From a virus, in UHGV virus genome UHGV-0212364: a DNA stretch of 55,769 nt; one strand, given 5' to 3'. The notes beneath the pieces were generated by a model. It did no database searches, was not told the origin of the DNA, and saw nothing but the letters and a program-made list of their open reading frames with translations. Within the stretch, counting starts at the first letter, position 1, and every line of letters starts with the position of its first letter. A program made the translations under genes and the position numbers. Shown here one piece after another: positions 1 to 55,769 of this stretch.

Positions 1-30
1 GTGAGATATGCTTTATACGAGGTGATAATA

Positions 31-864
31 ATGCCTATCATAGAGCAAAGCAATAGGAACCTCCCATCAGTTCTACGGCAAGATCGCACGGTCGTAAAAT
101 CAAACGATCTCATCCAAAAGAGCCGTTATGAGCTGAACATACAGCAGAACAAGGTCATGCTATATCTTATAAGCATGATAAAGCCAACGGATGATATTAC
201 TCAGGTCTACATGTTTTCGGTAAATGACTTTTGCCAAGCGTGCGGGCTGGATTCGCGTCATGGCAAGAATGTCAAGAACGCTAAAGATGCGGTTCAATCC
301 CTTGCGGATAAAAGTGTGTGGGTAGAGCAGCCAAACGGAGACGAAATACTGCTGCGCTGGCTCGATCATGTCAAATTGACAGACGGTAAAAGCCGCTTTG
401 AAGTAACATTCCACCGGGATATGTTGCCCTACTTATACGATCTGCGAGAGCGCTACACGAGCTATAAACTGTCAAACGTATTGCCGATGAAAAGCAAATA
501 CGGAGTGCGGCTATATGAGCTTTTGAAAAGCTACCAGCACATGAACAGCAACACGATAACGTTTTTGATGGGAGAACTAAGCGACCGATTGGGCGCTCAG
601 AAGTATGAACGCTATGCTGACTTCAAGCGCCGCGTGTTGGATGCAGCTATGGAGGACATAAACGAATATAGTGATCTTGACGTTGAGTATACGCCGTATT
701 CGGCTAGTGGCAAGCAGCGAGGATTCGACGGTATCACCTTCACGATAAACGAGCCTACCGCGCTGGATAAAGAGATTCGCGCGATAAGGCAGGAACGAAA
801 GCTGGATTCGCAGACCAAAGCCTCGTTCAAAACGCTGATAGAGGCTATAACGCCCGAGAATTGA
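31..864 (+). CDS. Plasmid replication initiator, Rep_3/RepB family
   Basis: VVKSNDLIQKSRYEL, KSKYGVRLYELLKS and YADFKRRVL are typical Rep_3 motifs; SD GAGGTG at 19-24 favours ATG 31; iterons lie just upstream across the window junction. Confidence 0.9.
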   Translation: MPIIEQSNRNLPSVLRQDRTVVKSNDLIQKSRYELNIQQNKVMLYLISMIKPTDDITQVYMFSVNDFCQACGLDSRHGKNVKNAKDAVQSLADKSVWVEQPNGDEILLRWLDHVKLTDGKSRFEVTFHRDMLPYLYDLRERYTSYKLSNVLPMKSKYGVRLYELLKSYQHMNSNTITFLMGELSDRLGAQKYERYADFKRRVLDAAMEDINEYSDLDVEYTPYSASGKQRGFDGITFTINEPTALDKEIRAIRQERKLDSQTKASFKTLIEAITPEN

Positions 865-961
865 TTCTAAGGCGTTTTCTGCCCGAGATGGTGTATTCGC
901 TACTCCGCCCCACAAAAACCGCTTAGAATCGATTTTAGAGCCTCTGAGGGGCATTCCCGTA

Positions 962-990
962 TTGACACCTTCCTGCGAATGTGGTATAAT
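962..990 (+). promoter_or_regulatory. Consensus sigma70/SigA promoter P1
   Basis: TTGACA(962-967)-17 bp-TATAAT(985-990) with extended TG. Confidence 0.85.
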
Positions 991-996
991 CATTAC

Positions 997-1068
997 GCGA
1001 CATGGTTGCCTATCTTTCGCATGAGGGCAGTCCGGAGGGGCTTCCGTCAACCTCTCCGGGCTGTTTTT
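997..1068 (+). ncRNA. Putative small RNA 1 (~70 nt)
   Basis: Lies between P1 and the terminator CAGTCCGGAGGGG...CCTCTCCGGGCTG-TTTTT; no credible ORF inside. Confidence 0.6.
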
Positions 1069-1072
1069 ATGT

Positions 1073-1192
1073 TTGACAACATCGCAAGACAATGATACAA
1101 TAATAAGTGTTGCTACACGGGTTATGACCAGACCCATAGGACTCATTTCCTGACAACTGAAGTCTAAGGCGGCAACCTTAGGCTTCTTTTTT
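1073..1192 (+). ncRNA. Promoter P2 plus putative small RNA 2 (~85 nt) plus terminator
   Basis: TTGACA(1073)-17 bp-TACAAT with extended TG; terminator GAAGTCTAAGG-CGGCAA-CCTTAGGCTTC-TTTTTT. Confidence 0.6.
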
Positions 1193-1267
1193 GCGTTTGA
1201 CAAAAGCATCATGGCGTGCTATCATGTATACAGCAGTCGAACAGTGATACCGCTGTGTCTGGTGTGC

Positions 1268-1295
1268 ATTTTCCCCGCGTTAGCAGGGGTGACTC
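1268..1295 (+). CRISPR. Solitary type I-E-like CRISPR repeat (single copy, not an array)
   Basis: ATTTTCCCCGCGTTAGCAGGGGTGACTC, 28 nt; resembles Firmicute I-E repeats (GTTTTCCCCGC-N4-GCGGGGGTGATCC) with one stem mismatch. Confidence 0.55.
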
Positions 1296-1334
1296 AGAAT
1301 AAGCTGTCCGATTGTCAAAGGCGGCAACGCCAAT

Positions 1335-1367
1335 GTCACTGGCCGCAAGGCCGGCGTGGATTGAAAC
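1335..1367 (+). CRISPR. Solitary type I-C-like CRISPR repeat (single copy, not an array)
   Basis: GTCACTGGCCGCAAGGCCGGCGTGGATTGAAAC, 33 nt: GTC start, GCAA-loop hairpin, canonical I-C 3' end GCGTGGATTGAAAC. Confidence 0.75.
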
Positions 1368-1554
1368 ATTTCCGGCACAAAAAAAGAGTTTACCGCCTTG
1401 CTTCGAGCAATGGCCGTAAGCTCTTTTTTGTGCCCTTTTAAGCATGTTTTTTGAAGTCAACAAGTTCAGATATACTGCAATGCCTCTGTAAGCCCCGTAT
1501 TTGACTTCTAAGGCGTTTTTGCGGGGCAGGCGCACATTTACTAGTCTGCAAAGC

Positions 1555-1588
1555 AAAAGCCCTCAGAAGCGATTCTGGGGGCTTTTTT
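1555..1588. terminator. Bidirectional intrinsic terminator
   Basis: AAAAGCCCTCAGAA-GCGA-TTCTGGGGGCTTTTTT. Confidence 0.6.
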
Positions 1589-1662
1589 CTGACATCGGAA
1601 AAATGGTTTGCCGTTTTGGTGGGGTCAACAAAATGGTCTTCACTTTTGCCTTAACTTTTTTC

Positions 1663-2613
1663 TTAGCTTTTTTCTTCACTCTTGCTTGGCGTAATAAATA
1701 GATCGTCAGGTGAGCAATGGAAAAAGTCGCAGAGCTTTTGCATCGATGCCGCATTGGGATATGCTGTGCCGGTTTCCCACATCGAAATGTAGCTGGTATG
1801 CATCCCTAAAGCTTGTGCTAACTTCTTCTGCGAAAGCCCAACAGCGCGCCGCTTCTGACGCAGCTTGGAATGCGCAATCGACCTGGACTTGACCCACTTT
1901 TGAGCAGCCGGTAAGCCCGGCTCAGGATTGCGCTGCAAGTCGTCAAGCGTGCAGCTTAACACCTGCATAGCGCGTGTGATTTGAGCGAAGCTGGGGTAAT
2001 ATTGCCCACGCTCTAAATGCCCTAAGCCACATGTGCGCGTAGTGCCCAAAAGTTCCAAACTGAGTTCGGCGCGTGACAACCCTCGCTCACATCGTAAGCG
2101 CTGCAAATTATATGCAAAGTTTGTAAAGTCAAAATCAAAGGTGCCGGGAATTTTAAGGTCGCTTACGGAGCAGCCCAACGTTTGAGCCAGTAGCAGCACC
2201 TTCTGGGCAGGCGGCATGACTTTGCCGTTTTCCCAGAGATTGACGGTATTGGCGCTGACGTGCATCCTTTGCGCTAACTCTTTGACGGTCAGCCCACAAG
2301 CCTTGCGATACCGATCTATCGAGTTAGCCTTAGGCAAAGGCGGCAAAGCTGTTGCATTAATTCGCCGCGCTTTGGTGATGATTTGTGCACCATCGGTCAA
2401 CTCATCGACAGTGCAGCCCAATGCTTGAGCAAGTGTCTTTATGTAACGCTCGCGACATGCGTGTTTGCCGCGATCCCAATTGCCGACCGTGGCAGGGGCA
2501 ACGCCGACTTGCTGTGCCAGCGTTTGCTTAGTCCATCCCTTTTGCTCGCGTAATTTACGCAGTACGCCGGGCGCAAGCTTGACGTGCTGCAGGTACGAAT
2601 ATTCAGATTTCAT
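1663..2613 (-). CDS. Multi-domain XRE/Cro-C1 HTH regulator (four HTH_3 domains)
   Basis: Four repeats of LR..R...GL(T/S)..LA...G......WE.G...P. Confidence 0.85.
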   Translation of the reverse strand: MKSEYSYLQHVKLAPGVLRKLREQKGWTKQTLAQQVGVAPATVGNWDRGKHACRERYIKTLAQALGCTVDELTDGAQIITKARRINATALPPLPKANSIDRYRKACGLTVKELAQRMHVSANTVNLWENGKVMPPAQKVLLLAQTLGCSVSDLKIPGTFDFDFTNFAYNLQRLRCERGLSRAELSLELLGTTRTCGLGHLERGQYYPSFAQITRAMQVLSCTLDDLQRNPEPGLPAAQKWVKSRSIAHSKLRQKRRAVGLSQKKLAQALGMHTSYISMWETGTAYPNAASMQKLCDFFHCSPDDLFITPSKSEEKS

Positions 2614-2618
2614 TCACA

Positions 2619-2900
2619 TCACACTTTTTCCTGCCTAGCCGCAGCAAGACTATCGTAAGTCGTCAGCGCGTCCTGATTCCCGGCGACGTATTCTGTCAGC
2701 AGCCTTGAAACAATCTCGCTCATGCTCGCAAGCCTTACCTGCGCTATCTTCTGCGCGTCGGCGTACACGTCGGCGGGCACGGCAAAGCATACGCGCTTTT
2801 TTGCATTGCTCTTGCGCGCGGGTTCTTCCTGCTCATCCCGTTCCTTGACGCTCATAAAATTGCCATACAGCCTGTCTGTATCAAATGCCTTTTTAGCCAT
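2619..2900 (-). CDS. Small ParA partner, probable ribbon-helix-helix centromere-binding protein
   Basis: Overlaps parA stop; flexible N-terminus then KRVCFAVPADVYADAQKIA..SMSEIVSRLL (RHH pattern). Confidence 0.65.
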   Translation of the reverse strand: MAKKAFDTDRLYGNFMSVKERDEQEEPARKSNAKKRVCFAVPADVYADAQKIAQVRLASMSEIVSRLLTEYVAGNQDALTTYDSLAAARQEKV

Positions 2901-3651
2901 TTTCCAAGAACTCCTTCAGAAAGTCGTTATAGTCGGCGGCGACGGTCGAACTTGCCGCATAGGTAAATATATCCTCCCGGCTTATTTGCGCTTCTTCCAC
3001 CGCTACCGCCGAACGGATGCAGGTGTGGTAAGTCGGCGCGGATATGCGCTTGCCTAGCTGCTCTGTCAGCGTCCTTATCTGACGGCCAACGTTCGTGCGC
3101 GCGTTGTATCGGGTAAACAGTATGCCCGCGATATACAGTCCGGGGTTGCAATACTTGCGCACGTTGCCGATGGTAATGTTGAGCTGGTCTATGCCGGTTG
3201 CGGCAAACACGCCCGCCGTAGTGGGTATAATCACGCAGTTCGCGGCGGTAAAGGCGTTGACGGTCAGTATGCCCAGCGACGGCGGCGTATCGACTATCAC
3301 GTAATCAATGCCCTGTAAGCCCGTCAGCGCCTCTTTAAGGCGATATTCCTTGCCCACCTGTGTTAGTTCCTGTTCGGCACTTGCAAGCATTATATTGGCC
3401 GCTAAGAGCTTATAGCGCGGTTCGCCCAATTCCTGAATCGCGCTGGATATACTGGCCTTGCCGGTCAACACTTCATACGTCGTGGGTACGTCGTACTGAT
3501 CCGCACCGCACGCGGACGATAAATTGCCCTGCGGGTCAAGGTCGATGCCCAGTACGCTGAATCCGCGATTGGCAAGCCCTGCTATCATTGCGTGCGCGGT
3601 CGTGGTTTTGCCTACGCCGCCCTTCTGATTTGCTATGACGATGGTTCTCAT
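2893..3651 (-). CDS. parA: ParA/Soj partition ATPase
   Basis: NQKGGVGKTTT deviant Walker A, DLDPQGN, VDTPPSLG; start MRTIV at 3651. Confidence 0.95.
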   Translation of the reverse strand: MRTIVIANQKGGVGKTTTAHAMIAGLANRGFSVLGIDLDPQGNLSSACGADQYDVPTTYEVLTGKASISSAIQELGEPRYKLLAANIMLASAEQELTQVGKEYRLKEALTGLQGIDYVIVDTPPSLGILTVNAFTAANCVIIPTTAGVFAATGIDQLNITIGNVRKYCNPGLYIAGILFTRYNARTNVGRQIRTLTEQLGKRISAPTYHTCIRSAVAVEEAQISREDIFTYAASSTVAADYNDFLKEFLENG

Positions 3652-3667
3652 ATCTCTCACGCTCCGA

Positions 3668-3802
3668 TTATGTGCGTTATGTCTGTTATGCCATATATAT
3701 AATGGGCATAATTTATGCTCATTATGATACACCGATAATGGGCATAATGTCAATACGTTATGTCGGTTATTCAATCGGCATAACAAACATAACAAGCATA
3801 AC
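3668..3802. repeat. TTATG/CATAA repeat array, candidate parS/operator
   Basis: About ten TTATG/CATAA units, often at 9-bp period (cataacaaa cataacaag cataacaaa), directly upstream of parA. Confidence 0.7.
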
Positions 3803-3842
3803 AAAAAAGCGGGCGCATGTCGCGTCCGCTCCTGCCTTATTT

Positions 3843-4145
3843 TTACTTCCCGTACATGTCGATAAGCGCCCTCGCATGTGAGGTCTGCTTGACGATCTCC
3901 GCGCGCTGAAGCGCGTATACCGCCTTAACTCCCGGTGCAAGCAGTTCGTCCGAAAATTCGTTGAGCGCCTTGTCCATTAGCGCTAGTCCGGCCACGTTGA
4001 ACTGTAAATGTCCATTTGCCATAGCCATGCACCAATCGGCAACTGGCTTATCGGATTCCTTGCACATGTACGCCTTGTCGATGTACTCTTTGGCCTCGCT
4101 TATGTTGCCCATCAGCCTTTCGGACAGCCATTTGAGCGTATTCAT
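3843..4145 (-). CDS. Hypothetical helical protein, last gene of the post-lysis module
   Basis: Coupled to upstream gene; followed by a terminator at ~3803-3830. Confidence 0.7.
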   Translation of the reverse strand: MNTLKWLSERLMGNISEAKEYIDKAYMCKESDKPVADWCMAMANGHLQFNVAGLALMDKALNEFSDELLAPGVKAVYALQRAEIVKQTSHARALIDMYGK

Positions 4146-4579
4146 GCCAGCCTCACCGCGCTTGCGCACACATGGTTAATCGTGCCCGCCACGCCGCTTA
4201 TCTGTGCGCTTATCGCCGGTCGTATCGCGCAGCACGCCGTAAGGTACAAGACGGTTTCTACATGCGTGGTGTATACGCTGTCTGCCGCCACGGTTTCCTG
4301 CGATATGGCGCAGGGGAGCGCGCTCGCGCCGTTATATAGCTGCACAATGGCCGCGCCCGCCGCGCTGGGCGTGTGCGTCACGTCGTAGCTTATCCGATAA
4401 AGGCCGGTGTCGTTGATGTTAAAGCCGCCGGCCTGGGTGTCTATCGAGCAGCCCGTGTTGGTTGCCAGATTGCCCTCGATATTGATCTGAGTGCCCGCCG
4501 CCGCGTAAGCCTGAGCGGTGTTGTTATAGGCGGTCTGCGCCGACTTATAATACCTGTTTCGGCAATTATTATTACTCAT
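4142..4579 (-). CDS. Beta-sandwich protein, BclA C-terminal/C1q-like
   Basis: GFNINDTGLYRISYDVT and alternating beta-strand pattern; Cys-rich. Confidence 0.5.
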   Translation of the reverse strand: MSNNNCRNRYYKSAQTAYNNTAQAYAAAGTQINIEGNLATNTGCSIDTQAGGFNINDTGLYRISYDVTHTPSAAGAAIVQLYNGASALPCAISQETVAADSVYTTHVETVLYLTACCAIRPAISAQISGVAGTINHVCASAVRLA

Positions 4580-4679
4580 GCTGCAAAATCCTTTCTCTGA
4601 AAAAAGATAGCGCCCGACAGCGCTTGATGTCTGCCGGGCGTCGCGCTGTTAATAGCGAATGTCAGTTGCGTTTGGGAGC

Positions 4680-5366
4680 TTATCGGCCGCAGCAGCCGCC
4701 ATACGCGCCGCAGTTATACTGCTCGCTCTGATAAGGCGAACAGGTTATGTAGGCGGGTATGGGCGTGGGGCGCAGCGTGCCGATTATGGTGTTGGTCTGA
4801 GACAGAGTGCCTAGCTGGAGCTGTGCCGCCTGAAGCTGATCGCGCAATTCCTGTATGGTGTTGGTCTGCATCAGCGCGCGGGTAGCCTCGCCCTCGGCAT
4901 GTATGGCAGTCTTAGTCTCCGAGCAGCAGGCCGCCATCTGCGCCTGAAGGTTCTGCATCGCCAGCGCGTTATCGTAGCGGTTCTGCATGATTTCCTTCTG
5001 CGTGTTGCAGCAGCACTGCTGGTTCTCGAAACGGTTCTGCATGATCTCACGCTGAGTGCCGTTCGCCGTGTCGGCAAGCGCGAAGCGGTTGTTCATGACT
5101 TCCTGCTGAAGCCCGAACTGGTCGCGGATAATGTCGCTCTGGTTGCGCTGAATTTCGGCGGTGTTGAAGCCGTCAGCCAGCTCCGCGCGGGTAAGCGCGC
5201 CCTGAGCCGCCGCATTGTTGCCCCAGCCGCCAAAGCCGCCGCCGCCGAACAATGCGAATATGAAGAACAAAACGATTATGCCGTAGAAGCCGTTGCCTCC
5301 GAAAAAGCCGTCGTTATCGTTATTCCGGGTCATTGCCATAACGTCGGCGGGTGTCATGTTATCCAT
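4680..5366 (-). CDS. Gly-rich TM plus coiled-coil, Cys-rich (CCC, CC) protein of unknown function
   Basis: Strong SD AGGAGG; hydrophobic segment flanked by Gly; Gln-rich coil. Confidence 0.75.
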   Translation of the reverse strand: MDNMTPADVMAMTRNNDNDGFFGGNGFYGIIVLFFIFALFGGGGFGGWGNNAAAQGALTRAELADGFNTAEIQRNQSDIIRDQFGLQQEVMNNRFALADTANGTQREIMQNRFENQQCCCNTQKEIMQNRYDNALAMQNLQAQMAACCSETKTAIHAEGEATRALMQTNTIQELRDQLQAAQLQLGTLSQTNTIIGTLRPTPIPAYITCSPYQSEQYNCGAYGGCCGR

Positions 5367-5435
5367 GCTTTTTCCTCCTGTTTTTTAGGCTTATTTTGCA
5401 ATCGCCGTTGCGCACCCGGCGGTTGTATCGATATG

Positions 5436-5654
5436 TTATTTGCCGCCCAAAAGACCCTGCATTTGCTGGGCCATTTGCTTGGCCTGTTCAAGCTGCTGGG
5501 CGTTTATCTGCCCGCTTTCAAGCATCTCGTTAATTTTTGCCTGAGCTTTTTTAGGTGTCCACTGTTTCTTAAACTCCGCAAACTGTTTTACCATCTGCAT
5601 TTGCGGAATATTATTGTTGGCCTGTTTAGCCATCATGCCTATGAGCGGGTTCAT
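5436..5654 (-). CDS. Small Gln/Met-rich hypothetical protein
   Basis: Coupled to upstream gene, SD GGAGGG. Confidence 0.7.
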   Translation of the reverse strand: MNPLIGMMAKQANNNIPQMQMVKQFAEFKKQWTPKKAQAKINEMLESGQINAQQLEQAKQMAQQMQGLLGGK

Positions 5655-6094
5655 GTATTCAGCCCTCCAATCTCATTTACGAGCGTGCTCAGGCGGTTTT
5701 CAAGCTCGCCCATCCGCGCGCTTAACTTGTCAAAATCATCGGTTTTGACAAATTGGCTCGTGTCCACGGCGCTTTGCTGTACATTTTGCGAGGAATTTGA
5801 AATGTTATAGTCGGTAAGCAGCATCGCCTTGAATGTGGTAGAACCCATCATGTCAACGGCTTTTACGTAGATCACGGGGTCGTTATTGTCCATCATCCAT
5901 GCGGTCTGGCCGGGCTGGACGATATGATCTCGCGCGCCCTGTATGCCGTTTACGTATATCCAGTTGACGTTAGTCTGAGGTTGAATTTGCTGCTGCTGTG
6001 CCGTGCTCATAGTCAGTGGCGGCGGCGTGTAGTTCGCGTTGAAGTAGCTGTTGGGCGTGACCGTCTGGTTGCCGTAAGCGTATCCGTATGCCAT
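5651..6094 (-). CDS. Hypothetical protein, first gene of the post-lysis module
   Basis: SD GGGAGGGG before MAYGY at 6094. Confidence 0.7.
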   Translation of the reverse strand: MAYGYAYGNQTVTPNSYFNANYTPPPLTMSTAQQQQIQPQTNVNWIYVNGIQGARDHIVQPGQTAWMMDNNDPVIYVKAVDMMGSTTFKAMLLTDYNISNSSQNVQQSAVDTSQFVKTDDFDKLSARMGELENRLSTLVNEIGGLNT

Positions 6095-6194
6095 ATCGTT
6101 TTCCCCTCCCTTGCTGTAATTATCGCTTATTCGGCATTTTGGCGGGGGCGTTTGCGGGCGTTCATGCTGCATTCGCGGGCAAAATTTGCGCATT

Positions 6195-6235
6195 AAAAAA
6201 GGCCAGCCTGTAAGAATGGCTTACAAGTTGGCCTT
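6195..6235 (-). terminator. Intrinsic terminator ending the late/lysis transcript
   Basis: AAGGCCAACTTGTAAG-CCATT-CTTACAGGCTGGCC-TTTTTT on minus strand. Confidence 0.75.
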
Positions 6236-6250
6236 GAAAATATGGGCGGC

Positions 6251-6463
6251 TTAACCGCCCGATGATAGCTGCCTTATGATTCCGTTCATTCGCCGCGCAA
6301 CAGTCGTCCGGTCATATCCGACTGCCGCGCCTATGTCCGCGTACTTTTCGCGGTCTATAAGCCGCATTTTTGCAATCTGGGTATTCACCCGCCCCAGTCT
6401 CGCGGCGTTTATGCGTTCGTACATTTCTTCTGTGCTGATGCCGCTGAACGGGTCGTCGGGCAT
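6251..6463 (-). CDS. Small HTH DNA-binding protein (sigma region 4-like)
   Basis: KYADIGAAVGYDRTTVARRM HTH. Confidence 0.7.
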   Translation of the reverse strand: MPDDPFSGISTEEMYERINAARLGRVNTQIAKMRLIDREKYADIGAAVGYDRTTVARRMNGIIRQLSSGG

Positions 6464-6465
6464 GG

Positions 6466-6813
6466 TTAATCGCCTCCCGACTTATCGCTGCCGTTCTTAC
6501 TCGCTTCGTCCCCCGCGCCCAGCACGCTTATAATGTCATTGCTCAGGTCTCTAACCGCCGCCTCTATTTCCGCGCGGCTGTACTTTACGCCGCGTTCGTT
6601 AAGCCACTGCTGGGCATAATCCAGCTTGGCTTTGCCCATGCCCGCGCCGTAAAGCTGCTCCGCCGCCGCCACCGCTGTGCGCACAAGTATTGCTACATTG
6701 GCCTGCTGCTGCGCCGTGGCCTTGGACTTGACGTAAGGCACCAGCCAGTACGTGATAATCGCGCCCAGCAGCGCCAGAATCGCCTGAAAAATCGCCGTAA
6801 AATCAAACTGCAT
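6466..6813 (-). CDS. Phage holin, LL-H-like
   Basis: N-terminal TM, AVAAAEQLYG..G..K, IEAAV motifs. Confidence 0.8.
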   Translation of the reverse strand: MQFDFTAIFQAILALLGAIITYWLVPYVKSKATAQQQANVAILVRTAVAAAEQLYGAGMGKAKLDYAQQWLNERGVKYSRAEIEAAVRDLSNDIISVLGAGDEASKNGSDKSGGD

Positions 6814-6842
6814 ATGCTTATCCTCCTATATCTGTATCTGCC

Positions 6843-7103
6843 TTACTCGCGCCTAATACTCTGCTCGAGGCCGTCCAGCCGATGGTGTGCTGACTTTGTG
6901 CTGCTCTCTACCGCCGCCATTCGCTCCACGAGGTGGTTGTGCTCATCTACCCGCTTGCTCAGGGTAGTCAGGTCGTCGCGCAGTTCCTTGAGCTTATACT
7001 CGATTAGCGCCATGGTCTTGCGGTGAGTAGCGACGTTGCTTACAATCACGCCCAGCAGACTTATGCCGCCGGTTATCAGCGCCACGATGATAGTATCGGT
7101 CAT
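6843..7103 (-). CDS. Single-TM coiled-coil lysis-associated protein
   Basis: N-terminal TM, coiled coil, SAHHRLD; between endolysin and holin. Confidence 0.6.
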   Translation of the reverse strand: MTDTIIVALITGGISLLGVIVSNVATHRKTMALIEYKLKELRDDLTTLSKRVDEHNHLVERMAAVESSTKSAHHRLDGLEQSIRRE

Positions 7104-7888
7104 ATCTTGACCACCTCCGCGTACTTATCGCTTACCCACAGCACCTCATCGCCCACCTTGACCGGCGTCCAGCCGTCCGTCTTTGCGCGATCGTAGGTAT
7201 CGCCATAGTGTGCCACGGTGCCCACGTCGTACTCCGTGCCCGGCCCCGTGCGCAGGTTGACGCTGCCGCCGGTTATGCGTATCTGGCCGGGCTTGACCGG
7301 CGCGGGCTGGGGCGGCGCGGATTTGTAGTCAAAGTACTTTTTCATGTAGCCCCAGCAGTTCCAATTTTTGTCAGCATTGAGCCGCGTGCGCACCACGCCG
7401 TACATCACGCCCTTAGCCTCGATCACGTACCAGTCGCCCGCCGTGTCGCCCTCCACCACCGGGCGCTCCAAGTAGCCGATGTGGTGGATCGCGCCCGGCT
7501 TGGATCGGGTCTTAAATACCGCCACGCCCGGCTCACGCGGGAGCTTATTCATATTGGTGCTGTTCGCGCCCGCGCACCAATCGCTATATATATAGCGTGC
7601 CTTGGTGTTGACGTCCTTGAGCGGCAGACCCAGCATCTCGACCACCGCGCCCTCCGCCATGCCCGCGCAGTCAAAGACGCGCGGCGCGTTGTTATACCAG
7701 TACAGCGCCTTAGCCTCTTGCGCCGCGGTATACTCGCCGCGGTCGTGGTACTGAGTAAAATACCAACTATTTTTGCCCAGGTCTTTGGGCGCTTGCCCGC
7801 TCGTCCCCATGATATAGCCGCACTTGTCGTCGTGCTGCTTTTGCAGCCACTTCACAAAGTCGCTCGCCGCGATCTTAGTCATATCCAT
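7100..7888 (-). CDS. Endolysin, NlpC/P60-like peptidase plus SH3b
   Basis: VFDCAG (Cys) and HHIG (His); C-terminal VNLRTGPGT...WVS SH3b. Confidence 0.8.
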   Translation of the reverse strand: MDMTKIAASDFVKWLQKQHDDKCGYIMGTSGQAPKDLGKNSWYFTQYHDRGEYTAAQEAKALYWYNNAPRVFDCAGMAEGAVVEMLGLPLKDVNTKARYIYSDWCAGANSTNMNKLPREPGVAVFKTRSKPGAIHHIGYLERPVVEGDTAGDWYVIEAKGVMYGVVRTRLNADKNWNCWGYMKKYFDYKSAPPQPAPVKPGQIRITGGSVNLRTGPGTEYDVGTVAHYGDTYDRAKTDGWTPVKVGDEVLWVSDKYAEVVKI

Positions 7889-7963
7889 ACCCTCCCTTTT
7901 ATATCTTTTGTGCGCCGACGGTCGGTCGGCGCGCGTATGTCGTGCAAATGTCTCATACCGTCA

Positions 7964-8344
7964 CTATCCCTCCGTCGGCGCCACCGGCCACACCACGCTC
8001 ACCGGAAACCCCGCCTGCTTGGTCACGTCCCTAAGCTGCTGCCGATACTCTGCCCACGCGGTGCGCGCGGCATACGTGGACGGATAGTCGGTCGCCTGCG
8101 TGTAGTCGCTTGCCGCCAGCAGCGCGTCCCGCTTTGCGCGCACATCGGCGGCCATCTGCTCGTAGTTAGGCGCGGCCTCGCCGCCGCTGCTGTCCGCTTC
8201 AGCGGGCGCGCCCTCCGCGCCCACTATCCCGTCATACTCATCCTGCGTGATCCATCCCTTGACCACCGCATTTTTGAGCATCTTGCGCGTCCAAAGCCGC
8301 TTATCATAGTACCCCTTGACAAGCTCATGCCTCTTGCTTGCCAT
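7964..8344 (-). CDS. XkdX-like plus tail-fibre assembly chaperone domain protein
   Basis: AVVKGWITQDEY; RDALLAASDYTQ..W.EYRQQLRDV..Q.GFP..V.WP. Confidence 0.7.
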   Translation of the reverse strand: MASKRHELVKGYYDKRLWTRKMLKNAVVKGWITQDEYDGIVGAEGAPAEADSSGGEAAPNYEQMAADVRAKRDALLAASDYTQATDYPSTYAARTAWAEYRQQLRDVTKQAGFPVSVVWPVAPTEG

Positions 8345-8591
8345 CCATCTCACTCCTCTCTATGTCGGTCGGCATGTCCATCATGCCGCTATCTGCGCCC
8401 GCATCGTCTGCCGCCAGCAGGTCGTCCATGTCCACGTCAGCCATCATGGCGATGTATGTCAGCCTTGCGCCTTGCTTTTCCAGCGCGCTTGCCTGTGTGA
8501 TTATATCCATTTTCGCTGCTTCCAACGTTGCTTTTTCGCATAAATCCATCTGATTTTTAACATATATCATAATACGCACCTCAAATTTCAA
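8325..8591 (-). CDS. Small tail-fibre-associated hypothetical protein
   Basis: Position and YIAMM motif next to the XkdX-like gene. Confidence 0.5.
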   Translation of the reverse strand: MKFEVRIMIYVKNQMDLCEKATLEAAKMDIITQASALEKQGARLTYIAMMADVDMDDLLAADDAGADSGMMDMPTDIERSEMDGKQEA

Positions 8592-8631
8592 GTATCAATA
8601 TTAGGCGGGCGTCCGCCCGGATGGGGAACGA

Positions 8632-9885
8632 TTAGCAGATGACACAAGCCGGGGAGAAACGAGACACGGAGCTGGCGTTGTAGCCGCTGTAGACACAGCC
8701 CGTGTAATACACATACCACGTAAGATACGTATTGCCACGATTAGCACTCCGCAAACGCACGGACTGCGGAGAATTGGCATTCAACGCTGGAATCTTGAAG
8801 CCCTCGTAAGTGTTCTCCGCGTACCAGCCGACAGGGCCGGTCACGCCCAGACGCTTGCGCCAGTAGGGCCAGTAGCTGCCTTCTACGTTCGCCATCTGCG
8901 GATTAACGTTCATCTGCTCAAGCGACGGCAGGAAAAATGTATCGTAGGTGTCCTCCGTAGTTGCGGAGAGACCTTCCGCAGCATTCAACGCAGTCGTCAC
9001 CTTGACTGGCTTGATGGCGGCAAGGAAATCGTCTGAGAAGCCGGACATAAAGCCATCATTGCCATACTGATCCGGGCGAATGTCGAAATCCTCTTTGCTC
9101 GTCCACCATTCTTTGCCAGCGGCGTTCAGGTACTGGCGAATCGCTGAGGTAGCCCAGCGGTTATAGCCGTAGCCTACGCGCTGCATAGAGTTCAGCATGT
9201 CAATGCCAGCAGAAGCTAACTGCATCGTGCCAAGACTAGTTCCATCGCTACCGGCGGTCACAGCCACCGTCTCAATAGGGCTGGCTGCGTCAGGCGTTGC
9301 CCAGCTTTTAACCTTGTATGCGGTGGTCGCCACATCCGGCAGGCTCTCAAAACCGCTCAGACGACCGCCTGCTGGTACGGCCTGTGTCAAGGTAAACTGC
9401 CATTTTGTGCCTGCGTCCGCGCCCTTGCTGCCCCACTTCTCGCCGAAGGTAATGTAGTAGGTTCCCGCAGCCAGGCCGTCCGGGCAATTTTTGAACGCCT
9501 GCTGATGGCTGAACTGCACGCCGTAAGCAGAGCACCGATTCATCTGGAGCCACAGGCCCGGCACCTCGCTGCCGTCCTTTAGCGTCACCGTCGCATGATT
9601 GACTATATCCCACGCCACCTGATAGGCGGTCTCATCTGTGTTATGGGCGCTATCATCCATGTCCTTCCACGGCGCAACGATCTGATCGCCAATTGGAAAT
9701 AACTGGGGCAGCTCTTCTAAGCTGCTAGTGCGCACCAGATGGGCGATCTGCGCCATGGAGCTATATACTTCACCTTTTTTAGTAGCCGCGATTATTTTTA
9801 AGTAGCGGTTTTGTTGTTCTAGTGCGTTTTTAATACCAATACCTGTTGAGTCTAAAATTAACGGCTCATTCGTTATTGTGCTCAT
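8632..9885 (-). CDS. Tail/receptor-binding protein with C-terminal CLec-like (DUF6273-type) domain and DGR-like variable region
   Basis: NRWATSAIRQYLN, DTFFLPSLEQM, VRLRSANRG...RFSPACVI. Confidence 0.7.
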   Translation of the reverse strand: MSTITNEPLILDSTGIGIKNALEQQNRYLKIIAATKKGEVYSSMAQIAHLVRTSSLEELPQLFPIGDQIVAPWKDMDDSAHNTDETAYQVAWDIVNHATVTLKDGSEVPGLWLQMNRCSAYGVQFSHQQAFKNCPDGLAAGTYYITFGEKWGSKGADAGTKWQFTLTQAVPAGGRLSGFESLPDVATTAYKVKSWATPDAASPIETVAVTAGSDGTSLGTMQLASAGIDMLNSMQRVGYGYNRWATSAIRQYLNAAGKEWWTSKEDFDIRPDQYGNDGFMSGFSDDFLAAIKPVKVTTALNAAEGLSATTEDTYDTFFLPSLEQMNVNPQMANVEGSYWPYWRKRLGVTGPVGWYAENTYEGFKIPALNANSPQSVRLRSANRGNTYLTWYVYYTGCVYSGYNASSVSRFSPACVIC

Positions 9886-11762
9886 TCGTTATCGCTCCTT
9901 TCGACTTTTACACAGATTTTACCGTCTTGTATTGTAAGCCCCAGCGCCTCCAGTGCCTTGACCGACTGATCGAGGGGCGACACCGCCGCCCGTATAGTAT
10001 CTTCAGTGTGTTTTGCCGACCACACATTATCCGTCCCCACCCGCGTATCGTCGATGGGCTTGCGCAGCGGCTTTACGCCGCCGACTGTTAGGGTGTCCGC
10101 GTCGGTTGAAATCGTGTTGGTGCCCGCCAGTGCGTCTATCCTGCCGCCGCCCGTCGCCGCGAAGCTCTCCGGCGCGGCAAGCTTGTAGGCTATCTGCATT
10201 GGTGTTCCCGCGGCATATTGGTTCGATAAATATGTGTTAAGTTCTTCCACCGTTGCAAAGTATGGCTTCATCTCTTTGACAACGGCATATGCAAAAGCAT
10301 ATGTTTTGTTAATTTTAATCGTTCCCGTGGGAAAATGGCTCGTCGCATACGCCGCCTCACTGCCCGCGTTGGGGGCACTTTTGAACGGTAGATTCCAATA
10401 TAAGCCGGCTGCTACGAATTTAATTTTATCGCCATCCACCGTTACTATTTCTACGTTTGCATACCCTGCCCCCGTCACCGCATCCACCTCGCCGCCGTAG
10501 ATCGTATCTGGCAAGACGAGGGTGTGTTCTGTGCCGTTGGCCGTTATCTTTACGCTCTCCCGCCCTTTTATCGGCCTCACATTATCCGGCGACGGCGTGC
10601 CGCTGCCTTCCTGCTTAAACTCCCAGCTTGCACTCAGCTCCAAAGGATACCCCTCAAGCACATCTTCGCACACGGCGGGGTTGCCCTCGACCGTAAAGTG
10701 GGTATAGTTTTGATCCGTGATCTGCTTACTTGACCACGTCTTATCCTCCGCGATTACGTCGTCGTCAATAATCCCCGCCGCGTCCTGCGCGGCCTTTTCA
10801 GCTTTCTCCGCGCTCGCCGCCGCCTCGCTCGCCGACTGCGCCGCCGCATCCTTACTCCCCGCCGCCGCCGTGGCACTCCCAGCCGCATCGCTTGCCGACT
10901 TGCCCGCCGCCGTCTGTGCCGCCTGTGCCGCGTCCCGCGCCGCCGCCGATTGGTTCGCACTGCCCTCTGCCGCCTCTGCCGCCTGTGCCGCGTCCGTAGC
11001 CGATTGCGCCGCGCTTGCGCTACTGCCAGCCGCTCCGCTCGCCGATTCAGCCGCCGCCCGCGCCGATTCCGCCGCCGCGTCCGCCGATTCTTTGACGCTA
11101 TCCAGCGTGCCCGCCGCCTCTGCCGCGCTCGCCTCCGCCGCTTTGGCCGATGTATCTGCCGCCGCCGCCGACTGCGCCGCCTCGCTCGCCAACCCGCTCG
11201 CCGCGTCTGCCGACTGCGCCGCGCTCGCGGCCGACTTGCTCGCCGCACTTGCGCTCCCCGCCGCCGCGTTTGCGGACGACTGCGCCGCCGCGGCACTGCC
11301 TGCCGCCGCCGCCGCGCTTTCCTGCGCAGACGCAGCGCTTTTGGCCGCGTCGCTTGCGCTGTTTGCCGCGTTGGTTACGGACTGCGCAATATCGCTTTTA
11401 ATATTCTCAACCCAATCAATAGGCGTATCGGGTTCAGGCGGAGTAAGACTGCGTTCGACGCACACGATAGCCGTTACGGACTTTGCCAGCACGTCGTTTT
11501 CTACCGCGCGTATTTCAATCTGGCCGTCGCCTTCGATGCCGGTATCGTGCGCCGTGGGTTCCCACGTCAATAGGCCTTTGCTGTCTATACTGGTTACAAG
11601 GATATACGGGTTTTCAGCAACACTGCGTCTGAGCATGGCGGTTATTGTGGCTTGCGGCCACTCCGCTAAAAAGCTGGAGCAGTCGATCTCTATTTTCATC
11701 GCATGGTTTTCGCCCTGTCGCCCAATGGGAATGCTAATTGGCAGGCTTTCGACGCGATACAT
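9882..11762 (-). CDS. Tail fibre/baseplate protein, BppU-like N-terminus with long Ala/Ser-rich repeat stalk
   Basis: IGRQGEN...GDGQIEI N-terminus; (A/S)AAAAxxS repeats ~10780-11390; KTWSSKQI. Confidence 0.7.
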   Translation of the reverse strand: MYRVESLPISIPIGRQGENHAMKIEIDCSSFLAEWPQATITAMLRRSVAENPYILVTSIDSKGLLTWEPTAHDTGIEGDGQIEIRAVENDVLAKSVTAIVCVERSLTPPEPDTPIDWVENIKSDIAQSVTNAANSASDAAKSAASAQESAAAAAGSAAAAQSSANAAAGSASAASKSAASAAQSADAASGLASEAAQSAAAADTSAKAAEASAAEAAGTLDSVKESADAAAESARAAAESASGAAGSSASAAQSATDAAQAAEAAEGSANQSAAARDAAQAAQTAAGKSASDAAGSATAAAGSKDAAAQSASEAAASAEKAEKAAQDAAGIIDDDVIAEDKTWSSKQITDQNYTHFTVEGNPAVCEDVLEGYPLELSASWEFKQEGSGTPSPDNVRPIKGRESVKITANGTEHTLVLPDTIYGGEVDAVTGAGYANVEIVTVDGDKIKFVAAGLYWNLPFKSAPNAGSEAAYATSHFPTGTIKINKTYAFAYAVVKEMKPYFATVEELNTYLSNQYAAGTPMQIAYKLAAPESFAATGGGRIDALAGTNTISTDADTLTVGGVKPLRKPIDDTRVGTDNVWSAKHTEDTIRAAVSPLDQSVKALEALGLTIQDGKICVKVERSDNE

Positions 11763-11810
11763 ATGTCATTCCATCCCCTCTTGAATTTGCTGGCGCGATT
11801 CGCCGCACGC

Positions 11811-12005
11811 TTATTCCTTCGTTCCGCCATACTCCACCGGCACCATCTCCGGCAGTCCCGATTCGATCAGTATCTCCGCCGTCTTAGCCTTGAGCGCCTT
11901 AGGTACATCTTCAAACGCGGTCTTACCCAGGATTACCCTCTGTGCAAAAAACATAGCCATCATCAAAATACCCCCTCGTATTCGTCGTAAAAGTTTTTTA
12001 AGCAT
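11811..12005 (-). CDS. Small tail-associated protein (CD1375-like)
   Basis: RVILGKTAFEDVP..LK motif; the true start may be an internal Met. Confidence 0.55.
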   Translation of the reverse strand: MLKKLLRRIRGGILMMAMFFAQRVILGKTAFEDVPKALKAKTAEILIESGLPEMVPVEYGGTKE

Positions 12006-12354
12006 TGTAAACTAGCGTCGCCATCTCCGCTATGCAATCTTCCAGAAACTCGGTTCGCTCACTCTGCGCCTTTATTTGGGCGCTGAGTAACTTGTTTTGC
12101 TTTTCTGCCGCCGTCAGCCGCTCACTGAGCGTCGGCGTGGGTTCTACCGGCTCCACGGGTTCGGGCTGTTCGCTGGGCGCTTTAGTCCACGCGCCGTCCG
12201 CGTAACTGTCCCCGATGCCGTATCCGTCCGGCGCTTCCAGTACTTCGCTCGCGCCCGGCCAGACGTTCGCCTTGAGAAAGCTTTGCGCGGTCTTTAGGTT
12301 TTGAAATACGCATACGTTTACGCACACGCTGTCCTTAATTACCGCTACGTTCAT
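11998..12354 (-). CDS. Tail-fibre accessory protein
   Basis: GYGIGDSY..G.W, EP repeats, FLEDCIAEMA. Confidence 0.6.
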   Translation of the reverse strand: MNVAVIKDSVCVNVCVFQNLKTAQSFLKANVWPGASEVLEAPDGYGIGDSYADGAWTKAPSEQPEPVEPVEPTPTLSERLTAAEKQNKLLSAQIKAQSERTEFLEDCIAEMATLVYNA

Positions 12355-12366
12355 TTGCTCACCACC

Positions 12367-13320
12367 TTAGTATTCTATGATGCAGATTCCGGGGGCACCG
12401 TTACCCCAACAGCCGCCACCACCTGCGCCGTACCCTAAACCACATTTGCCGCCGCCATCGCCGCGACCGTCGGTTGCTAGTTTCAATGGCCCATATCCAC
12501 CGCCGCCTCCCGAACCATTTTTCCCGCCGTCGCCGCCATCGCCGCCCATCCAGCCGCCGCCGCCACCACCGCGCGTTGCAGTGGAGCTATTTATTCCGTT
12601 ATCATCGCCGCCATTTGCTAAGTAACCACCACCGCCGCCGTAGGCGCCTTTGCCAGCGTTACCGCCCCAACCACCGCCTGCACCATTGGTCGTAGCTTTG
12701 CCAAGATATTTAGCATATTGCGCGTCTTTATAAAAGATATATGCGTTAACGCCGTTTTCGCCTGCGGATGTTAACGTTACGCCCGGAGAAGCCTTAAATT
12801 CACTATTGCTTGACCCACCATATATTCCACCTCGACCGTGGTATACATATGATTGGTATCTGCCGCCGCCGCCGCCAGCTCCCCCATATTGCGCATCGCC
12901 AGCATAACAATATCTTGTATATCCTGTATCTTGATTCGTTTCGGAATCGAAAACGTTGCCACGCCCACCGCCAGTGCCGCCGCTGCCGCCAATGTAGTCA
13001 TCGCCATGCCCGCCACCGTCAGCACTGAGCAACTTGCCAAATGAAGTTTTGCCGCCACTGCTTCCATAAGTAGTACTGCCGGAACCGCCAGCGCCAATGG
13101 TAACAGTGTAAATGGTTCCCGGTGTAACAGCGAATACGCCAAAGTTCATATAACCGCCGCCACCACCGCCACCACTGCCGCCCGAACCGCCACCGCCAAA
13201 CACCTGTACAAAAATTTCTTTGACGTTTTCAGGAACCGTCCAAGTGGTACTGGTTGTAATCTCGACGTGGTTAAGATAGCCGCCGCCTCTGCCGTCACTG
13301 GGGAATGCGTTTATCAACAT
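12367..13320 (-). CDS. Glycine-rich tail protein, paralog 2
   Basis: WTVP..V..I.V..FGGGG; ends GNGAPGICIIEY. Confidence 0.75.
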   Translation of the reverse strand: MLINAFPSDGRGGGYLNHVEITTSTTWTVPENVKEIFVQVFGGGGSGGSGGGGGGGYMNFGVFAVTPGTIYTVTIGAGGSGSTTYGSSGGKTSFGKLLSADGGGHGDDYIGGSGGTGGGRGNVFDSETNQDTGYTRYCYAGDAQYGGAGGGGGRYQSYVYHGRGGIYGGSSNSEFKASPGVTLTSAGENGVNAYIFYKDAQYAKYLGKATTNGAGGGWGGNAGKGAYGGGGGYLANGGDDNGINSSTATRGGGGGGWMGGDGGDGGKNGSGGGGGYGPLKLATDGRGDGGGKCGLGYGAGGGGCWGNGAPGICIIEY

Positions 13321-13364
13321 ACGCGCACCCCCTCGCGGCGGGTACTATTTACGCTGAGGGAGTA

Positions 13365-13374
13365 CCCCCCCCCC
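13365..13374 (-). repeat. Poly-G10 tract in a short leader ORF (13345-13398)
   Basis: C10 on plus strand; SD GGAGG plus ATG at 13398. Confidence 0.8.
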
Positions 13375-13411
13375 GGAAACAATTATGTGATTATACATAC
13401 TTCATCCTCCG

Positions 13412-14221
13412 TCAGTACTCGATTATGCAAATGCCGGGCGCGCCGTTGCCGCCGCCAGCGTTCACGCCTGCGCCGCCGCCACCTGCTCCATAGCCCAAGC
13501 CGCCTTTACCAGCAGCGCCTTTTTCTAAATAATCGTTTGAATATTTAGTATCCCCATCAGTTGCAAGTTTTAGCGACCCATATCCTCCACCACCGCCGCC
13601 ACAGCCGTTGTAAGATGCTCCAAAACTAACGACAGCTGCACTGCCACCATTTCCACCATTGATTCCTGCGCCACCACCGCCACCAGAACCATAATAGGAA
13701 TAATGTTCCGAGCCGCTGTTATAAGAATCTGATTTGCGAACTCCTAAACCGCCTTTCGCTGTGAGCGTACTTCCACCATTGCTTCCTGAATAGTAAAAGA
13801 CGTGCCCGCCGCTTGCACCATATCCTTCTTGACCAGCACCGCCAGAATACGAAGAAAAGTAACTCGAGCTCCCATCTCCACTGCCGCCGCCGCCCGTGCC
13901 GCCATTAACTCCATTTCCACCGCTAGCCGATACTAAATCGCCAAAAGAAGTCGCGCCCGCTACCGTAGAACTGGAATATACTCCTCCTGCGCCTATGGTT
14001 ATCGCGTACTTCGTGCCCGGCGTTACTTGCAGGACTTTTTGCGCAAAGTACCCACCGCCGCCGCCGTTTCTGCCTTGCCCCGCCGCACCCCCGCCAATGC
14101 AAGTAACCCTAATTTCCGTAACCCTCTCGGGCACCGTCCATTCCTGCGAGGTGGTTATCTCGACTTTATTCTTGTATTCCTGCACCGGCGCGCCGCTCGG
14201 AAACGCATTAATAACTCCCAT
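13412..14221 (-). CDS. Glycine-rich tail protein, paralog 1
   Basis: Shares INAFPS, VEITTS..WTVPE, LKLATDG and GNGAPGICIIEY with paralog 2. Confidence 0.75.
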   Translation of the reverse strand: MGVINAFPSGAPVQEYKNKVEITTSQEWTVPERVTEIRVTCIGGGAAGQGRNGGGGGYFAQKVLQVTPGTKYAITIGAGGVYSSSTVAGATSFGDLVSASGGNGVNGGTGGGGSGDGSSSYFSSYSGGAGQEGYGASGGHVFYYSGSNGGSTLTAKGGLGVRKSDSYNSGSEHYSYYGSGGGGGAGINGGNGGSAAVVSFGASYNGCGGGGGGYGSLKLATDGDTKYSNDYLEKGAAGKGGLGYGAGGGGAGVNAGGGNGAPGICIIEY

Positions 14222-14222
14222 C

Positions 14223-14681
14223 CTACTTAACCTCCAGTATCGTAACCGCCACTGGCAAGTCCACGCTCGGCGCGGCGTAATCGGCTTTTAGCGTCACGCG
14301 GTTCGTCGCCTGTGCTACCGGCACTATGCCCGCCCGGCGCGCCGCCGTGCGTTGTTCTTCCGTCGCACTGTCCGCTAGTCCCACTATCGCGTTGCACGTC
14401 GAAGTCATGCCGGTTACGGTTAGTACCTGCGTGTATGGCTTTACGCTTCCCGTCCAGCCTGCCGCCGTCGCAGTAACCGTTACTGTGCGGGATTGAAGGT
14501 TGAGTACGTCGCTCGCGCCGAACTCCGTCCCTTCCTGCTCGGGCGTGTACGCCTTTACAATCTGCACGTTCTCCAGCGCCTTGCTGCCGTCGTTTCGTAC
14601 AAGGTCGTATCTGCGCTTGCCGTCGCCGCCTACTATTTCGTCCTTGTATTCCTTAGCCAAATTCACCACCACCCAGTTCAA
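14223..14681 (-). CDS. Tail tip/baseplate protein
   Basis: Position; EQEGTEFGA and W....PYTQ...V.G.T motifs. Confidence 0.55.
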   Translation of the reverse strand: MNWVVVNLAKEYKDEIVGGDGKRRYDLVRNDGSKALENVQIVKAYTPEQEGTEFGASDVLNLQSRTVTVTATAAGWTGSVKPYTQVLTVTGMTSTCNAIVGLADSATEEQRTAARRAGIVPVAQATNRVTLKADYAAPSVDLPVAVTILEVK

Positions 14682-15066
14682 ACGCCAGCGTCTTTAGCCC
14701 GGCCTTTTGCCCTTCCAGCATGATTTTCAAAATCACAATGTCCTGCTCAATGCGGTTCAAATCTTCGTAGTTCCACGCCGTGTCGCCCGGCTTGAAGTTC
14801 TTTCCTTCCTGCCAGTCGGGCATCAGGAACGTGTTTTCGCCCAGCGCTTGCACGTTGTCCTCGACCGAATTAAGCAATGCGGCGGTCGCGATTACGCCGA
14901 TTCCCGCGCTGCTCATCGGGTCAAGCTCGAAAAAAGGCGCGGCATACAGCTTTTCGGCCATCTCGTGCAGATACCGTATGTTGCCGGTTATGCGTTCATA
15001 GTCCGATTGATTGAAAAAATCTGTGGGTTTCCAATCGGTTTTTGGGGTAGTCCACGTCTCAGCCAT
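14653..15066 (-). CDS. Tail tip protein
   Basis: W.TPKTDW..DFFN..DY.RI and DLNRIE motifs; start MAETW. Confidence 0.6.
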   Translation of the reverse strand: MAETWTTPKTDWKPTDFFNQSDYERITGNIRYLHEMAEKLYAAPFFELDPMSSAGIGVIATAALLNSVEDNVQALGENTFLMPDWQEGKNFKPGDTAWNYEDLNRIEQDIVILKIMLEGQKAGLKTLAFELGGGEFG

Positions 15067-15093
15067 AGCTTTCCTCACCGCCGTTTGCGTATT

Positions 15094-15172
15094 AAAAAAG
15101 AGGCCAGAAAAGCACACTTTTTCGGTGCTTCCTGACCCCGTTTGGCCGTTTCCCGCCGCCCGTTTGCGACGG
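15094..15172 (-). promoter_or_regulatory. Twin-hairpin attenuator, copy 3
   Basis: CCGUCGC-AAACGG-GCGGCGG and GGCC-AAACGG-GGUC overlapping a U6 terminator. Confidence 0.7.
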
Positions 15173-15189
15173 TCGATTGCTGTTTTGCT

Positions 15190-16986
15190 TTAGGTTGTCA
15201 CGCGCCCGTCCGCGTCTCCGCGAAACGCGCCCTTGAACGAGTACTTCACACGGCTTATGCGCACGTTTTCCTCGCTGTGCTTGTTTGCCACCGGCACTAT
15301 GTCTAGCGCGTCTAGTCGCGGGTCTGCGCGCCACGAGCCTACTTTTATCTGTCTGCGCGCCTTTAGGTACGCGCCCGCCCATTGTGCTACCGCCTCCGCG
15401 CGCGTGTCGTCGGTTATAAGCGGGTTGTCCACTTCCTGCACGCTGCCGTCGTCGGCAAGATATATGTCGTGGTTCGCGGTCTGCGATGCAAGCGGCTTGC
15501 CGGTAACGGCAATGTTCACGTCGCCCGACGCGGTTATTTTTAGCGTACATGCCGATGCAAAGTACTGCGCGGAAACCAGCGTGCCGCCCGTTACCGTGGC
15601 CGTGGCGCTCGCCGCCGTCTGTGAATAGCTGACGGTTATTTCCTTAGTGCCGTTTATCGTAAGGGTGCCCTTGTACAGCTCCGTATCATCTGCCTGTACG
15701 GTGTAGTTGTACACATGCACTCTCACCGTGCTTACCGGCGTTTGCAGCTCGATTTCAGGCCGCGAAAACAGGTTGAAGTCGTTCAGTTTATAGCTCGTGT
15801 CAACGCCCGTCCCCGGCGTGCCTATGTGCATTACGCCGCTTCTGTCGTGCCACATGGCCATGCCCGCCGCCTGTGCAATATATTGAAGGCATTCCGCGTG
15901 CGTCTTTAATGGGAGCGGCGCGGTAGTCGTCATACCGCTCAGTGCCTCGTCAAGCTGCCATACCGTGCCCCCTGAGGTTCCGGGCGGCAGGTTCGCGTCA
16001 TTCAATACCGCTTCGGCCAATGCCTTTAGCGTCACGCCGCTCGGACTGTATACGCCCTTTGAGTACGTGCCCTGCATCAGCGTCATTATGTCGCGCGCCT
16101 TGAATGAGGCGGTAAGGCCGTTCTGGGGCGCGTTCCATTCGGATAGATAGAATAGCCCCGCCGGAATCCATTCGGTCTGGCCGTTGGGCAACTTGAATCC
16201 GTACCTCGCCCGTATGCGCTGGCGTTCCATAAGGTACTTGCTCATGCCCGTATCGTTGTTGGGGTCGTATTCGTCGTCCGTGTTGTCCAGCGAAAATGTG
16301 ATGGACGCAACCGGCGCGCTCGCGCATATCGGGTCGAAATTGCGCTCATGCTCGAACGCCATTAGCTGCCCCTTGTCGTATGTGGTCTTTATGCCCAGCA
16401 ATATGTTTTCAATGCGCGCATAATGGAAGGGTTTTGACCATTTGTGTATCTTGATTACCACTTGGTCATACTCCGGTATGTCGTGGGTAATCACGCTTAA
16501 AGGCGCGGTGTTATTGCCTCTGGCAAACGCGAATATGGTCGAGCCATTTTTGTTTACCGAGACGGAAAAGCTGTTTGCCCATTCGTCAAACGTCTTGCTC
16601 CACGTTATCGATATGCCGGGTAAGAGCTTGCTATACACCTGATCCAGCGTTATCGTTATCGTCGGTTTTACGGCAAAGCTGCCGTCCGCTCCCGAAAGTA
16701 CGCTGCCCACAAACCCCGCTCCGCTTACCGGCGCGCTGTTTGGCGCAAGTATCAGCGAACCGTCGGCTTGCCATAAGTCCTGTTCCAGCGTGCAGTACCG
16801 CGTGAACTGCCTTTGGTTTTCGTCGGTAATAACCGATATGTCGCTTATGTACATATGGCCGTTGTCGCTCGCCGTGGCCGCGTTCTGCGCGTCCGGGTCG
16901 CCTACCGCAAACGATACCTCGACAAAGCCCTCGCCCACCAGTTGTGAGGCCTGCATATCCTTCCATGCCTGACTTACTGCATACAT
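15190..16986 (-). CDS. Minor tail/hub protein
   Basis: Large ORF after the Dit-like gene. Confidence 0.65.
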   Translation of the reverse strand: MYAVSQAWKDMQASQLVGEGFVEVSFAVGDPDAQNAATASDNGHMYISDISVITDENQRQFTRYCTLEQDLWQADGSLILAPNSAPVSGAGFVGSVLSGADGSFAVKPTITITLDQVYSKLLPGISITWSKTFDEWANSFSVSVNKNGSTIFAFARGNNTAPLSVITHDIPEYDQVVIKIHKWSKPFHYARIENILLGIKTTYDKGQLMAFEHERNFDPICASAPVASITFSLDNTDDEYDPNNDTGMSKYLMERQRIRARYGFKLPNGQTEWIPAGLFYLSEWNAPQNGLTASFKARDIMTLMQGTYSKGVYSPSGVTLKALAEAVLNDANLPPGTSGGTVWQLDEALSGMTTTAPLPLKTHAECLQYIAQAAGMAMWHDRSGVMHIGTPGTGVDTSYKLNDFNLFSRPEIELQTPVSTVRVHVYNYTVQADDTELYKGTLTINGTKEITVSYSQTAASATATVTGGTLVSAQYFASACTLKITASGDVNIAVTGKPLASQTANHDIYLADDGSVQEVDNPLITDDTRAEAVAQWAGAYLKARRQIKVGSWRADPRLDALDIVPVANKHSEENVRISRVKYSFKGAFRGDADGRVTT

Positions 16987-16990
16987 GGCC

Positions 16991-17377
16991 TTACACCTCG
17001 ATTAGCGATAGCTTGCAGTCCGTCCATCCCATCACGTCGCCGGTTTCGGGGTCGCGCCGCCACATTCCGGCGTTGCGGTCGCCCACGTACATCAGGCGCG
17101 TTACCCAGTCGCCTTCTGTCTGGTCAAAGAACGTGACGTTGTTATAAAACTGCCCGCCAGCGCTTATTTTGAATAGCTTGCCTACCATTGACCACTGGGC
17201 GGCGGTCAAATACCGCCAGCCCAATTCAACCTTTGCCACGTCGTCGCGCACGACGCTTCCTATAACTTTGCCCTGAAGATTGCGCTCTGAATCAACCAGC
17301 GTCGCGGTATTGCCCGAATAGGTGGACGGTTCGGGTAGGTCAACGTTGCCTACCCTTACCAATGCTTTAAGTGCCAC
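16991..17377 (-). CDS. Distal tail (Dit-like, DUF6711-type) protein
   Basis: Follows tape measure; LPEPS.Y, MYVGDR motifs. Confidence 0.6.
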   Translation of the reverse strand: MALKALVRVGNVDLPEPSTYSGNTATLVDSERNLQGKVIGSVVRDDVAKVELGWRYLTAAQWSMVGKLFKISAGGQFYNNVTFFDQTEGDWVTRLMYVGDRNAGMWRRDPETGDVMGWTDCKLSLIEV

Positions 17378-20300
17378 TCAGCACACCTCCCGGATATATC
17401 GTCGCGCCGCGTTCGCGCTGTGCCTTTTCTACCGATGCGGCTACCTGCCTGCCGTCTATGTACAGCTTGACTTCCACCGTGCCGCCCTGATTGCCATTCT
17501 GCGCCGCCGAAACGGCCTCGTACACGCCCTGGCGTATGCCCTCGACAATCTGGTCGTTGTTGGCCACTGCCGACCTGCCGCGTATTGAGCCTACCAGTTC
17601 GGGGCCGGCCTCGCGCGCCAGGAACAGTTCGCCCGCGTTCGGATAGCCGCCGCTCGCGAATTTGGGCACTTTGATTCCGTTTATCTTGGTCTGCGTCTGC
17701 GTGATCTTCTGGTTCGCGCCGTTTGTAAAGCGGTTGATGGAGTTGTTCATCGAGCTTATGGCCGACGACACCGACGATGACATGCGGTTAACTGCGCTTA
17801 TTATGTCGCTTATCGCCGACTGCACGCCGCTCTTTATGCCGTCCCATACCGCCAGTATCGACCCTTTGGCGCTTTCAAACGCGGTTTTCATGCCGTTTGC
17901 GGCCTGCTCAGACTGTGCCTTTATGCTCGCGCTTATCTGCGCCCAGCCCGCAGGTATCGCGTCTTTAATCTGTGTCCACGCGCCGCCTACGGTGTTTACC
18001 CATAGGGTTGAGCCATTTTTAAGCGCCGTATCGCCCGCCGATATGCCCGCGTTCATGCGGCCTATAATGCCGTCCGCCGACGTTGACCACGCCAGCGTAG
18101 TGCCCAGCTTGATAGCCGTCCATGCTACCGTAAACGCCGTAGTCATAATGAGCGTACATGCCGCCGTGGTTACGGTCAGCAGCGCTTCCTTTGCGATAAG
18201 GCCGTTTATCAGGCCTTGCAAAGTATTTTCGCCGATGTCCTCCATTTCGGTTGACGGGGAGTGTATGCCCAATATGGTTTTAAGGTGGTTCAGAAGCCCA
18301 TCACCAGCCGCGTCGGACATGGTGCTTTTTAAGCTGTCTTCCTTGTTCTCTATGCCCTTTTGGAACCCCGCCACGGCGTTTTCGCCGACGGATACCATGC
18401 TCTTTTTTATGGTGGGGTTTATCCACGTTGCATAGCTGGTAAAACGCCCTGCACCTTTGCCCAGATTCTCACCAATCTTATAGCCCGCGTCCTGAGCGGC
18501 ACTTGCAAAGTCAGCAGAATTGCTGGCCATGTCGATGCCCTTTTCTACACCTTCGCCAGTACCTTCAGCCGTTTGGCGTGCCAGTTCTTCCACATAGTAT
18601 GGGTCAGACATTCGCACGGATTCCATGATTCCGTTATAAAGCCGGTCGCCCAGCCCCATTCCGGGGAACACCGCGTCGATCATGTCCTTTAGCGCCTCTG
18701 CAATCCAGTCGGCTACCTCATATCCGATATGAAGCGGCATTTTAACCAGCTCTTTTACGCCAGCATCAAGCAGTTGCAGCAGGAAATTGGCAATAGCCCC
18801 CGCCGCTTCCATCCATCCCGGAACGCCGTTAAAGTTGGAATCTTCAAGGAAGAAGCCTTTTATAGCGCTGACTAAGCCGCTTGCTAATCCCTTAGCGCAT
18901 GACAAAAGGTTGTCAGAAAGTCCTATCCAATCGATGCCTTCAAGCAATGCGGCAATGCCTGCGCCTATTCTGAACCAATCGGCATTGCTCATGAAGCTGC
19001 CTACAAAGCTAGCAAGGCTTTTCAGCCCCTCGCCGATGAATTGACCCGCCTTTTGGGCAACGCCAATCCAGTCAACGGCGTTCATGCCGTCTGCCGCCGA
19101 CGTGCCTAGTTCGACCCAGTTTATCGTCTGGACTACGTTTATAAGCGTCGTAAACATGCCCTTTAGCCCGACGGAAAGCGCTGTGCCCGCGTTCACGAAC
19201 ATGTCGCGCCACGGCGCGTCGTTAATGGCCTTGCCTACGCTTTGCCCTATCTCCGTCCACTTGATAGTCTTTGCAGCGTTTATCACCGACGTAAACAACC
19301 CGTTCAGACCGCCTATGACGAAATACGCGCCGCGTTCTAAGTTGAATCCCTCAAACGAGCCGTTCATGAAGTTACCCACCGACACGCCGAATTTCGCCCA
19401 GTCGAACGTATTGATAAAGCCGTAAGCCATATCGAACAGCAGCTTCCACTTGGCTTGCCACACGCGCCCGGCGGCGGTAAAGTCCACCTCATCCATCACG
19501 CCGTTAAGCGACGTGGCCAGTCCTGCGCCCAGCTTATCAAGCTTTAGCGTGGCCAAAAAGCCATCCGCAAGTTCTATGCCGTGCTCAAGGCCTGTGCCCA
19601 GCTTGTGCCCCCAGCCGTCCCAGTCAACTTGATCTATCATTTCGTTGACCTTATCGGCCAGTATCGAGCCTGCGCCGTACCAGTCGCCCGCTTCAATCGC
19701 GTTTTTGATCTGATCGACCCAGCCGCTAATCGCGCTGTCGATGGGCACTTCCTCAAACATCGCGCCCGCATCGGAACCGCCGCCGCCGCCTCCACCGCCG
19801 CCGCCGCCGCCCGAACCGCCCGAATCTTTAAGCACGTTTAGTTCGTCAAACGCCATCGCCATTGTCTTAGCGGCCTTGCCCGCGTTCTTTGCGGCTTTAC
19901 CCGCGCTGCCCGCCGTATTGCCAAACGTGGCGGCGGCTTTAGTGGCGCGCGTCCATGTGGACGCTCCCGTCAGCCGCGCAATTATCTGGCTGATTACGTT
20001 AAAGGCCGATACAACCTTGTCCACGATATAATCAAGTGCCGGGGCTATTGCGTTGATAAGCGGCGCGGCCAGCGCGCCTATGGAGTTTTTAAGATACTGC
20101 ATGTTGGTCGCTATGCTGTTCAGCGACGTTTGCAGCGTGCCGCCTGCGGCCTGTGCATATTCGTTTAGGTTGGCTAATCCCTGCTTAAATGCGTTGCTCA
20201 CGGCGGTTATTGCCTGGAACAACGCCCAGTAACCGACCGTGCCCGCTATCTTTTTCCCGGCAGTCTGGAACTTCTTAACGAGTTCGCCCAGGTGCTTGCC

Positions 20301-21176
20301 CGCCGACTTTATGGGCTGAATAAGCATCTTTCCAAAGCCGCCAGCCAGATTCTTAGCCAGAGTGCCCAAAAGGCTTATACCACGCTTTGCGATATTGCCC
20401 AGACTGCTGAATGCCTTGCCTACGCCGCTTTGTGAAAGCTCTCGCAGCTTTTCACGTAGTGTCGCTACCTTGTCTGCCGATTCTTCGGACGATTCGCCCA
20501 GGTCTTCTATGGCTCTTGAGGTCTGCTCTGCGCTTTTCGTCACCTCGTACATTTCCGGCATGATAAATGATTCGTCGCCGCTGATGCTTTGAATGCCGTT
20601 CCCAAACTCAGGCGCACCTTCGAAGTCGGCCTTTGCTTTTGCTTTGGCGTTACGGATGGTCTTCTGCATCAAGTCTTGTGCAATGCTAAGACCGCCCATC
20701 GCCTCTGCCAGACTTTGCAGTTTTCCTACTGCGTCGTCCGGCAAGTCCATAAGGCTCATGTTCAGCGGGGTTAGATCAACCTGCCCCAGCTTAGCCAGCG
20801 CATCAGCGCCGCGCGCAAACATGCCGACATTTGAGCCGTTAAACGTGTTGGCAAGCTTCTGAAACTTGTCGGTATCAAAGTCAACACTGTTAAAGCCCTT
20901 TATACCATCCGCAAGCGGTGAAAGATTTATGCTGCTCAGGCGTTCTAGCTGCTTTATGCCCTTGTTCAGGCTCTTAAAGTTGAGGTTCTGGAGCGGTTCA
21001 AGGCTTTTCGCAAGCCCGCTGAACTTGTCATTAAGTCCGGAATTGAGCTTGCCTATATTGCGTACCGCCGCTTCCAGATTAATCAGCGACTTGCGCAGCT
21101 TGTCTATTCCCTGAGTGGCTTTCGACGTATCGCTGGTTATTTTAAGTTTCAGACTGTCAACGCTATAATCAGGCAT
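17367..21176 (-). CDS. Tail tape measure protein
   Basis: 1269 aa helical, W-spaced repeats, C-terminal VPKFASGG..GELFLAREAGPELVG. Confidence 0.9.
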   Translation of the reverse strand: MPDYSVDSLKLKITSDTSKATQGIDKLRKSLINLEAAVRNIGKLNSGLNDKFSGLAKSLEPLQNLNFKSLNKGIKQLERLSSINLSPLADGIKGFNSVDFDTDKFQKLANTFNGSNVGMFARGADALAKLGQVDLTPLNMSLMDLPDDAVGKLQSLAEAMGGLSIAQDLMQKTIRNAKAKAKADFEGAPEFGNGIQSISGDESFIMPEMYEVTKSAEQTSRAIEDLGESSEESADKVATLREKLRELSQSGVGKAFSSLGNIAKRGISLLGTLAKNLAGGFGKMLIQPIKSAGKHLGELVKKFQTAGKKIAGTVGYWALFQAITAVSNAFKQGLANLNEYAQAAGGTLQTSLNSIATNMQYLKNSIGALAAPLINAIAPALDYIVDKVVSAFNVISQIIARLTGASTWTRATKAAATFGNTAGSAGKAAKNAGKAAKTMAMAFDELNVLKDSGGSGGGGGGGGGGGGSDAGAMFEEVPIDSAISGWVDQIKNAIEAGDWYGAGSILADKVNEMIDQVDWDGWGHKLGTGLEHGIELADGFLATLKLDKLGAGLATSLNGVMDEVDFTAAGRVWQAKWKLLFDMAYGFINTFDWAKFGVSVGNFMNGSFEGFNLERGAYFVIGGLNGLFTSVINAAKTIKWTEIGQSVGKAINDAPWRDMFVNAGTALSVGLKGMFTTLINVVQTINWVELGTSAADGMNAVDWIGVAQKAGQFIGEGLKSLASFVGSFMSNADWFRIGAGIAALLEGIDWIGLSDNLLSCAKGLASGLVSAIKGFFLEDSNFNGVPGWMEAAGAIANFLLQLLDAGVKELVKMPLHIGYEVADWIAEALKDMIDAVFPGMGLGDRLYNGIMESVRMSDPYYVEELARQTAEGTGEGVEKGIDMASNSADFASAAQDAGYKIGENLGKGAGRFTSYATWINPTIKKSMVSVGENAVAGFQKGIENKEDSLKSTMSDAAGDGLLNHLKTILGIHSPSTEMEDIGENTLQGLINGLIAKEALLTVTTAACTLIMTTAFTVAWTAIKLGTTLAWSTSADGIIGRMNAGISAGDTALKNGSTLWVNTVGGAWTQIKDAIPAGWAQISASIKAQSEQAANGMKTAFESAKGSILAVWDGIKSGVQSAISDIISAVNRMSSSVSSAISSMNNSINRFTNGANQKITQTQTKINGIKVPKFASGGYPNAGELFLAREAGPELVGSIRGRSAVANNDQIVEGIRQGVYEAVSAAQNGNQGGTVEVKLYIDGRQVAASVEKAQRERGATIYPGGVLSGT

Positions 21177-21180
21177 ACGT

Positions 21181-21938
21181 CTACGTCACCTCCTCTTTCG
21201 CTTCACGCATCGCCATTTGCTGATTTACCCGCGCCGCCCAGCCGTTTACAAACGACTTCATGCGCTCGTACTGGGCTTTGCGCTCCCGCTCCTTCTTCTC
21301 GCGTACCTCCTGCGGGGTAATGGGGTACGGCTCGGACGAATACGGCTGAGGCTTGGGATGCTTTGAAAAGGTATTCAAAAGCGGCGCGCAATCCAAGATT
21401 GCTTCGTATACGTACATGCCCTGTAGCCAAAGCTCCTGATTGCGTCGCCGCTGCCTTATCTCATCCGCTTCTCTGTACGCCTTTGCCAGCATACAGTCGC
21501 CGTTCCAGTATTCGTCCGGTGTCATGCCAAACGCCATATAGGTAGGAAGCATTCTTTCAAACGCTTCTCCCGGCGTTTCGCCGCTTTCCGGGGACGCGCC
21601 TGTTACCAGTTCGCGTCCCACTTCACGTTTTTTTCGCCGCCGTCGTTGTCCGGCTCGGCCATAAGCGCGTTGATGGGTTCGTTGTACATCTCGGCCAGCT
21701 TGTTCACCAGCTCTTCCTTGTTGCCCATCGCGGCGTATATCTCGTCGATTACATCACGCTTGGTAAAGCGGTGGTTCGCTATAAACGCACCCGCGAACAG
21801 CTCCGGCAGGGTGTTCATGGGCTTTTCTACTAGGTCGCCCGGCTTAAAGCCGCGATTCTCCATCGTGCGCACGCTCGCGCGGGTATATTCAAGGGTGTAG
21901 TCCTTGCCGTCGTAATTAAAGCAAATGGTCTTTGCCAT
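21181..21938 (-). CDS. Tail assembly chaperone G (21603-21938) and GT extension through a -1 frameshift
   Basis: Slippery A AAA AAC at 21627-21633; the -1 frame is ORF 21181-21621 (GMTPDEYW). Confidence 0.8.
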
Positions 21939-21963
21939 GTTGATTCCCTCCTGCTGTATGCCT

Positions 21964-22051
21964 ATTATGTTTGTTGTGTTTGTTATGCTTGTTATGTGCT
22001 AAACATAAGGTATGCCGATTATGCTTATTATGTCTTATATGCCAGTTATGC
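21964..22051. repeat. Second TTATG repeat array, candidate distal parS
   Basis: ttatgtttg ttgtgtttg ttatgcttg ttatg; same unit and 9-bp period as 3668-3802. Confidence 0.65.
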
Positions 22052-22054
22052 CGC

Positions 22055-22501
22055 TCAGGTTTCACTCAGCGCAATTACCGTGGACGCGGCCAGAGTGATA
22101 GTCATTTCGCGCACCTCATCGACGCCGCCGCCGTTGATGTATACGCTCAGGCTGCCTTTAAACGTCGCTTTGCCGTCGTCGCCGGTAGCCGTGGGCACGC
22201 CTGCCGTTTCAGTACCGCCGAACCATACGGCGAAATCGTGCTCCGAACCTTCGAGCGCCTTGAGCTTCTTGTAGTCGGCCAGCGTGTAGTTGGCCGTGAA
22301 CTCCAGCGAATCGACCTGCTGTATGCCCAAAATCTGGCGGGTCATGGGGTCGCTCAGTGTGGTAGCGTCAAGCATGTTGGGCGTACCGCCCAGGTCGGGA
22401 TAGCTCTTGATGTCCACCAGCTTTTCGTAAGTGCTGCCGGAGGCCTGCTTCATCATTAGGAACGATTTATAAGTAGAAGTAGCCGAAGTAGCTGCCGCCA
22501 T
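22055..22501 (-). CDS. Major tail tube protein
   Basis: IKSYPDLGGTPNMLDATTL..I.G...LEFTANY. Confidence 0.85.
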   Translation of the reverse strand: MAAATSATSTYKSFLMMKQASGSTYEKLVDIKSYPDLGGTPNMLDATTLSDPMTRQILGIQQVDSLEFTANYTLADYKKLKALEGSEHDFAVWFGGTETAGVPTATGDDGKATFKGSLSVYINGGGVDEVREMTITLAASTVIALSET

Positions 22502-22505
22502 ATCT

Positions 22506-22910
22506 TTATGCCCTCCTGTAAATCATTTTGTCGCGGCCTACGACGGCTGAGTATCTGCCGGTAAGCCGGTAAATCGTCGCGTCCTGCATGTCAACCGGCG
22601 ACGTGCCCATGCGGGTAAATCCCATTCGGCAAAGCGCCTCGTCCGCAAGCGCGTATATTGCGCGGCAGTCGCGTTTGCGCCCTGCCGTCAGATTCGAGTA
22701 AACGTTGAGTTCGTACATGACTTGCGCGTGATTGTCCGTGCTGGCCGTGTCGCGTGAACTCATGAGCGAGTAGTTGTCGGCCTCGTATAGCACAATGCAT
22801 GGAAACACGGCCTCGCCGCGCATCTCCATGTCGTACACGGCCACGTCCGGGCGCTTCTGCGCCACGGCCTGTTCCACTGCGCGGATGATGTCGCTTTCGA
22901 TGTCGATCAT
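22506..22910 (-). CDS. Tail terminator
   Basis: Synteny; FPCIV..E, NVYSN. Confidence 0.7.
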   Translation of the reverse strand: MIDIESDIIRAVEQAVAQKRPDVAVYDMEMRGEAVFPCIVLYEADNYSLMSSRDTASTDNHAQVMYELNVYSNLTAGRKRDCRAIYALADEALCRMGFTRMGTSPVDMQDATIYRLTGRYSAVVGRDKMIYRRA

Positions 22911-23434
22911 GTCGCGAATACCTCCTTTGCAATGGCCTTTATGCGCCGCCGCATGGCCTTTTCGCCCTCATACATGGCTCTGGACGGGGCATTGCCCTGC
23001 GTCTTTATGATGCCGGGGCGTATTTCGATACCGCCCGCGCGCGCGTCGCCAGCGCTGCCTTTGTAGGCCCAGAACTGGCGCTTGCTCATTGCGCCCTGTC
23101 CCTTGCCATAGCCGCCCGCCTTAAAGCCCAGATCATCGCGCCATGGATGACTGCCGTACCTTAGCTTGCCCGCGCCAAACTCGATAAACGTAACCGCCTG
23201 TCCAGTTGCGCTTATCGCCAGCGTGTGTGCGTCTATCCACTCCGGGCCGTTCACGGCCACGTCGTTAACGCCGTCATACGCGGCGGTTTTGTATATGGCC
23301 GACGATACGTCTATGCCCTCTGCCGCAATGCGTTCAAGCAACGTGCGCACCTTGCCGTCCATTTCGCGCTTGTACCGGTCTATCTCGGCAATGGCTTTGC
23401 TTATCTCGCCAATGTCAACAATTATCGTTTTCAC
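22907..23434 (-). CDS. Neck protein (HK97 gp10-like)
   Basis: FIEFGAG, TQG..P.R.MY. Confidence 0.7.
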   Translation of the reverse strand: MKTIIVDIGEISKAIAEIDRYKREMDGKVRTLLERIAAEGIDVSSAIYKTAAYDGVNDVAVNGPEWIDAHTLAISATGQAVTFIEFGAGKLRYGSHPWRDDLGFKAGGYGKGQGAMSKRQFWAYKGSAGDARAGGIEIRPGIIKTQGNAPSRAMYEGEKAMRRRIKAIAKEVFAT

Positions 23435-23802
23435 GACACGTTCACCCGGCTTATAGCAATGGCAATGCTGTTTAAGGACTTGGCTACGCGCCGGACTATG
23501 TAGTCGTATATGAGCTGCTCACCCGAATACGACACCGGCACGTCAAGGCATATCACGCTGTGCTCATCTATCGGGCAATTCATGTCGTCGGTCACGATCA
23601 CGCGGTCGTAATCCACCGCCGCGCCGAACTGCTCAATCGAAGTGTCGCCGCGCGCCGCCGATACAGATGCCCTTATCGGGCGCGGGGTCTTATAATCCGT
23701 GTACCATTCGCCCGTTGGCTTGCCGTTGTCGTCCAATGCGCGCTTGCGCCCGTTGTACAGCGCGTAGTAAAAATCGATCTTGTTTCTTTCAAGGCATTTC
23801 AA
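23431..23802 (-). CDS. Head closure protein
   Basis: Synteny in head-tail joining block. Confidence 0.6.
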   Translation of the reverse strand: MKCLERNKIDFYYALYNGRKRALDDNGKPTGEWYTDYKTPRPIRASVSAARGDTSIEQFGAAVDYDRVIVTDDMNCPIDEHSVICLDVPVSYSGEQLIYDYIVRRVAKSLNSIAIAISRVNVS

Positions 23803-24122
23803 TCGCCGCTCACCACCTTTGCGTGCGGGATTACCTGTTTGAGCATAGAATCGGGCACGCTTGCCGCCTCATAATGGCGGCTTACGCCGTTCTCGCTGTG
23901 GCTCGTTTCTCCCTCAGCGCCGCGTTTTAAGTACATGTGCGCCGCGATCTCAAGCTGAAGCAGCTCGTACCGTTCCGGCACTCTGGTTTGCGTGTGGTCG
24001 AATGGGAACGCCTTTTGAAGTATCTTCTGGCCGGCCAAAGTGAGATAGGCGCTTGCCATGCTCTCACTCAGGTTCTCACCGGCGAGGATGTTTAGCATGT
24101 TGATCTTTTCAGTCATTGTCAT
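23799..24122 (-). CDS. Head-tail adaptor (gp6/gp15-like)
   Basis: KRGAEGETSHSENGVSRHY. Confidence 0.8.
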   Translation of the reverse strand: MTMTEKINMLNILAGENLSESMASAYLTLAGQKILQKAFPFDHTQTRVPERYELLQLEIAAHMYLKRGAEGETSHSENGVSRHYEAASVPDSMLKQVIPHAKVVSGD

Positions 24123-24146
24123 AAGCGCCGTCTCCTTTCGTGCCGT

Positions 24147-24296
24147 CTACTGCTGCTTGCCGCGCATCGGCTTTTTAGCGCTTATTTTGCCGCTTTTGGG
24201 CGGGGTTTCCGGGGCTTTAACCGGTTCGGCAGGTGTTTGTGCCTGCTCGGGTATCAGCCCCACAACCAGCCCTTCCGGGGTCAGTTTTTCTGTCAT
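24147..24296 (-). CDS. 49-aa Pro/Lys-rich protein after capsid gene (below ORF-track cutoff)
   Basis: MTEKLTPEGLVVGLIPEQ...; exactly fills the gap. Confidence 0.55.
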   Translation of the reverse strand: MTEKLTPEGLVVGLIPEQAQTPAEPVKAPETPPKSGKISAKKPMRGKQQ

Positions 24297-24297
24297 G

Positions 24298-25206
24298 TCA
24301 GCTCAGTGCGGTAGCGCCCTTGTGAAGGTAGATGCCCTTTACCTTGTTGTCATAGACAAAGGTATCGTGATACACGCGGTAATCGAACTTCCACGCGTCG
24401 GCCTTCTGGTACTCATCGGGCGAGAAGATACGCGGCAGTACGTGCTTTACAACCTTAGTAATCGCGCTCGGATGGATTATCATGAAGTTGATTTTGTAGC
24501 CCGTGGTCGCAGTGCCGGTATAGCCGCCCGCCGTCTGGCCGGAAGTAGAGCCGTCCTTTAGCGTGATTGCGGTATAGAATCGGCTCTGCGGCACGCGGAT
24601 TATGCGCATACCGTCGTAGCTCTCGATCTCCTTATTGATGCCGCCCTCGCCGTTCATTACGGTACGGGTCACTTTGCTGCGCAGTCCCGCGTAGGCGCTT
24701 TCGGAGATGAAAAGCATACGTCCATCGACCGGGACTTCGTTTTCGTTCATGGAACGCTCCGCTTCATCAATCAGGCCGGGAACGTCGGTCGTGCCGATGG
24801 TCACGTCGGCGGCAGTCGCGGTATCTATGCCGGTCGTGCCCGCAATCTTTGCAAAGGTGTACGCATCGATTTCGGGCGTAACCTTAGTGCGGATAAACTC
24901 GCTTGCCAGCGTGCCGAAAGCCATGCCGATAGTTTCCTCGTTGTCCATGCGGTCAACGGTAAACGAGCGGCCGCGGTCTTTGCCCAGAGTAAGCGTTTCC
25001 CACGTGCCCGTTACGCTGCCGTCTACAAAGCCTGTATTGCGGTTGTAGTTGCCCAGACCGTCCATGTCGGTCTTAAAAACCTTTATCGTGTTGCCGTTTA
25101 CGATCTCGACTTTGGTAGAATCGAGTATCGCAGTGCGCGAATTGGCCTTGTACACCTCATCCAGCAGGGGTAGAAAGGTCTGCGCAAGCTGAAAACTGTT
25201 CGCCAT
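24298..25206 (-). CDS. Major capsid protein
   Basis: Follows scaffold; DRGRSFTVDRMDNEET, PEIDAY, YHDTFV. Confidence 0.85.
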   Translation of the reverse strand: MANSFQLAQTFLPLLDEVYKANSRTAILDSTKVEIVNGNTIKVFKTDMDGLGNYNRNTGFVDGSVTGTWETLTLGKDRGRSFTVDRMDNEETIGMAFGTLASEFIRTKVTPEIDAYTFAKIAGTTGIDTATAADVTIGTTDVPGLIDEAERSMNENEVPVDGRMLFISESAYAGLRSKVTRTVMNGEGGINKEIESYDGMRIIRVPQSRFYTAITLKDGSTSGQTAGGYTGTATTGYKINFMIIHPSAITKVVKHVLPRIFSPDEYQKADAWKFDYRVYHDTFVYDNKVKGIYLHKGATALS

Positions 25207-25223
25207 ATGTTTTGCCTCCTAAA

Positions 25224-25820
25224 TCAAACCGGCAGTCCCATGATTTTTCTAAGGTCTGCCATCTGCTTTTTCTGCTTTTCCGCTTCCGGGTCTCCACCGG
25301 CGGGCGGCGTAGGCGTTTCCTTGAGCAGCTTTGCCTTTAACGCCTTTTCGCTCGTGACGGAGTGCTGTTTCATGATTGCAAACACCGTGTCCATATCGCC
25401 GTCGGTCATTGCGCTTGCCGCGTCGGACGCTAGCTTCTCGTCATAGCCCAGGCTCAGATAAGCCGCCTTATAGGTGCTTATGGTCTTTTCGTGCCTCAGC
25501 TCGGCCAGCTCCGCGCGCATGGCTTCCTCATTGGCCGTGCGGTCGGCTTCCTTCTGCTCATCCTCCGTCATGCGGTTTCGTATCTGCTTTTTCAGCGCGG
25601 CCAGCTCGCTTGCCGTCTTGTCGTACAGTGCCTTGCTCACCGTGCTGCTTTTGGCCGGATTCGGTTTATCCTGCGCGGGCTTATCATCGGTGTGCGCCGG
25701 AGCAGGGCCGGGGGTAGAGGCGGGTTCATTGTCGGCTTCGTAGCTGCTTAAAAGCTCCAGCTTTTCGTCAGCCGTCATGTCCTCGCGGTAGCCGTCGATC
25801 TTAGTCCAGTCGATGTTCAT
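25224..25820 (-). CDS. Capsid scaffold protein
   Basis: Acidic coiled coil; SD AGGAGG before MNIDW. Confidence 0.75.
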   Translation of the reverse strand: MNIDWTKIDGYREDMTADEKLELLSSYEADNEPASTPGPAPAHTDDKPAQDKPNPAKSSTVSKALYDKTASELAALKKQIRNRMTEDEQKEADRTANEEAMRAELAELRHEKTISTYKAAYLSLGYDEKLASDAASAMTDGDMDTVFAIMKQHSVTSEKALKAKLLKETPTPPAGGDPEAEKQKKQMADLRKIMGLPV

Positions 25821-25846
25821 GCAATCGTCCTCCTTGCGTTTGGTAA

Positions 25847-25941
25847 AGCGGTTCTCTCCGCTGTCAATTGGTGCGTGTGCGATACTTGTATTCCGCATTC
25901 TCTTGCGGCTTGCGGGTTGTTAAGGCGGATTCTCTGCCGCC
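25847..25941 (-). promoter_or_regulatory. Three AGAGAA-loop hairpins in the scaffold leader
   Basis: GGCGGC-AGAGAA-UCCGCC, CCGCA-AGAGAA-UGCGG, AGCGG-AGAGAA-CCGCU. Confidence 0.65.
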
Positions 25942-25974
25942 GATAAAGCGCCATCGGCGCGTATATCCCAAAAC

Positions 25975-26042
25975 AAAAACCGGGGCCATGAGAAAAAACT
26001 CATGACCCCGGTCGGTCGTATTCACTCGCCCAATCGCGAGCG
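25975..26042 (-). promoter_or_regulatory. Twin-hairpin attenuator, copy 2
   Basis: CGCUCGC-GAUUGG-GCGAGUG and GACC-GACCGG-GGUC overlapping a terminator. Confidence 0.7.
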
Positions 26043-26192
26043 ATGCTTTATTCTATCTTCACTTTATGCGCGCTTTGCGCCGCACTTCCACGACTACGAG
26101 TTTATTGTGCTCGCGCTTCAACTCCACCGTGTCGCCGCGTTTAAGCACCTCGGAAATGACTTTAAGCATCTCATCGGTTATAACGACGTCCG

Positions 26193-26858
26193 TCAATCCT
26201 TAGCCCTCCCTGTATACGGTTCCAGCCAGCAGCGGCAGTTATAATGCGGCTTGTCCGGCGCGGAATCCAGATTGTATACGTTGCCGTCCAGACCTTTGCA
26301 TATCTGACAGCGCTTTTCGTCGTGGCGCGTGCGCCATATAACGCGCTTCACGCCCGCGTCGCCGTATGCGGCTTTGGCGCTTTCCAGCGTCACATAATCC
26401 GCGTATTCGGCCATCTGGTTAGACAGCAGCTTCAGCGACTTGTCAATCGCCTTGTTCCTGTCGCCGACGGTCTGCGCGGCTATGATAGCCTCCGCCGTGC
26501 GCGCGCTCTTGCGCTCGATTTCGTGGGAAAATACGTACTCTGTGACGGGGTTATACCCGCCTAGCGTCTGCTTTACCACCGCGTCGGCGGCGGCATTTAT
26601 GGCCTTTTCGCCGGGCATTTTGCCCTTTGCCAGTCCCAGTGCGATCAGGTACTCCCACGTATCGGAATATTTGCGTCGGGCAATATGGCGGTATTGGCGC
26701 TGCATTTCGCTTGCCATCCGCTCATATTGCTCGTTTACGCCTTTAAGTACGTTCAGCTCATCGAATTTAAGCCCGGTTTTGAAACCGTCAAAAGCGCGAA
26801 TGAGCTTGCGATTGAGCATCTTTATTACCTTGTCGGTATACTCAAATTCGTTTTGCAT
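26193..26858 (-). CDS. Minor head morphogenesis protein (SPP1 gp7/Mu gpF-like)
   Basis: W....DEKRC..C...DG......P..PHYNCRC. Confidence 0.85.
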   Translation of the reverse strand: MQNEFEYTDKVIKMLNRKLIRAFDGFKTGLKFDELNVLKGVNEQYERMASEMQRQYRHIARRKYSDTWEYLIALGLAKGKMPGEKAINAAADAVVKQTLGGYNPVTEYVFSHEIERKSARTAEAIIAAQTVGDRNKAIDKSLKLLSNQMAEYADYVTLESAKAAYGDAGVKRVIWRTRHDEKRCQICKGLDGNVYNLDSAPDKPHYNCRCWLEPYTGRAKD

Positions 26859-28312
26859 CAGTCACCGCCGCCGCCATCGTCGCGTTCGGTGACTATTTCC
26901 TCAACCGACGTGTTCCGTTCCGAACTCTGGCCTACCTGCTTGCGGTATTCCTCCAGTTCGGCCTCCGCTTCGGCCTGCCGCTGCTTCTCGTACTCCATGC
27001 TCGCGGTATATGCCACCTCAGGGTCGGCGAACATGCCGCAATGTGCAAATGCAAGCCGGGGATGAATCTTATCGCTGGACAGCATTTGCAAAAGCACCTG
27101 CGCTTTTTCCTGAAGGTTCTCATAATTGCGGCGCGTGAAGCGAATCTCGATAGAGGACGCATTGAAGTCGTCATCCGCAACTATGTTGGCTATGTTCATC
27201 GCGATTTTCAAAAAGCGCCGCTCGCTCTTTTTGAAAAGCAGCTCCGTGTCTTTGGCGCGGGCTTCTGCCGACTGCCAGCCGTTTTTCAGTATTACAGCGC
27301 CGTTGTTGGACGAATCCGACGTATTGCCGCCGCTCGTGGACGGCATACCGCATATCGTCAGCACCGTTTGGTACATGTAATCGACAAGCGTCTGGGTCTG
27401 CGTCTGGTTGAGTTCCTGCGTCAGATACTTTGCGTCGCCGTCCGACGGCACGAGAAGGCCGCCCTGCCTGAGCAGTTCCTTGTACTGGTCGCCGTCAACG
27501 TCCACGTTCTTCAAAACCAGCAGCGCTTGGACGAACTGTTCCAGACCGTCCGCGCGGTTTGAAGCGATGGTGTTGATTGCGTCCAGCATGGGAAGCACTA
27601 TTTCAAACGCGCCCTGCCGCGCCATGTTGGCCTCGTATTCGACTATGGGCACTGCGCCCAGCGAATGCGGCGTTTCGGACACGATGGAGCCGTTCTCGAT
27701 CTCAAAGTATCGGTCTTTGGTGTACACGCAATACAGCTCGCTGCCGTTCTGGCGGCTAACCACGTACACGCCCATAACGGGTTCATTGCCCAGTCCAGAC
27801 CAGAAAACAACAAACGTGCGCATGGGGTTCAGCGTGTACAGTGTAAATGGCGCGTCGTCAATTTCGCTGTCGTTTGACGGAAGCACCATGCGATAGGCAA
27901 CGCCGCATATCGAAAACCAGTCGGCCAGCTCTTTATCGAGCGCCGCCTTATTGTTGGCGTACATGTACCGATTCAGCTTATTGAGCGCTTCAGCGTCGGC
28001 GCTGTCATCAGCGTCGCGGCTTACGTACTGTACGGGCTCGCCCATGAGATAGCCAACTTTGAAGCTCACGATCTCGTTCGCGTGGTTCTCGACAATGCGG
28101 TTGTTAATCTCGGCGCGTATTTCCTTCTTGCGATGAAGCACCGGCTGATCTCCGCGATAGTAGTCGTACAGAAACGCGATCTCCGCGCGGTTCTGCGAGT
28201 GAACTATCATCGCCTGATTCAGCACGTCCAGCACGTTCTGACGGCTGATAACCCGTTCGTCGGTGTATATCGCTCTGCGGCCAAACATGGCCGGTATGCC
28301 GTCAAACTGCAT
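26858..28312 (-). CDS. Portal protein, SPP1 gp6-like
   Basis: YYRGDQ, NNRIVEN, GYLMGEPVQY, VPIVEY. Confidence 0.9.
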   Translation of the reverse strand: MQFDGIPAMFGRRAIYTDERVISRQNVLDVLNQAMIVHSQNRAEIAFLYDYYRGDQPVLHRKKEIRAEINNRIVENHANEIVSFKVGYLMGEPVQYVSRDADDSADAEALNKLNRYMYANNKAALDKELADWFSICGVAYRMVLPSNDSEIDDAPFTLYTLNPMRTFVVFWSGLGNEPVMGVYVVSRQNGSELYCVYTKDRYFEIENGSIVSETPHSLGAVPIVEYEANMARQGAFEIVLPMLDAINTIASNRADGLEQFVQALLVLKNVDVDGDQYKELLRQGGLLVPSDGDAKYLTQELNQTQTQTLVDYMYQTVLTICGMPSTSGGNTSDSSNNGAVILKNGWQSAEARAKDTELLFKKSERRFLKIAMNIANIVADDDFNASSIEIRFTRRNYENLQEKAQVLLQMLSSDKIHPRLAFAHCGMFADPEVAYTASMEYEKQRQAEAEAELEEYRKQVGQSSERNTSVEEIVTERDDGGGGD

Positions 28313-28400
28313 CGCGCTTCATCTCCTGTCGCCGTTTATTATATGCCATTATTATGTTCTCACAACGAGCGGTCGATTGCAACGAACAAATGTGCGCCTT

Positions 28401-30059
28401 TTAGAACATACGCCGGAATATTGCGACGCGCCGCTGTATGCCAAACGCCATGTCTGCGGCCATTGCCAGCGAATCGGGCGCGTCGTCGTGTTTATTCTTG
28501 CCGGTAATCTTGAACGAGTACACGTTTTGCATGAACGCGCTGTACGCTTTAGAGCGCTGACCATCCTCCAGAAACAGAAAGTGCAAACGTATGTCCGGCG
28601 CGCGGTCAAGTATGCGCTGCTCCTTTGAAGTTGTGGGCGGCGCAGGTTTGGTCGTCAGCGTCACATGATACCCGCGTTTTTTAAGTTCGTCGTCCACGCC
28701 ATCCTTGAACGCCTCCGTGGTCTTATTGGCTTCAATTTGCATTCGCTGTACGCCGTATTTCTGGGCTACGGCCGCAAGCAGCGGCTGGGTGGTGCGCTTG
28801 TCGCCGGAGTTGTAGACCACATCGACCACGTATATGTCGTCGCCGTACTGGTAGCATACCGGGCTTGCTACAAAGTCGGAACCGCCGTATGCCGGGTCAA
28901 CGGCCATGAATGCACGGTCAGGATCGCCGCCGGGCAGTGAGCCATTGAAAAAACGCATGTTTTCAGGCTCGAACAGCGTGCCGTCGCGTTCTACCGGCTG
29001 TCCCATGTACTGAGCGTTCCACGACGCTATATCGCCGTTTCTTTCAAACGACGCGCGCCTTTGCATGTAGTACTCCGTGCTGAACCCGACGTTGTAGTCG
29101 TAATTGAAGTTGCTGTTGCCCTTGTCATTGAGCGCAGGCATGTTGATTATCTTGTACTTGCGCTTTTTGAACCGCTTATCGTTGGTCAGCAGCTCCATTC
29201 TCAGTCCTGCCGGGTCAATCATCGACCATCTTGTACCGCACCAGAGTATGCGCGCATTGCTCTTTGCGCGGGTTATCAGGTTATTGTCCACCTTCAGCCA
29301 CGCACTCATCATGCGGTCATGGCTCAATGCCTCCTCGATGCCGCCTATAAGGTCATCCGAGATTAAAAAACCGCTGCAATCGCACGCGCCGTTCAGCGTG
29401 CCGTACAGTGACCGGCAGGTCAGCGACGGGTAACGCTTCTTGCGGTCAAGGTTTATCGTCTCGCTTGAGGCGTTGGTCTGCACAATCTTACTGTTCGGGA
29501 ACACGTCGCTCCAAAGATATGTATGCGGGTCAGTGATTATCTCCAGCACGCCCTGATAAAACGCATTCGTGATAACGTCCGAGTAGGCCGAATACAAATT
29601 CGCCTGTTCACTGTTGCGCCCCAACAGCCATGTGGTCAAAAACATAAGCAGCGTAGTCTTGCCAACTCGCGGCGGACAGCTTATAAACGCTTCGTCCAGC
29701 TTGCCGTCGGCCAAATCCTGCATCATCTGCACCGCGTCCAGCAGTACGCGGCGGCGCGGCTGATAAAACCTCTCGGCGGGCGGGCGCTCTATCTCAAGGT
29801 ACAGCATGTATGCGTCCAGCGATACGTCAGCGTCGAACAACAGGCTTGATTTATACGGCTTAAACAGCTCGTTTTTTGCGCCGATTGTGTTGCGCACAAT
29901 GATATTGCGCATCTGAGTATTAATCTCGTGCGCCCTTCCTAAAAGGCCATTTTTTTTCATATCCTTGCAGACATTTAGCACGTCCTCATATGCGCCCGCG
30001 TCCAGCGGCTTTTCCTGGATTACGTCAAATATGCGGCTCACAAGTCGCTCATAGTCCAT
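28401..30059 (-). CDS. terL: Terminase large subunit
   Basis: PPRVGKT Walker A, ISDD, GTRW, AVDPAYGG, HDDAPDSLA. Confidence 0.92.
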   Translation of the reverse strand: MDYERLVSRIFDVIQEKPLDAGAYEDVLNVCKDMKKNGLLGRAHEINTQMRNIIVRNTIGAKNELFKPYKSSLLFDADVSLDAYMLYLEIERPPAERFYQPRRRVLLDAVQMMQDLADGKLDEAFISCPPRVGKTTLLMFLTTWLLGRNSEQANLYSAYSDVITNAFYQGVLEIITDPHTYLWSDVFPNSKIVQTNASSETINLDRKKRYPSLTCRSLYGTLNGACDCSGFLISDDLIGGIEEALSHDRMMSAWLKVDNNLITRAKSNARILWCGTRWSMIDPAGLRMELLTNDKRFKKRKYKIINMPALNDKGNSNFNYDYNVGFSTEYYMQRRASFERNGDIASWNAQYMGQPVERDGTLFEPENMRFFNGSLPGGDPDRAFMAVDPAYGGSDFVASPVCYQYGDDIYVVDVVYNSGDKRTTQPLLAAVAQKYGVQRMQIEANKTTEAFKDGVDDELKKRGYHVTLTTKPAPPTTSKEQRILDRAPDIRLHFLFLEDGQRSKAYSAFMQNVYSFKITGKNKHDDAPDSLAMAADMAFGIQRRVAIFRRMF

Positions 30060-30083
30060 TTTTCTCCCTCCCTTTTTTCAAAC

Positions 30084-30159
30084 AAAAAAAGAGCCGATCA
30101 AAGCAATGCTTATAAAAGCAAAGCCCCAATCGGCTCTTATCTGCACCCGTTTATGCAGA
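30084..30159 (-). promoter_or_regulatory. Twin-hairpin attenuator, copy 1 (before terL)
   Basis: UCUGCAU-AAACGG-GUGCAGA and AGAGCC-GAUUGG-GGCUUU overlapping a U7 terminator. Confidence 0.7.
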
Positions 30160-30174
30160 CGTTAACTATTCAGT

Positions 30175-30324
30175 TTACCACCTGCGAAAATGATGGTACA
30201 TGTCAACGCGGTTTCTTCTATGCCCCGGCGGCATGAACATGAACTCAAACAGCCAGCGGATGACCGCAATCGGAAACCAGAACGGCCAAAACAGTATCTT
30301 GAACAGCACGTAAAACATATCCAT
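30175..30324 (-). CDS. 49-aa aromatic hydrophobic peptide (below ORF-track cutoff)
   Basis: SD GGAGGG; MDMFYVLFKILFWPFWFPIAVIRWLFEFMFMPPGHRRNRVDMYHHFRRW. Confidence 0.6.
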   Translation of the reverse strand: MDMFYVLFKILFWPFWFPIAVIRWLFEFMFMPPGHRRNRVDMYHHFRRW

Positions 30325-30339
30325 TCCCTCCAAATCGTC

Positions 30340-30942
30340 TTAGTTCGCCATCATCAAGTTAAGTTCCTTTGCGCGATTATACAGTGTCCTTGGAGATATG
30401 CCCAACGCCTTACAGCAATCCTCCCGCGTCATTTCGCCTGACTTATACGCCAGCCAGTAATCTTCTATCCCGTCCGTGTTCTTCTTTGGCCGCCCGTATT
30501 CGTCCCACGTCCCCGATTTACGCTTGGCTTCTATCCCCTCGCGCTGACGCTCCCTTATCATCATGCGCTCCTGCTCCGCAACGCTCGCCATAACCTCAAT
30601 CAGGATATTCGTTACCATGTCGCCTACCCATTCCTGACCGTCCATCTCAATGAGCGTCGTCGGTATGTCCAGTATCCGCAGCTTTACGCCATGTTCCTTG
30701 AACCACTGGATTTCATCTTTCACAAGGTTCTTATCCCTGCCCAGCCGGTCAAGTGATTTCACAACTACTTCATCGCCCTTCTGAAGCATCGATTTCATGC
30801 GCTGATACTCTACTCTGTTAAAGTTCTTCCCGCTCATTTTGTCAGAAAAGATTTCGTCAACGCCTTTATACTTTTTCGCCGCCTCAATCTGCCTTGCCAG
30901 ATTTTGCTCCACTGTCGACACTCTCGCGTAAAAGTAAATCAT
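30340..30942 (-). CDS. Small serine recombinase (resolvase)
   Basis: YARVST..Q, SLDRLGR, ER..I.ERQREG, GRP, C-terminal HTH; 200 aa. Confidence 0.93.
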   Translation of the reverse strand: MIYFYARVSTVEQNLARQIEAAKKYKGVDEIFSDKMSGKNFNRVEYQRMKSMLQKGDEVVVKSLDRLGRDKNLVKDEIQWFKEHGVKLRILDIPTTLIEMDGQEWVGDMVTNILIEVMASVAEQERMMIRERQREGIEAKRKSGTWDEYGRPKKNTDGIEDYWLAYKSGEMTREDCCKALGISPRTLYNRAKELNLMMAN

Positions 30943-31213
30943 CGATCTTCCATTCCTTTCCGCTGCCCATCTTGTCTCGGACTATCAATTCAGCGCCTAG
31001 GGCTTCAAGAGCGCGTATATACGTCGCTATCGTTATGCTTCTTTTAGAGTTGCCGCCCGCATTATTGTTCAGCAATTGACTGACCCCGGATTGATAAGTA
31101 TATCCCATCTCATGTGCAAACTCGGTTTGCGTCCATCCACGCATTTTATAAAGCTCTCGTATTACTTCTTTGGAATCCGCTTCTTGGGGCGCTACTTTTG
31201 CTATCTTCGGCAT
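30884..31213 (-). CDS. XRE-type HTH regulator
   Basis: RGWTQTEFAHEMG...SGVSQLL. Confidence 0.75.
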   Translation of the reverse strand: MPKIAKVAPQEADSKEVIRELYKMRGWTQTEFAHEMGYTYQSGVSQLLNNNAGGNSKRSITIATYIRALEALGAELIVRDKMGSGKEWKIDDLLLRESVDSGAKSGKAD

Positions 31214-31231
31214 TTCATTCACCTCATACAC

Positions 31232-31260
31232 ATTATATCACATACGTGTGTTAATGTCAA
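31232..31260 (-). promoter_or_regulatory. Consensus promoter for the HTH-resolvase-terL operon
   Basis: TTGACA-TTAACACACGTATGTGA-TATAAT. Confidence 0.85.
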
Positions 31261-31647
31261 TATTTTTTTGAATGTGGTCGGGGGGCTAACCGGGGGGGAC
31301 AGCTAATTGGCCATACCCCCACGGAGGGCAGACGCTCAGACGCATAGCCGCCAGGGGGCGCGTGCATAAAAGCGACTGAGGGCGGGCGTCGCGTGCCTCT
31401 CAAGCCGGGGGGGCGGTTGAAGTCCTCCGTGACAGCTTGTGGGCGCGTGCAAGGGCAGGCAAAAGACGCGCAAGGGCGCGCGGCAGGGGCGCAAGAGGCC
31501 ATACAGTGCGCCGGTTGAGGGGGCACGTGGGTGTGATAAACTTAATCATAAAGTGTATGATTAAATTGAACACGTTGCATCATTGCACAAACGCGGGCTT
31601 TTGTGCAAAAAAGTCGCCAAAAAGCGCAAAAAGACTGCCTGAAACGC

Positions 31648-31676
31648 TTGACAATAACACTGATATGTGTTATAAT
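31648..31676 (+). promoter_or_regulatory. Consensus promoter for the accessory cassette
   Basis: TTGACA-ATAACACTGATATGTGT-TATAAT. Confidence 0.85.
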
Positions 31677-31838
31677 AAACACGTGGTCAGGGGACGCCGC
31701 AAATATGACATGCGGCGCGGGCGGATAAAGAACCGGGTCAATTTTGTCCCGCTCAATAAAAATCCGCCCCACAATATAAAACCACAGTATCATAGGGCTA
31801 CTTCAGTAATAATAATAATAATATAGGGGGACGGATAC

Positions 31839-32252
31839 ATGAATCTGTTTGACATTGGTGCACGCATGTGCAAAGTGGGCAGGACCTCAATTACGGTATG
31901 CGACGAGCACGGTAAAACGTGCGGCGTCGTCCGCAACGTGGAGGTACTTGGGAAAGAGGTGCAAGCAAATAAATTGTTTGACTTGCACAGCTGGGTGCAC
32001 AAGCACTGCGCCGCCCCTGCCATTCGCAATGCCAGGTCGTGCTGGCTTAAATATGACGGGGAATATATGTTTGTCCTTGACGCGGACACGCGCGAATATT
32101 GTGAAAACTGGCTCGCGGAACATGGGGATTATGACTATGGTGAAAGCAAAAAGTTGGGAAATTTCAACGCGGCTGTTCAAGCGTTGGAAGCGGCTGGCGT
32201 TAAATACGTCTGGCTACACACTCAACAACGTTACGGATATCAAGGCGCCTAA
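31839..32252 (+). CDS. Hypothetical protein
   Basis: SD AGGGGG; first gene of the cassette. Confidence 0.65.
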   Translation: MNLFDIGARMCKVGRTSITVCDEHGKTCGVVRNVEVLGKEVQANKLFDLHSWVHKHCAAPAIRNARSCWLKYDGEYMFVLDADTREYCENWLAEHGDYDYGESKKLGNFNAAVQALEAAGVKYVWLHTQQRYGYQGA

Positions 32253-32315
32253 AGGCTCTAATAAGCCGTAGGCCGCGCGGATGAATTAAGAGGGGAAAAA
32301 GAGGAGGTACAAAAA

Positions 32316-32969
32316 ATGACATACTACATCGACTCTACCAAGCTGGCTAACATCACTGCCGATACCTGGCGGCACATCAAGAACGGCGACGCGCTAGACC
32401 AAATAGCGCGCGACACTCACGACCGTGCGGGCACTTTTGAGGGGCTTGAACGTCTCAGTGCCTACGACCTCTACCGGATTGCGGACGTCGCGCCTGCGTG
32501 GGACTGCGTGGAGCTGGACGCCTACCACCAGATAGCCGAGGACGCCGGGCTTGACCCCGACGACTACGACGACGTTGACGCGCTCATGAGCGCGGCCGAC
32601 GGTAGGGTTGCCCTGCTGGCTGAAGCCGCCGGTATGCTTACATCCGATACCCGATATAGGGTATACGAGGACAACGGCGGGTTTGTCCGCCTGTACATCT
32701 GCGACTGTGCTGGCACGCCAGTCGCAGTAGTCGCGGGATGGGAGCAATCGCCCGAGGGCCAGCTCCTAAACGCGCTGCTGGAACTCCACGCGGACGCGGA
32801 CGCGTGGCAGGGCTGGGATCTGGAGGATCTGGATCCCGACGAGCTGCTAGAGTGGGAGCGGCAAGATGCGGACAGCAGTGCCGAGGTCTGCGATTGCGGC
32901 AGGCTGGACGTTGCCGCCTGCGGAGCCGGCGCGGCTTATGCGCTGGGTCTGCGCCCTTGGCCCGTCTGA
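32316..32969 (+). CDS. Highly acidic hypothetical protein
   Basis: SD AGGAGGT; Asp/Glu-rich. Confidence 0.75.
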   Translation: MTYYIDSTKLANITADTWRHIKNGDALDQIARDTHDRAGTFEGLERLSAYDLYRIADVAPAWDCVELDAYHQIAEDAGLDPDDYDDVDALMSAADGRVALLAEAAGMLTSDTRYRVYEDNGGFVRLYICDCAGTPVAVVAGWEQSPEGQLLNALLELHADADAWQGWDLEDLDPDELLEWERQDADSSAEVCDCGRLDVAACGAGAAYALGLRPWPV

Positions 32970-33032
32970 CGACGGCCTGCCGGTAACAGGCCGAAACGCG
33001 GCGGCAATACGCCGCCGTGTCACGGGAAACCG
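32961..33032 (+). ncRNA. Hammerhead ribozyme, type I
   Basis: Stem I CCCGU/ACGGG, CUGACGA, stem II GGCCUG/CAGGCC, GAAA, 9-bp stem III, GUC cleavage triplet (cut after 33021). Confidence 0.85.
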
Positions 33033-33041
33033 AATTATCAA

Positions 33042-33482
33042 ATGGAGGGCAAAAAAATGGAAATGGACAAGAAGAACATGAACGAGGTCGCCCAGGAAGT
33101 TCGCGTTATGTATGAACGCGACGTGCTCGAAATCCGCCGCGCGGTAGTAACCGCGCAGGCGTATTACAGCATGTATCAGCGCACAAATAAGCGCCAGTAT
33201 GCGTTTGCGTGCGCGGCAGAATGCCGCAAGGCCCGCAACGTTATGCGGAGTGAAGAGGCCGTAGAGGCCGAACTGTACGATGATGTACAGTGGTTAGGCC
33301 CGCGCGGCTTAATCGTGACAATGGGATACCGCCGCGTGGTATACCCGCACATCGTGTTTTTACAAGATGCCGAAGACGTGATACGCGATTTGGAGACCCG
33401 CACGTTTTTGGCGCGTGCGACGGGACGTTATCGTCGCATAGTGCCCACGTCTCCGCACTATAACCGTTCGCACGTCGCATAA
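33042..33482 (+). CDS. Hypothetical protein
   Basis: ORF in cassette; start probably 33057 after GGAGGG. Confidence 0.6.
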   Translation: MEGKKMEMDKKNMNEVAQEVRVMYERDVLEIRRAVVTAQAYYSMYQRTNKRQYAFACAAECRKARNVMRSEEAVEAELYDDVQWLGPRGLIVTMGYRRVVYPHIVFLQDAEDVIRDLETRTFLARATGRYRRIVPTSPHYNRSHVA

Positions 33483-33548
33483 AGATACGCGGCGGACGGT
33501 TTGACATGTGAATGCGCGCCTTACGCAGGCGCATAGGAGGTACAAAGT

Positions 33549-33944
33549 ATGAGAACGGTTGAGGACTTTGACGCGATGACTCTCGAGGAGCGCAGTCGGG
33601 AATGGGCGCAACTCACGGATGCGGCGAAAACGCTGTACGGCTACTACGAATTGAGCAAGGATGGCAAGCCCAGCACAACCGTCAAGGCATTCGTTGACGA
33701 GGTGGGCCGTGATGAGGCCAGCAAAGTTATAGCAACGCTGGTCAATAACGCGACATACTTCGGGCACATTTCTCCCGCTGCTGCGCATTGGGCGTCGAGC
33801 GTGCCCGCTGCATGGGACAAAAAAGCCACGCTGGAACTGGAGGTCGATATATTTAGCGACATTCCCCCGGTGCATCTTAACCAGATTGCACGGGTTATGA
33901 TGGGTGGGTGTAAATCATGCCGGTACAGCGCCGTAACCGTCTGA
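33549..33944 (+). CDS. Hypothetical protein
   Basis: SD AGGAGGT. Confidence 0.7.
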   Translation: MRTVEDFDAMTLEERSREWAQLTDAAKTLYGYYELSKDGKPSTTVKAFVDEVGRDEASKVIATLVNNATYFGHISPAAAHWASSVPAAWDKKATLELEVDIFSDIPPVHLNQIARVMMGGCKSCRYSAVTV

Positions 33945-33980
33945 GATGGCGCGCATGTAACAACAAAAAAAAGCCGAGGA

Positions 33981-34187
33981 CTAATCCTCGGCAGGCTGTT
34001 CGGTGTCAGCATCGCGGAGCATCGCTTCCACGACTGCCGACATGACGTAAGCGTTAATCGACAAGCCGTTCATCTCAGCACGCCGTCGAATCGTCTCCTT
34101 GTAACCCTTGGGGACACATAAAGTAATACGGTCATATGCCTTAGCGTTCCACTTGTTTTTAGACGCTGCACTTGTTTTCCCGCCCAT
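33981..34187 (-). CDS. Arc/RHH-like small DNA-binding protein
   Basis: KWNAKAYDRITLCVPKG.KETI...A...G.SINAYV; SD AAGGAG; the longer ORF in the track is an antisense shadow. Confidence 0.8.
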   Translation of the reverse strand: MGGKTSAASKNKWNAKAYDRITLCVPKGYKETIRRRAEMNGLSINAYVMSAVVEAMLRDADTEQPAED

Positions 34188-34339
34188 GACACTCACTCCT
34201 TTTCGCGGTAAAGTATACCATAATGTACACACTTGCGTAAGTAGGCAAATTGTACAAACGCTTTCATGCAGGTATGGACGGTTTTCCGGGGTTGCGTACT
34301 TTGCAAAGTAGGCGTATAATATATCTGAGCAGAGGAAAC

Positions 34340-34395
34340 GCAGAGTGACGGCCCACATGGGCCGGTAATGCGGCGAGCCGGTCACAAGCCCGGCT
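34340..34395 (+). ncRNA. Twister ribozyme (circularly permuted, P5-type)
   Basis: GCA-GAG-UGA, P1 CGGCCC/GGGCCG, U^AA-UGC-GGC, P4 AGCCGG-UCACAAGC-CCGGCU; cut 34366/34367. Confidence 0.8.
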
Positions 34396-34418
34396 AATAT
34401 ATACGCATGGAGGACAAA

Positions 34419-35351
34419 ATGGGAAAGAAGTATGAGCTGGTCAAAGAAGAGTCCATGATAGTAGACGAGATATATACGGTATACCGCGTTAAGGCGCTGC
34501 GCGATTTCGGTGACGTTCACGCGGGCGACGTGGGCGGCTGGGTCGAGTACGACGGTGATATAAGCGACGACGGCAGCGCTTGGGTATACGATGATGCTAA
34601 AATTTACGGCGGCACCATAGTATGTGACGATGCCAAAGTCGGCGGAAACGCTTGCATCATGGACGGCCGCATTTATGGCAATGCCCGCGTGTACGGCAAT
34701 GCCTACGTCGAAACCACCCACGTTTACGGCAATGCCGAGGTATGCGGCGATGCCAATGTACACGGCGGTGACGTATACGGCGGCGCAAAAGTTTACGGTC
34801 GCGCAGAAATACAGGGCGAAGCCAAGGTTTACGGGAATGCCGAAGTATACGGTTTGAGCCTGATAAGCGACAACGCGCAAGTGTATGGCAGCGCGAAAAT
34901 CCACGGCGACGGCGAATGCTGTGTCAGCGTATGCGATAACGCCGAGGTCTGCGAGAATGCCGAAGTATGTGGGCACGCGTCCGTGTATGGCAACGCCAAA
35001 GTCACCGACAATGTTAAAATCAGTGGGCGCGCTCAAATTTATGGGCAAGCGAAGGTTTGGGGCGACGCTAAAGTATACGGTTGCGCCGAAGTTTACGGTA
35101 AAGCAGATGTTGGGGGCGACGCTAAAGTATACGATTACGCCACGGTTTGCGACGAAGCGAAAGTATACGATGACGCGAAGGTATACGGCCACGCCAGAAT
35201 ATATGATTGGCCTAAGGTATACGGCAACGCTGAGATATACGACCATGCCGAAATATTCGGCGATGCAGAGGTGTACGGAGACACTAAAGTTTGTGGAGAC
35301 ACTAAAATCGATACCTGGGATGTTGACGCTTGGGGGGATGAAAATGAATGA
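34419..35351 (+). CDS. Hexapeptide-repeat beta-helix protein
   Basis: RVKALRDFGDV..GD.GGWVE followed by (VYGNAK)n. Confidence 0.85.
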   Translation: MGKKYELVKEESMIVDEIYTVYRVKALRDFGDVHAGDVGGWVEYDGDISDDGSAWVYDDAKIYGGTIVCDDAKVGGNACIMDGRIYGNARVYGNAYVETTHVYGNAEVCGDANVHGGDVYGGAKVYGRAEIQGEAKVYGNAEVYGLSLISDNAQVYGSAKIHGDGECCVSVCDNAEVCENAEVCGHASVYGNAKVTDNVKISGRAQIYGQAKVWGDAKVYGCAEVYGKADVGGDAKVYDYATVCDEAKVYDDAKVYGHARIYDWPKVYGNAEIYDHAEIFGDAEVYGDTKVCGDTKIDTWDVDAWGDENE

Positions 35352-35538
35352 CCTGCGAATCTACGTCGAGTATGTAATCGAGGGCGAGCCGCCCGAGAAC
35401 CTGCATATAGATTCGTTCCATTCATGGGACGCGTACTACAACGCCACGTTCAGTCCGGCAATCTGGGTTACGAGGTTCGTTTACTCAACCCCGCATACAT
35501 TTAAGGAGGTGAATCGCGCCTATACGCGCGCGTAACAT

Positions 35539-36378
35539 ATGGAACGGTCGTTTACAATGTATAAGGCTTTCATGGATATGGTGTCCCAACCACATCTTCT
35601 AATCGCCGGCGCAACCGGCTCGGGTAAATCGGTGTTACTGCACAACTTGATTTACCACCTGCTCGGCGGGCGCGCCGGACATAGCGCGCCCAACCTGTAC
35701 CTTATCGACCCCAAGCGGGTTGAGCTGATAGATTATGCCGACCTGCCTCAGACCGCGATGCACGCGACAGAGCCAGCCGACATTATACGCGCGCTGGAGA
35801 GCGTGGGCAGGCTGATGGATAATCGTTATCGCTTGATGATGGAGCGCCCGAACCCCGCCGAACGAAAGTTTTACGGCGAACCGGCTGTATACATCGTTAT
35901 CGACGAGCTGGCCGACCTTATGACGACCAGCAAAAAGCAGGTCACACCGCTGCTTGCGCGGCTGACCCAACTTGGACGCGCGGCGAACGTCCATGTGATC
36001 GCCGCAACCCAGCGCCCGACCCGCGACCTAATCAACGGTCAGATTGCCGTCAACATCGATGCGCGCGTGGCGCTCAGATGTCCGACCGCGCAAGACAGCC
36101 GCAACATAATCGGCGTTGCGGGCGCAGAAAACCTGCCGCGTTACGGTAGCTGCATCTATCGTAATCCGGATGGTATCACGCGGTATACGGTTCCGCGCAT
36201 ACCGCCCGACGAAATTCAAACGGCGGTCGAATGGCTGATCGCAGGCAGGTCAAGCCGTTCCCGCCACGAACGCGAATATGTGCGCGTTGGCGGCACGCTC
36301 CGGCGCGGTGAGGATTTACGCGACTTGGGTCAACCGCAATGGTTGAGGGCGCTGAAAAGAATGTTTGTTAAGCGATAA
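35539..36378 (+). CDS. Stand-alone FtsK/SpoIIIE ATPase domain
   Basis: PHLLIAGATGSGKS, IDPKRVEL, IVIDELADLM, GRAA, ATQRP. Confidence 0.92.
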   Translation: MERSFTMYKAFMDMVSQPHLLIAGATGSGKSVLLHNLIYHLLGGRAGHSAPNLYLIDPKRVELIDYADLPQTAMHATEPADIIRALESVGRLMDNRYRLMMERPNPAERKFYGEPAVYIVIDELADLMTTSKKQVTPLLARLTQLGRAANVHVIAATQRPTRDLINGQIAVNIDARVALRCPTAQDSRNIIGVAGAENLPRYGSCIYRNPDGITRYTVPRIPPDEIQTAVEWLIAGRSSRSRHEREYVRVGGTLRRGEDLRDLGQPQWLRALKRMFVKR

Positions 36379-36422
36379 GTAGCCGCGGGCGCGGGAAAGC
36401 GCCGGGTGTGGAGGGAAAACGA

Positions 36423-36816
36423 TATGCAAACTTTGAATGACGTTATAGCCGCCGGAAAGCGCGTGGTTGGTTTGTGCGCCGGACGGCATCAACTACCGGT
36501 GGATGAATACATTTATGGCGAAATCAAGGACGTTCTTGATTTCGCGAGGCTGCTCCATATCGCGGACAAATATGTGTACGAACATTGTTGTCCGCACAAT
36601 GCGATCGGCAGTGCCATTAACGGCAACGACTTGACCGACACTAAAATAGTCGTCGGTGAGCCGCTGAACGTTATTGTGACAGGGCTAACGCCCTGCACGA
36701 CAGCCGTCATGTACGCTTGTGCATGTTACGGCGTTGATCTGACGCTGTGGCACTACGATCGCGACGCAAACGATTATAAGCCTCAGTCGTTCCGTTTCGC
36801 CATAACCCCGCAATAG
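36423..36816 (+). CDS. Hypothetical protein
   Basis: SD GGAGGG; GLCAGRH, VTGLT, LWHYD. Confidence 0.65.
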
Positions 36817-36969
36817 TTTAGTGTCGCTCATATGAGCGGCATTTTCTTTGCAAAAAGGAACGCTTTTTGATATAATGGCATTGCCCTGGTATGTTTTCCT
36901 TGCTTGCAAAGTCAAGACTTCAAAAGTATTCCTTTTTCCACACTTTTTTAGAAAGGGGCATTATGAGGT

Positions 36970-37224
36970 ATGTTCAAGCTATATAAAAGATACAAAGAGG
37001 CAAAGCAGGCGACCCCAGAAGAAAACGACGCCGCGATTGAAGCAGCTAAAGCCCGCATACTGGCGGCTGGCGAAGACGAATCGCCGGAATTTGAAATGAT
37101 ATTTCGCGATGCGCTGAGTGCGAAGGATAATCGCGTTATGTGCTGGCGGCTTATCCGGGCGGTAGTATTTCTGTCGCTGCGCCGCTGTTTTACGTTCTGG
37201 CGGATTGTCTTTTTCGGGTGGTGA
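36970..37224 (+). CDS. Small protein with hydrophobic/basic C-terminus
   Basis: Downstream of promoter TTGCAA(36848)-17 bp-TATAAT(36871). Confidence 0.55.
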   Translation: MFKLYKRYKEAKQATPEENDAAIEAAKARILAAGEDESPEFEMIFRDALSAKDNRVMCWRLIRAVVFLSLRRCFTFWRIVFFGW

Positions 37225-37231
37225 ATAGAAG

Positions 37232-38302
37232 ATGCTAGCGCCGGAAATTTTTACAAAGAAGATTGAACGCGACATGATGCGCGCATTCGATAAGCTGGAT
37301 ACGTTGCCCGCCATACGCGAGGAAGCAAAGGCAGAAGGCGCTTGGCCTGACTGGGCGGCGCTGCCTACCGGCGCGGGGTACGCCGCCGTTTGCAAGCAGT
37401 ACGGCCTTACCACTATAAATATGCTCGAATATGCAGCCGATATTCTGAATGTTGAGGCCGCATATCTGTGGCGCAAGTCAAAGCAGATTTTTGCTTTTGA
37501 CGAAATCCTTGAAAAAGAGCTTATTGAGCAGGACTTCCCCGGCGAGATACCCGGCGACGTGCTTTTATGCTTCCCCGTCCCGTGCGTATACGTCCAGCTT
37601 CACGCGCGCAGCATAATCTTTGATGCGCCAATTCCTGCCGACGGGTTTTTCGCGTGGATAAAGTGGAACTCCCACAGTCGGCAGAAAGAGCTGACGGTAA
37701 TCGCCCTCGACGCCGACGGCAACCGTATCGATGCGGATGTGTGTCCACTTGAGGGCACAATTGAAGAAGCAGTCAAGGGATTAAGATGCACCTCGGCGTT
37801 GCAATATTTGACTGACACGCACAATGCGTTTGGGCGCAACCCCGAGTTATTGAGCAAAGTCCTTAACGGTGTAGTCGGCTATGGCGAATCTGAAAACATT
37901 TTCCGCAAGATTATCAACCTGCTGCTCTACCTCTGCACCGATGAACCCGACTACGACAATCGTCCGCGCCGCGTAAAGGCAAAGCCCACGTACACCACCT
38001 ATACGCCCGAGCGCCCGCCGCGCCGGACGAATATTACTAACGTTGGTACGCGCATAGGGGCGGCTATACGCCTTGACCGCCAAAAGGCAAAAGAGCTTAA
38101 CGAGGAAGCAGAACAGCAGCAGCAGTCTGAACGCAGGAAGCACGCGTCGCCCATCGCGCATATACGGCGCGGGCACTATCATTCCTTTTGGACGGGCGCG
38201 AAAGAATCCGTTGACCGCAAGATAGTGGTCAAGTGGCTGCCGCCCATGCTGATAAATGGCGATAAGGGCGAAATAGTGCCCACTATACGGCCAGTTAAAT
38301 GA
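37232..38302 (+). CDS. AcrVA2/FinQ-like protein
   Basis: WR.SKQIF.FD, P..CVYV, LLLYLC..EPD, VG.RIGAA, HIRRGHYHSFW, KWLPP. Confidence 0.65.
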   Translation: MLAPEIFTKKIERDMMRAFDKLDTLPAIREEAKAEGAWPDWAALPTGAGYAAVCKQYGLTTINMLEYAADILNVEAAYLWRKSKQIFAFDEILEKELIEQDFPGEIPGDVLLCFPVPCVYVQLHARSIIFDAPIPADGFFAWIKWNSHSRQKELTVIALDADGNRIDADVCPLEGTIEEAVKGLRCTSALQYLTDTHNAFGRNPELLSKVLNGVVGYGESENIFRKIINLLLYLCTDEPDYDNRPRRVKAKPTYTTYTPERPPRRTNITNVGTRIGAAIRLDRQKAKELNEEAEQQQQSERRKHASPIAHIRRGHYHSFWTGAKESVDRKIVVKWLPPMLINGDKGEIVPTIRPVK

Positions 38303-38305
38303 GCT

Positions 38306-38339
38306 AAAAAGAGCGAGGGTTAATTGCCCTCGCTCTTTT
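38306..38339. terminator. Bidirectional terminator at the convergent junction
   Basis: AAAAAGAGCGAGGG-TTAATTG-CCCTCGCTCTTTT. Confidence 0.85.
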
Positions 38340-38898
38340 CGTCGGTTGTCTCTTTTCCATCAGCCGATTCGGGCAGATACTTTGCTTCGATTACCTCCAC
38401 GCTTTGCAGCTCCGGTGCAGTAGACACTCGATGAGACGGTGCTTCGACGTTGCCCGTCACATAGCCAAAGTTATTTTGCCCGATGAGCTTGCCCACGCCC
38501 GAATCAATCATGCCGGTTTGCATGTTGGATTCCCAAACCGCTTCAAGCAGACTTAGCGCACGCCGCGCCGTATACATGTACCGCTTATCCTCACTGCGCG
38601 TTTCGCCGTTTGCCCACGCAAAGATAGTCGCGCGCGTTACGCCCAGCGCGTTAGCCAGCCCGGCCACGCCCGGCGGTATGCCGTTGTTGGAGCATTGGTC
38701 AAAGTACCATTGCACGCGCTCCGCTACCGCCATTGGGTCATTGAGGTTGAGCGGAGGCATTGAGTATACGGCCATTGCAGCGCTGATAAGCATACGATTT
38801 GGGCTATCTTCCAACGCTTGCGTGCGTTGAGCCTGCTTGCGGTCGCGCCCGCGCTGGGCTAAGATTTGCCGCGACTTTTCCCCGACTTTTGACGGCAT
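38320..38898 (-). CDS. Probable terminase small subunit
   Basis: ERV..YF..C.....P.VAGLA.ALGV.R.T...W and C-terminal KxxxxNNFGY; no other TerS candidate near terL. Confidence 0.6.
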   Translation of the reverse strand: MPSKVGEKSRQILAQRGRDRKQAQRTQALEDSPNRMLISAAMAVYSMPPLNLNDPMAVAERVQWYFDQCSNNGIPPGVAGLANALGVTRATIFAWANGETRSEDKRYMYTARRALSLLEAVWESNMQTGMIDSGVGKLIGQNNFGYVTGNVEAPSHRVSTAPELQSVEVIEAKYLPESADGKETTDEKSEGN

Positions 38899-38902
38899 AT
38901 CT

Positions 38903-39559
38903 TTACGCCCCCCTGTGTATACTGCGCTGTGCATCAAAGCCAGATGGATAGCGGCGTTCCAGCTTTTCGACGTTGCGCTTTGCCACGTCTTCCAGTGTCA
39001 CTCCAAGACCCGCCGCCGCTTCGGCGACATACCACATTACGTCACCCAGTTCTTCGATCAGGTGATTTACGTCCAGCTCATGCCCCTGAAACCTGTGCTT
39101 CTTGAGTATGTCGCAGCATTCACCGCTTTCGCCCGCCAAACCGAGACAGCCGTTATCAAGTCTATGCTTGCCCGTACTGGTTCGCTGCGCAAGCGTCTGA
39201 TATTCATTAAGCGTCATTTTCCCTTTTTTCCTCCAAATCTTTATACTGTCGTTGTCACTTAATCCGCTGCGAGCAAACGCCCGATTTATCGTTTCTTTGG
39301 ACACTCCAAATTTACTGGCTATACGCGCGTATGACATGCCCGTGCTTCGTAAATCATACATGCTTTTAAGCGTCTGCTCATCAATTTTTATCCTGCGCGG
39401 GCATGGTATGTGCGGCAGTTCCAAAAGCTGGAATCGCCGACTTATGGCACGCTTGGAGATAAAGTAAGCCGCTGCCAGCTCATCTAGCGTTGAGCCACGG
39501 CAATGTTTTTCATACATTTCAAGCGTTTCAAGCCTGACTTCCGGACGCATTATGTTCAC
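38903..39559 (-). CDS. Tandem HTH domains in frame with a MazG-like NTP pyrophosphohydrolase (internal start 39217)
   Basis: GLAGESGE, EELGDVMWY, N..KL..RYP. Confidence 0.8.
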   Translation of the reverse strand: MNIMRPEVRLETLEMYEKHCRGSTLDELAAAYFISKRAISRRFQLLELPHIPCPRRIKIDEQTLKSMYDLRSTGMSYARIASKFGVSKETINRAFARSGLSDNDSIKIWRKKGKMTLNEYQTLAQRTSTGKHRLDNGCLGLAGESGECCDILKKHRFQGHELDVNHLIEELGDVMWYVAEAAAGLGVTLEDVAKRNVEKLERRYPSGFDAQRSIHRGA

Positions 39560-39764
39560 TACCTAAAATGCCATCATCATTATAAGAAATGCTGCTAAAG
39601 TTCCCAGAAACACTATAATTCCCAGAAGCGCGAGGGCAATCAATACTTGCATGATCTTATCAACGATTTCAGAAAAATCCATCAGTCATTACCTCCCTGG
39701 CAGGCCAGCAATATCAGTATCATTACCGAGCAAAGCAGTATCAGTGCGGCTATCTGCATAAACT

Positions 39765-40976
39765 TCAATCTGCCGTCACTTCCTTAACTGCCTTTCGTAC
39801 ATTTGGACTGTGTTTTGCCCAATTCAAATATTGCGACACGACACGGCTTATGATTTCGTCTTTATGTTCATCCAGAAACTTTTCAGCCGCTTTTCCGACC
39901 AACTTGCTATAATAATACTTGCGGTTCCAGTCAGCTCCAAGATACTGCCTTTCGACGTCTGCATATATCCTGTCAATTATAGTTTGTTCGGCGTTGTCGG
40001 CAATACGGCGGGCAATGCCCTCAGTGTCAACGTCTAATGAGATAGTAAACGTCTGCTGCATTATGGCTGAACCTCCTTATCGCTCGCAAAATATACTTTT
40101 AATTGACCGCTGCTTGCCGTAACTCGCGTAACCTCTTTATCAAATATCTCATCTCGCACCATGCTTCGAGCGGCGCAAGCTATTATGTCTGCCTCCATAA
40201 AAGGGTCGTCTTCCTGCGTCAGCGTCAGCAGCGTGTGTTCTTCGATCACCTTTAGCAAATCATTTATAGTCATGCTTCATCACTCCTCGTAATATATCTC
40301 ATTTACCGGATTGCCGTCAACGGAAGCACTTGCAACCTTCATAATGGCAGAATCAAGGATTTCCCGACGCAACGACTTCAGTAACGGTTTAGGCCCAGAC
40401 ACAATAGGTTTTGCTGGCAAATCACTTTCGTTGACATTTCTCAGACTGACCGGTTGGTAGTCGTCAAGCAATTCAAGTATCATTTTTACTGTGGCCTTCA
40501 CTTCTGCGCCCATTGTCATTTCTCCAATCTCCACCGCCAGCGCCGTACAATTTGTACCATCTTCCATTTATTTTTACTGCTTCCCGTCCGTCCCAATCTA
40601 TAAATCTAGCTCCGTCTGGCGCATCCTCATCGGGCGTGGACGGCGAATAATGGCGAAACGGCGGCTTGCACACTGTTCCGTCTTTGAGTTTAAGCCCAAT
40701 TACTGTTATTGTCTCATTGCCACGCATACTTTACCACTCCGCCCTCCCTTTTCCGCCGCAGCCATACGGCGGAAACGTATAAACCATTTCAGCGTCTTGG
40801 TTCAGCAGCACAACCTTTTGGGTCAGCACTTTTCGTATTTTCTGCCATTCCTCGTTGCTTATGGCGCGATTCACTGTGCTACCGTCCTCAAAATCCACCA
40901 CCAATTCGCCGTCTTCATAACTGATTTCTATTGCGTGGTCTAAGTTAATCAGATTCTCGTTCAGTTCCATCCACAT
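39765..40976 (-). other. String of five small hypothetical middle genes
   Basis: Abutting ORFs 39765-40061, 40061-40273, 40280-40567, 40473-40727, 40731-40976. Confidence 0.5.
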
Positions 40977-41518
40977 GCTTCATTCCTCCTAAGTTCTATC
41001 CCGTCTACTTCATCGCCCCATACGTCCCATCCGGAGCACTGCGCGCGGGCAAATAGTTCTATACGCGGCGCATGGCTGACACGCTCTATCATGCGCCGCA
41101 TATCGTCGGGCTTGCGACTGTGCTCAGTGCGTATAGCGCTAAACCCGGTCACACCCTGCATTCTTTTGCCGTTTTCATCCCTTTTGTATGGTAATCGCTT
41201 GGGCGTTGTGGCGAAAATGCAATGCTCTGTTACCCCACGATAGTACTGCCCTAATCCCCGCCTGTCCTTTAGCCATGTAATCATAGTCACGTACTCAAAT
41301 CCCCACGCTTTAACCACCCGTAATGCATCCGGCAAAAAGTTATTCGTCGTCCATAAGTACAGATGGCATCCGTCCGGGTGAATAAGCTCTTGGACTGGCA
41401 ACGTCATGATTTCTTGAGTTCGCATCAACGGGTAATGACGGTCTGCGCCACGCTTTATCTTGCCGCCGCCACGCTCCATCCACGGCGGATCGGCATATAT
41501 GGTCTTGTACTTCGGCAT
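40961..41518 (-). CDS. MT-A70 family N6-adenine methyltransferase
   Basis: IYADPPW, LYLWTTN, WGF.Y, HSRKP, ELFAR, WGDE. Confidence 0.9.
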   Translation of the reverse strand: MPKYKTIYADPPWMERGGGKIKRGADRHYPLMRTQEIMTLPVQELIHPDGCHLYLWTTNNFLPDALRVVKAWGFEYVTMITWLKDRRGLGQYYRGVTEHCIFATTPKRLPYKRDENGKRMQGVTGFSAIRTEHSRKPDDMRRMIERVSHAPRIELFARAQCSGWDVWGDEVDGIELRRNEACGWN

Positions 41519-41519
41519 A

Positions 41520-42341
41520 TTACTCCTTATACGGCTCGTTCCAGCATTTTTTGCATTTATCACCATTATCAATGCAATCGCTAAAGGCTGTAAAGCCGCC
41601 AAACACCATCTTGCGGCATGCAATAGGCGAGTCATCCTTGTCACTTATTCTTGCATTCGGGAACTTTTCAAGGAACACGTCCTTATAAGTCCTGAACGGG
41701 TGTTCCTTAACCCATTCGTACAGCACTTTCAATTGTTCTGCTACCTTCTTAATTTCGTAGTCTTTAATAAGGCCTATTAAGCAAATTGTGTTTGCTTCTT
41801 TGTGAAGTGGACAGTCTTCGCAGTTAATGCCGTTGCACATCCGCTTACTCATTTCGTAGATCGTTTCAGGCATACGCTTCACACTCCTTCATCATCACGT
41901 TCTATCGTTCGCCTCTTCAGCGTTGTCTTTTTCATTCGCCCGCCTGTTCCATGCGGCCGCTGCGGCACATTCTGTTACCCAGGTCGTATATATTCGTCCG
42001 TTACAGCCAGTTCTACTGCACTGTACGCAGTATTTGTCACCGCGTAGCGCATCATGCTTTACTCTTAGCACTGCTTTGCTGCCACAAAACGGGCATCTTT
42101 TCAGTACTTTATGTTCCTGCTCTTTCATATCCGCATAATCTCCTTTGCACCCGCCCCCTCTTTCGGGCGGATTATCCTGTGCCCACTTGTATAGCTCTTC
42201 CAGCAGTCCAAGCACAAAGCCCCCTTGCGCTAAGGCGCATATTTCGCCGTCACTGAGCGGGCATTGGTAGCAATCTTCAATCGTCTCGCAGGCGCGCCGC
42301 GCCATTTCAACCGCCGTTTCGGTCATTGTTTGTCCTCCCAC
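41520..42341 (-). CDS. Two Cys-rich proteins; 41895-42341 ends in a Lar-like zinc finger
   Basis: C..C..CPL motifs; LKRCPFCG...AWNRR. Confidence 0.6.
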
Positions 42342-43081
42342 GGAAGTTCCTGTCGGAAGTCGTCACCCATGATTTCGCGCAGGGATTCTTTCATAAACAC
42401 CTTCATCCTGGTAATATTCGCCGCGCTTACGATAAGGTCTATCCAAGAGCGGTCAGGCACTACTTTCCCTTTGCGGATGCCCGTTTCAGCGCCTATAATT
42501 ACCCATTTGTCACTACCAAACGAGCCTAGCCCAACGTATATCGGTTCGAGCAGCGGCTCTATGCTCGTAAAAGAATTGTATCCCCACTTTTGGAAGCGCT
42601 GCTTTTTTGCGCTGTCGCGGTCAATTGTACTTCCGAGCCACCAGTTGTCATGCTCGGTGAGTATGCCTTTTTCGATTAAGTCATAGTAGCGGTGTGGATT
42701 TTTAGTCAGGAAAATATATCTGTGTTGCGGTGCAGCATCGCAAGCCTTGAAAACCTCCTTGATCCACTCATCCGGCACCCACTCGCCGAAAAGGTCAGCC
42801 ATAGAACATACAAATATCGTGCGCGGCTTCTTCCACTTCTGCGGCTCATCCAGCTTATAGCGGTGGAAAGTGGGCTTGAAGCCGTAAGGATACGGTTCCG
42901 GCTCCGTGCGTACCCTGCGCGTTGGAACAGGAAGCACCGGCTCATACGGTCTTTCATATTTCTTTTCAGTGCTGAACCGCTCCGCAATCTTTCGCGCATA
43001 GCAGTATTCGCACCCATGCAAGCAACCGGTTACGGGGTTCCATGTGCTGTCGCACCAATCAATCTTGGTTTTGCTTCCCAT
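42323..43081 (-). CDS. DUF5131 (phage Gp37/Gp68) radical-SAM-like protein
   Basis: TWNPVTGC.HGC.YCYA, FVCSMADLF, LTKNP, SIEPLL, IGAETG. Confidence 0.9.
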   Translation of the reverse strand: MGSKTKIDWCDSTWNPVTGCLHGCEYCYARKIAERFSTEKKYERPYEPVLPVPTRRVRTEPEPYPYGFKPTFHRYKLDEPQKWKKPRTIFVCSMADLFGEWVPDEWIKEVFKACDAAPQHRYIFLTKNPHRYYDLIEKGILTEHDNWWLGSTIDRDSAKKQRFQKWGYNSFTSIEPLLEPIYVGLGSFGSDKWVIIGAETGIRKGKVVPDRSWIDLIVSAANITRMKVFMKESLREIMGDDFRQELPWEDKQ

Positions 43082-43101
43082 TTTTGCTATCTCCTTGCAC
43101 T

Positions 43102-43494
43102 TTACGGTCTCAGCTCAACATCCGGCAGTACGTCGGTATGGAAGTATATCTTGTAGTGATAAGGGTCTGTGTGCGTGCCGGTGATGTCCTCCACCACATA
43201 CAGCGTATAGTCGTTAAGGTATATGTAGTTCTTTTTGTACGTTGCAGGCCCGGTCTTGACAGTTACAACCAGCTCGTCGTCGGAATTATTGGATATACTC
43301 ATATACCCCTCTGCTTCCAGTACAACCTTATCCGTACGGGCGTTATAAACCGTTATTCGCCGCTCGCACTCGAAGTAGTCCGCTTGCTTATTAATATTGC
43401 TGTTGACCTTATCTGCCTCTGAGCACGCTGCAAGCAGCAGAATTGTGGCCACTAAAAAGGCTACTATTCCGATTCGCTTAAAACTCGTATTCAT
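43102..43494 (-). CDS. Lipoprotein
   Basis: Lipobox LLAAC after a hydrophobic signal. Confidence 0.8.
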   Translation of the reverse strand: MNTSFKRIGIVAFLVATILLLAACSEADKVNSNINKQADYFECERRITVYNARTDKVVLEAEGYMSISNNSDDELVVTVKTGPATYKKNYIYLNDYTLYVVEDITGTHTDPYHYKIYFHTDVLPDVELRP

Positions 43495-44780
43495 TCTTTT
43501 TCCTCCCCTAACGTACTTTCTGACGGTTCTACCACGTCCCATTTTCTGTCTCGCTTCCACCTTCTGCACCAGCATATGTCATAATCCATATACGATATGT
43601 AATGCTTGTCAATGTCGCAATAATTGCTGCCGGTTTCTGTGTCCCAAGCAAAATGATCGCAAGTAACGCACCTTCGCGCATTAACGTTGTCCCAATCTTC
43701 TTCCTTGACCTCGTATATCTTCAATTTGCCCATTTCCAAAAGCCTTTCTTTTCTCCCACCCGCCTGTTCCAACGCTTAATCGCCCGCTTGAGCGTCCCGT
43801 ATACTTGCCCGTACTGGCGGTAAATTACGCAATTGTGATGAGTGCATATGACGGTATACCCCTGCTTCGGCATGGCTTTCCCTTCCCGCCATACCGACTT
43901 GATGATCGGCGCGTGCCCGCAAAACGGGCACGCTTTTAATCTGCTCTTCCGTCTCATATTTCCAGCCTCGCCCCGCACTGCGGGCAGTATTTCCACCTGT
44001 CCTTAGTGGTCCATTCCGGCTTAATATAGCAGTCGTGGCACACACTGCACACGCGCAATCCGTTGTGCTCCAATTCTTCCCACTTCCCGTGCTTCCTGCG
44101 CTCCACCACCGGCGCGTTCTGTATCAGATCGTCCACCAGTATCAACGCAGTAAAGCTTGCATCGCCCATACAGACTTCCTGCTCAGCCATCAAATGCTCA
44201 AATTCGTCTATCAGCCTTTGCTTGTCAATCAATGCTCTGTCGGCCATGTTAAGTCTCACCATCCCCACGCATTTCCCTTTCATAAGCCGCCTTCCTCTTC
44301 TCCGGTCTCCCCAGTCGCGGCAAGTCGTTGTCCTTAAAGAATAGACGCGAAATGACGTTGCCGCCCGCATAGTAATATTCCTGTGCAATCTGCTCATACG
44401 TCGCGCCCTGCTTGTACCGTTCGTACATCTCCATGACTTTTGCCCGACGCTGTTCCATCCTTAGCGCCTTTACACTCAGTCCCATTTTCAGCAGGCGATT
44501 TTTTAGGTAGCTTAGAGACACGCCATACTCTGCCGCAACTGCTTCCGTACTTGCGCCCTGTTTAAGGCTCTCATACATCTTTAGGAAGTCTTCCTGCGTG
44601 TACTTCTGACTCATTCTCGCATTCTTCTTTCGTATTGTCTTTAGGCCTGTGCCCGGTTCTAAAGTCGTACAGCGGGCATTTCGTCGCCGTGCAAAGCCGT
44701 ATTTCCTTTGCCTGACCGCAACAGCAGTCAAAGCATTTAGCCCTTATCGCCCTAAGCGGCGACGCTGCTGTTCTGCTCAT
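43491..44780 (-). other. Cluster of small zinc-finger/HTH proteins including a second Lar-like gene (43721-43996)
   Basis: CPFCG..WNRR; C..C...YCPQCGA; double HTH in 44249-44614; CFDCCCG..CPL. Confidence 0.55.
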
Positions 44781-45214
44781 AATCCGATTTCCTCCAGTGT
44801 GACGTGTACCTGCTCCTTCTCGCCGTATTCTTTGGTCACGATTAGCTGGGCAACCTGACTGTCATCCGTGTATGCTAGCCTGTTCAGCGGGTCAAGCACT
44901 ATTTTGGCGATGTTGTCCGCATCGCACTTTTTCGTAAACCAAATGTCGTGCAGCAGCTCCGCGCGCCTTTTCTTGCTTGTAGACGCGGGCACCGCAAACG
45001 TCGCCTTTATCGTGGCCTTTAGCGCGCCTTCCATGCGTTCATCATGCGGATATGCCGCCATGTAGGCCAATTGCACATTCCGCTCGTATTTGCGCGTATT
45101 GTCCGGCGTATACATTTGTGCAAAGCCTCGCCGCACTGTCGCGCGCGGTCTCCCCTTGCCCTGTGGCTTGCCCGGTATCGTAAATTCCCGCTTTTTTCTG
45201 TCCAAAACCTTCAT
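44777..45214 (-). CDS. rusA: RusA-like Holliday junction resolvase
   Basis: GKPQGKGRPR, KCDADNIAK..LD.LN..AY.DDSQV. Confidence 0.88.
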   Translation of the reverse strand: MKVLDRKKREFTIPGKPQGKGRPRATVRRGFAQMYTPDNTRKYERNVQLAYMAAYPHDERMEGALKATIKATFAVPASTSKKRRAELLHDIWFTKKCDADNIAKIVLDPLNRLAYTDDSQVAQLIVTKEYGEKEQVHVTLEEIGL

Positions 45215-46566
45215 CCTCCGATAGGTAAATATCGCATCAGCCCCGGCACAAACTCCAGCAGCGTAACGCCGTTCATGCCGTTTCGCGCCTTGGCCAGTAT
45301 GCACTCAACCAGCCGCGAACCGTGCGCCGTCATGCGCCGCCATTGCTCGACCATTTCCTGCGGCCTTACATCGTCGGCCTTTTGGGGACTGTACAGCAGC
45401 ATTATCATGTCCGCGTCCTGCTCAATCTGGCCGGATTCGCGGAGCTGGTTAATGGTCGGTCTTTCCGTGCCCTCGCGGTTGAGCTGGCTTAGCACTATAA
45501 GCACAATGTTCTGCTCCACAGCCAGTATCTTGAGTTCCCGACTTATCTTGCCTACTTCCTGATTGCGGTTCTCCATCCTGCCAGACGCGCTGTTGCCGCC
45601 CATTAGCTGTATATAGTCCACAACCGCAAAGTCCAGCCCGCCCCATTTTTCGCGCGCCTTGAGTAGGTCGTTCCTTAGCTGATCTACCGTGCGCACGCGC
45701 TCGCTTATCCATAATCGCTGATTGCCGATGTACCCTACCGCGTCCGCGATTGCGTCCCATTCGTTTTCCGTCAGCGTTTCGGCCTGCCTCAGCCGCATAC
45801 CGTTTATGCCGCCGTAGGCCGCAATCATGCGGTTGGCAAGCTGTGTGTCGCTCATTTCCAGGCTTGCAAACAATCCGGCCTTGCCCGCCTCCAGAAATCT
45901 GCGCGTCAATTCAAGCGCAATCGCCGTTTTGCCCGTGCCCGGACGCGCGCCGATTACAAGTATCTCGCCGCCGGAAAACCCGCCCGTCAGCTTATCCAGC
46001 TCATTAAAGCCCGTCTTCAGCGGCTTTAGCCTGCCCGCCGCCTGTTCCTGCAAGGCACTCATCGCTCTGACTGCTACCGCTAAAACGCTGCCGTCCCGCT
46101 GTTCCTGCGCGGGTTTGGAGTTTTCTGCGATGTTTGCAAGTCTGGTTCGCGCGTCTGTCAGAATCGCGTTCGGGTCTTGCGTCGCGTCCGCGCTCGCATA
46201 AGTAATGTTTCTGCTCAGGATTCTCAACTGCCGCCGCATGTGGCACTGCCGGATAATGTTTACGTACTCGCCAATTTGTGTGGGCGGCGTCCAGTCTCCC
46301 GCCGCGTCAACCGCGTAATCAAGCGCGCCCGCGTCGCCGTTTTTTGAAAGCTGGTCATTGACCGTAACCAGATCAACGCCGCGCCGCGCCGCCCGCAATT
46401 GTTTCATGGCCTTGATTACCGACGCGGCAGGCATGTCGTGGAACATGTCGGGTTCCAGTTCGTCCAGCACGTCCTGCACGCGCGGCTGGGGTTCGACAAG
46501 CAGTATGCCTACCACCCGTTTTTCTGCCGCATGGTCAAAATATGGGCTGTTTGCTTCACCGTTCAC
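45211..46566 (-). CDS. dnaB: Replicative helicase DnaB-like
   Basis: GARPGTGKT, SLEMS, VDYIQLM, LSQLNR, LRESGQIEQDAD, KARNG. Confidence 0.95.
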   Translation of the reverse strand: MNGEANSPYFDHAAEKRVVGILLVEPQPRVQDVLDELEPDMFHDMPAASVIKAMKQLRAARRGVDLVTVNDQLSKNGDAGALDYAVDAAGDWTPPTQIGEYVNIIRQCHMRRQLRILSRNITYASADATQDPNAILTDARTRLANIAENSKPAQEQRDGSVLAVAVRAMSALQEQAAGRLKPLKTGFNELDKLTGGFSGGEILVIGARPGTGKTAIALELTRRFLEAGKAGLFASLEMSDTQLANRMIAAYGGINGMRLRQAETLTENEWDAIADAVGYIGNQRLWISERVRTVDQLRNDLLKAREKWGGLDFAVVDYIQLMGGNSASGRMENRNQEVGKISRELKILAVEQNIVLIVLSQLNREGTERPTINQLRESGQIEQDADMIMLLYSPQKADDVRPQEMVEQWRRMTAHGSRLVECILAKARNGMNGVTLLEFVPGLMRYLPIGG

Positions 46567-46719
46567 TGCGCTTCACCTTGCCGTTTGCATTCTGTGCTGA
46601 TTTTTCCGCGTTTTCGGAATGGTTTTGTGTGCCCCGCCTTGCTTGCGGTAAAATCCTTCACCCGCAAATCTGGATTTCTGTTTTCCTGCGTTTTTGGCAC
46701 GTTTTTTGGTTAAGGGCGA

Positions 46720-47403
46720 TTACCAGCGTATCGTGTAGTTCTCGTATGGGTCGTCCTTGGGCTTCTCGTTAGGCTTTGAAGCGTCCTTGCGCGCCCATGC
46801 GCGTATGGTGGCGAGATGGTTTTTGTACTTTGCGCCCTTACTGGCCATGTATTCGCTTAGTCGCTCAATGCGCTCTTGCCAGTCATCCGGGTACTCTGCC
46901 TTGAGCTTGTCCATGTCCTTGTCGGTCAGCATCACGTTCTTGTACTGTCCGTACTCATGGCGGGAGGATTTGCCCAGAACCGTAGGTTCGGGCACGTCCT
47001 TATCTGGGTTTATATCTGGGTTTATATATGGTATTGGTTCCCCGATTTCCGGAAATCCATTTCCGGTTTTCGATAAATCGATTTCGGGCATTTTGAGTAT
47101 GCAACGTCCCTTTTCCGTCAGCGCGTACCACAACGTCCTGTCCAGCGCCGTCTGGTTGTAATTGCCCGTTATCACAAGCCCTTCGTCAATCAGCCGTTTG
47201 AATGCGCTTTCGACCTGATACCTGCTCATGTACGGGAAAAGCTGCTTATAGGCCTTTTGGCTGTTGAAAGTCCAATAGTGCCCGTCGTGGAAATGAGCGT
47301 GGTTGGCCTCGTTATGCCTAATCCAGAACCCCAGATTTTCGAGCAGGATTGCGGCATGTATGCCGTATTGCGTCGCGATCTCGACGTCAAAAATGTGTTT
47401 CAT
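46720..47403 (-). CDS. Phage replication initiator/replisome organiser
   Basis: wHTH N-terminus (DRTLWY), C-terminal YG.Y.NV.LT...YKNHLATI..W; next to dnaB. Confidence 0.75.
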   Translation of the reverse strand: MKHIFDVEIATQYGIHAAILLENLGFWIRHNEANHAHFHDGHYWTFNSQKAYKQLFPYMSRYQVESAFKRLIDEGLVITGNYNQTALDRTLWYALTEKGRCILKMPEIDLSKTGNGFPEIGEPIPYINPDINPDKDVPEPTVLGKSSRHEYGQYKNVMLTDKDMDKLKAEYPDDWQERIERLSEYMASKGAKYKNHLATIRAWARKDASKPNEKPKDDPYENYTIRW

Positions 47404-47417
47404 AGTCGATTACACCC

Positions 47418-47873
47418 CTAAAACGGCAGGTCAGCCGGGTTAACCGGCTTAAATGTACTTGGGTCAGCCGCGTATTGGCCATCCGTCATTTCCACGCTGT
47501 TTTCGCCCACTGACGGGGCGTAGAATGCGTTTGCGGGGGATGCTATGTATGCCGACGCGCCCGCCACGCCCACATAGTCAGCGGTAATGGTCTCGTAAAT
47601 CTTGCCCTCGACTACCCGCTTGGTGTAAAGCCCGGTCACAAGTACCACGTCGCCCACCTGTATGCTTTTAGCCAGGTCAATCATGGGGTACCAGAAGTCG
47701 CAGTCGATGAAGTACCCCTTCTTGGTCTGGGAATTGTACCCGTGCTGCACGCTTATGACGTACTTTACCTTGTCGCCGCCGTAATCGCGCTTTCTAGGGG
47801 CTATTCTTATTTGCCCGGTCACTATGGCGGCTATCTTCTGGCCGCCATAGTTGTAGTTCACAAGCATTAGCAT
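47418..47873 (-). CDS. Divergent single-stranded DNA-binding protein
   Basis: OB-fold pattern GDVVLVTG, C-terminal DLPF. Confidence 0.7.
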   Translation of the reverse strand: MLMLVNYNYGGQKIAAIVTGQIRIAPRKRDYGGDKVKYVISVQHGYNSQTKKGYFIDCDFWYPMIDLAKSIQVGDVVLVTGLYTKRVVEGKIYETITADYVGVAGASAYIASPANAFYAPSVGENSVEMTDGQYAADPSTFKPVNPADLPF

Positions 47874-49676
47874 TATTCGTGTACCTCGCCGGGCATGTTC
47901 TGCGCGTCGGCATTTTGCTCATTCTGCATTTCTTCGCCGTCGGTTATTGCAAATTCGGCCTCGGCCATGTTGATTTCATTGGCCGCTTCGTCGTCGAATG
48001 TGCCGTGCGCTATCGCGTCTGCCGCCGCCACTGCCGCCGGGATCGCGGTCTGGTAGTCTATGCTCATCAGTCCCCACTTACCGATTAGCTGCCTCAGCAC
48101 GGTTTTAGCGGCCATCGCTTCAAAGTTTTCTCGCCAGCCCTTGCTCATGTTCTGGCCCTTGCGGTTCTTGCGCTCATGGGCTTCTATCTGGCGGCGGCTC
48201 ATGTAGATTATCTTTTCCGTGCCGTTTATCAGGCGATAATATCCGCACCAGCCGATAATCGGCAGTGCCTCGCGCTGTTCCTCATCCTCGATAAACTCCA
48301 GCTCAATGTCTTCTGTCAGTCGGTTAAACTTCTTCAATTCGCCCTCGCGCACATCCACGACGTTGATCTTCTGGTATACACCCGTGCGCATGGCAAGCTG
48401 TAGCAAACCTTTATCACGTCCCCCACGGTTTATCATCCCGTGGGCGTGGACTATCTCTTCTGCCGTTCTGGCAGTTCCGCACTTGGAGCGGTTCTCATCT
48501 CCGCCCTACACCGTTACACTCATCACGGTTAGTCTCTACACGTTCAAGATGGTAGCCATTGTGGAGTGCCTTTGTTTTGCCCTTGATCTGATTGTATATC
48601 GTGCATTTGGTGCAATGTAATGCTTGTGCGCAAGCATTGGCATTTTCAAACATCTGCCCAGTTTCGACTATCCTTACGGCATACTTACCTGTGCCAATAA
48701 AAGCATCGTGCAGCTTCTTTCGCGTACTTTCTAACACTGCATGTCCTTTTGCAGGGCCAGTTAGCTGATGCTTTATAATCTGCTGCTTCTTTTCGCCGGG
48801 CAATTTGTCCCAATATTGACGCACAGAAACACTCGTTCGCCGTCGCTGTTCGTCCGGGATTGCTTTACCTATGGTGTTGTATTCAGGCTGCAATTCGTGA
48901 ATCCAATGCAATTCCCGTTCGCTCAACTTGCTTGCATCGCATTCTTCAAGTACAGTCAGTTCGTATGCACCAATACCATATTCAGCCAGCTCGCGCTTAA
49001 ATAAAGGCGATTTCGTAGTTTGGGAAGCGCGCGGCGTTTTGTGCTCCATGTACCGGCGCTTTATATTAATGGACTTTCCCACGTAGCGATTGCCTGTTTT
49101 AACGTTGGTCAACATATAAATGCCTGTCATTGCAAGTACCTCCAGCGTTATTTGTTCAGCTCCCGCTACCATCTTGCTTCGCACGGTATCACCCTTAATG
49201 TTGATGGGTTTCACCGTTAGCACTTTTTTCAAGTACACCCCCTGCGATACGGGGTTCACGGAATCATTTTTGACCACGCATTCCTGCGTGGTGGGGCAAA
49301 AGATTTACCCCAGCAGGAACGTCGCCTCCATGCGTCCCTGATTGCGGAACGGCACGATATAGGCATATCCAAGGTTAGGTTCAATCGGCAAATCAAAGCT
49401 CGCGGCCTTCAGCGCCGCCTGTATAACCGTGTTAGGCGCAGTCGCAAACGCCTCTTGAAGCTGGGGTGTGGAGTTGCACAGCGTAATCAGCGCGCTTACA
49501 AACTGGGGCGTGCGCTTGCCCAGCAGTTCGTCGAGCCGCTTGCGGTAGCCCTCGCTGTCCAGCAGGCTGTTCATCATCACCGTCATGCTCTGCTTGACCT
49601 GCGGCTGTGCCGCCGCCATATTCTGTCCCTGCGCCGCGCGCGCCATCTGGGTATTCTGTATCCTTGCCATACTCAC
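47873..49676 (-). CDS. recT: RecT recombinase split by an intron (exons 49307-49676 and 47873-48414; 303 aa spliced)
   Basis: LGYAYIVPF; splicing restores FLLG-YKGLLQLAMRTG; MAAKTVLR. Confidence 0.9.
48415..49306 (-). mobile_element. Group I self-splicing intron, 892 nt
   Basis: P1 GGGGU^...GCCCC with U-G at the splice site; R GUAGAGACUA; S AAGAGAUAGUCC; P9 hairpin; terminal G. Confidence 0.9.
48495..49130 (-). CDS. Intron-encoded GIY-YIG homing endonuclease
   Basis: GIY-x10-YVG, R..EH, E, PEYN; SD GGAGGT. Confidence 0.9.
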   Translation of the reverse strand: MTGIYMLTNVKTGNRYVGKSINIKRRYMEHKTPRASQTTKSPLFKRELAEYGIGAYELTVLEECDASKLSERELHWIHELQPEYNTIGKAIPDEQRRRTSVSVRQYWDKLPGEKKQQIIKHQLTGPAKGHAVLESTRKKLHDAFIGTGKYAVRIVETGQMFENANACAQALHCTKCTIYNQIKGKTKALHNGYHLERVETNRDECNGVGRR

Positions 49677-50617
49677 TTAATCTCCTTAATCGCAAACCGC
49701 CTCGAAACGGTTGTCTTATAATAGTCTGCGTCAATCTTGCCGTGATCGGCGATGTACCGCTTTATATCCAGCGTAGACCGTACCGACGGCTTCCAAGATA
49801 CCCTGTAAGCCCCGCAAACGGCCTTAGGCGCGTCCTGCATCTCGCACTGTATGATTTCCTTGTTGCGGTCGCGCTCACGCTCCAGCAGCTTTATTTGAGC
49901 CTCCAGCGCCATGTAATTGCTTATCGCGTCGCCGCACGACAATTGCACTTCGTCGTCGCCCTCATTGACCGCCGGATACATTGCGCTAACCGCCGTTTCG
50001 GTGGGCGCGCGTCCGTCCACGGGCGGCGCTATGCCCTTTTCAAGGTCTGTCCAAAAGGCTTCCTCAGCCTTGATTAGCGCCTGAATCTCGTCTTCGTCGC
50101 GGTCGATCTGGAACACCATAAAGTCAGTGCCGTATACCAGCACCGCCAGATACCACCGCTCCCAGCCCGTTACCGCCATGTAGTGCATACACTGACAGTA
50201 GTATTCGTCCGGGTACTCGCCGTCCTTGAACCGCTTTAGGTATATATCGCGGGTGGTCTTTATCTCCAGGCCGGCGCGTATGCCATTAAGACCCACGCAT
50301 TCGCGGTCAATGTCGGCCAGCATGAACGGGTGCGCCGGGTTCTGAAGCATCTGGTTTCGCCGTCTGACTTTGATTCCCGTCTGATCGGTAAAGCGCTGCG
50401 CGACGTATTCTTCCAGGTCGCGCCCCTGCCGCATGGCCTCCGTATCGTCCTTTTCGGGCAATGCGCCCACCTTGTCGGCGTACACGCTGTAAGGCGTGGC
50501 GTAATGGCTCATGCCCAGTATCGCCGCCGCATCGCTGCCGCCTATGCCCTTTTTGCGCATTTTAAGCCACATTTCGCGCGGCATATCCTTCGTGCTCGCG
50601 AATACTCTTGGCTGCAT
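49673..50617 (-). CDS. YqaJ-like viral exonuclease
   Basis: RKKGIGGSDAAAILG, LEIKT, QCMHYM.VTG. Confidence 0.92.
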   Translation of the reverse strand: MQPRVFASTKDMPREMWLKMRKKGIGGSDAAAILGMSHYATPYSVYADKVGALPEKDDTEAMRQGRDLEEYVAQRFTDQTGIKVRRRNQMLQNPAHPFMLADIDRECVGLNGIRAGLEIKTTRDIYLKRFKDGEYPDEYYCQCMHYMAVTGWERWYLAVLVYGTDFMVFQIDRDEDEIQALIKAEEAFWTDLEKGIAPPVDGRAPTETAVSAMYPAVNEGDDEVQLSCGDAISNYMALEAQIKLLERERDRNKEIIQCEMQDAPKAVCGAYRVSWKPSVRSTLDIKRYIADHGKIDADYYKTTVSRRFAIKEIK

Positions 50618-52057
50618 CACCACACCTCGCCTTCCCAATCCAGCTTATAGCCGTACCTGTCGTTTTCGTGTTTCATCTCAAGCAGCTCGTCGTCGTCTGG
50701 CGCGTCGGAAAACCTGCCGCGTATGAGCTTGAGCTGGAACGCCGCTTCATTGCGCGCTTCCTCCAGTATGCCTGTCAGATCGTCCAGCGCTGCATCCTCC
50801 AGCCCCTCGAACAGCTTTAGCGCGCTGTTGATAAGGTCTGCCGCGTCGGTAAGCACCGCTGCCCTTGTCTCAATGTCGTTGGATTCCTCTCTCACTGTTC
50901 CGACCTCCCTTTGTTGCGCGCATCGTCCTTGCTCCTGTACAAATGCCTATTAAGGGCAATCCTGCGCGTAACCGTCATTGTTCTGGCTTCCATGTCTTCG
51001 TGATGCAGGGCGATATGACGGTCGCATTCCGCTCGAAACGTCTGATAGTCCGCGCATCTGCCGTGACAGCCCGGCTCGCGCCTCTGGCAATGCTGACACG
51101 GCGTTTTCCTGCCGCTTGGGCAGTTGCACCACCCGCTGTCAGCCATCAGTCCACCTCCTGCGCCTCGTACAGCATGGCGGACAGATGCACATAGGCCTTG
51201 ACCTCGCTTACGTACTTCTTTTCCACCGTGTCGTACATGTCAAGCAGGCGGTAATAAAGCCGCCGGTAAAAGTCAACGTCCTTTTTGAGCGCTTCGTTCT
51301 CGCTCTCCAGCGCGTCTATGCGCTGCTTCAGATTGCGGTTATCGGCTATCATGTCCACGCCGGGCTTATACTTTTCGTCATTCGTTATTGCCTGCATCAT
51401 TTGTGTGTACCTCCGTCAGTCGCCGTCAAGCGCTTTCGCTTCGCTGGGGGACAGATTGCGCGGCTCGCACCTGCACAGTGTCCTATACATCTGCCCCCAT
51501 TTGCTCTTTAACCCTTCATACTGGATGTTCAGTTCGGTTAATGCCGGTTAATGCGTTCATCAGCACCCATGCCCGGCCTTGATTAAGTCAGTCAGCTTAC
51601 GAAACGCCGCGGCCAGCTTAAATTCATCATCGACGCTTCCCCGGGGGCTGTAGCATATGCTAGCCATCCGGTCGAGTTCTTCCAACGCATCTTTCAGCCC
51701 AGGGTCATTGATGTTAATCTCGCGCTCATCATACGTAACCTTCGTTGCCTTACAATCGATCACATCGTTGATTTTTATTGACTTAAACGTCACGTCCATT
51801 TTGCCCATATCATCACCTCATCAGCACCCATGCCGCGCCCAGCCACCCTTGTGCGCCTTGCTGGGCTTATCCCCGCCGTGCCGTATTGCGCGCTTGACCT
51901 GATAGGCCTTGCGGCGCGCTTCCACTTCTTCCTTCGTCGCTCTCAGCGTGCGCTCGTTGTCCCGCTTTTCATAGCAGTCGCGGCACAGGTTAAAAAACTC
52001 CGACGCCGCCCAAAAGTACTTCCCGCATTTCGGGCATCTTTTGTATATGTTTCGCAT
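50617..52057 (-). other. Small hypothetical early genes
   Basis: Abutting ORFs 50617-50895, 50892-51146, 51146-51400, 51560-51808, 51821-52057. Confidence 0.5.
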
Positions 52058-52072
52058 GGCTGCTTTGCCTCC

Positions 52073-53026
52073 TTAATCGTCAATCCGTTCTGCGTCTACA
52101 TCTATGCCGGTGATCTGCTTAAATATTTCTTTGTCGAAATTGGGCATCGACATCACAGATTCTTGTTTCTCTTTCGGCAAACTGTGCCACCAGCGATTGA
52201 CGCGTTTGGTCTGCTCCGAAACGCTGTATTCTTTGAGATAGCCGTCCGTTGTCTTCGCGTCCGGACACGCAATTTTTTCGTCTGCGGTCATGTCGGCAAA
52301 ATCGACCCATGCAAGTTCGTTTGGCATTGTGCACAATATCGCGCGCGCGTCGCTCAAAATCCAATCGCGATAAGTCCAATCCGACGGCTTGTCGAAAAGG
52401 CATATTTTTTGTTCAACCGTGTTGAAACAGCCGGTTGAATGATCGGTAGCGTTCCAGTCGCCGGTGTTGTAGTTGCCGGCGTTCCAGTCGCCGGTGTTGT
52501 AGTTGCCGGCGTTCCAGTCGCCGGTGTTGTAGTTGCCGGCGTTGCAGTCGCCGGTGTTGCGGTCACCGTCGTTCCAGTTGCCGGCGTTCCAGTCGCCGGT
52601 GTTGCGGTCACCGTCGTTCCAGTTGCCGGCGTTCCAGTCGCCGGTGTTGTAGTTGCCGGCGTTGCAGTCGCCGGTGTTGTAGTTGCCGGCGTTGCGGTAG
52701 CCGGTGCACGCTTTTCCTATATTAACCATCTCCAGCACCTCGCTCCATGGAATTTCGCGTATTATTTCCAATTTATCCGTAACGCACTTATCGTCTCGCT
52801 CTACCACTCGCCCATACGCAACTACCTCAGCAACGTGGAAATCGGGGTTAAAATCGTAATAATTAAAGCAATCCACCGCTTTCTTGCAAAAGTGTATACC
52901 ACGTGAGCAGATCAACAGCTTAACGTTTTCTTCGAATTTACCCGGACAAGTATACTGTTTGCCTCTGCAAGTCCAATCGGAGTTGAATACCTTATAACCT
53001 TTTACGCCTCCGCTCACTTCGTCCAT
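52073..53026 (-). CDS. Phage pentapeptide-repeat protein
   Basis: GYKVFN.DWTCRG N-terminus; (NxGxx)n repeats encoded at ~52440-52710. Confidence 0.85.
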   Translation of the reverse strand: MDEVSGGVKGYKVFNSDWTCRGKQYTCPGKFEENVKLLICSRGIHFCKKAVDCFNYYDFNPDFHVAEVVAYGRVVERDDKCVTDKLEIIREIPWSEVLEMVNIGKACTGYRNAGNYNTGDCNAGNYNTGDWNAGNWNDGDRNTGDWNAGNWNDGDRNTGDCNAGNYNTGDWNAGNYNTGDWNAGNYNTGDWNATDHSTGCFNTVEQKICLFDKPSDWTYRDWILSDARAILCTMPNELAWVDFADMTADEKIACPDAKTTDGYLKEYSVSEQTKRVNRWWHSLPKEKQESVMSMPNFDKEIFKQITGIDVDAERIDD

Positions 53027-53030
53027 CTCT

Positions 53031-53795
53031 TTAATCCCCTCCCCGGCTAGCCCTAAGCGCACTCAACAGTCCCATCTGCCCCTTACCGGTTATCTTGGTC
53101 GTGCTCACTATCATCTGCCCCTGCACCGTGCTTATTGACCTTTCGTCAACTCTGAACCATCCCATGTCCACGTACTTCTGATACGGCTTCGTGGGCGCGG
53201 TCTGCATCAGGAATCCATTCTCCCTCAGCCACTTGTACAGCCGCTTCTCACCCATCTTAATGCCGTCGTTGTGAAGCAGCTTTGCGAAATCCCTTACCAG
53301 TATCGCGTCGCTGTTGGCCGCTATCGCCGCGCCAAACTCCGTGTAGGGCTTATCCGCCTTTATCTTGGCGTTCAATGCCGCCGTGCGCTCGCGTTCTTCC
53401 TTCAGATCCGTCGCCAGCTTGATGATCGTGTCCGGGTTCAGCAGGATTTCTTCTACCTTCTCCGGCGTCATGTATGCGCCGTGCTTGCGGATGGTGGGGA
53501 TTACGTCGTGCGTTATCCAGCGTTTGAACGCTTTCGCCTCCGGCTTGCGGCTGCCAAGAACCAAAGCGTACAGGCCGGGTTCGTTGACGATGGTCATGTT
53601 CGGGTTCCCTCGATTACCGTCGGTTAAAACTACGGTATTCTTCTCATCATCATCCAACCGCGAAATAGCATCGCGATTATTCTGTATCTCCAACGCCTTG
53701 CACACGTCAACCGCCACGAACCACGGTTCACCGTTGATGGTCGTGGTTCTTATCGTTCCGAATTTCGGGTTCTGAAAAGTCTTGAGTTCGTTCAT
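53031..53795 (-). CDS. Phage antirepressor (BRO-N plus ANT/KilAC)
   Basis: EPWFVAVDVC, SRKPEAK.FKRW, TKITGKGQ. Confidence 0.93.
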   Translation of the reverse strand: MNELKTFQNPKFGTIRTTTINGEPWFVAVDVCKALEIQNNRDAISRLDDDEKNTVVLTDGNRGNPNMTIVNEPGLYALVLGSRKPEAKAFKRWITHDVIPTIRKHGAYMTPEKVEEILLNPDTIIKLATDLKEERERTAALNAKIKADKPYTEFGAAIAANSDAILVRDFAKLLHNDGIKMGEKRLYKWLRENGFLMQTAPTKPYQKYVDMGWFRVDERSISTVQGQMIVSTTKITGKGQMGLLSALRASRGGD

Positions 53796-53811
53796 GGTGT
53801 CCTCCTATTAT

Positions 53812-54048
53812 TTATGATGGGTTTGCGTCAGATTCGGTCTGCTGCGCTGCAAAGCGCTTAAAAATGTAAGTTGGTCGATACTCTGGGAAAAACGTTGACG
53901 CAATCGTCATGGCTTGGTCAAAATCAAATGCGCTTTCGCCGTTGATCTTGTTGGCAACTGTATTGCGATGTACATTAAGCAACGTCGCAATAGAATCAAT
54001 GCTCACCGACTTTGCGGCCATGAGCATCTTTAGATTCGTGTAGACCAT
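53812..54048 (-). CDS. Cro-like HTH regulator
   Basis: IATLLNVHRNTVANKING; divergent from the CI-like gene. Confidence 0.8.
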   Translation of the reverse strand: MVYTNLKMLMAAKSVSIDSIATLLNVHRNTVANKINGESAFDFDQAMTIASTFFPEYRPTYIFKRFAAQQTESDANPS

Positions 54049-54103
54049 GTAGTGCAATGCCTCTTTTCTTACGCAATCGCGTATTTTTCTAGTCCGTGCG
54101 TTC

Positions 54104-54191
54104 ACTATATCACACTTTTGCGTACTTGTCAATAGTTTTTTCTACTTTTGCATACTTTTCTATTTACTTGTACGCAAAAGTGTGGTACAAT
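54104..54191. promoter_or_regulatory. Genetic switch: divergent promoters with repeated operator GTA(C/T)GCAAAAGT
   Basis: Minus TTGACA-17-TATAGT and plus TTTACT-17-TACAAT share spacer GTACGCAAAAGTGTG; third site at 54143-54155. Confidence 0.8.
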
Positions 54192-54214
54192 ATATCGTGA
54201 AGGAGGTAATGCCA

Positions 54215-54694
54215 ATGGGGCTTGGAAGTAAGTTGAAGACTATCTTAGATATGAAAGGAGTGAGAGTTGCTACATTAGCCAATGATTTAGGGCTAAATAA
54301 GACGACACTGTACAGCTTGATTCAGCGTGACAGCGACAAGATGGATATGGATACGCTGGCACGTATTGCTGATTACTTAGGCGTGTCACTGGATTGCTTC
54401 TTTATGCAGACCAACGAGGAAGCGCTTGCCGCTGCAAACGCGATACAAGTATCAGTAAAGATGAACATGGTCGTATCCATATCAGCCGATGAATATAGCA
54501 CGTTGACTAAGCTTCGCACGCTTGATGAGCACGGCAAGAAGCTCGTCAATACCGTCCTTGAGTTGGAATACGAAAGATGTTCGACCGCCGGACAGCTCCC
54601 CGACCACCTGGACAACGGCGAGGTGGATGAACAAATTGCGCAGTCAGAAAAACTGCACAAATCTCTTGACAAATGCGCCCGTTCGGGTGCATAA
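54215..54694 (+). CDS. CI-like XRE repressor
   Basis: N-terminal HTH (RIADYLGVSLD), SD AGGAGGT; no S24 peptidase domain seen. Confidence 0.8.
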   Translation: MGLGSKLKTILDMKGVRVATLANDLGLNKTTLYSLIQRDSDKMDMDTLARIADYLGVSLDCFFMQTNEEALAAANAIQVSVKMNMVVSISADEYSTLTKLRTLDEHGKKLVNTVLELEYERCSTAGQLPDHLDNGEVDEQIAQSEKLHKSLDKCARSGA

Positions 54695-54787
54695 TAAATG
54701 CGTCCCCATTACTGAGGGGGCCCTGTGATAGGTAAGACGGGACGTGTAAAAACGTCCCGTTTTGCTGTATATTTGGGAGGTGCCACC

Positions 54788-55045
54788 ATGTCGCTGAATG
54801 ACATACCGCTTGGAGAAAATAAGGTCACGACCGAAACAAGAAGCTGGAACTACTGGGACGAAATGCGCGTCGAGCGCGAAAAGGCCATAGCTGAGGATCT
54901 CGCCGCCGAAAGCGAGGGTAAAACGTCGTGGCGCGACAGCAAGTACGTACCCACATGGTTAAAGGCTTGCCCCAGTATGATTTACATCAAGTGGCGCTTG
55001 CGCTGCTGGCTTGATGACATTATGGGCGCTGGCGGCGATGACTAA
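54788..55045 (+). CDS. Hypothetical protein
   Basis: SD GGAGGT before MSLND. Confidence 0.55.
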   Translation: MSLNDIPLGENKVTTETRSWNYWDEMRVEREKAIAEDLAAESEGKTSWRDSKYVPTWLKACPSMIYIKWRLRCWLDDIMGAGGDD

Positions 55046-55230
55046 CCATCGTCTCCGTCTGCACGCCTTGCAATTAGCTGAATAAGATTCGCGCCGGGTT
55101 TGGCCGCGCGGTTGATATATACGGCACGCCTCGTAATATCGACTATTGCGCACAGATGGTCAAATTCCGGCGCGTTTATTGTGTCGTAATAACACCCCGC
55201 ATATCTGGGTTTACTGCCGTGGTGCTTCAC
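55042..55230 (-). CDS. Small hypothetical protein
   Basis: SD AAGGAGG before GTG. Confidence 0.45.
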   Translation of the reverse strand: MKHHGSKPRYAGCYYDTINAPEFDHLCAIVDITRRAVYINRAAKPGANLIQLIARRADGDDG

Positions 55231-55340
55231 TTCAAAGCCCTCCTTTCGTTAATTATCGTGTAATATTATATATGCTGTTATGTGACGATGTATTCCAGCG
55301 ATTACTAAATTTATTTTGGAACAGCGGCTTTTTAGCCTTT

Positions 55341-55586
55341 TGGGGACAATTTTGTTTGTGTATAACCTGTTGAAAAGTTGTTGATAGCTCTGCATTTTCT
55401 GTTGAAAAGTTGTGCATGGAATTGGCGCAAACGTTCGTATTTTGGCGTTTTGAATGGGTTTTCGCGCGTTTTTGGCTCAAAATCGTCGAACTAAATGTCA
55501 CTCTATCGAACTAAAAGTCACTCTATTTCGAACTAAACGTCACCTAAATCGAACTAAAAGTCACTCTATTTCGAACTAAACGTCAC
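55341..55586 (+). repeat. Plasmid origin: DnaA-box-like sites plus five iterons
   Basis: TCGAACTAAA(T/A/C)GTCAC at 55486, 55506, 55528, 55549, 55571; TGTGTATAA at 55357-55365. Confidence 0.88.
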
Positions 55587-55769
55587 CCTAATTTTTTTTG
55601 CTTCCTTATATTCGCGCGCGCGAAAGTAACCTAGAAAGTAAGAAAATATAGAAAGTATCTTCTTACAGGAAAGTAGGAAGCTCCCCGGAACGAGCGCGCG
55701 GAACATTTTCAAAATTAAGGTGACACGGAAAGAAAAAAGTCACCCAAAAGTATTGACTTCCATTCTTGA

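Follow-up and report, generated by a model that had tools for sequence, protein, structure and literature searches.

Why would a phage-plasmid in which no cas genes are recognised carry two CRISPR-like repeats of different subtypes within one short predicted transcript? The question is raised by the virus genome UHGV-0212364, whose whole stretch of 55,769 nt (55.8 kb) was analysed and is called the window below. A sequence-only reading had described a promoter-driven small RNA at this locus as a candidate anti-CRISPR directed against both type I-E and type I-C systems. The sequence itself shows the two repeat types, how they are conserved, their modular origin and their recurrence in unrelated phages; the function discussed below is a prediction.

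Genome context and the promoter island behind rep

UHGV-0212364 is a phage-plasmid, combining Rep3, ParA and iteron-like repeats with a full tailed-phage gene set. Its features relevant here are as follows.

1..864, + strand: Rep3 plasmid replication initiator (PF01051 and PF21205)
962..1072, + strand: promoter P1 (12/12) and RNA1, a conserved small hairpin RNA (fold z -5.3)
1073..1192, + strand: promoter P2 and RNA2, a three-way junction plus terminator, an optional module (promoter and fold scans)
1197..1225, + strand: promoter P3, predicted, sigma-70 type with extended -10 (11/12 consensus)
1232..1267, + strand: putative 5' leader of RNA3 (36 nt; a pairing of 1233-1245 with 1303-1315 is predicted)
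1268..1295, + strand: type I-E-like repeat, 28 nt (23/28, in a partly circular comparison, to the 58-copy array repeat of L109)
1296..1334, + strand: 39-nt junction segment (5' half, I-E module; GNRA hairpin 1320-1331, I-C module)
1335..1367, + strand: type I-C-like repeat, 33 nt (GNRA-capped stem 1339-1354, canonical 3' handle)
1368..1373, + strand: short segment after the I-C repeat (6 nt longer in relatives, where it opens with a constant 9-mer, a possible seed)
1374..1434, + strand: predicted terminator formed by a long hairpin with A- and T-tracts (z -8.75; retained in L001, L011 and L100)
2893..3804, - strand: ParA partition ATPase (PHROGs/Pfam profile scans)
55505-55590: iteron-like repeats

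No cas genes were recognised among 85 ORFs of the window in PHROGs scans or 27 ORFs in Pfam scans, in agreement with the sequence-only reading; a single weak Cas4-like side match fell on a RecE/YqaJ exonuclease (PHROGs, 85 ORFs). Elsewhere in the window, a Twister-P5 ribozyme (34339-34393; 66 bits, Rfam) directly precedes a beta-solenoid repeat ORF (34407-35351), and a GIY-YIG homing endonuclease gene (48495-49277) is placed between RecT-like pieces (49305-49676 and 47873-48436), which suggests an intron or a split gene.

The closest named cluster for Rep is a distant one from Oscillospiraceae (45%), that for ParA is from Oribacterium (63% cluster), and the best terminase match is to a Clostridium innocuum phage (44%). 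The phage amidase was found in none of 300 Clostridia genomes, and 223 host spacers gave only matches of 14-18 nt to the window. Clostridia were assumed as the source of host controls and may not be the true host group.

Behind rep, three near-consensus promoters (962-990, 1073-1101 and 1197-1225) score 12, 11 and 11 of 12; positions 1-3000 hold seven promoter-like sites, against a shuffle mean of 2.8. A structured stretch and then a T-run hairpin come after each of the three, and the repeat cassette is the third such unit (RNA3), with the other two (RNA1 and RNA2) immediately 5' of it. RNA1 (997-1072) consists of a short 5' hairpin and a long GC-rich hairpin. Its region is 85-99% identical in G001, G002 and L011, and its first 20 nt are identical in L001, L011 and L100; it matched no Rfam family and no antisense target within the window. 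RNA2 (1108-1192) is present in five copies (the window, X1, X2, X15 and X17) and absent from seven (L001, L011, L100, X3, X4, X6 and X7), dropping out between duplicated promoter starts. It has an 11-nt stretch in common with the junction hairpin of RNA3. Searches with RNA2 and with the extra module of L001 (see below) gave only chance matches in 226 and 225 genomes, respectively, and no tRNA.

Organization of the RNA3 cassette

When the sequence was re-read, every part of the cassette that had been proposed (promoter, leader, two repeats, intervening segment and terminator hairpin) was present at the positions given for it. P3 reads TTGACA-17-TATCAT with a TG element, and its -35 and -10 boxes are retained in L001, L011 and L100. 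Each repeat subtype occurs once in the window, the two repeats lying 39 nt apart. All 200 shuffles fold less well than the predicted RNA, 1232-1432 (z -3.9), and for the hairpin at 1374-1434 none of 200 shuffles was as good (z -8.75); this hairpin was not among the calls of a simple terminator scan. Rfam returned nothing at gathering score for RNA3, with a weak match to CRISPR-DR9 (E 0.025). A 76-aa ORF at 1211-1441 was rejected as a gene, as it starts inside P3 and has a stop codon in L011. Run X17, labelled RNA-Seq and flagged as probably DNA (two 151-nt contigs), was excluded as expression evidence either way.

Subtype assignment of the two repeats

The subtype labels were examined against a sample of genomes rather than a repeat database; within it, the I-E-like unit aligns best, without gaps, with the repeat of a host I-E array at 1268, with 23 of 28 positions identical (82%; maximum of 21 in 100 shuffled windows), a partly circular comparison in that the host repeat was located with a pattern from the window itself, while the best of nine host I-C repeats matches the I-C-like unit at 1335 with 26 of 33 positions (79%; shuffle maximum 23), so that both units stay below 90% identity to the best repeat found. 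Both matches exceed those of shuffled sequence.

A 20-nt pattern from the I-E unit occurs in nine stretches of a species-genome collection, three of them on one contig (L109, in G003), which carries the 58-copy array; most other matches are CRISPR-like arrays or mini-arrays. One mini-array with the same loop (L103, in G004) lies on a contig that also encodes Cas6e and a long array of 28-nt repeats. No Cas6e match was obtained in G003, the genome with the 58-copy array, and a strict I-E pattern was found in 0 of 401 genomes. A degenerate I-C pattern occurred in 10 of 401 sampled Clostridia genomes, mostly in arrays (reversed control, 0), and Cas8c was detected in four of five tested genomes with this pattern. 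Both repeat types occur in host arrays, so the subtype assignments have real arrays behind them even though the two units have diverged. Other I-E units of one or two repeats, again with this loop, were observed on other viral contigs and in a MAG (L095, L092/L094 and L105).

Conservation and modular origin

The fused I-E/I-C unit is also present in L011 and L100/G002, where RNA3 is 96% identical, and it occurs on single contigs in seven of the eight sequencing runs examined (from 21); the cassette does therefore recur in related contigs. Within 1232-1366, one run comparison gave a single substitution, from G-C to G-U in the I-C stem, and a second gave none among the matches listed. The rep gene is much less conserved than RNA3, being 72% identical in L011 and different in G002. 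The rep ends also differ in X1, X2 and X4, and the RNA cassette stays while close relatives exchange rep.

In L001, the Rep protein is 99% identical to that of the window, yet the cassette is arranged otherwise. The I-E unit has its own promoter and is followed by a different structured module with a terminator, then by a second promoter and three I-C repeats, which are mutually different and end in the same final terminator as the window cassette. The first ~20 nt of the 39-nt segment stand behind the I-E repeat, and the small GNRA hairpin precedes the I-C repeat in the separate unit. Since L001 splits the 39-nt segment between two units, this segment represents a junction of two modules. The module behind the I-E unit (L001 4205-4290) contains a small hairpin inside a long predicted stem; this hairpin presumably resembles a Cas12a repeat. 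The separate promoter with three I-C repeats (L001 4361-4716) has structured segments between the repeats (z -8.6).

Just behind the I-C repeat, the window copy is 6 nt shorter than every relative examined, which may reflect a real allele or an assembly error. The 9 nt after the I-C handle are constant in L011, L100 and seven runs, and the next bases vary.

The same layout in unrelated phages

An IMG/VR scan, limited to the I-E-then-I-C order and this subtype pair, sought an I-E hairpin followed by an I-C tail 48-78 nt on and returned 11 loci, one of which is the L100 contig. Three others contain mixed I-E then I-C units:

L312 952-1160
L320 915-1146
L315 995-1085

Both L312 and L320 have the complete layout of promoter, I-E repeat, segment, I-C-like repeat, short segment and terminator, with intervening segments of 43 and 32 nt, respectively, and a shortened I-C-like stem. 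Their records have 0 and 2 distant proteins in common with the window, respectively, and gave no Cas6e match; in both, the units adjoin lysis genes. L315 is borderline, with two I-E repeats followed by an I-C tail only. The remaining seven loci were set aside (four arrays with I-E repeats only, a tRNA, a chance match and a lone I-C repeat preceded by a terminator). The cassette had no match in a GenBank phage set and only chance matches in plasmids.

Signs of selection on the repeat hairpins

In the I-C stems of five cassette repeats, 94% of cells are paired, compared with 11-40% for slid controls, and five of seven pairs have changed on both sides; this covariation is reached by 0 of 500 shuffles. 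The repeats are drawn from only three contigs (three of them from one), which makes the covariation count a thin one. All five repeats keep a GNRA loop and the canonical 3' handle. The I-E hairpin is invariant in all four aligned copies, including A1285, which is G in the host repeat, and its handle is degenerate and variable at two positions.

A stem joining the leader to the sequence behind the I-E repeat is predicted in the window, L001 and L312 (10 bp in L312), with pair probabilities of 0.66-0.93 in the window and about 0.5 in L011. All substitutions in this closing stem retain or improve pairing, a result equalled by 119 of 500 shuffles. Among 97 host spacer pairs, 16-39% pair as well by two ensemble measures, the stricter of which leaves 0 pairs in the window, so that the stem does not exceed controls; by duplex energy, the corresponding share of host-spacer controls is 3% for L001 and 16% for the window. 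Structural occlusion of the segments after I-C repeats was rejected as a general feature, with only one of seven beyond 106 host controls.

RNA3 as a putative decoy for two Cascade subtypes

RNA anti-CRISPRs known as Racrs (RacrIF1, RacrIE1/2 and RacrIC1) derive from solitary repeat units (Camara-Wilpert et al. 2023, PMC10651486, main text). According to the same text, RacrIF1's product lying upstream of the cut binds to Cas6f and to Cas7f without Cas5f and Cas8f, and the handle is dispensable. RNA3 resembles a Racr in being an intergenic repeat mimic with an intact hairpin on a mobile element without recognised cas genes, in having its own predicted promoter (less than 250 bp upstream) and a spacer-sized leader before the repeat, and in that I-E and I-C are both known Racr targets. 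Unlike a Racr, it is not solitary, its two repeats being of different subtypes and placed 39 nt apart in one predicted transcript, and no acr gene is recognised beside the cassette.

Quite probably, RNA3 has an anti-CRISPR role of some kind; decoy and guide readings of that role are not mutually exclusive. The specific proposal that this RNA of ~200 nt acts as a decoy against host I-E and I-C systems by sequestering Cascade subunits is, on balance, probable. P3 would drive RNA3. The I-E hairpin would be bound and cut by the Cas6e of the host and the I-C hairpin by its Cas5d, at the 3' stem base in both cases, where these nucleases cut. Three products would result: a 5' product of leader and I-E hairpin without handle, similar to the inhibitory RacrIF1 product; a chimeric middle product of the degenerate I-E handle, the 39 nt and the I-C hairpin; and a 3' product with the intact I-C handle, the short segment and the terminator. 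These might compete with host crRNAs for Cas6e, Cas5d and Cas7, and the phage-plasmid could then be protected by one transcript in host strains of either subtype. The I-C unit, with its retained handle, could load Cas5d and Cas7 either as a decoy or as a guide.

By analogy with RacrIF1, the I-E unit looks like a sequestering decoy in its leader of 36 nt, its constant hairpin and its variable handle, and an invariant hairpin with a varying handle is as expected if the upstream product matters. Several features count against a decoy. The I-E stem is interrupted or bulged by A1285, so that Cas6e might fail to recognise it, and the predicted pairing of the leader could keep Cas7 from loading onto the 5' product. 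The identity of both units to the best host repeats found, below 90%, and the lack of a recognised acr gene beside the cassette also weigh on that side. The main idea of the sequence-only reading, one RNA with processable-looking repeats of two subtypes and an anti-CRISPR role, thus gains support from the host-repeat matches, the I-C covariation, the retention across rep exchanges and the layout in unrelated phages, its function remaining predicted.

Guide and other readings of the cassette

In a second reading, the I-C unit, and perhaps the I-E unit too, loads host Cascade and represses a host cas or toxin promoter, in addition to competing for Cas proteins, as in Cracrs. This is rather unlikely as the main explanation, though with a real chance. 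The constant 9-mer after the I-C handle suits a guide better than a pure decoy: the handle before it is canonical in all copies, the last unit of L001 opens with a 7/9 variant of it, and the ATAAT of a -10 box is found in its reverse complement. On the I-E side, 23 nt separate the handle from the small hairpin, within the 21-24 nt of CracrIE guides given in the preprint text (Liu et al., bioRxiv 10.1101/2024.10.29.618823). Host Clostridia loci do have autoregulatory mini-arrays of such a kind. However, no PAM-adjacent seed match above shuffles was found in 55 cas5 loci of sampled Clostridia, a weak negative in that these loci are perhaps not the host's; the conserved I-C seeds reached at best 7-8, against mostly 7-12 for shuffled seeds (55 cas5 loci, 240 kb). 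These loci mix I-C and I-E operons, because PF09704 also matches I-E Cas5. As a positive control, the same test recovered the targets of host mini-arrays, with 16 matches in L291, L294 and L300 and 14 in L103. Most of the 9-mer is also gone from the window's own copy. If a guide is present, the segment after the I-C repeat would be a better candidate than the 39-nt segment, for which the sequence-only reading had offered a guide containing TTGACA on the reverse strand; that motif lies at the module junction, is absent from L001 and is not conserved, which speaks against this alternative. An unfiltered listing of 8-mer seeds was discarded as guide evidence, being noise.

Promoter-driven mini-arrays 5' of cas genes, with short spacers matching nearby sequence, were observed in L291, L294, L300, L283 and L103; judged from these matches, they are probably autoregulatory in the manner of CreR.

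Another possibility is that only one unit works, or that captured repeats were turned into a structured phage RNA with a different job, such as control of replication or lysogeny. The position of the cassette directly 3' of rep, among two further small RNAs of unexplained role, the fixed mismatch in the I-E stem and the shortened I-C stems of L312 and L320 would all suit such a role. It is nevertheless unlikely, given that the cassette is retained through rep exchange, adjoins lysis genes rather than the replicon in L312 and L320, and has its covariation concentrated in the I-C stem, the one recognised by Cas proteins. Very unlikely is a viral mini-array through which host Cascade would be turned against rival phages or plasmids: despite the three I-C repeats in a row in L001 and the viral mini-arrays against related viruses described in PMC11656645, the known ones have, as far as described there, host-identical repeats, while those of the cassette are diverged and mutually different, the intervening segments (one of 58 nt) are almost constant across isolates, no 13-nt segment match occurs elsewhere in the window, G001, G406 or G407, and no segment match was found in phage and plasmid collections.

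Relation to known systems

Besides Racrs, three described classes come close to RNA3. The main text of the Cracr preprint (Liu et al., bioRxiv 10.1101/2024.10.29.618823) reports 30 arrays, the RNAs of one array targeting variants of the same type. Like Cracrs, which include I-C and I-E arrays, RNA3 is a predicted viral transcript of several crRNA-like units, in which the repeats are degenerate and the short segments resemble guides; unlike them, it mixes I-E and I-C repeats, outside the same-type definition, and no promoter target was found in the sampled loci. The CreR/crlRNA mini-arrays of hosts, as presented in the text of Shmakov et al. (bioRxiv 10.1101/2023.03.03.530964), have the same succession of promoter, repeat, short segment and degenerate second hairpin. 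Such host mini-arrays are found within cas loci and have a match to their own promoter, a result reproduced here for L291, L294 and L300; RNA3 is located on a phage-plasmid and combines two subtypes. Virus-borne mini-CRISPR arrays, in the account given in PMC11656645, are also short viral repeat arrays without cas genes; in contrast to them, the RNA3 repeats are diverged and of two types, with no protospacer match. RNA3 most likely works like a Racr, to judge by these comparisons, and falls outside strict membership of both Racrs (solitary) and Cracrs (same type).

The RNA anti-CRISPRs of these papers have, according to the main texts, a single repeat or a single type. No viral transcript combining repeats of different subtypes is described in the literature consulted, mostly open, though the SRU tables of PMC10651486 or Table S2 of the Cracr preprint could list such cases. 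SRUFinder drops full matches no more than 100 bp apart and matches of less than 90% identity; the layout of RNA3 sets out a search lying, by design, outside published SRU pipelines.

A bolder, tentative but possible extension is that phages have repeatedly and independently built modular multi-subtype anti-CRISPR transcripts, each cut by two host Cas nucleases and disabling both I-E and I-C, as a decoy for one and as a promoter-silencing guide for the other, within a swappable island whose further parts (RNA1, RNA2 and the Cas12a-like hairpin of L001) are directed against further systems, and that this class has been missed by published pipelines because they leave out adjacent or mixed repeats. 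If the two-subtype decoy is real, type I tools would gain a small off-switch of broad reach. It would also mean that phages can multiplex across subtypes by RNA alone, with two Cascade subtypes addressed per 200-nt RNA, and would account for how a phage-plasmid that persists in the gut deals with host strains of differing CRISPR systems.
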